From Fonticula alba ATCC 38817 (Eukaryota > Protista > Nucleariida): a stretch of DNA of 38,393 bases. Below, piece after piece: positions 1-38,393 of this stretch. A model generated the notes under the pieces. It had not been told where the DNA came from. It saw only the letters and a list, made by a program, of their open reading frames with translations, and ran no database searches. Both the position numbers and the translations under genes were made by a program. Numbering within the stretch: position 1 is the stretch's first letter; each line of letters begins with the position of its first letter. The stretch is from NCBI GenBank assembly GCA_000388065.2, contig KB932209.1; one strand, written 5' to 3'.

Positions 1-485
1 GTCCTGGGGTTTGTTGATGTCTAGTTTGGGTAAACTTGACGAGGACACATACTATAGAAATGATCCCTAGAGTACGGTCGACTAAAGAAATATCCCCTGG
101 AACGGCAGCGCCGGCGGGCCCCCAAAGGCCACGTCCATGATCCGCCGGAGGCGAATTCAAACTTGCGCCCTCTGAAGAGCACCCAACCCCCGGGACTCGG
201 CCCGAGCGGCCCTGGGCGCGATCGATCGCCCAAACCGCCGCCAAGGACCGGCCACAATCAGCCGATCGGCCTGCGGCCCGGAAAGGCGGCCAGCACAACA
301 GGCCAAGCCTTGTGTTGTTCCCCGCCTCCGCCAGCCCCCCCCCCCTCCCCGCTCCCCGCTCCCTGCTCTCCGCCATCGCCCTTCATTGTCTTTCTGTCGG
401 TGGGTCCCTACCCCCGGGCGGGGCCCTGTGGTTGTCAATGCGTCTTTGTCTATTTTTTTGGCTCCACCAAGCGGACGCATCGTTG

Positions 486-2648
486 TCACCGGTCATCAGC
501 GGCCCCATCGCTGTCCGATTCGATGTCGGGCCCCGGGTCGGACTCGGCCCCAAGGTCGCCAGCGGCATCGGCTCCGACCCCGGCCCTGGTCCCAGGGCCG
601 GTGTCATCCGGGCTCGACCACAGAGCCCCACCGCGCGCAGCCCCTTCTTCCCCGACCTCGTCGTCCTCATCTAGGTAGTAGGAGAAGATGGCATCCTCGT
701 CCTCCTCGCCTGAGAGCCCATCCAGCATGGTCGGTGTCAATGCCGGCGCCAGGGTCCCGCCCTGTGTCCGATGCATGGAGTCACCGAGATGCTGCTGTGA
801 TGGCGGCTGAATGCCGAAGGCCAGGCAGGAGGATGCGTGAAGACGATGCTGATCATCCGCCGACCCGGCATCCGTGTAGTAGAACTCGTCTACCAGGTCG
901 CCCAGGTTAAGGAAGTTCAGAATGCTGATGGCTGTTGGCCGGCGAGGAGGAACGGGCGCGTGAGTCAACTTGCAAAGATGGGCCCCCAGCAGGAGCGAGG
1001 GCGAGGGCAGAGAAGGAGAGCAGGAAGAAAAAAAAACCCCAACTCCATGCACAGACACACACACACACACATGAAGAAAAGGAAAAAGAAAGCGCACCGG
1101 CCTCACAGTGATCCTGGTCCGGGTCGTCGGGGAAGTTTGTATGGAGTGTTGTTGACACGCCAGGTGTCAGGCCAGCCCCAAAGCCGAAAGCGCCACGCGA
1201 GCGCTCCACAATTCCCAGCGACCGGGCCGATGCCTCCATGATCAGGATCACCTCGATGGCATCACCGATGGTGACTTCGGCGCGACGCATGAGGCGCGCA
1301 TGCGCCTCCGACAGACGGATCAGACTCTCCAGCAGGCGAAGGGTCGTGCGCTGAGCGGGCGCTCCGCCACCGCCGCCGCCGCCGCCGGCCCCGGTGTTGT
1401 TGCCGGAATGCGAACGCTGCGCCTGGTAGTACGCCCCAAGAACCCGCGCAGCCGGTGGCGTCAGCGACGGGAAGAGCGACGTTCGCACATGGCTGAAGTA
1501 GGCCCTGAGAGTGGTCAATGGCCAGGCCTCCGGCTCGGCCCCAGCCTCGGGGGAGGCCAAGCCCGGTGCCGCGGCCGAGGAGCAATTCCTCAAAATGAAC
1601 CCCGACACCGTCCTGTGGATGGGAAAAGCACACGGAAATGGCATGCTCACCGGTCAGGAGAAAAAAAAAGAGCAAGCAGGAGCAAAGAAGGGAAGGCGGC
1701 AAGACATGGAACGCACTCATCCCACACCTGCTCGCCACGATCACACAGGACCATCACCAAATCAAAGCGACTGATCAGCGGACTGGCGATGGCCGTGTTC
1801 ATCTCCACCGACAGGCTGGGGTCGTACTTGCCTTTGGGGTTTGTGGCTGCCAGGATGGCGCAGCGCGCGCGCAATCGACACACCATCCCGGCCTTGGCAA
1901 CGGACAGGGTCTGCTGCTCCATGGCTTCGTGAATGGCAGCCCGGTCATGCGTGCGCACCGAGCCAAACTCGTCGATGCAACACAGACCGCCGTCTGCCAA
2001 GACCAGGGCGCCAGCCTCCAGAGACCAGCCGCCTCCCTCCTACGAGTGTTGGCCGGGGGGGGGGGGGGGGGGGGAGAAAAGGACGAGGCCGAAAGGAGAG
2101 GGCAATGCTTAGTAGGGCGTTCAAGCAGCATCAGGAAGACGAGGGAGAGAGAGAGGAAGCAAGAAGACAAAGGGCCGGGATCGGTGCAGGGGGATTTCGT
2201 TTCGGTCGCCCGGACGCACTCGCACGGCGGAAACCGTCAAACCGGCGGTAGTGGTTCCGACACCGGTGGTCATCACACTGCGCGGGGACATCTTTGCTGC
2301 GAATTTGAGAAACTGGGATTTCCCGGTGCCCGGGTCACCAATCAACAGAAGATGCGAATGTCCACGCAGACGTGTGCCCCCCATGGCCGCCGAATCGGCG
2401 CTGAAGGGATCAGCACCGTCGGTCATGCGGCCGTCCTCCCCGCCCCCGGGGGCTGGGGCCCAGCCATGCGTATGGGGAAGATTGGGGTCCGCCGCGCCGG
2501 GAACAATGGACCCACCGGGGCCCTGGGCCACGCGGGCCACGCCGCCAATCAGGCACAAAGCTACCGACAGCTTGACATAGTACAAGCCAAAGGTTTGCGG
2601 GCAGATGGCCGAAATGATCATATTCCGGCCTTATGGGAACCATATGCA

Positions 2649-2684
<36 letters not shown>

Positions 2685-4424
2685 GAGTGAGAAGGGGGGC
2701 GGCAGAGGGATCAGAGTGAGGGGCGCCCCAGAGTGAACATGCCGACAGGCATGGGCCATACCTGCAAGCGGCTTCGCCGCAAACTGTTCCCAGTGCCTGC
2801 GAAAGAGATTGGCCTGAATGGGAGTCATGCTCCAGCCAAGTGACTGCTGCTTGTTGCTGACCTCAATGTGAATGGCTGGTGTCGGGTGAGTGTGCATGCC
2901 GCGCGACATGGCGGCAGCCAAACAAAAAGGAACATACCTCGGATGAATAGCTCGATGGTGCACCGGGAGTCCGGGGACACCGGCCGCCAGCGGCGCATCA
3001 CAATGCCGCTGTTCGATTTGAGGGAGGGGAGGGGGGGGGTATAAGAAGCTTGCAGGGTGGGCTGCGGGGAAGAGAGAGAGAGAGAGACAGAAAGAGGGAA
3101 GGAAGCAAAGGGGGAAAGGGACAGGAGGCAGAGGGGTCCCACAGTGGGACGCACGTAATGACCACATCATCGCCGGCCTGGCATGAGTCCACCAAGGAGT
3201 CTTCCACGATGACGGTGATCGAGCGCGGGATGGCCCCAATGGCGCTGGTCGCACGGCGACCGGCCTGCTCCTGCACGCGAAGCTCCTGGATATCACGACA
3301 CCACTCGCCGGCCGGCATGTCGCCCTGCCCGCCGGCGCCAAACCCGCCCGTAGGGCCGAAATCGCCGGAATCCTCGCCGGCCGAGACAATATTAAACTTG
3401 TTCCCCGGGCAGCCGCCCTCGGCGTCGGCCAAACCCCCGCCAGCGGCCAGGCACTTGACCGGGCGCGAGATGGCAAAGTACTGGGTGATGTCGGCCTCAA
3501 CCATGAAGCGCCCATGGCACTGGGCGCACTCGAATTCCCGCTGTGTAATGAGCAGCTGGGGGGCACCGGTCTTCACAACGGTGGCTGGGAGCCCGAATGG
3601 GCCAAGGCAAGGTGTGGGGGCCGCGGGAGAGTCAGGACCCGAGGGCGCATACAGAGCCACCAGGAGCAGGGCACCCAAGCAAGGATGCACGTGCGACAGA
3701 GACGAACCATCGATCGCCAGCAACCGGTGAATGTCGTCCGTCCGGGGGATGGAGTCGCGCCGGAGCTCCGGAAACAGATGGACATTCTTCAGCCGGAGCA
3801 TAATGTTCGACTTGACAGACAATCGTCGACGATTGGACGAGAGAGAGGCCAAACTTTCGGGGTCCAGGAGATCCAGGTCCCCGGAGATCTCCGAGGCTGC
3901 GGGATCCGGAAAGGCCGCCGGGTCATCGGCCGATGGCTTTTGCACTCGCGTCTGCGCCACCACCAGCGCCCGAGAGGAGATGGGGAAAATCTGCAGAGGA
4001 TAGTTCACCAACAATGAGGCCAAATTGGCCTGGTAATCAAGGATATCCCGGAGGCTGTCCAAGTCGGACCGATCGTCAGAGGCACCGAAAGGGCGAGAGA
4101 GAGAGAGAGGGCATGGAGGGCAAGAAGGAAGCACGGAGGGGGGGGGGGGCGGAGCAGAAACATACTCCACCAGCAGTGAGTAGTGCTGCGAGGGGTCCGG
4201 CTCGGAGAGAATCCGCAAGATGTCATGGTGGTAGCGGTCGACGAAGAAGCTGGAAAAGGAGTCTAAGGAGCGGCGCGCACGTCAGGAAGGGCAGGCGCAA
4301 GGGAGAGGAAAGCGCCTACGGCAGGCATGCGCATGCACAGGCCCGAGGGAGTACCAATCAAGGGGGCCGTATCTGCGCCGCCTGGCGGGCAGAACGGATT
4401 GACGAATGAGAGGGACTCTCTCAT
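486..4424 (-). CDS. MCM9: MCM9 DNA helicase (multi-exon, about 10 exons)
   Basis: ATG at 4424. Exon 1 (4424-4355) splices in phase 1 to 4262, giving [23 protein letters not shown]. Zn finger CAQC..C..C; [22 protein letters not shown]; ICPQTFG; [21 protein letters not shown] (Walker A); [18 protein letters not shown] (Walker B); SRFDL (Arg finger); [19 protein letters not shown]. These match MCM9 rather than MCM2-8. Last exon 931-486 ends in TGA after an acidic tail. Confidence 0.95.
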
Positions 4425-5677
4425 CGGACACGCCTTCACGTGCGCGTCGGGTGGATCGGTGGCGAGGGAAAGCGAGGAGAGGGAAACAAAGGACCGAGCA
4501 GAGCATGTATGTGGGTGACTTCTCCTCCCCGCAAAGGAGCGACCGGCAGGCAGGTGCCCCTTCACTCGGTCGATTTTCCGGGCATGTCTCCTCCTCACTG
4601 GGGGATTGGGCTGGCCGATCTAATGGTGCCCTCCCTCAGCAGGGGGTGGGGCAATCGGACTGATCGGCGGGCTGCCTGTCTACACCCAACGGACGACCCT
4701 GGGTGGCGCCATCCCGTTCTTCGGGAGCACGCAAATGGCGTTATGGCCAGAATGCCTGGGTCCACTGGCAGAACCGCTGACAACCACAGGGCGTTCGCCA
4801 CACATGTTCCCCCTCCCCCCCCCCCCGCCGTTCCCCGCGCCCGGTTCTTGGCCTCCGGCTGGGCACACGCGCGTATCTCGCCTTGTCCCCCTCCGACCAG
4901 AGAGTGCCAGGGGAGAGGGGGGACTTGAAACCGCGGCGCCCCGCCAGTTCATGAGGCTCCTCCCCCGCGTGTGCATCGTGGTCTGCCCAGTGGGTGTCCC
5001 TGCTGGTGGGGTTGAACGGCTGGCAGTACTCCCCCCCCCCCCCCCGGGCCCCAGCCCCTCGGGCCCCATCGCCTTGGGCGTGCGTGGCTCGAACCTTCCC
5101 CGCTTGCGGCTGGCCGATACACCCATACATGGTCCCGCCAGAGAGCGGCCGGGCAAGGGACCGGGTGGCAGGCCCCGGGCCGCCGGGAGGGGGCGGCTGT
5201 CGCTTGCAACCTTCCCATTTCCCCGCTGGTTCGGAACAGCACGCGTGCGGCGCGCTTTTCCCTTTCTCGCGTGTCCTCTGAAGACGGTGCCTGATGTCAC
5301 TCCCCGGGGCTCGGGCTCGCGGCCACCCCCTCCCCCCCAACACCTCTTGTCGATTGTACCTCCTGCTCGCCCCCTCCCTTTTGCCCATCTTGCTGTGCCC
5401 ACCTGCCTGCCGGCCTGCCTGCTCGCCTCTTCGTCCGCCCGCCCGCCCGTCCGCGCTCCTGCTTTGCTCTGCTCGAGCTCGCTCCCTACTCCTTCTTGAT
5501 GCCGCAAGTTGCTGGCGGTCCTCTCCTCCGCCAGTCAACCGCATCCACAACACCCCCTTCCCCCTATGCAGTCGCACTCACCGCCTTTTTCTCGCTATCT
5601 GCCTGCTGGTCCGCGCCCCCCCCCCCCCCCCCCCTTGGCCAAACTACGTGTCCTAGCTCGTCGCTGATCTTGGGACC

Positions 5678-5687
5678 NNNNNNNNNN
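5678..5687. other. Assembly gap flanked by an exact 36-bp direct duplication
   Basis: 5642-5677 is identical to 5688-5723 around 10 N. Confidence 0.95.
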
Positions 5688-5735
5688 AACTACGTGTCCT
5701 AGCTCGTCGCTGATCTTGGGACCAGTACCACCACC

Positions 5736-6560
5736 ATGATCTCTCTGGTACCGTCCCTTCTCGTCTCTCTCCCCCTCTCCCTTGTCACCTCCCCGTCATT
5801 CTCTGAACTTGATCCTTATGCTTTCCGTGGCTCCTTTTGCTGACCCTTTGTCTGTGCATACACACAGAACAAGTACGCCCTCGCCTTCGGCCTCGGTATC
5901 ACCAGCCTTCTCGGCCTCGGCCTCTGGTTTGATCACTACCGCCGCAACAACAAGGAGTTCCGCAAGAACCTTCGTGCGTCGCCCACCATCTTCTCCCATG
6001 GCCCTCCCTTCGCTCCACCCACTCATACTGACCTCCCCTGCTTGCCGCTCCCCGCACCCCTTGTGGCCATTGCCCCTCTGCTGCAGGCCGCATCGAGTAC
6101 CGCGAGGCCAAGATCCAGGAGAAGCGCGCCAGTGCTGAGATCTACAAGCACGTCGCCAAGGAGATCCCCACCGACCAGGCTGAGCGTCGTGAGTTCATGC
6201 TCGAGCAGGTCAACCTTGGTGATAAGTTCCTCAACGAGGGTACGCGTCAACGCGCGGAATGCTGCTTCTGGCGCCGCATCCTGTCCCTGTGCCATGCCCA
6301 TCCTGACCGCTCCGCCTCTTCATGCGCCTCTCTCTCTCTCTCCCTCCCTCCCCCTCTCTCGCCCGCACACGCATACGCCCGCGTGCCCACACGACCCAGG
6401 CCCCAGCGGCTATTCCATTGCCGCGGCTCACTTCTACAACGCCCTGCGCTCCAACGACCAGCCCGACCAGATGCTCTCCTACATGCAGCAGATCGTCCCC
6501 CCTGAGTGCATGCAGATGATCATCAAGCTTGTTCAGATGGACTTCGCTCGCAAGAACTAA
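5736..6560 (+). CDS. TOM20: Mitochondrial import receptor Tom20 (4 exons, 143 aa)
   Basis: Exons 5736-5747, 5868-5973, 6087-6239 and 6400-6560 splice in frame with GT-AG ends. N-terminal TM anchor followed by WFDHYRRNNKEFRKNL, FMLEQVNLGDKFL, AAAHFYNAL..QPDQMLSYMQQIVPP (opisthokont Tom20/MAS20 pattern). Confidence 0.92.
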
Positions 6561-7059
6561 GGGCCACGGCGCCGAGTGTGTTGCGTACGAGTATGTGCCT
6601 ATGTGTACGCCCCCTCACGTACGCACGCGCACACACGCACATGCGTGTATGTGCTTGCCTTTCCCGTGTGAGAATGCCCCCCTCCCCCCCCTCTCGCACC
6701 CTGTCCCCCTGCTCCACCCCCCTCCCTTCTCCCTTGCCTCGGCCTCCGTCTTAGAGAGCGCGCTCTACCTGCGGCTGGGCGGCGCCTGTTGAAGCACGCG
6801 CCTGGCCGCGGCTGCCCGCTCATCCGCCCGCCCGCATCGAGCGCAGAGCAGACCCCTGTCCTTCATACCGCCTTCCCAATAAGAAAAATCCATATTCAAA
6901 CATATCCCAACTGTGCGCTGCCCGTGTGCGTGTGTGTGTGTGTGTGTGTGCCATGCTCAGGGGGCAGAGGAAAAGCAGGGGGAAAGGCGCGGGGTCGTGT
7001 GTGCCGAGCCGAGGTGCCACCAGATAGCTGTGATCATGCCTGGGCGCCAAGGATCTCCC

Positions 7060-7097
<38 letters not shown>

Positions 7098-7380
7098 TCT
7101 CCCTTTCTCCCTCTCTCGCTCTTGGCCCCCCCGCTGTCTTGCACAAGCAACTGTCAAACAAACTCGCGCATCGCCATATATTTTTTCCGGACACGCATGG
7201 ATACGCCAAAGAGGAGGCAGCAGATGGACGCGGGGAGGCGGAGAACGCCATGCTTCCCGGTCCAATGTGCAAGGCGAGAACATAAGAGGAGGAGCCCCTC
7301 GCCCGGTGGCCTGCCATTCTGCACGCTGACACTCTTGCTGGGGGGGGGGGAGGCACATTTCCCCGGCTCAGGCACATCTT

Positions 7381-8969
7381 TTACTCGGCCTTCTGGGCGA
7401 TCTCATGCAGGTAGGCAGCCATGACCTTGATGCCGGACAGGTAGTTGACCTTGTCGAGCTTCTCGTCGGTGGAGTGGGCGTTGTCGTCGCAGGCACCCAT
7501 CGGCAGGAGCAGGACGCTGGCCTCCGGCAGGGCGGTCTGGAACCACAGGGTCACCGGGATGGAGCCACCCTCGCGAGTGAGGTCCGGCTTGATGCCATCA
7601 TGCACATGGGCGATGGCACGGGCAGCGGCACGGAAGTTGTAGTCCTCCGGGTTGGCGTACCACCAGGGGCCGCTGCTGACCAGGGAGGCCTTGACCTCGC
7701 AGCGGGTGCCGAGGGTCTTGGCCTTGGCATGGACGAAGTCGATGGCGCACTTGTTGACATGCTCGATGTCCATGTCGGGCACGGTGCGGATGGAGAACTT
7801 GCCGATAACCTTGGCCGGGATGACGGTCTTGGCACCGACACCATAGAAGGCACCCTCGATGCCGTGGAGGCTGAGGGAAGGGTTGCGCCAGCGAGCCATC
7901 AGGGTCTTGGCCTTGGCCTCCTCCAGGCCGAGGTCCTTCTCGTCGAAGACGACGCAGGTGCCATCGAAGGAGGCACGGAAGTCGTCCATGGAGAAGTCGA
8001 TGTTCTTGTAGTTGGCCAGCTCCTCCGGGGTGACGGGGGCAACCTTGTCGTAGACACCGTCGATGAGGATCTTGCCGTTGGTGTCAACGAGACCGGCCAT
8101 CAGCTGGGTCAGGGCGGTCATCGGCTCGTGCACAGCACCGCCGTAGACACCGGAGTGCAGGTCGCGCCCGGGGCCGGAGACCTCGATCTGGAAGTAAGAC
8201 ACACCGCGCAGGCCGTGGGTGATGCAGGGCTTGGTCTTGCCGAGCCAGTCTACATCACGCGGGAGGGTGGGTGGGTGGGTTGGGGAGGGGGGGGGGGGGC
8301 AGGTGCGCGCCGGAGTGAGTATGCCTGCGGGCGGGCACATGGACGGGGGGCGCATCTGTGGGAGTGTGTGTGGCATGTATGGATGGCTGTGTGCGGGAGA
8401 GTGGGACCGGGGGTGCACACGTACAGTTGTCGGAAATGCAGACGGTGTCAACGCCCTTGAGGAAGCCGTTGTGCTCCTTGGCGATCCACTCCTCGAGACC
8501 CTCGGAGCCGGACTCTGCGCACGCGGCGTGGACGACCACCGCGGGGCATGATGAATGATGTGAGCATGACAGCAGGAGGAATTGAAAAAAAAAAGGTAAA
8601 GAGGCGGGAAGAGGAGAAGAACGCACCCTCCATGCCCTCGAAGATGATGCGCAGGTTGACGGGGAGCTCCTTGCCAAGGGCGCGGTAAGCCTCGATCACC
8701 CAGATCCAGCCAAGGAGGGGACCTGGGCCATGGCGAATGAGGCGGTTAGCATGGGGGCGATTTGCCTTGGCATTTGCAGGGACAAAGAAAGCCAGGATGA
8801 TGGGCAGCATCCGAACTGACGTACCCTTGTCGTCGGTGGTGCCACGGCCAACCATGCGGCCATCCTCGTGGACAACCATCTTGAAGGGGTCCGAGGACCA
8901 GCCGTCCTCGAGCTGGGCGGGCTGGACATCATAGTGACCTGATGGATGTAGGCACACGCACATACACAT

Positions 8970-9000
<31 letters not shown>

Positions 9001-9420
9001 AGGCACATGCGGTGAGTCACGCAAATGAGGCACAGGTGCGCGATGGCATGCTCCCTCTTCGTGGGTATCTCCCTGCCCCGGACGGGGCAAAGATCGGGAC
9101 GCACCGTAAAGAGCCAGGGTGCGCTTGTTGGGGTCGTTGCCGAAGACGGCGAGGACCAGGGGCGGCAGCTCGAGCATCTTCTTGTCACCGACGGTGCCCT
9201 GGCCCTCGGTGCCAGGCTGCGGGCCCAGGGGGGCCAGGGTGACGGAGTCAGCGCCGGCCTTCTCCATGCGGGCCTTCAACCAGTTGGCCATGCGGAAGAG
9301 CTCCGGGCGGTGGTCAGGGGAGCCGGAGATGGAGGCGATGGCCACGGCCTCGCCGAGGAGGCCGATGTGCTCCTCAGCCTTGGTGTTCAGGTGGTCGAAG
9401 ATCTGGTGCAGGTCGGTCAT
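7381..9420 (-). CDS. CNDP2: Cytosolic non-specific dipeptidase / Cys-Gly metallodipeptidase (M20A family, CNDP2/Dug1)
   Basis: ATG at 9420, TAA at 7383-7381. Spliced motifs [71 protein letters not shown]; metal ligands intact. Strong C/G-ending codon bias. Confidence 0.96.
8970..9000 (+). repeat. (GCGCGG)5 hexamer repeat in a CNDP2 intron
   Basis: gcgcgggcgcgggcgcgggcgcgggcgcggg read directly. Confidence 0.95.
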
Positions 9421-9910
9421 CTTTTGGGGCAGGAGAGGAGAGGGGGTTGGGCGGGGCACGGCGATGTGTGGATGTGTGAGTATCGAGTGAGGAGGGAGGG
9501 AGGCGGGCGGGAAAAGGATGCGATCGTGAGACGGAGGCAGGGGAGGGGTACTTTGATGGGGCGGGGGGATTTCGCTCTTTCTGGGTGGGCAGGGGCTTGG
9601 GCAGAAGAGAGATGTCCAAGGCGGTGAACGCCGGGGGGGCTGTGGTCGGGGCCTGAAAAATGCCTTCCAGCGAGCGCCGGCGCCCACGCAAACATCCCTC
9701 CCTGCCCGCACCGGTGTGCGGCTCGGAGGAAACGGCCCCCCCCCCCCCCCGGTGAGAGAGCTCCGAGGGGTGTAAACATGTGGGCAAAAACGTTCACGAC
9801 TGCCGGGGGATTTCCACACCTATAGAGTCCCCCTCACCCCCCCTCCGCTCGCCCCCTGCTGGTGCGATCAGACGCCCTACGCCCCGACACGCACGCACGC
9901 ACGCATGCTC

Positions 9911-9985
9911 ACACACACACAGGCACACAGGCACACAGGCACACAGGCACACAGAGGCACACAGAGGCACAGACGCCCACACAGA
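9911..9985 (+). repeat. Degenerate (ACACAGGC)n minisatellite upstream of CNDP2
   Basis: acacaggcacacaggcacacaggcacacaggcacacagaggcacacagaggcac read directly. Confidence 0.9.
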
Positions 9986-10745
9986 CATGTAAATAATGCA
10001 CCGCAGCCGGGCGAGAGCCCTGGGCCCATTGATGGCTCTGGAGAATCCCCAGGCCTGGCCGGGTTTGGGCCCGCCTTTGAGTAGTCACTACCCCCGGGGC
10101 TTGGCTGGCCCGGCCCCCTTTAGGGTGGATGCGCGAGCGCCGGCACGAGGCAAGTGGGAAAAAAAAAAAACACACCTATCCACCCACATGCACCCCCGAT
10201 GCTCACCCCTGCTGGTATCGGGCGAATGCGCATCCGTCCCGCCGGCCAGAATGGTCTGCCGGGCCCAAACATGCACTCAACAGCGATCCCCGCCGGCGCA
10301 GCTGGGGGGATGCCGGGGGATCAAGCCACGCCCTGGCGGCAGTGCATAGTACACGCCCCCAGGAAAGGACCGGGTACTGCACCGGCGTTTGCCCCCCCCC
10401 CCGGTGTTCCCTCGCCGCCAGTGTGCTTCTGACCCCCCTCCCCCCCAGAGTCGCGCCCCTCGTCAGACTACAAAGAGGGTGGGGGTCTCAGGCGCCTAAA
10501 ATCCCGGATTAAAAGCCGAGCGTCATCATATGATACACAGTGGTCACAGGCCACACACAAATCACCCCCCGATCGTCTCTGGGCCAAAGGACACCAGCCC
10601 CCAGTGGGGGGCGGTGGGACAGCGCAGCGACAAGCGCCCAGTGTGCCCCCCTCTCCATCTCTCGCGCCTCTCTCGCCCCTCTCTTGCCCCTCTCTTGCCC
10701 CTCTCTTGCCCCTCCCTTGCCCCTCCCTCGTCTCTCGTTTGCGCC

Positions 10746-11552
10746 ATGTCCGCCCCCGCGCCCTCCTCGGTGGGCGCCCCCGCTGCCTCCTCGCGGACAA
10801 TCTACCCATCGCCCTTGGCATACAATCTGCGTCGTGTCCGGCACTTGTGCGATCTCCCGGCGCCCTCTCGACCCACTGCTCCGCCCCGCTCCGGTCTGTG
10901 TTTCTCTAACATCGGCGCACCGTGTTTCCCTCCATCAGGCGGACAATTACATCGGCCGGGGCCGGGGCTGTCGCCGGCCTGCTCGGTCTGACCGGGCTCT
11001 GGGGGCTGGCATTGCTGTTCGCCGCCAGCCTGGCCATGTCCCTGACGATTCGCATTCAAACCGGCACCACGGCCATGACCCTGGGGTCGGACTTCCGCGC
11101 GGTGGCCGGGTCCCCGGCAGCCGCCAACTCCCATGGGTCATCACAACTGTCCCTCTATGAGGCCGTGGCCTCCGGATCACTGGCCTTCTTTCTCAAGCGC
11201 CGCGACGCGCACATCCTCGCCGCGGATGCGGTGAACACCCTCATCGTGCGCACGATCCCCACCCGGGTGTCTTTGACCGTCTGGCTGGCCGTGCCTAGGT
11301 GTTCGCCGCTAACTCGTCTTCAATCTGGCTGCCTTTCTGCGTTCTGCCCCCCCCCCCCCCTCCCCCCTTCTTCGGACCGTGCCTTGCAGACATTCATCCT
11401 CTTCTGGACGTGCGTTGCCTGCTCCTGCTCGGTCCCTCCTCAGGAACAGGTCGGCCCTCACTCGCCCCTTGCCAAATGTGCTCTAACTCGCCTCCCCGCC
11501 GGGGATCCGCACACTGCGCAGCATCACCTACGCCCTGGTTCACATCTATTGA
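10746..11552 (+). CDS. EMC6: ER membrane protein complex subunit 6 (4 exons, about 152 aa)
   Basis: Exons 10746-10846, 10939-11245, 11390-11409 and 11522-11552 splice in frame. RTITSAGAGAVAGLLGLTGLWG and the C-terminus TFILFWTITYALVHIY* match EMC6 (human [22 protein letters not shown] ... TYVLFWTFLYGMVHVY*). Confidence 0.93.
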
Positions 11553-12301
11553 TCTCCAGCCGACCCTGCTCTGTTCTGTGCCGGCCCGACCGTGGGCTTT
11601 TTCACGATCTTCCGGACGATCTCCAGAAGCAGATTCACATATACAGATTCCGAATAAACAGAAACACATCAAATTCAGCACCGCCAGCGGAAATTCCGCC
11701 CCCCAAACAATTGTGTCGACAAATTCCCTCGCCCGCCCCCCCACCCCCCTCCCCCGCCCCGTGCCGCGCCCCGCGTCCGGCCCCTCCATTGTCAACTCTG
11801 GGACTTCTCTCGACCTGGAAGCCCTGTGCAGTGGCGGCAGCACTGGTGGCGACAACCGGCCCCCGGCAGGCACATTTCTCCCTCCCACCCTGGCTGTTCT
11901 CTCAGGGGGGGCACAAGGATGGGGTATGCACAGGGGGACTTCCGTCCCAGGGGGTCTCGATGCTCTGGTCCCCCTGCCCGCCTGCCCGCCAGCCCCGACC
12001 AGGACTGGCATCTCGCTTTCTTCCCCGTCGCGCTGCCCGCCGGGGGCAAGATCCAGCGGAGGATGACGGTCGAGCCCCCCCCCCCCGCCCCCCCCTCCAG
12101 CCCCCGTCCGAACCGATTGGGTCCATCCGGCGAAGTGTGCCCCCTCCCCCCGCTGTCTTCCCCACCGATTCCATTTTTCGGCCCCCCCTGCATTGGCGTC
12201 CTCTCCGAGCCGGGGAGGAGCTCCATACCAACCTCCCCGCCCTCCCCCTTGCCACCATTACGCGCTGCCCATCTCCTCCTTCCCCTCCCCCCCCTCCCCC
12301 C

Positions 12302-12496
12302 NNNNNNNNNNNNNNNNNNNNNNNNNNNNNNNNNNNNNNNNNNNNNNNNNNNNNNNNNNNNNNNNNNNNNNNNNNNNNNNNNNNNNNNNNNNNNNNNNNN
12401 NNNNNNNNNNNNNNNNNNNNNNNNNNNNNNNNNNNNNNNNNNNNNNNNNNNNNNNNNNNNNNNNNNNNNNNNNNNNNNNNNNNNNNNNNNNNNNNN
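12302..12496. other. Assembly gap
   Basis: N run flanked by poly-C. Confidence 1.
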
Positions 12497-12602
12497 CCCC
12501 CCCCCCTCCTCCCCCCGGTTGCGCCCTGGTTCACGCCCACACGCCCCGGCGTTCCATTGGTAAGAAGGCGGGCAGTCCCCGCCCGGCACGCCAACCGCAA
12601 CC

Positions 12603-13768
12603 ATGGGTCTCTCAACACATCTGGCTGGCTTGAATTGGCGGCTCATCAGCATGGGCACCATGGTCCTGCTGTTGCCGATCCTGATTTCCTACGAGGTGTG
12701 GATCATCTCTCTGCTCCACCCGAATTCCATCCTCTATCACCAGTCCACTCTACCATGGATTTTGATCTTGTGCGTCTGCTCTTCCCTTTGCCTCTCCCTC
12801 TCCCCAGTTCCGGTCTCTCTGGTTGTGTCGTCCCCCCCCCCCCCCTCCCCCTCCCCCGCTGACATAGTGTCATTCTCTGCGATTTGTTTCCGTCTATCTC
12901 CTCTCTTGACCCGATGCCCCCGGGCAACAGGCTTTTTGTGGTGGCTGTCAGTTTCTGCATGGTTATCCTCGGCATCGTCGGCATCAAGCTCCGTCGGGTG
13001 GTGTTCATTCGTGTGGTACGCTTGGCCTCTCACTGCCTCCTCCCTCCCCGCCTCCCAGACGAGACGCCCGAAAAGTAACCCCAGCCGCGCGCTTACCTCC
13101 CTCCCCCCCCCTCCCCTTCTGTCTCCCTCTTTGTTCCCCTCCCAGTACATCGGTACATTGATTGTCCTGATGTTGTCGATTTTCATCCTCTACTTCCAGG
13201 TGTTGATCATCAACATCTCGCTGCCGGTGGCCGTGCAGGCCCCCCTCAACCAGGGGACCGTCAACTGTTGGATCAATGGAACGATGCTGGGGGTGCCTCA
13301 TGGCGGCGAAAGCGCCAGCAGCGGCACCGGCGCGGGGATTTTGCTGGCCGATCTGCCCAGGCCGCAGATTCCATCGACGCCTGGCGCGTCGGTGGATCTG
13401 GATCTGGCCAACTGGCCGGGGATAGATCGCCACGGTGGCCCTTCTGCTGACAGTGCGCCCGGGCTGGCCCTCCATCATGCTGGCACCAGCGTGGCCCTCT
13501 TTTCGAGTGCTCCGGATGCCGGCCTTCTCGAGGACCTGATTGGCATTCTCAAGTCCGTCACCACGATCGGCATCCCGTTGGACCAGTGGGTGGACATGAA
13601 TGACCTGAATGACGCCGGCATGACGTACTCCACCTTCGTGGCCACGGTCAAAGAGTACTGTTCAAAGGCCCGATCCAGCCAGATCCTATTGATCATCATG
13701 TTTGGGGCCGTACTGCCGATTGTTGTCCTGGTGCGTCCAGTCGGCTGGCGGCCACACTGCCTCCCTCC

Positions 13769-13815
<47 letters not shown>

Positions 13816-15381
13816 CCCCTCCCCACAGTTGGCTCCCTATGCTTGTCATCCTGCACGTCTCCTTCGCACACGTCCACTCGCCCACCCACACACATGTACT
13901 GACGCACATCACAGGTCCCCTGTATATTCACGGCAATGGTGCATGTTCGACAGCTGGTCACCGAAACACAGGAGTACAACATTGATCTGCAGTCGGCCCC
14001 CTTCGGAGGCGAGCGACCAGACATGCTACAGCGCCAGCGTAAACTCCAGCGCATCGAGTTTCTCGAGCGCCTGGAGGGCGGCGACCTGGAGGCCAGTGAC
14101 CACCTGCTGGGAAGCGGGGCCGGTGCCAGTGTCGATCCCTTGCTCCTCTCGGGCGGGTCGGGGCCCGTCGGGGCTGGGTCCTCCTCCGGGCTGCTGCAAA
14201 CCCCCTCGCAATCGGCGAGCGGCGCGCTGTTGCACATGCACCAGCTTCACCACCACCATCAGCGAGGCGGTCAAGATTCCTCCCTGTCTTCCGGGGAGCT
14301 GGTGGATTTGGCATCGCCACGGCCCGGCTCGCCGACAAAGCAGCCGCTGTCGGTCATTTCGCCGGTGCTCCTCACTCGGTCGGCCAGTCACCGGCACCCG
14401 GGCGGGCACTCTGGCGGAGGCGGCGCCGGCATCGTCAGCGGTGGCGGCGGTGGTGGCGGCTTCGACTCGCCCGGGCTGGGAGGCAGTGATACGCTGAGCC
14501 TCGGCGGCGTCGGACCCTCCGAGCGGCCCTTCCCCCCGCGTGCCCCGAGCATGTACTCCATCGCCGAAAGCTACCGCGGTTTGGATTCGATCGGTGACCG
14601 ACCTGGGCCGCTGCTGGACCCTGCCGATGGGCATCTGTCGACCCTGGATGAGGGGGAGCTTTTGGACCTTGACGAGGAGGATGACGAGGAGGACGACGAG
14701 GAGGATGACGACGATGACCCGGAGCAGTCTCAGCACCGGGGCCAGCAGTTGCTTCGGTCGCCGGGGCTCGGCGTCCGTACGACCGGCGGCGTGGTGGGGG
14801 TTGGCGATGATCCCCTCGGATCGAGCGGATCCCTGCACCGGAGTGCCTCGTATGGCAGCCGTGGCCGGCGCAGCGTTTGGGACACGGATCCCAAGAGCCC
14901 GGGGCTGGGCGCCGGATCGGGGCCGGCCCCGGCTGTCACGAACTTCTCGGCCGATCCCGGTGAGTCATCTTCCTCCTCGTTGACCGGGCCGTCTTCTTCC
15001 TCCCGGCGGCCACTGCACCGGGCGGAGACCATGCGTTCGAGGCCCGGGGCTGGTGGTCCCTCTGCGGGGGGTGGGCTGTTTGGCCAGCCGCGTTATGGTG
15101 ATCTCCGCTCGCCGGTCGGGGAGAATGGAGGCATCAGCGAGGATGACGAGGAAGAGGAGGAGGAGGACGACGAGGAGGACGACTATGGGCCGTCCGGTGC
15201 CGCGGGCCGGCACCATTCCACTGGCCTGGCCACTGGGGCCTTCTCCTTCTCGCCGGGCTCGGCCGGGCGCGGTCCATCTTTCTTGCGGCCTTCCGCCTCT
15301 GGGGCCGCCTCCACACCGCCGCCACCGCCACTGGACAGCGATGAGGATGACACATTTGTCTATCATCCACCGCGGGCATAG
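12603..15381 (+). CDS. Uncharacterised four-TM membrane protein with tetraspanin-like topology and a long acidic disordered C-terminal tail
   Basis: ATG at 12603. Four exons join in frame (donors gtgcgt/gtacgc/gtgcgt). Four hydrophobic segments, a short KLRR loop between TM2 and TM3, and a ~150 aa TM3-TM4 loop with NIS/NGT sequons and 2 Cys. ~480 aa G/S/P/D/E-rich tail ending TAG at 15379-15381. An extra 5' exon in or near the gap 12302-12496 cannot be excluded. Confidence 0.75.
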
Positions 15382-16024
15382 AGAGCTCTGGTGTCCGCGC
15401 CCCCTGTCCCCCCTGGTTTCCTTGTATCCTCCCTCCGGCGGAAGTGCACCGCCCCCTTCCCCCTCCTGCTCCCTTTGCTGGGACCCTTGTTCTTGTGTCT
15501 ATTTGTATATATATATTTCCTTCTTTTCCTGGACATCTCCCCCCTTCCCCCCCCAGTCTCCTCCACTTCTCGCGGGACCTAGCGCGTCGCCATCGCCAAC
15601 CTGCGTCCCTGCCCTTCTGGCCTGCAACCGGTGTGAAGGGACCCTCCGGGCGTTTGGGCGCATGCCGACGCAGTCGCTTTCTTGCGTGTGGTTTTATCTC
15701 TCAGTCAATGTGTGCACGTCTCTCCCTCTCTCCCTCTCTCTCGGTCGCTCCCCCCTTCAGTGTCGATTATCTGGCAGCCAGCTGCGAGACTCGAGAGAGA
15801 GTTAACCCACGCGTCGAGAGGTCACACGGACATCTAGTTAAGGAGAAAGCTAAAGCCTGCCCCGGCCTGACCACCAGCCTGGAGGAGGCACCCACGCATC
15901 CTAGATCCGGGACAATTGGGCAGGCGGCCCCGGCTCGTTACTTCTTTTATTTTTCGCTAGAGCCCGCGCCCAACCGGAGGCGGGAGACCTTGTAATTGGA
16001 GGCGCCTGTGGGATGGGGCAGTGT

Positions 16025-16060
16025 GTGTCTGTGTCTGTGTCTGTGTCTGTGTCTGTGTGT
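16025..16060 (+). repeat. (GTGTCT)n microsatellite
   Basis: Read directly. Confidence 0.9.
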
Positions 16061-16571
16061 GCATACCTGTTCTTGTACAGGGGAGACCTTCGTATGGCCT
16101 GTTGTTTTGAATTCGCCACCTACCCCCGCTCGCTCGTATGAGCCCCAGGGGATGTTCAATGGGTGACCTAGGGCCTGCCGGAGGCAGGAGGGGGTAGTGC
16201 TCTCGAGTTTTAGCCCTGCCCTCTTCGGGGGGGGGGGGGGGCGTTTCAGAGACGACCCCTTTTTACGACGGCAGGGCCATTTTTTGGGGGCTGCCGTTGC
16301 CCGGGGCCTGGCCACCGGGGGGATCCCCTTGCTTGTCTGCAGCCAGCTCGGCCGGCGTTCGAGAGCTCCCTGGGCAGGGCTTTTGTGCGGTCTCGCGCGC
16401 ACCCGCCGGCGTGGGCGTCCTGCCGAGCGAGAATAGGGTCGGGCGTGCAGGACGACGAGGACTGCCGGCCCCGTAGGCTGGAGCCGTTTCCGGGCCCCCA
16501 GCCCGGCTTCGGGCTTCGGGGGTTGAGGGGAGAGCCAGTCTGAGATAAGGATGCTCCCGCGGTACTTGTGT

Positions 16572-16573
<2 letters not shown>

Positions 16574-16616
<43 letters not shown>

Positions 16617-16630
16617 TGTTGTTGTTGTTG
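16574..16630 (+). repeat. (CTG)n/(TTG)n trinucleotide repeat, intergenic
   Basis: ctgctg...ccgctgttgctgctgttgttgttgttg read directly. Confidence 0.95.
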
Positions 16631-17075
16631 GCACCAACAACATGTGCTTGGGCCGGTCAGGCCTCGCTCGGTCGCGCCTCGGTTGGTTGGCCCCCCCCCC
16701 CCGCCACACGGTCGGGCTGGCCAGTGCTCTTCCAGACTCTTCCACCGTTGTGGCTCGGCGCCGGGCACCTGGAATGCGTCAACCCCCGCGGCCAGGGACG
16801 ATGTCCATGGAATGCCGAGAAGCGCCCGCGGGGGGGCGGAACGCATACTGAGGACCCCGGCCTCTGGGCATTGTGCGAAGGAAGGGGCCTTTCACGCCCC
16901 TGTGCGCCTCTCTCGCGCTTCCTGGGTCTCCTCTTGGTGCGCCCCCAGTGTTCATGACTGCCCGTATGTTTTTGTACATACGACTATAGGGGTCGCCCGG
17001 CTCATCCTCTTTCGAATGTCGCGCCTGGATGGGGCCGCCGCATGCTCGGGATGCACATCCCTCGGTCCTTGGCGG

Positions 17076-17100
17076 NNNNNNNNNNNNNNNNNNNNNNNNN
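17076..17100. other. Assembly gap
   Basis: N run followed by poly-G. Confidence 1.
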
Positions 17101-17446
17101 GGGGGGGGCGGGGACAGCCGAGCGATGACACGTACTTCGGGACATCTCCCCTGAAGGCAGGAGAGGCCAGTCTGAGAGGGCGGCGGTCGCGCTGGTGTTT
17201 CCCCCGACTGTGAGTGGACAGGGTTCCCGTGTCCGGCGTGCGCCCCGCTGGCTTCCGGGCACAGCCTCCCAGGCCAATTCCCCCCCGCCCCCCCCCCCTC
17301 CTGGGGATGGTCGCGTCCGCCAGGGCGAAGACCACTATTTATACCCGCTTAAGTGGACCCAGTCAGGAGTCCGGGCGTCCAGCGCTGGGGCAGATACATT
17401 TTTGGATTCTCCTTCTTTGTTCCCCCCTCTTCAACACACTTTCATC

Positions 17447-18056
17447 ATGTCTTTCCAGGATCTCAACGGCACCTTCGTCCTCGACTCCGACAAGTCCGAC
17501 AACATGGAGGCCTTCCTCGAGGCCGTCGGCGTCGGCTGGATCAAGCGCAAGGTCCGCCCACACGCTGCCTGTGGTGCCGCCCCTGGCACTCTTTCGCCCC
17601 TTTCTCTGCCCGACTTGGCTGTCGAGTTACTCGCGCTGCTTCTGTCCCCCCGCCCCCGGCCCCCTTCCTGTGTGCTGACTCTGCTCCTTCCTGCCCCCCC
17701 CCCCCTCCCCCTCTCGTCTGGCGAAAACTCAGGCCATTGCCGCCCTCAGCCAGACCCTGGTCATCACCGCCACCGAGGAGTCCGTCACCATCGTCACCAA
17801 GACCACCATGGCTGACAACACCACCACCATTCCCATTGGTGCCGAGCCCGTCACCCTGGACGACCTGAGCGGCAACCCCGCCAAGTACACCGCTCGCTAC
17901 GAGGGTGCCACCCTGATCGTTGAGTCCACCAACGACGTCGGCACCATCACCATCAAGCGTACCGTTGTCGGCTCTGTCCTCGAGACCGCCATCGGCTTCG
18001 TCTCCGCCAACGGTGCCACCAAGATCGACATCAACCGCTACTTCAACAAGCAGTAA
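17447..18056 (+). CDS. FABP: Fatty-acid-binding protein-like (calycin/iLBP) protein, 2 exons, 142 aa
   Basis: Exons 17447-17551 and 17733-18056 (phase 0). N-terminal DLNGTFVLDSDKSDNMEAFLEAVGVGWIKRK resembles the FABP signature; TITIKR and terminal RYFNK match FABP beta-strands H and J. Strongly biased codon usage suggests high expression. Confidence 0.85.
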
Positions 18057-18409
18057 GAAGGTCCACCATGTGTATGCGTGCGTGCGAGTGAGCCAGCAGG
18101 AGTGCTCTCGCTGGCGCTGCCGCTCTCAGGTGTTCTGTCTCGGGCAAGAGAGATGGACGCGCACTGACAAGAGGCGGATATGTGGTGGTGGTGGTATCGG
18201 GCCAGCCCGCCTGCTCCTCCGCCGCGCCGCCCCCCTCCCCCTCCCCTTGTGTGCTTTTTCCTCTCTCCATGTCTTTATCTGTCCGTGCCCCCCCTCTCCA
18301 CGCGTGTGTCTCCTCCCGCATCCAAATAAAAACTCCCTTGAAGCTCTGGTCAGCTTTCCTTTCTACCGGCGCCGTGTGTGCCCTTCTCCGACCCCTTCGC
18401 CCGCGCGCT

Positions 18410-18447
<38 letters not shown>

Positions 18448-19282
18448 AGAGAGGGAAAGGGAGAGAGAGACCCCCGACAGGCGCGCCGCGCTTGGTCGTA
18501 TGCCGCCCTTTCCCCCCATCCCTGGCCCTGGAGCGGGGAGACTCCTGTTCCGGTGGTCTGTGCCCGGCTCCTGTGCCCGGTGGTAGGGGGATGGAATGTT
18601 CCAAAGACAGGAGGGGACAATGGGCAGGGACCCCGGCAGGGGCGGGAGAGGGCGGCCACATAATAACGGCGGTGAGCAGGAACAGGCCAACGTCGAGGGG
18701 CTCTTTCTCTCCCCCGCCGGGCGCGTATTGTTTTCTCAATCTCGCGTCCCGCATTTTTCGTGCCACCCCTCCACAGTTCCCAGAGCCTTCGCGCCATTTT
18801 TCTGGCGGCGGCAGGCCGTTAGCGTTTGGGATCACATGCTCATTATAGGTCACACGACGATGCACGATCTTTCCCGCCGTCGATGGTCCCGCCGGCCGGT
18901 GCCCAGCCGTGTCCCCCCCCCCCCCCACCGGCCAGCTGTTCCGAGCGGGGAGGACCCGGCGGCCTGTGTGTGGGGCAGGCGTGGAGGTCGGCCGGGCTTG
19001 AAGGTGACAACCGCCAGCCGCAGGGGAGCTAGATTGGCCCTTGTCCGGGGGGGGGGGGGGGGGGAATACTGGACGTTCTTACCCGCTGCCCGTGCCGTCG
19101 GGACGCGCACGTTGGCCCTTTTGTGCGACTCCCTGCTCGGTACAAGCCCCCTCCCAGCGCCTAAACATCTTCTCCACTGCCCCTTCCTCCCCTCGGCCTC
19201 CCTCTCGCCCCCCCCCCCTTTTGGTCTCCTCCCTCCTTCCTACACCTTCGCTCTTCTCTCCCCCCTCTGCCGAGCGCACGCC

Positions 19283-22145
19283 ATGAAGGCCTCCGCTAGC
19301 GAGCGGAAGCCGGTGCTGTCCCTGGCCACGGCGGTCGGCCCGACGGCCGCGCCAGGAAAGGCCTCACCCGGGACATCCAGCCAGTTGGCTGGCTCCGCCG
19401 CGGCTGGAGGCAAGCCGTCCCATGCCAAGGCCACCCCTGCGGAGCATGGATCCTCGACCGGCTCCTCGGCCAGCTCCTCGGCGTCCTCCTCTTCGAGCAC
19501 CCTTGCCCGATCGGGGCCACCGCCGTCGACGCCTCTGCCAGCCCCGATTCGGTCGCCGACTCTGGCATCGACATTGACCGTGGCCAGTCCATGGAACACC
19601 GAGCATGCGCGGGCCTTGCTAGTCGGCCAGCGTACCTCGGTCGCGGTCGGCCGCCGGGTGTGGTACTTTTTCGACGGTGCGCACATTCTGCCCTCCCCCC
19701 GGGCTCTGGCCGGGCAGCTCCTTTCATTGGTGGCCATTCTCCCCGCCCCATCTGGATGATGCGCCATTGGCTGACGGATCTCTCGTATTCCCCTTGGGAT
19801 GCTCGGGTTGTGGTCCTCTCTTCTTCCTCCTCCTTCTCTCTCTCCCCCCCCCCTGACACGCACACAGATGAATATGCCTGTCACTCCTTCGGCCGTGGGC
19901 ATCCTATTCAGCCCTTCCGGGCCCGCCTCACCCACCAGCTCCTCGTGCAGTACAGCCTCCTGCGCGAGTTCATCCTTTGTGTGCGTTTTCACCGACCCGC
20001 CCATCGCTCTCGGCCAATTGCCCTCTCCTCGACTCACGCGTCCTCCATCCTCTTTCCGCTGCCCTTTTTGTCCCCCCCCCCCCCTACAGGGCTCTTACAA
20101 CCGGGCGGCCTTCGCCGACCTGACGCGCTTCCACACCGATGACTATGTGTCATCGATTGCCTTGGCCGCGGCGGCCGCCATGGCCGACAGCACCGGATCC
20201 ATGGCGTCCTTGCGACGGAGTCGCGATGTGGCCAATGTGTGTGCGGCCTTTGGCATTGTGCCCGATGGCGATTGTCCGCCCTTCGACGGGATGGACACCT
20301 TTTGTTCGATCTACGCCGGGGGGTCGCTGGCCGGGGCGCGGGCCCTCAATGCTGGCGAGGCGGACGTCGCCATCAACTGGCTGGGGGGCTTTCCGCACGC
20401 GAATCCGGCCAATGCCTCCGGCGGGTCGTTCATCAATGACGTGGTGCTGGCCATCCTGGAGCTCCTGCGCAAGCACCAGCGTGTTCTCTTCATCAACCTG
20501 GACTCCTTCCACGCGGACGCGGTCGAATCGGCCTTCTACACGACGGACCGTGTGCTGACCATGTCCTTCCACCGGTACTGTGACCCGTCGGTGTCCCCGG
20601 CGCCGACCTTCTCCGCGGACATCGTCAACAGCGCGACTCCCAAGCCCGGCACTGCCGGTGCCCGGGCAGGTGCCACGCGAGCTGGTGGGGCTGGTCATGG
20701 CCGGAAGGCGGCCGCCGGCGGCGGTTCGACCGCAGCCTCCACCACACCGGCGACCCTGTCCAGCGTCAATGCCGCCGGAGCCAGCGCCATTGCTGCGGCG
20801 GTGCTCCACAATACAGCCTTCGGGCCGATCTTCCCCGGGACCGGGGCCCCGGGAGACACCGGCGCCCCGGGCCCCGGGCGCGGCCATGCCATTAACATTC
20901 CCCTCTGGGATGGGATTGACGACTCATATGCCGCGAGGCTGTTTACCGAGGTATGTGCCTGGCTGGATGCGGTTGCCTTTGACCTCGGGAGTCCTGCCTC
21001 CCCCCCCCCCCTCCCGTGTGCGAGGTTGTTTTTGACGCAGGTGCCCTGGATCCCCCCGCCCGCCCCCGACTTGCTGCGCAGTCCGTCCGACGGACGGTGG
21101 ATGCCTACCAGCCGAGCGCCATTGTCTTCCGGTGTTCCACCGGCGCCCTGGCTGGCGACCGGTTTGGCACCTTCGGCCTGACCTTGCAGGGTGCGTGAGG
21201 TGTTTCCTCGGTTCGGGCATGCCTGTCCTCGCCTTGCCTTGCCCACTCTGTCCTCACCTGGTTGCTATGTGCTTGGTCACCTCCGTTAGGCTACTCGCGG
21301 ATCTTGGATACGGTTCTCGATTTTGGCCTGCCCGTGCTGCTACTTGGCGGTGGGATGGCCTCCTCGGCGGCCGGGGTCAAGATGCAAGTGTGCTTGTCAG
21401 CCCGGGCGGCCGGGAGGCCATTGCAAATTGGCTCGGCCCTGCCACTGGTGGCCGCCGGCCGGGAGTACTTTGCCCCGGACTTCCGCATGTACATCGAGCC
21501 GCTGATTGGCGGGCATGCAGCCATTGCCGGGGCCCTGGCTGGCGCCTCGGCCGCGGCCCCATCCATCAGCCAGTCATCCAACATTGTCAGTAGCATCGGC
21601 GGTTTGGAGATGGCCGAAATCACGTCGCGTCTGTGCGTCCCNNNNNNNNNNNNNNNNNNNNNNNNNNNNNNNNNNNNNNNNNNNNNNNNNNNNNNNNNNN
21701 NNNNNNNNNNNNNNNNNNNNNNNNNNNNNNNNNNNNNNNNNNNNNNNNNNNNNNNNNNNNNNNNNNNNNNNNNNNNNNNNNCATACCCCGGTCCAGGGCT
21801 CTGTCCCCGCATGCTAATGTCCGGTCCTCCGCTGTTGCTGTCCCTTGGATGTCCCTCTTGCGCATCCGTAGTTCTCTCCTGGATGCGCAGCTGTCAATAG
21901 TCCGCGCGACGCGCCTGGCGCAAGATGCCCCGTTGGGGCAGAATGGCGCCCGCATGCGGGACGCCCTTGTGTGCTCGCCGCCTCCCGGGGGGGACACGCC
22001 GGCCGTTTCGCCGGGGTCGCGCCCGACCGCTGGCGACCGAGAGCCCGCGCCACGCGGCGCGGCCGGGCGGAAACGGCACAAGGCTGATTGCGCTGCTCGA
22101 CTATCGGGAGCGGCTCTCGCGCCGGGTGTGTCCTTCTATCTGTGA
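19283..22145 (+). CDS. Class I histone deacetylase homolog (Rpd3/HDAC1-like), predicted catalytically inactive
   Basis: Exons 19283-19676, 19868-19980, 20090-20950, 21082-21190, 21290-21632 and 21872 onward splice in frame. Motifs VWYFFD..FGRGHPIQPFRARLTHQL, RFHTDDY, GDCPPFDG, INDVVLAILELLRKHQRVL, AFYTTDRVLTMSFH, FPGTG, AINIPLWDGIDD, QPSAIV, GDRFG, EYFAPDF. Catalytic residues are substituted (see findings). The 3' end is uncertain: TGA at 22143-22145, or after one more intron TAG at 22517-22519. Confidence 0.9.
21642..21781. other. Assembly gap inside an intron of the HDAC-like gene
   Basis: N run between the donor gtgcgt at 21633 and the acceptor at 21870-21871. Confidence 0.95.
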
Positions 22146-22520
22146 AGGGCACCCGCCCTGCATCTGCATGTGTTCGCCCCCCCCCCCCCCCCCCGCCCCC
22201 CTTTCTTTCTTTTTCCTTCTCTTGCCCGGAGCCGTCTCATGCCCTCTTCCGCTTCCCCCTCCACTTGGGGGGATCCTCTTTGCCGTTTTGCTGAAGGGCA
22301 TTTCCCGATGCTTCGTGTGGCGAGAGGAAATACACCCGATCAGAATGTTTCCTTTTTTCTTCCCCTCTCCCCCCCCCCCTTGCATTGGGGATGCCTGGCA
22401 TGGCCATTACAGCCGCACGCTCGTGGATGGGCCGGCGCAACTCTATGGGTTTATTGTCTTCGGAGCAGGTTGATGCTGTGCCGGTGCCAGGACCAGGAGG
22501 GCGGGAGGCGAGGGGATAGG

Positions 22521-24056
22521 CTAGGTGCATCGATCGCGAGCCGCGTGGAGGAGTTGCTCCTCCAGCAGCGGGAAGAGATTGTCCACGCCACCGTACCCGG
22601 GGAAGTAGTTCAGATCCACGATGAACATCCGGTCAGTGCCCTCCTCGAAAACAATGTCCACACCGAAAAGGGACACGCCCTACAGGGGGGGGGGGGAGCG
22701 GCGGGAAGCGGGCAGCCACGCAGATCAGCATCAAGTACACGGGTGAAAGGCACGGATTTCCCACATGCCAGGCGGAAACGACGAGCACATGCGCGTACCA
22801 TCTCGGCCGCCAAGTAGGCCACGGTTTGCTCGACGCGGGCCTGCTGCTCCGGGGTCAGGGCCACCACGACGCCCGGGTCCAGGGGGACCGTCTCCCGGGA
22901 AAGGCGCTGCGAATCCAGGTGCAGAATCGGCTCTCGAGCCAGGGGCGACCCGGCCGAGGCCAGGTCCACCGACGGCCGGGGGACAATGCTGGCCACGGCC
23001 CCGGCCACAGCGTACGCCTTCCACAGGAGGGCCGGCTGGTGGGGGACACCCAGTTGGAGGGTGCGTTGGCCATCGTCCTCGGCCGTCAGGGTGAACTCCT
23101 CCGAGAGCCAGGCCCCGGGCTGGGCATCCGCAACCGCGCCGGCACGGAAGATGGACAGCCGATGGGAGGCCGGCGTCGAGCAGGCGTCACGCGACTTGAG
23201 GACTGGATCGGAGGGGAGAGCCGGGGGGGGGGGGGGGGATGGTCAGCGGTCATTTACAAATGCAAGGCCGAGGCAGAGGGGAGGGGGAGAGAGCGGGAGA
23301 GCATGTCGGAGAGACGGCCGCAATGGCCGCTGGGGCGCACAGTAGGCGGAGTCATCAGAAGTGGCGCTCTGGGCGACTGTGGTGCGGATGAAGCGCCCGA
23401 GGGCCGCATCATAGGCGGCCCGGCTGGTCAAATCCTCCGGCTCAGGGGCGAAGAGCATCGTTGTGGGGGAGTGGAAGAGGTATTGGCCATTGTGGGAGGC
23501 GGCCCAGCGGCCGGCCAGTGCGGCCAGCGCCTCGCTTGACAGCCACCGATCGGTCAGGATGTGGCACACGTCCAGCGGGTCAACCAGGGCCGGAGGGACG
23601 GCCCCGGGAGGGGGGTTTTCCAGCAGCTGGCGGAGAGCCTGCAGCCGGGCCACCGCACGGGCCATCTTTCCACGCAGAGCCTCATCGGCCGGCGGGCCGG
23701 CCGACAGTTTGCTCAGCCGGGCGTACACCATCTCCGAGGTGAACTTGTGCAAGATGACATCCAGGTCATTCGGCAGAGCGGCCGGGTTGTCCAAATCCAC
23801 GGGTGTCACCGAGCGGAAGGTCTGTCGATCGCTGCTCCGGGGAGCATGGCAGGAGTCCAGGAGCCCGGGAGGGTGGTGGGGGGATTCCGAGGGAAAGGAT
23901 GGTCAGCAGACCGAGGGGCGAAGGGGGAAAGCACCAGCGGCCGGCGCGAGGACCGGGCACGAACCCGAGATACTGCAGAAACTCCTGCATCCGCTGGCTG
24001 TCCAGCTTCTTCTTGGGGAGGGCATAGCCAAGAGCCGGCTTGTCGGCAGGAGGCAT
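22521..24056 (-). CDS. ITPK1: Inositol-tetrakisphosphate 1-kinase / Ins(1,3,4)P3 5/6-kinase (ATP-grasp)
   Basis: ATG at 24056, 4 exons, TAG at 22523-22521. LGYALPKKK, DVILHK, VDPL..LTDR, FLKSR..SHRL, PH..LWKAY, RPSV, GVSLFGVDIV, VDLNYFPGY all match ITPK1 motifs; metal-binding D, D and N are present. Confidence 0.93.
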
Positions 24057-24565
24057 GGTGAGCGAAGGAGAAGGAAGCAAGGGGGGGGGGGGAGGAGGGG
24101 CTCGAAAAAGGGAGAGGCATGAGCTCCCCCTCCCCGGGATGTCGCAACATGATGTGGTCCCAAATGATGGCAGGCGCGGCGATTCCCCGCCCTAACATAC
24201 TCCTGTCCGTCAGACCAGCGGGCGATCTGTGGTGGGACCGATCAGCTTGGTGTGGGTGTGTGTGAACGTGTGAATCTCTCTGCCTCTCTCTCCCTCCCTC
24301 ACACACATAGACACACACATTCAAGCCCCATATGTTCTAGCCAGCACGTATAGCCTGCTTTGACCGATCCGCGAACCCGACTTCCTGCCCAGTGTGCTGC
24401 CGTGCATCTTCTCCCGCCCGTCTGGCTGCCACTCCCCGCCCCCCCCATCTTGCCATGGCCGTGCTTGGCCGAGGCGAGGGAAGAATCTCAAGGTTCCACC
24501 ACACGCGCCGAGGACCAGGCAGGTCGGAGTCTATTGGTTGGTCACGTGCCCAGGATGCACCTGGC

Positions 24566-24841
24566 TCACTGCCCGTCGCTTGGGGAGGCAGCAGCGGCAG
24601 CAGCGGCATTTTTGCGCGCCGAGAGGAGCTGCTCGCGATCCGGGCCGAAGTCTGGCAGCGGGGGGAGGTCCTGGCCGAGGCCCTGGGACTCCAGCTCGGC
24701 GATTTCCTTCTTCATGGCCTCGATGTGAGCTGGCCGATAGTTGTCGCCAAACTGCCGGAGAGGCGGGTCGAAGATGTAGACGCCGGAGGCAACGCCGACG
24801 ATGGCGGCGACCAGGAGGTTGCCAAGCTGGAAGCCCTTCAT
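24566..24841 (-). CDS. PIGBOS1: PIGBOS1-like single-TM microprotein (91 aa, single coding exon)
   Basis: ATG at 24841, TGA at 24568-24566. MKGFQLGNLLVAAIVGVASGVYIFDPPLRQF resembles human PIGBOS1 (FAQLLFATVLGIAGGVYIFQP..EQY), followed by a charged helical segment. The family assignment is by eye. Confidence 0.72.
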   Translation of the reverse strand: MKGFQLGNLLVAAIVGVASGVYIFDPPLRQFGDNYRPAHIEAMKKEIAELESQGLGQDLPPLPDFGPDREQLLSARKNAAAAAAASPSDGQ

Positions 24842-25448
24842 AGTGGCGGGAGGGGATTGCAGGGGCGCGTGGCGGGGGTGCAAGCCTGCGGGAGGGCACC
24901 AGTTTTGGTGTGGCAAGGGGAGACGTGCCGGATGGGGAGCAGATATGGGTGGTGACGGTGGTGTCAGGCCGAGCCAAAGACAGTGTTCGATCAGTGTCAG
25001 ACAGAAAGAAAGAGCATGGTCCCGGGGAGGGGAAGCGGGATGCAGCATGGCGGGCGTGCGCATGCCGGAAGGGGTGTGTTCAAGCAGTACAGGGCCAGCC
25101 TCACGGAGCGGGAGGGAGGGCCGCGGGGACGCAGGCGTCTGCATGCTGGCTACGGGGGGCACAGGATGACCCTGTGGCAGGCGGCATGTGGTTGGAGATG
25201 CGAGAGGGGGACCCCATCGGGGAGAGGGAGAGAGGCGAAAGGCAAAAAGGTTGGAAGAGACGAACAGGAAAAGCGGAGAAAGGGGTGTCGGTTGCGGGCG
25301 GCGGGGAGGAGGACGAGATCGCGGGTGCGACAAAAATGTCCGCCCCTGTGTGTTTGTTCCTCCGCACGCGCCCCCCCCGCCCCAGGAGCAGGACCAGAAC
25401 AGGCCGGAGTGACGACCGGGCCCGGGGGCCGCGCACGTCCCAATCTCC

Positions 25449-25664
25449 NNNNNNNNNNNNNNNNNNNNNNNNNNNNNNNNNNNNNNNNNNNNNNNNNNNN
25501 NNNNNNNNNNNNNNNNNNNNNNNNNNNNNNNNNNNNNNNNNNNNNNNNNNNNNNNNNNNNNNNNNNNNNNNNNNNNNNNNNNNNNNNNNNNNNNNNNNNN
25601 NNNNNNNNNNNNNNNNNNNNNNNNNNNNNNNNNNNNNNNNNNNNNNNNNNNNNNNNNNNNNNNN
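25449..25664. other. Assembly gap upstream of or within the 5' end of the rhomboid gene
   Basis: N run. Confidence 1.
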
Positions 25665-25772
25665 CCATCCTCGTCTCTCGCCATCCTTGCCCCCCTCCCC
25701 CTCCCGTGAGCTTGTCTCTCGCCTCCCCTGTTACCGCATGCACGCACGCACGCATGCGATGCCTCGCGCAGA

Positions 25773-27898
25773 ATGATCTTCCGCAACTTCCCCCCGCCGC
25801 CTGCCTTCACATGCCTGCTTGTCCTGGCGCTGGGCCTGATCTGGACCTTCGCGCCCCCGGCGACCATCCCAGCCGTCTGCCTTGGTCCGCCCCAGCTGGG
25901 CAAGGGTTTCTGGCGACAAGGTGCGGCCGAGAGGACACCCGGACGTGCCCTTGGCGCCATCTGTGTCCCCTCCTACCCTCTGCCCCCCTCCGGCCGCCCC
26001 TCCTTTCTGGCACCTGGCGCATGGCTAACCTTGCTACATATGGTATTTTCCCCCTGTTTGACATCATCCTTTCCCCCTGACTGGGTCTCTCTTTCGCCTC
26101 GCTGCTTCTGCCTCGCCCTGCCTCTTTGCCTCCTCCTCGATCCCTCTCTCCTTTGCCCCGTGCCCTTCTTCGTTTCTCCCTCTCGTCCTCTGTCCAGTTG
26201 CCAGTATCGCTGTGTCTCCCCTCTTCCATGCTGGAGCACTGCACTTTCTCATGAACAGCCTGGCCGGCGTGTCGGTCCTCGGCCGCATTGAGCGCAAGAT
26301 CGGCTCGTTACCAGCCGCGGGGCTGGTTTTCCTGCTGGTTCTCCCCCTGGTGGGGACCATGCAAACGCTGTTCCTGTGGTTAACCGGCCTTAGTGAGTGT
26401 TCGGTTGGCTTTTCTGGCGCTCTCTTCTGGTGCGACGCCACCTGCGGGGGCCAGTTGGGGCTCTCTGGCCCTGCCATTCAGCCCCCGCGCTTGTTCCTCC
26501 CCCCTCGCCTCCCTTGTGCTCGCGTTTCTCTCCCCCCCCCGCCATGCCCACTGTGCACATCACTGACCGACCGACCGACCGACCGACCGACCGACCGATC
26601 GATTGACCAATCAACCGGCTGCCGGCCTGGCCCACACGTTCGGGCCGACAGCTTCTTCATTCTGGAGCCCCACTTGCAGGCAGCCTCCTCCGAGCCGGCT
26701 CTTCCCCAGCACACCGCCAACTCTCCCGCCACCGGCGTCAGCGCCGGATCAGCCCGGAACAGTGCCGGGCGTGGGGCCAACATCGTGTCCTTCGGCCAGC
26801 TGGCCAGCACTCCCACCACCGACGGAGGCAGCGTTTCTGAAACTCCCTCCGATGCCAGCGCCCCTTGGCCTCCTTTCCCACAGCAGCTCATCCCCTGGCT
26901 GAGCTTGCTCATCTTGCAGGTCCTCCTGCCGCGGGTGTCCTTCTCGTCGCACTTTGCCGGCTTACTGGCCGGGCACCTGCTGGCCGTGTTGCTGGCCCGT
27001 GTGCCACATGCGCTCGAGTGGACCCTCGTCGCTGCCTGGGTGCGGCCGCGTTCTTCCTCGCTTGCTTTGCGGCGGCTCCCCCTTCATCATGGCCCTGGCT
27101 GGCTGTGCCCCCATCATGTTCTTTCCCGGAGACCCCCCCCCCCCCCCCCTCCGCCTCTTCCTGCCCAGCATGTCTCCAATGCCCTGGCGCGGTATTGCCA
27201 CACATCAGCCGGGCCAATGACTCGTGGCCTGGACCAGTTCTTGGATGCTGTTCCGGCCGGTGGCGCTGATCTCCCGCGTCCATCGGTTTCCCTTGCCCCC
27301 ACCATGGAGTACGTTGTTGCCTCTGCCTCTGTCCTGGTGTCTTTGACCAGGGGGGGTTTATCACCACAGATGCTTTTGGCACCGGGCACTGATTTGTCGC
27401 TCCCGCCCTCCTCCTGCCCGGCGGCCCGCCGCTGACCCTCGCTGAAGAACGGTGGTGTGGTTCCGCCATGGATTTAAGACCGCTTATGAGGGTGCGGCGG
27501 CGGCGCTTGGCCGGCCGGCCGCCGCCGCTGCCGCCCCAACCGGCTCGGCCGGTGTGCGCCTTGGCGACCCACCGACGCCCCGGGGCACGAGCCCGTCATT
27601 GATGGCCCAAACCTCGGAGACCATGCGGTCCGCTTGGGCTGCTGCGACCGCGGCCGCAGCACGCACCTGGAAGGACTTCCAGCATTGGCGCCAGGGCCGG
27701 TGGCGGGACCGGCCCACCTCGGAGGAGCGTCGGCCCTTCTCGACGGCCGGCGACGAGAGCGCCTGGCCGTTTGGTGAGGCCGAGGCCCCGGACGATGTGC
27801 CGGGTGCCAGCATGAACACCATCGAAATGGCCTCCCTGGAGGCGGCCATCGGCACGGGGAGCGGCCAAACCCAGCCCTCCTGGCGCATCAGCGACTAG
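25773..27898 (+). CDS. RHBDD1: Rhomboid intramembrane serine protease, RHBDD1/RHBDL4 type
   Basis: FWRQVASIAVSPLFHAGALHFLMN (WR/HxxxxHxxxN), ECSVGFSGALF (catalytic Ser 26413-26415), PW..L..SFSSHFAGLLAG (catalytic His 26950-26952). Predicted introns 25921-26197, 26430-26651, ~27040-27168 and 27309-27447. The start may lie upstream (ATG 25336 or in the gap 25449-25664). Confidence 0.88.
26565..26596 (+). repeat. (GACC)8 tetranucleotide repeat in a rhomboid intron
   Basis: ctgaccgaccgacc...gaccgatc read directly. Confidence 0.95.
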
Positions 27899-28208
27899 TC
27901 CGCTTCTCTTCGTATTTCACTCCCTGCTTCTTCACATACACACAGACACATACACACAGACACATGCAGAGGCGGACCTACCTTGGCCGTTCCTTCGGAT
28001 GCCCAAGTGTGGACCCAAAAAGCAGGAGCAAGCGCAAAGAGGACCAGGAGGGAGAGAGAAAAAGGGAGGAGGCTTCTATTCTCGGTCTTCCTTGGGAGTC
28101 ATGGGAAATGGAGGCAGGTTGGGCATGAAAGCATCGGCACACGGAGCGGGTAAATGGAGGGCAAGGCAGAGGCAGACCAAGGAGGGCGGCATGCTGATAG
28201 CATGGCAG

Positions 28209-28823
28209 TCAGGCCTGCCGCCGGCCTGGGCCCATGAGCAACATCTCTGCCTCCTCGGGGGTGAAGTCCGCCTGCCGGGTGACGGCCTCGGCGTTGAGCT
28301 GGCTTTGGCGGAGGAGATCCGCCCCGACCCGATCGTTGCAAGCTCGAAGGGCTTCAATCTGCGCCAGGCAAGCGCTAACCGCCTTACTCTGGTCGGCCTG
28401 CTGGCTGCTGCACAAGTGCAGTTGGTAGATATACTCCCGACACTGGCCCTTGATAAAAGCGAGCATGGGCTTGCTAGAGGTTGGTGTGTGCGTGTGCGTG
28501 TGCGTGTGCGTGTATATGGGCGGGAGAAAGAGCGGCAGGAGGCTTGTGAGCTGCGAAGAGCCAGACTTAAGGGGAGAAAAAGGAAAAAGAAGTGAAGGGC
28601 ACAGGGGGAAAAAAAGAAGAGGCGCAAAGACCTCGCAAACGGGCAACATGGGACAGACGCACATGCGGGTGTTGCAGTCGTGATGGCTGGTGTGGAGCTC
28701 GGCGCAGGGGCCGCCCTCCTGCGCGGCGTCCGGCCCATGCTGGGCCACGCACTCGCGCAGATGTGTCTCAATGGCTGAGCACTCGCCGACCAGGTGGACA
28801 TAGGCGGAGGGGTTGTCGGCCAT
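28209..28823 (-). CDS. CHCHD5: Mitochondrial intermembrane-space double twin-CX9C protein (CHCHD5/Mix14), 141 aa
   Basis: Exons 28823-28663 and 28473-28209. Four exact CX9C motifs (C-SAIETHLRE-C, C-AELHTSHHD-C, C-REYIYQLHL-C, C-LAQIEALRA-C). The linker KPMLAFIKGQC parallels CHCHD5 HPIIRQIRQAC. Confidence 0.88.
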   Translation of the reverse strand: MADNPSAYVHLVGECSAIETHLRECVAQHGPDAAQEGGPCAELHTSHHDCNTRMCVCPMLPVCEVFAPLLFFPLCPSLLFPFSPLKSGSSQLTSLLPLFLPPIYTHTHTHTHTPTSSKPMLAFIKGQCREYIYQLHLCSSQQADQSKAVSACLAQIEALRACNDRVGADLLRQSQLNAEAVTRQADFTPEEAEMLLMGPGRRQA

Positions 28824-29656
28824 GTTGGGAAAATGCGAGGAGGCGCAGAGATGGGCCCTCGACGATTGTTGTTCAAGTTTGTGTGCGTGGAGGGAGGGAG
28901 AGGAGGATACTGGATCTCCCCCTCGTGCACTCTCGGAGTGAGGGAGGGTGCCTCGACCGCATGCCAGGCCCCCTGCCCCATCGCCGTCCATGTTCGGGCG
29001 GTCAATCGCGAACTGCCCCTTTCTCGGGTCGCTGCCGTGGCAAGGGGACAACCCCGGCGAGCGGATGCCGGAAGGCAGACCCGCGATCTGCCCGTCCGGC
29101 TGACTCTATCACGTGTCGGGCCTGCGTCCGGGCCCGCCCATCGCCCTTGCCATGGACGGCCAAGGCAGGAGCCCGCCGGCAGTTCCCCCGTTCCGCCCGG
29201 CCCGCGGGCGGCGGGAAGAAGGTTGCGGCATCGGGAAGGCCCGGTCTCTGCCGCCCTGGGGGTGTGAGGGCGCCCGTTCCGCGGGGGCCCCGGCCCCGCC
29301 GGGGAAAATGCTCGGGGCCCATTTGCGTGCGAGGTTCGGCCGTGTCGGGCCTTTGGCTAGAGGGTAAGGCTGACAGTCAGATCCCTGTCCGGCCCCGCCG
29401 GCCCCCGGCTCCCTGGCCGTCCCGGTCGCACGCTTTCGGCTCTCATCTGCCGGGGGCCAGGGGGGGGGGGTGGGGGGGGGGGGGGAGGCGGGTCTGGCGC
29501 GCAGGACCGCGAGCCCGATCTACGCGGCGTCCGACACTGAAATGGCCCCGGCCAGCGGGCCGGCCCTTGCATGGGCGGAGGGCACCTCCCCTCCTCTTTC
29601 CCTTCCCTCCCGCCACCTCCCCCTCCTCGCGCCTGGCCTCTGCCTTCTCTTCCATC

Positions 29657-30471
29657 ATGGGTTGTCTTGATGAACTCCGCTCCGGCCAGTTCTCCATCTA
29701 CGGCCAGTGGGTGGCGATTGCAAGCATTGTTCGTGCGTGTCCCCCCTCTCCCCGGCCTGTGGCACCCCCGGCGGCCCCCGGCTGGCTGGTTAACTCTTGA
29801 CACATCGAGCGTCGCACTGACCCCCTCTCTTTGCTTGCCTTTGTACCGCGCGCCCTTCTAGTGCTGTTCATCTTCTCCCTGGTCAACATCATCGGGACGC
29901 TCATCATTTTCGCCATCCTCGGCATTGTCATTTCCATTTTCATGCTTCTCATTGAGATCCCCTTTTTCACTGTCTGCTGCAAGACCCCGCTGATGTGCGT
30001 CCGCGCCGGGCTCGCTTGCCGGCTTTCCCGCGCTCGCCTCCCCGGGCCCCTCTCGCTCACTCTCCGTCATCCCCTCCTCCCTCCCACACACACACACACA
30101 CACACAGCATGAAGTCCACCGCCTTCTTCGACAAGCTCTGGGTCCGCTCGATTCTTTACCTGGCGTGCGTTCTTGGCCATGCATCCCTTCCACCCTTCGC
30201 AGTGCCGTCCGCCCTCCCCTCTTGCGCCCTAACCACCTCCCTTTGTTCGCCGGCACGGCGCAGCTTCGGTGCTCTGATGATGTGCACCGTCGCCATCAAG
30301 GTGTCCACCCTGATTGTTCCAGCCATCACCCTGCTGGCTGCGGCCCTGCTCTACATGACCGCCTTGTGCAAGCGCGAGACCCGCTCGGCCAGCACCCTGA
30401 CCGGCGGCCAGGGCGTTGTCAGCAACTCCTACCAGCCCGAGGGAGCTGCCCCCCAGAACCAGCTGGTGTGA
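29657..30471 (+). CDS. TVP18: Golgi membrane protein Tvp18 (Flower/CACFD1 family), 4 exons
   Basis: ATG at 29657. DELRSGQFSIYGQW, LLIEIPFF..C, WVRSILYL and STLIVPAI..LY match yeast Tvp18. All three introns are GT-AG and in frame. TGA at 30469-30471. Confidence 0.9.
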
Positions 30472-31160
30472 AGAGAGGCTCCCCTATCTCCACCTCCTTC
30501 TCTCTTCCCCTCCCTCCACTCCTTGCCTTTCCCCTCACACAAACGCAAGCGCGCGCGCGCGCACACACACACACACACACGTATGCGCACACAAACAGGC
30601 GGATGCATATGCGAGCCTGAGGCATGCGTGCGCGAATGTGTACGCGAGTGTGTGTGTGTGTGTGGTCGAGTGCTCTCCCGCGCACCCCTCCCCCCTCTCC
30701 ATCGGCGCGGCCCCAAAAAAAGAATACACAAAGCGACAGAGAAACCCGATCGTCGTTCACTTGTTCATTGGCAACTGGGCCCCCACACCATGACAGAATG
30801 ACATTTTCACCGTTGTGGGGATTTGAATTGCGCCCGCCGGCCACCGGCAGCGCCTCCGGCCCGGGCCGCACACAGGCACACGCGCGCACGCGCACAAGCG
30901 CACCCGCACGTCGCCGAGCGGCGGAAGGGGCGGAGAGGAAGCTGCCACGGAGAAGATCTGGCGGCACAGTGCCGGCGTAGGAAACATACCTCTTGTCCAA
31001 CTCGATCCTCAGCCCTCTCCTTCTCTCCCTCCCTTTCCCCCCTCTCTCGCTCTCTCTCTCCATCCCCTTATCTTTCCCTCTCCCCTTCCAATCCCCCTTC
31101 CTATCTTCCCCATCCGTAGACGGGAGTCTCATCCCACACACACACATACACACTTCTGCC

Positions 31161-31753
31161 ATGTCGCGTGGGCGGTTTGGCCAGCAGGGCGGTCGTGGTG
31201 GTGGTAGTGGCGGCGCCCAGAGCTTTGGCGGCGGTGGCCGGAGCTTCGCCGGGCAGCGCGGTCCGCGAGGCGCCTTTGAAGATGATGCCCCTGCCGACGG
31301 TGACCAACGTTTCGACCTCTTCGAAAGTCGCTTCGCCGAGATTGAGAAGTCCGACGCGATCGATGCCAAGTTCGGGTACGTCCGCTTGGAGGATACCGAC
31401 GAGCCGGAGCTCGGCTGGCTTTTAAACATGCATGAGGTGCGCCCCTTTGTCGCCCTTCGCGACCTCTCCCCTGCCATTCCCTTTGGCCGAGCGATTGACA
31501 TGTTGCTGAAAGACCACGGTCCGGGATCCGGACTGGCCATCCGGCCGGTCAGCCGTCGACTTCTACTTCCTCAAGCATGACGGCTCGCGCTTCAAGGCCA
31601 CCCTGACTATGGATCCGTACTTTTACCTGCGCGTGGCGGTGCGTATGGTCTTGGGCATTTTTGTTTGTGTTTTTTCTTTGCCCGAACTTCGCCGCACATG
31701 TTCCCCCTCTTCCTCTCGCGCGGTCCCCAGCCACTCCTTCTCTCGCTCGCTCG

Positions 31754-31784
<31 letters not shown>

Positions 31785-34700
31785 ACACACTCGCACGCAC
31801 GCATGCTTCGTCTTCATGTCACCGGCATTCTGCCCTCTAGTCCGGTATGGAGGTCGAGGTGGAGCAATTCCTACTGAAGAAGTTTGAAAATGTCTTCACT
31901 CGGATTGTGCACGTCTATAAGGAGGATCTGAGCCAGGTATCAAGCTTCCCATCCTTTCCTGCATGCTGCCCAGTCGGCCGAGTCTCACCACCTGCCCCCC
32001 GGTCCTCTGCCCCTGTGGTATAGCCAAACCACCTTACTGGCATCAAGGTCCGCTACCTGCAGCTCTTCTTCCGGAATACGACGGATGCCACGCGTGTCCG
32101 GCGCTGGGCCGCGCCCCTGGTCGCCCGGAATGCCGAGCGCCGGCGAGACGCCTCGGCTGGCGGCCACTCTTTGTTGGCGGCTGGTGCGGGCTCCGCGGCG
32201 GCCGAGGCGCTGGGAGCAGCTTCGGCCTCGGCTTCGGCCAGCGGGGCGCTGGATCTCGGCGCGCCGCTTCCCTTCACCGACTCCCGGGCGCAGGTGACCT
32301 CCACGCGGGCGGGGCTCGAAAAAACTGGCGGTCGCCCGGCCGCCGGGGCGGTCGCCTCCCTGTACGAGACCGTCGCAAATGTCCAGGCGGCCATCATCGA
32401 CATCCGCGAGTATGACATCCCATATTACCTGCGCGCGGCCATCGATCTCGGTGCGACTGTCCTCCTTTGTGTTGGGACCCTCTTTGCTGTCGGTGAAGTC
32501 GGCTGTCATTCCCCCCCCCCCCCCCGCCCCCTCCGCTGACGCTCAAGCCTTTGTCTTGTCGTGCCCCGCCCCCCCTCCCCCTTTCCCCCTCCCCTTTCCC
32601 CCTTCTCCGCCTATTGGCCATGCAGACATCCGTGTGGGCTTCTGGTATTCGGTCAGCATCCGACAGGGAGCCGTGTCGCTCCACCGAAATGTAGACCTGG
32701 TCGAGCGCGCGGATGCCATCGTTCTTGGTACGTGCCATGTTGGCTGCCGTTGAGCTGTCGGGCCACCTTGGAATTGACCCCTTCCCCGCCACGCTGTCCC
32801 TTCCCGGGGGTGTCCTCCCACAGCCTTCGACATTGAGTGTACCAAGCAGCCACTCAAATTCCCCGATGCCCGTACCGATGGCATTATGATGATCTCGTAT
32901 ATGATCGACAAGCAGGTGTGTTGCCCATTTGGCATCCCGCGACATGCCTCCGCCGCTGGCATCCCATACTAACGAGTGGCGCGCCCACCCTCCCTCCTCT
33001 TTTTCGTATTTTCCCCTCGGCCCCCCCCCCCCCCCCTCAGGGCTATCTGATTACCAACCGCGAGGTTGTCTCGGCGGACATCGACGACTTCGAGTACACC
33101 CCGGTGCCGGAGTATGAGGGCCCATTCATCATCTTCAATGAGCCCGATGAAGTGCGTCGCCGCATTCGCTGCTCCTCCCTTTTCTTTCATCCTCCCTGCC
33201 GCTCCCTGCACACACACACACACACACATACAGGCATTCCTTTCGCTCCTTCCGGCCGGGTCGTCCTCGCCGGCGCATGCTCTGTGCTCACCCTTCCATC
33301 GGCTTGCCTGTCGATAGGAGGCCCTGCTACGGCGCTTCCTTGAGCATATCCAGGAGGTCCGGCCCTCGATCATTGCCTCCTTCAACGGGGACTTCTTCGA
33401 CTGGCCCTTCCTGGAGGCGCGGCTGGAGGCATTCGGCATCAACATGTTCGAGGAGATTGGCTTCGCACAGACCTCCGCCGGTGGGGAGTATTTCAGCCGG
33501 CATTGTGCACATATGGACGCCTTCCGCTGGGTGCAGCGAGATAGTTACCTGCCGGCCGGCTCGCACGGCCTCAAAGCCGTGACCACGGCCCTGCTCGGAT
33601 ACAATCCAGTGGAGCTTGATCCGGAGCAGATGACCCCCTTCGCCGTGGAGCGTCCGCATGAGCTGGCCACCTATTCCGTGTCCGATGCGGTGGCCACCTT
33701 TTATCTGTACATGAAGTATGTGCATCCGTTCATCTTTTCCCTGTGCAACATCATCCCCCTGTGCGCGGATGAGGTCCTGCGCAAGGGCTCCGGCACACTG
33801 TGCGAGACCCTGCTCATGGTGCGATGAAGTGGCGGCCCATTTTTTTGGCGCTCCCCTCGGTCTTTCCCGCCATCAGCCATGTGCCCCCAGCTAACCACCA
33901 TCTGGTTGGACCGTTCTCCCTTTCTTCTCCTTCCTCCTTTCGCCCTTTCTTTCCCTCTCTCTCTCTCTCTCTCCCTCTCTCCTGCCCTCCACCCTGTCTT
34001 TCGCTGGCCCCTTCCCTGCATTGCCTTGCTCTCCCTCCCGGCCGCAGGCACAATCCTTCAAGCTGGGCATCATCATGCCCAACAAGCAAGTTGACGAGCT
34101 GGGTCGGACCTTCAACGGCCACCTGTTGGAGACGGAGACTTACGTCGGCGGTCATGTGGAGGCCATCGAGTCGGGTGTCTTCCGCTCTGACATCCCGATG
34201 GAGTTCGACATGGACGCCACCGCCTTCCAGGAGCTGATCGATGGCATGGACGAGACGCTGGCCTTCGGTCTCCAGGGCGAGGGGGCTTCCCTGGACGAGG
34301 TGACCAACCTGGAGGAGGTACATCTGCTTGGCTTTCCCCTTTTCATCACCCTCTGCTTCCCTGCTGGTTGTTTGCGCATGCCCCTTCGTCTCTGACCTGT
34401 ATGCTGTCCGCTCGCCGCGGTCTGTCGGGCCACTCTTTCGCAGGTTAAGGCCGAACTCACACGCGCGCTGAGCGAGCTGCGCGACGCGCCACGTCGGGAA
34501 ATCCTGCCCCTCATCTACCACTTGGATGTGGCGGCCATGTATCCGAACATCATTCTCACCAACCGTCTCCAGGTGCGTGCCTGGTCGTCCTTCCCTCATT
34601 TGCTCTTTTCATCTGCCTTGTGCGCCTGGCACATCCTCCTTCCTAACTGGCAATCCCGCAATCCCGCGCCTCGCCAGCCCCCGGCGCTGATTGACGAGAC

Positions 34701-35014
34701 TACATGTGCCTCGTGCGACTTCAATGTGCCCGGTTCCGGTTGGTGCGCATCTTGCTCCCTGACATCGCACATTTCTTTCTCCTTGTCGTGCTGCTCCATC
34801 GCTCTGCCGCTCTGCCGCCCCCCGCCGTCCGGTTGGTTGATCTAACCGCCCTGTTCTGTTTGGCCCGGGACCCGGGCTCCAGCCAACGCGAAATGGAGTG
34901 GCAGTGGCGTGGCGAATATTTCCCCGCCAACAAGGGCGAGACCGAGCTGATTCGCGCTCAGATGGAAACTGAAAGTGCGTCTTTCGGCCCGCCCTTTTTT
35001 TTCGTCCCTGCTTT

Positions 35015-35045
<31 letters not shown>

Positions 35046-35378
35046 GCTCTCTCGCCCGCCTGTTTTTTAACTCCTCCCCTGCTGGTCCGTCGTCCCTGGT
35101 GCCCTCGTCGGTGGGACATGCATCCACATCAGCCTTCCCGAGCAAGTTCCCCGACATGCCTCCCCAGCCTTTCACCAGCCTGCCGGCTCGCGAGCAGGCA
35201 GCTCTCCTGTCGGCGCGCCTGGGCGACTATAGCCGCAAGGTTTACAAGCGGACGCACATCACTCGGGTGGAAACGCGCAAGTCGATCGTCTGCCAAAGGG
35301 AGAACTCCTTCTACGTGGACACCGTCCGGGCCTTCCGTGACCGGTACGACCCATGGCTCTCGGCTCTTTGCCTTGACC

Positions 35379-35414
<36 letters not shown>

Positions 35415-35993
35415 CTCTCCCCAGTCTCTGACCCTCGCTTTTGGGGTCGCCCCCTGCGCGGCTCTCGGGCATCAACACAAGTCGCTACGATTACAAGGTT
35501 TTGCACAAGAAGTGGGGCAACATCCGGCGCGAGGCGCTGGCCAGCCGAGACATGGCCCGCATCGAGGAGTCCGAGAAGATGGTGGTCATTTACGACTCGC
35601 TGCAGCTTGCGCACAAAGTCATCCTCAACTCCTTCTATGGCTACGTCATGCGCAAGGCTGCTCGGTGGTACTCGATGGAGATGGCCGGCATTGGTGCGTT
35701 GGTGCCACATGTTGTTGGTGCCGCTGCGGCGGCGGTGGCAGCGGCCGCCACCGTCACTCACCATGTCCGCTAACTCCCCAACCCTCCCTTCAGTCTGTCA
35801 CACGGGTGCCAACATCATCCGCATGGCTCACAAGCTGGTCGATCGCATTGGCCGGCCGCTGGAGTTGGACACTGACGGTATTTGGTGTGTCCTGCCGGCC
35901 GGCTTCCCGGAGAATGTTTCGCTCAAGCTGAAGTCCGGCAAGAGGTGCGACTGACCGACATTTTCGCGCGCGTGCGCGCGTGCATGTGTGTCT

Positions 35994-36044
<51 letters not shown>

Positions 36045-38393
36045 GCTCTGACCTTTCGCTGGGGCCCAATCTAACCTGCCGCCTGTGCGTCTGCTGGCCT
36101 ATCACCGCCGCACCTTTGCATGGCACCTGTACACCTGCGCGCACGTGCGAATCACCCTGCCACAGCGTCCGCCTGTCCTTCCCCTGCTCCCTGCTTAATC
36201 ATATGGTCAACAAGGAGTTCACCAATCACCAATACCAGACATTGGTGGATCCCGAGCGCCTGGTCTACGCCACCTCCTCGGAGAACAGCATCTTCTTCGA
36301 GATCGATGGCCCGTACCGGGCCATGATCCTGCCCTCGTCCACGGAGAAGGACAAGAAGCTGAAGAAGCGCTATGCGGTCTTCCACCCGAGTGGCAAGCTG
36401 GCCGAGTTGAAGGGCTTCGAAATCAAGCGCCGAGGGGAGCTTCAGTTGATCAAAACCTTCCAGTCGCAGCTGTTCGAGCGTTTCCTCGGTGGACGGACCC
36501 TGGCCGAGTGCTACGAGTATGTGGCCGTCGTGGCCAACAACTGGCTGGACGTGCTCTACAGCAAGGGTGCGACCTGATTGCCCCTCCCCCTGTCTTTCTC
36601 TCTCTCTCTCTCTCCCCTCCCTCCTTGCCCTGACCAAGCATGTTGCTGCTCCTTGCTTTTGTCGGTGCCTCCCTCGATGGCCTTCGGCTCATGCGCATGT
36701 GCACCCTCTCTGACGTCATGCCCTCTTGGCATTCTCACCTCCCCCCCCCCCCCCGGGGTGCCTTTCCATTCTCGCCCGGACGCCACAGCCCGTGACATGG
36801 AGGACTCCGAGGTGATCGACCTGCTGTCGGAGAATCGAAGCATGTCACGCACGCTCGAGGACTACGGCAACCAAAAGTCCACGTCCATCAGCACGGCCCG
36901 GCGTCTGGCCGAGTTCCTCGGCGACCAGATGGTCAAGGACAAGGGCCTTTCCTGTCAGTTCATCATCTCCACCAAGCCGCTCGGCACGCCGGTCACCGAG
37001 CGTGCGGTGCCGGTGGCCATCTTCTCGGCCGAGGAGCATGTCAAGCGGCACTATTTGCGCAAGTGGTGCGTTTGCGTGTTTTCGCCTCCCTTGCCCCTGC
37101 CAGGTGGCCCGCTCTTGCTCCCTTTTTTTTCTCCCAGGCCTGATACTAACCGCCTCACTTTGTCCACTTGGGGCGCATGGCTTGTGACACGGTCGGGGCC
37201 GCCTGTCACATGCTTCAGGCTCAAGGATCCGTCCTTGAACAACTTCGACATTCGGTCGCTCCTGGACTGGGAGTACTATATCGAGCGCTTCGGCGCGGCC
37301 ATTCAGAAGCTGATCACCATCCCGGCCGCATACCAGAATGTGGCGAACCCGGTGCCGCGTGTCCGGCATCCGGATTGGCTGCAAAAGCAGCTGGCCGAGA
37401 AGCACGGATGCGATGCTGGCTTCCGGCAGCGCCGCATCACCGACATGTTCACCAAGGGCGAGCCCGGGGCCGCCATCCCGGACATCGAGGACCTCGGCAC
37501 CGGCGGCCTGGCCCCAGGCCGTATGATCAAGCGCAAGCGCATGCCGGCCGGCTCTGACGGCCAAGGTAATGACGAGGGCCCGGAGGCAGGCTCGGCCAGT
37601 GAAGCCGGCCCTGACACAGTGCCGATCATCGCCCCGCAGGCCGATGCACTGGTCGACTATCGGGCCTGGCTGGTCCAGGCAAAGGAAGTCTGGCGGCACC
37701 GGCGCCGGAACCCGCCGGCAGCCGGCCCCGAAGCCTCGGACCCCGGGGCTTCCATCGTCATGGCCCCGTCGATGAAGCCGTCCTACTTCCGGCGCCAGGC
37801 GGATGCCCTCCGCACGCGCACGTGGGAGATCCTCCAGATTTGCGAGGTACATGCGGCCTGACCGGCCGGCCGATTCGTGTGCCAACCACTCCAACTGCCT
37901 ATGCTGTGGCCCTCGCAAGTACTGACACACCTCCTCCCTCTCCCTCTCTTTCTCCTTCTTCACCCCCCCCCCCCCACTCCCCATGCAGACCCCCACGCCC
38001 GGGGAGTTCAATGTCTTTGCCTTTGTGGGGGAGACCATGAATGTCATCAAGGTCAATGTGCGTGTTCCGTGCTTCCTGCCGCCTGGATGACCTTCACAAT
38101 GTTGCTGACGGCATTTCTCAGGTTCCGCGCATTTTCTATGTGAATTCCCTTGTGGACGACCCGTCCACCAGTGCCAAGCGCGTGCAGCGGACCCTGCCAC
38201 ACGGAGCACCGACGCACTTCCTTCACGAGTACCGCCTGCCGGAGGCGGACTTCATCGAAAACCGCCATGTATGTGCTCACCCGCCGGTCGGAGGGCTGGC
38301 AGATGCCCCGCTGCCGTCAGGGCTCCTGGGTCGCTGGGAGTTCATCCATTTGGCCCGACATTAACACACGTCTCCATCGCTGTCGCTCCCCCC
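31161..38393 (+). CDS. POLE: DNA polymerase epsilon catalytic subunit (5' part; continues beyond the window)
   Basis: ATG at 31161. [21 protein letters not shown], exonuclease [124 protein letters not shown]. The window ends inside an intron (donor at 38269). Confidence 0.98.
35985..36042 (+). repeat. (GT)n microsatellite in a POLE intron
   Basis: Read directly. Many shorter (CT)n and (CA)n tracts occur in other introns and UTRs. Confidence 0.95.

What the first reader, a model, noticed from the sequence alone, without database searches (positions are those of the whole stretch)
19283..22145. Intact class I HDAC gene with a dismantled active site: probable pseudo-deacetylase
Seen in sequence, using HDAC1 numbering: GGLHH becomes GGFPH, so the general base H140 is Pro (ccg, 20393-20395). 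ASGFCY becomes ASGGSF, so tunnel residue F150 is Gly (20423-20425). IDIDIHHGDG becomes INLDSFHADA, so Zn ligand H178 is Phe (20507-20509). CGSDSL becomes CSTGAL, so Zn ligand D264 is Gly (21142-21144). GGGGY becomes GGGMA, so catalytic Y303 is lost (21346-21360). H141, D176, D99 and the structural motifs (GHP, FHTDDY, DCP.FDG, TTDRV, FPGTG, PLxDGIDD, GDRxG, EYF.PDF) are kept. There is no frameshift or premature stop and the splice sites are canonical. Established: these residues are required for Zn-dependent deacetylation; the well-known weak HDACs (class IIa) change only Tyr to His. Inference: a selected, metal-free class I pseudoenzyme acting as a scaffold, acyl-lysine reader or dominant-negative partner in Sin3/NuRD-type complexes.
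Basis: partly seen in the sequence, partly recalled or inferred. Interest (0 to 1): 0.82.

Follow-up and report, generated by a model that had tools for sequence, protein, structure and literature searches.

The report
Expressed zinc-free Rpd3-like pseudo-deacetylase
The amoeba Fonticula alba makes a correctly spliced message for a histone-deacetylase look-alike that keeps the enzyme's fold but has lost the metal-binding and catalytic residues, so it most likely works without catalysis.

Summary
The six-exon gene (19283-22145, +) is NCBI H696_05179 of Fonticula alba, 697 aa. I add D174N, G302M, K31Q and R306A.

The assembly gap lies wholly inside intron 5. Two RNA contigs join 21632 to 21872 directly and confirm all five GT..AG introns, so the gene is transcribed and spliced as modelled.

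A soil-metagenome strain differs at 10 of about 839 non-coding bases, but at only 1 (synonymous) of about 2005 coding bases.

The fold is intact (Pfam PF00850; AlphaFold model matches HDAC1/2 at TM 0.90). It carries three disordered low-complexity additions, one an 80-residue insert at the pocket rim.

No orthologue turned up in the collections searched (1.8 to 5.8 billion protein sequences and cluster representatives, plus JGI metagenome contigs). Its tree branch is about six times the family median and its placement is unresolved.

Similar degenerate class I homologues exist in Phaeocystis (dN/dS 0.23), Aplanochytrium and unnamed metagenomic eukaryotes.

Verdict: a real, constrained class I pseudo-deacetylase. 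The scaffold or regulator role is inferred. An active Rpd3 paralogue in this genome could not be checked with these tools.

The parts
19189..22166 (+). Transcribed span seen in RNA contigs (5' UTR about 94 nt; no upstream ATG before 19283; 3' end at least 22166)
   Evidence: X6 contig of 2168 nt covers 19189-22125; X7 contig of 2224 nt covers 19193-22166. Both are fully spliced.
19283..19676 (+). Exon 1. Start codon and a 120-residue Ser/Ala/Pro-rich disordered N-terminal extension (19283-19642), then the start of the HDAC core (RRVWYFFD).
   Evidence: (pLDDT below 50 for residues 1-120)
19677..19867 (+). Intron 1 (191 nt, GTGCGC..AG). Carries 4 SNPs and an 8-nt indel in the soil-metagenome strain.
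   Evidence: joints and variant tables
19868..19980 (+). Exon 2. Contains GHP and helix H1 (GHPIQPFRARLTHQLLVQYSL), with K31Q at 19909-19911.
19981..20089 (+). Intron 2 (109 nt, GTGCGT..AG)
20090..20950 (+). Exon 3. Main part of the Hist_deacetyl domain. It holds GGFPH (H140P at 20393-95), ASGGSF (F150G at 20423-25), INLDSFHADA (D174N at 20495-97, D176 kept at 20501-03, H178F at 20507-09, D181 kept at 20516-18), FYTTDRV, FPGTG and PLWDGIDD.
   Evidence: (PF00850, E 3e-33), alignments
20582..20821 (+). In-frame insertion of about 80 residues, rich in Ala/Gly/Thr/Ser, between FHRYC and GPIFPGTG. This is next to tunnel residue F205 at the pocket rim. It is predicted disordered and is retained in the mature RNA, so it is not an intron.
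   Evidence: query 165-243 unaligned; exon 3 contiguous in both RNA contigs; residues 338-420 have pLDDT below 50
20951..21081 (+). Intron 3 (131 nt, GTATGT..AG)
21082..21190 (+). Exon 4. YQPSAIVFRCSTGALAGDRFG, with D264G at 21142-44, R270 kept and L271F.
21191..21289 (+). Intron 4 (99 nt, GTGCGT..AG)
21290..21632 (+). Exon 5. GGGMA (G302M and Y303A at 21355-60), R306A (21367-69), a diverged 302-316 helix and EYFAPDF. Position 21605 is probably a reference error (T should be G, Leu598Trp).
21633..21871 (+). Intron 5 (nominally 239 nt, GTGCGT..AG). It contains the whole assembly gap 21642-21781.
   Evidence: joint 21632 to 21872 in both RNA runs, with no letters between
21872..22145 (+). Exon 6. 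C-terminal helix, disordered Ala/Gly/Pro/Arg tail, a basic RKRHK patch (22068-22082, a candidate nuclear localisation signal by inference only), and stop TGA at 22143-22145.

Best explanation
This is a functional, transcribed gene of Fonticula alba (H696_05179). It encodes a class I, HDAC1/Rpd3-like deacetylase fold that can no longer perform zinc-dependent deacetylation.

What the sequence shows:
- Two of the three Zn ligands are gone (H178F, D264G).
- One His-Asp charge relay is gone as a pair (H140P, D174N).
- The transition-state Tyr and its glycine neighbour are gone (Y303A, G302M).
- The tunnel wall is opened (F150G).
- The fold, the second His-Asp pair (H141, D181), D99, F205 and most structural motifs are kept.

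The protein is therefore best read as a pseudo-deacetylase that is kept by selection. It most likely arose as a fast-evolving duplicate of Rpd3 in the Fonticula lineage.

Its most likely mode of action is inferred, not shown. It would act non-catalytically through the retained HDAC surfaces and its three added disordered regions, as a structural or regulatory subunit that binds or competes for partners of the active class I enzyme. The pocket remnant could serve at most as a ligand or peptide binding site.
For: - Identity and fold: PF00850 hit at E 3e-33. PDB bit scores are HDAC2 271, HDAC1 268, Rpd3 253, Clr6 247, HDAC3 240 and HDAC8 about 145. The AlphaFold core is confident, and Foldseek gives TM 0.90-0.92 to HDAC1/2.
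- Dismantled site.
- Expression and exact splicing: RNA contigs from two samples show all five introns removed.
- Independent DNA from a soil metagenome and from a 2025 run gives the same non-canonical codons.
- Constraint: 1 synonymous change in about 2005 coding nt against 10 SNPs and 2 indels in about 839 non-coding nt. Fisher p = 4e-5. About 17 nonsynonymous changes are expected at the non-coding rate and none is seen.
- A 697-codon frame across six exons is still open although the terminal branch is 2.8-3.1 substitutions per site, against a family median of 0.45-0.53.
- Retention is graded. P0001 keeps 69% of columns invariant in the family, 51% of highly conserved, 26% of mid and 18% of variable columns. 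The 35 lost invariant positions cluster in the four active-site loops: 139-152, 172-185, 260-275 and 302-316.
- Precedent that such proteins are kept by selection: Phaeocystis-type degenerate class I homologues have dN/dS 0.23 with identical degenerate motifs.
Against: - No orthologue was found, so there is no dN/dS and no test of whether the substitutions are old or shared.
- If the single synonymous polymorphism is used as the neutral standard, 0 nonsynonymous changes against about 2.8 expected is not significant.
- In a 65% GC genome long open frames arise easily, so 'no stop codon' is weaker evidence than usual.
- Many replacements go to Gly, Ala and Pro, as relaxed constraint under GC pressure would also give.
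- Two of three InsP-pocket residues and the 302-316 helix are lost, so binding to SANT-type co-repressors is doubtful.
- No partner, localisation or protein-level evidence exists.
- An active Rpd3 paralogue in F. alba was not demonstrated.
Confidence: 0.65

Rival explanations
1. Transcribed gene in slow decay. It would be a redundant Rpd3 duplicate that lost catalysis, is under relaxed constraint, has no function of its own and has not yet acquired a disabling mutation.
For: It is a single-lineage orphan on a very long branch. It has lost 31% of the positions invariant in the family. Many changes go to GC-rich-codon residues. Open frames persist easily at 65% GC. The nonsynonymous deficit is not significant against the single synonymous change.
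Against: After about 3 substitutions per site, neutral evolution should have produced indels, frameshifts or lost splice sites. Instead six exons, five GT..AG introns and a 697-codon frame are intact and used. Substitutions are not uniform: structural motifs are kept and the losses cluster in the active-site loops. Coding sequence has about 20-fold fewer polymorphisms than the adjacent introns and UTRs.
Confidence: 0.15
2. Neo-functionalised protein that still uses the pocket. It would be a zinc-independent binder or enzyme for another ligand, such as an acyl-lysine or small-molecule reader, using the retained H141-D181 pair, D176, D99 and F205 in a widened tunnel (F150G).
For: Retention in the pocket is selective: H141, D181, D176, D99, G149 and F205 are kept while their neighbours are lost. 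Class IIa HDACs set a precedent for reader-like use of a crippled pocket (established knowledge).
Against: Class IIa domains keep the catalytic Zn; here two of three ligands are gone. The loop at residues 271-280 is modelled with low confidence. An 80-residue disordered insert sits at the rim. No ligand evidence exists.
Confidence: 0.12
3. Assembly or annotation artefact, through wrong bases, a mis-joined gap or a mis-predicted exon structure.
For: An assembly gap lies within the span, and one base (21605) is wrong in the reference.
Against: Two RNA contigs and two independent DNA data sets reproduce every exon base except 21605. They also reproduce every splice junction, including the one across the gap.
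Confidence: 0.01

Closest known systems
HDAC1/HDAC2/Rpd3/Clr6 (class I Zn-dependent lysine deacetylases, Pfam PF00850)
   Same: It has the same fold (TM about 0.9) and gives the best sequence scores of all solved structures. Its 113-residue core is 59-66% identical to the best hits, which are mostly fungal Rpd3/Clr6. It keeps GHP, FHTDDY, DCPxFDG, FYTTDRV, FPGTG, PLxDGIDD, GDRxG and EYFxPDF.
   Different: It lacks Zn ligands H178 and D264, general base H140 with its partner D174, Y303, G302 and F150. It also lacks two of the three InsP-pocket residues. It carries a 120-residue N-terminal extension, an 80-residue rim insert and a disordered tail. Its branch is about six times longer than usual.
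Class IIa HDACs (HDAC4/5/7/9) as weak enzymes or acetyl-lysine readers
   Same: They are deacetylase-fold proteins whose main roles are thought to be non-catalytic (scaffold or reader).
   Different: Class IIa domains change only the Tyr (to His) and keep the Zn site and both His residues. They also belong to a different class. Here the metal site itself is destroyed.
HDAC10 C-terminal pseudo-deacetylase domain (PMC5454378)
   Same: It is a deacetylase-fold module that has lost catalytic residues and serves a structural role.
   Different: It is a class IIb domain fused to an active domain within one polypeptide, not a stand-alone class I paralogue.
Degenerate class I HDAC homologues found here in other protists (Phaeocystis antarctica type P0340/P0338/P0370; Aplanochytrium stocchinoi P0146; metagenomic P0064, P0148, P0112, P0108)
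   Same: They are stand-alone class I-like proteins lacking H140, H178, D264 and/or Y303 while keeping H141 and D176. Several share F150G, H33F/Y, G182A, M194L and K200R with the Fonticula protein. The Phaeocystis pair is under purifying selection, with dN/dS 0.23.
   Different: Each scores higher against canonical HDACs than against the Fonticula protein. The tree joins them only weakly (42/47), under conditions that favour long-branch attraction. A fungal-Rpd3 affinity is not rejected either (AU p = 0.42). Common descent is therefore unresolved. None has the Fonticula insertions.

Membership tests
Class I HDAC (Rpd3/HDAC1) superfamily, as a fold and homology group | Hist_deacetyl (arginase-like alpha/beta) domain detectable by profile and by structure | tested here: met
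   PF00850 at E 3e-33. phmmer to HDAC2 at E 2e-79. The AlphaFold model matches HDAC1/2 at TM 0.90-0.92.
Class I HDAC (Rpd3/HDAC1) superfamily, as a fold and homology group | Closer to HDAC1/2/Rpd3 than to HDAC3 or HDAC8 | tested here: inconclusive
   Bit scores are 271/268/253 against 240 (HDAC3) and about 145 (HDAC8). Placement in the tree is unresolved. A clade with fungal Rpd3 is not rejected, AU p = 0.42. Only one certain HDAC3 sequence was in the tree.
Active Zn-dependent lysine deacetylase | Asp-His-Asp zinc ligands (HDAC1 D176, H178, D264) | tested here: not met
   D176 is kept; H178 is Phe and D264 is Gly.
Active Zn-dependent lysine deacetylase | Tandem His with Asp charge relays (H140-D174, H141-D181) and the catalytic Tyr (Y303) | tested here: not met
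   H140P, D174N and Y303A; H141 and D181 are kept.
Active Zn-dependent lysine deacetylase | Measured deacetylase activity and bound metal | not testable with these tools
   Needs recombinant protein, ICP-MS and an activity assay.
Pseudoenzyme (pseudo-deacetylase) | Homologue of an enzyme lacking residues essential for catalysis | tested here: met
   Six of the nine conserved catalytic, metal-binding and tunnel positions tabulated (140, 141, 150, 174, 176, 178, 181, 264, 303) are changed.
Pseudoenzyme (pseudo-deacetylase) | Expressed as a mature, correctly processed mRNA | tested here: met
   Fully spliced contigs in two RNA runs from two samples.
Pseudoenzyme (pseudo-deacetylase) | Maintained by purifying selection | tested here: inconclusive
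   Coding against non-coding polymorphism is 1/2005 against 10/839, p = 4e-5. The frame is intact despite about 3 substitutions per site. No orthologue is available, so no dN/dS; the test against synonymous sites is not significant.
Pseudoenzyme (pseudo-deacetylase) | An active paralogue co-exists in the same genome | not tested
   No tool here searches the F. alba assembly. The protein searches did not list an F. alba Rpd3. The only hint is a canonical KYGEFFPGTG contig in a mixed DNA run.
Class IIa-type reader HDAC | Zn site and His dyad intact, with only Tyr changed to His | tested here: not met
   The Zn site is destroyed and Tyr is replaced by Ala.
Processed or unitary pseudogene | Frameshifts, stops, loss of introns or loss of transcription | tested here: not met
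   The frame is open, five introns are present and spliced, and the gene is transcribed.

The most novel reading that the evidence does not exclude
The Fonticula protein is one member of a widespread class that appears undescribed in the papers I searched. The class comprises stand-alone, zinc-free Rpd3-like pseudo-deacetylases, either ancient or repeatedly evolved. They are also seen in Phaeocystis, labyrinthulids and unnamed marine eukaryotes. They would be retained by selection as non-catalytic regulators of class I HDAC complexes, for example by occupying or blocking the second HDAC position in Sin3-type assemblies.
Probability: 0.2. Interest if true: 0.75.

Novelty: new variant of a known kind. 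Interest (0 to 1): 0.5.

Why it matters
Non-catalytic roles of class I HDACs are debated in animals on the basis of engineered catalytically dead alleles. A natural, selected, metal-free Rpd3-like protein would be an evolutionary experiment of the same kind. It would show which HDAC surfaces matter without catalysis. Fonticula alba is a culturable relative of fungi with a small genome, so partners and phenotype are testable. Comparable degenerate class I homologues occur in abundant marine protists under purifying selection, which suggests the phenomenon is broader than one orphan gene. No paper found here describes a stand-alone class I pseudo-deacetylase.

Tried and rejected
1. Orthologue hunt. 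None of these searches found anything closer than canonical HDACs:
- phmmer of exon 3 against 1.84 billion cluster representatives;
- three word-index searches of 5.8 billion proteins, using the whole core, exon 3 alone and the 113-residue core;
- a peptide-pattern scan of JGI metagenome contigs.
Apparent intermediates are artefacts. P0002 and P0151 are chimeric duplications. P0298 and P0316 are intron read-through. P0326 and P0329 are translations of primate retro-pseudogenes.

2. Search for the active F. alba paralogue. The 30-nt loose end of a canonical-looking contig in run X10 (encoding KYGEFFPGTG) had no exact match in metagenome contigs. That contig was not seen in the F. alba RNA runs, so it may belong to another organism. 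Earlier scan notes hold no class I HDAC entry. High-ranking Logan and JGI hits lack the F. alba amino-acid composition. The question is left open.

3. Subfamily placement by tree. The quick and careful trees leave the protein on a long, unplaced branch. The join with Phaeocystis in the quick tree was flagged as long-branch attraction and disappeared in the careful tree.

4. Common origin with other pseudo-HDACs. This is neither supported nor rejected.

5. The insert as an unspliced intron. Rejected: both RNA contigs retain it and it is in frame.

6. Flanking-gene context. Nothing functionally linked was found.

7. Literature. There is no paper on F. alba HDACs or on natural class I pseudo-HDACs in the library.

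8. The ESM Atlas look-up added nothing.
Full report
**What is there**

The window is from Fonticula alba: NCBI record KB932209.1 of assembly GCA_000388065.2, positions about 503020-525882 around the gene.

I derived a six-exon model by hand from the sequence. The exons are 19283-19676, 19868-19980, 20090-20950, 21082-21190, 21290-21632 and 21872-22145. The model translates to 697 residues and is identical to the deposited protein H696_05179, handled here as P0001. All five donors are GTRYGY (GTGCGC, GTGCGT three times, GTATGT), matching what another reader noted for this genome.

**The gap, expression and base accuracy**

I laid Logan contigs of two F. alba RNA runs from two samples, one soil metagenome and one 2025 DNA run on 19100-22400.

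- Each RNA run holds one contig (2168 and 2224 nt) that covers 19189/19193 to 22125/22166 with exactly my five introns removed.
- The joint from 21632 to 21872 has no letters between. The assembly gap at 21642-21781 is therefore wholly inside intron 5, and there is no hidden exon or frame problem.
- The spliced joints prove that the contigs come from RNA.
- Exon bases agree in all four runs, with two exceptions. At 21605 all four runs read G where the reference has T, so codon 598 is Trp rather than Leu, which is a probable reference error. At 20503 the soil strain has C>T, which is GAC to GAT at D176 and is synonymous.
- The non-canonical codons are therefore real and not read errors.

**The observation**

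HMMER alignments to Clr6 and HDAC2, and a MAFFT alignment with 101 canonical class I sequences, give the residues below in HDAC1 numbering. The numbering was calibrated on full-length HDAC1 4bkx_B and a Saccoglossus HDAC1.

| Changed | Kept |
|---|---|
| L139F, H140P, F150G, C151S, Y152F | H141, G149 |
| D174N, H178F, G180A, G182A | D176, D181 |
| D264G, S265A, L271F | R270 |
| G302M, Y303A, R306A, N307A, W312Q | G300, G301 |
| K31Q | D99, F205 |

All nine catalytic, metal-binding and tunnel positions tabulated (140, 141, 150, 174, 176, 178, 181, 264, 303) are 100% conserved in the 101 canonical sequences. P0001 has changed six of them.

Over HDAC1 positions 9-375, P0001 matches the consensus at 41% of columns. 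The match is graded: 69% of invariant columns (78 of 113), 51% of highly conserved, 26% of mid and 18% of variable columns. The 35 lost invariant positions cluster in the four loops that build the active site: 139-152, 172-185, 260-275 and 302-316.

**Fold and architecture**

- Pfam finds PF00850.
- The best solved relatives by bit score are HDAC2 (271), HDAC1 (268), Rpd3 (253), Clr6 (247), HDAC3 (240) and HDAC8 (about 145).
- An AlphaFold2 model built on a 62-sequence alignment is confident for residues 121-337 and 421 to about 560. Foldseek matches it to HDAC1/2 structures at a target-normalised TM of 0.90-0.92.
- Three regions are predicted disordered and are of low complexity: the N-terminal 120 residues (Ser/Ala/Pro), an insert of about 80 residues (Ala/Gly/Thr) and the C-terminal 70 residues.
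- The insert lies between FHRYC and GPIFPGTG, directly before tunnel residue F205 at the pocket entrance.
- The C-terminal tail includes an RKRHK patch.
- The insert is kept in the mature RNA.
- The loop carrying GGFPHANPANASGG is modelled with low confidence.

**Is it under selection?**

No orthologue exists in any collection I could search. A classical dN/dS is therefore impossible. Three indirect lines remain.

- *Polymorphism.* The soil-metagenome strain differs from the reference at 10 SNPs and 2 indels in about 839 non-coding bases (5' region, introns 1 and 5, 3' region). It differs at only one synonymous site in about 2005 coding bases. Fisher p = 4e-5. At the non-coding rate about 17 nonsynonymous differences are expected and none is seen, p = 3e-8. 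There is a caveat. Synonymous sites are also depleted (1 seen against 6.6 expected). Against that single synonymous change the nonsynonymous deficit is not significant.
- *Open frame despite divergence.* The terminal branch is 2.8-3.1 substitutions per site, against a family median of 0.45-0.53. Even so, six exons, five splice-site pairs and the frame are intact. High GC makes long open frames commoner, so I weight the frame less and the retained, used splice sites more.
- *Non-uniform substitution.* Structural motifs are retained and active-site loops are lost.

Together these favour a maintained protein over free decay, but they are not proof.

**Relationships**

In the 113-residue core the nearest sequences are mostly fungal Rpd3/Clr6, at 59-66% identity. 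This fits a duplication within Holomycota.

The trees cannot place the protein. A quick tree joined it to a Phaeocystis sequence and was flagged as long-branch attraction. A careful tree joined it weakly (42/47) to another group of degenerate homologues. An AU test does not reject a clade with fungal Rpd3 (p = 0.42, log-likelihood difference 6.0).

**A wider phenomenon**

I screened all fetched homologues at nine key positions. This turned up other stand-alone class I-like proteins with dismantled sites:

- a Phaeocystis antarctica type with more than 100 member sequences in marine metagenomes, carrying GGQTH, STDAWHPSG, AGAGVL and GGCGF;
- an Aplanochytrium stocchinoi protein;
- four unnamed metagenomic proteins.

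Three of these (P0146, P0064, P0148) form a supported clade (98/95). Several share F150G, H33F/Y, G182A, M194L and K200R with the Fonticula protein. Each nevertheless scores better against canonical HDACs than against it.

Two Phaeocystis-type genes fetched from Tara and ENA contigs differ by dS 0.16 and dN 0.036, giving dN/dS 0.23, and have identical degenerate motifs. Zinc-free class I homologues can therefore be maintained by selection. I found no paper describing any of them. The only hits for 'pseudo-deacetylase' concern HDAC10 and bacterial enzymes.

**Mechanism**

*Shown:* the residues needed for Zn binding and for the accepted HDAC mechanism are absent, the fold is retained, and the gene is expressed.

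*Established knowledge:* D176, H178 and D264 bind the catalytic zinc. H140 and H141 with D174 and D181 act as the general acid-base pair. Y303 stabilises the oxyanion. K31, R270 and R306 form the inositol-phosphate pocket used by SANT-domain co-repressors.

*Inference:* the protein acts without catalysis, through retained HDAC surfaces (helix H1 and the beta-sheet core are well kept) and its added disordered regions. It would serve as a structural or regulatory subunit that binds or competes for partners of the active enzyme.

The losses of K31 and R306, and the divergence of the 302-316 helix, argue against classical InsP-dependent SANT binding. The 'Sin3/NuRD-type partner' idea is therefore plausible but unsupported. 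A reader role is less likely than for class IIa domains, because the zinc that helps hold the acetyl group is gone and the rim carries a large insert.

**What remains open**

- Whether F. alba has an active Rpd3. No tool here searches its genome. A canonical KYGEFFPGTG contig in a mixed DNA run is only a hint.
- Whether the protein accumulates.
- What it binds.

The surroundings give no functional clue. The convergent downstream gene is an ITPK1-type inositol-phosphate kinase, which is probably a coincidence.

**Verdict**

The pseudoenzyme reading is well supported. The specific role is conjecture. This is a new variant of a known kind, of moderate interest. Interest rises if the protist pseudo-HDACs prove to be a coherent class.

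Noticed in passing
window 21605: The reference has T, but all four runs laid read G (two F. alba RNA runs, a soil metagenome and a 2025 DNA run). Codon 598 is therefore TGG (Trp), not TTG (Leu). This is a probable assembly error 37 nt before the gap.
   Followed up: partly
window about 22521-24056, minus strand (L001:13239-14774): The convergent downstream neighbour carries PF05770, an ITPK1-type inositol 1,3,4-trisphosphate 5/6-kinase. This is curious beside an HDAC-like gene, since class I HDAC complexes use inositol phosphates. However, the pseudo-HDAC has lost two of three InsP-pocket residues, so the adjacency is probably a coincidence.
   Followed up: no
P0340/P0338/P0370; L002:1501-2889; L004:1501-2874: There is a Phaeocystis antarctica-type class I HDAC homologue with a dismantled site (GGQTH, STDAWHPSG, AGAGVL, GGCGF). 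It is intronless, has more than 100 member sequences in marine metagenomes, and shows dN/dS 0.23 between two variants.
   Followed up: partly
P0146/P0395 (Aplanochytrium stocchinoi), P0064, P0148, P0112, P0108: These are further degenerate class I HDAC-like proteins. P0146, P0064 and P0148 form a supported clade (98/95). They share F150G, H33F/Y and G182A with the Fonticula protein. No description of them was found in the papers searched.
   Followed up: partly
window 18917-18927, 19044-19060, 19208-19218, 20075-20085, 22177-22200: Long poly-C and poly-G tracts flank the gene and sit in its introns. The strain indels (19208, 19834) and the places where reads appear cut (22167-22214) fall in such low-complexity tracts. 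These tracts are a likely cause of the assembly gaps in this window.
   Followed up: no
runs X10-X14 (organism B, 2025) and X5, X13 (soil and sediment metagenomes): Near-identical F. alba DNA at about 4x depth turns up in DNA runs labelled as another organism and in soil and sediment metagenomes. The amoeba, or a very close strain, is therefore present in those samples.
   Followed up: no
P0002, P0151, P0298, P0316, P0326, P0329: Several database 'HDAC' proteins that scored oddly are artefacts. Two are chimeric duplicated models, two are translations that read through an intron, and two are translated primate HDAC1 retro-pseudogenes.
   Followed up: yes
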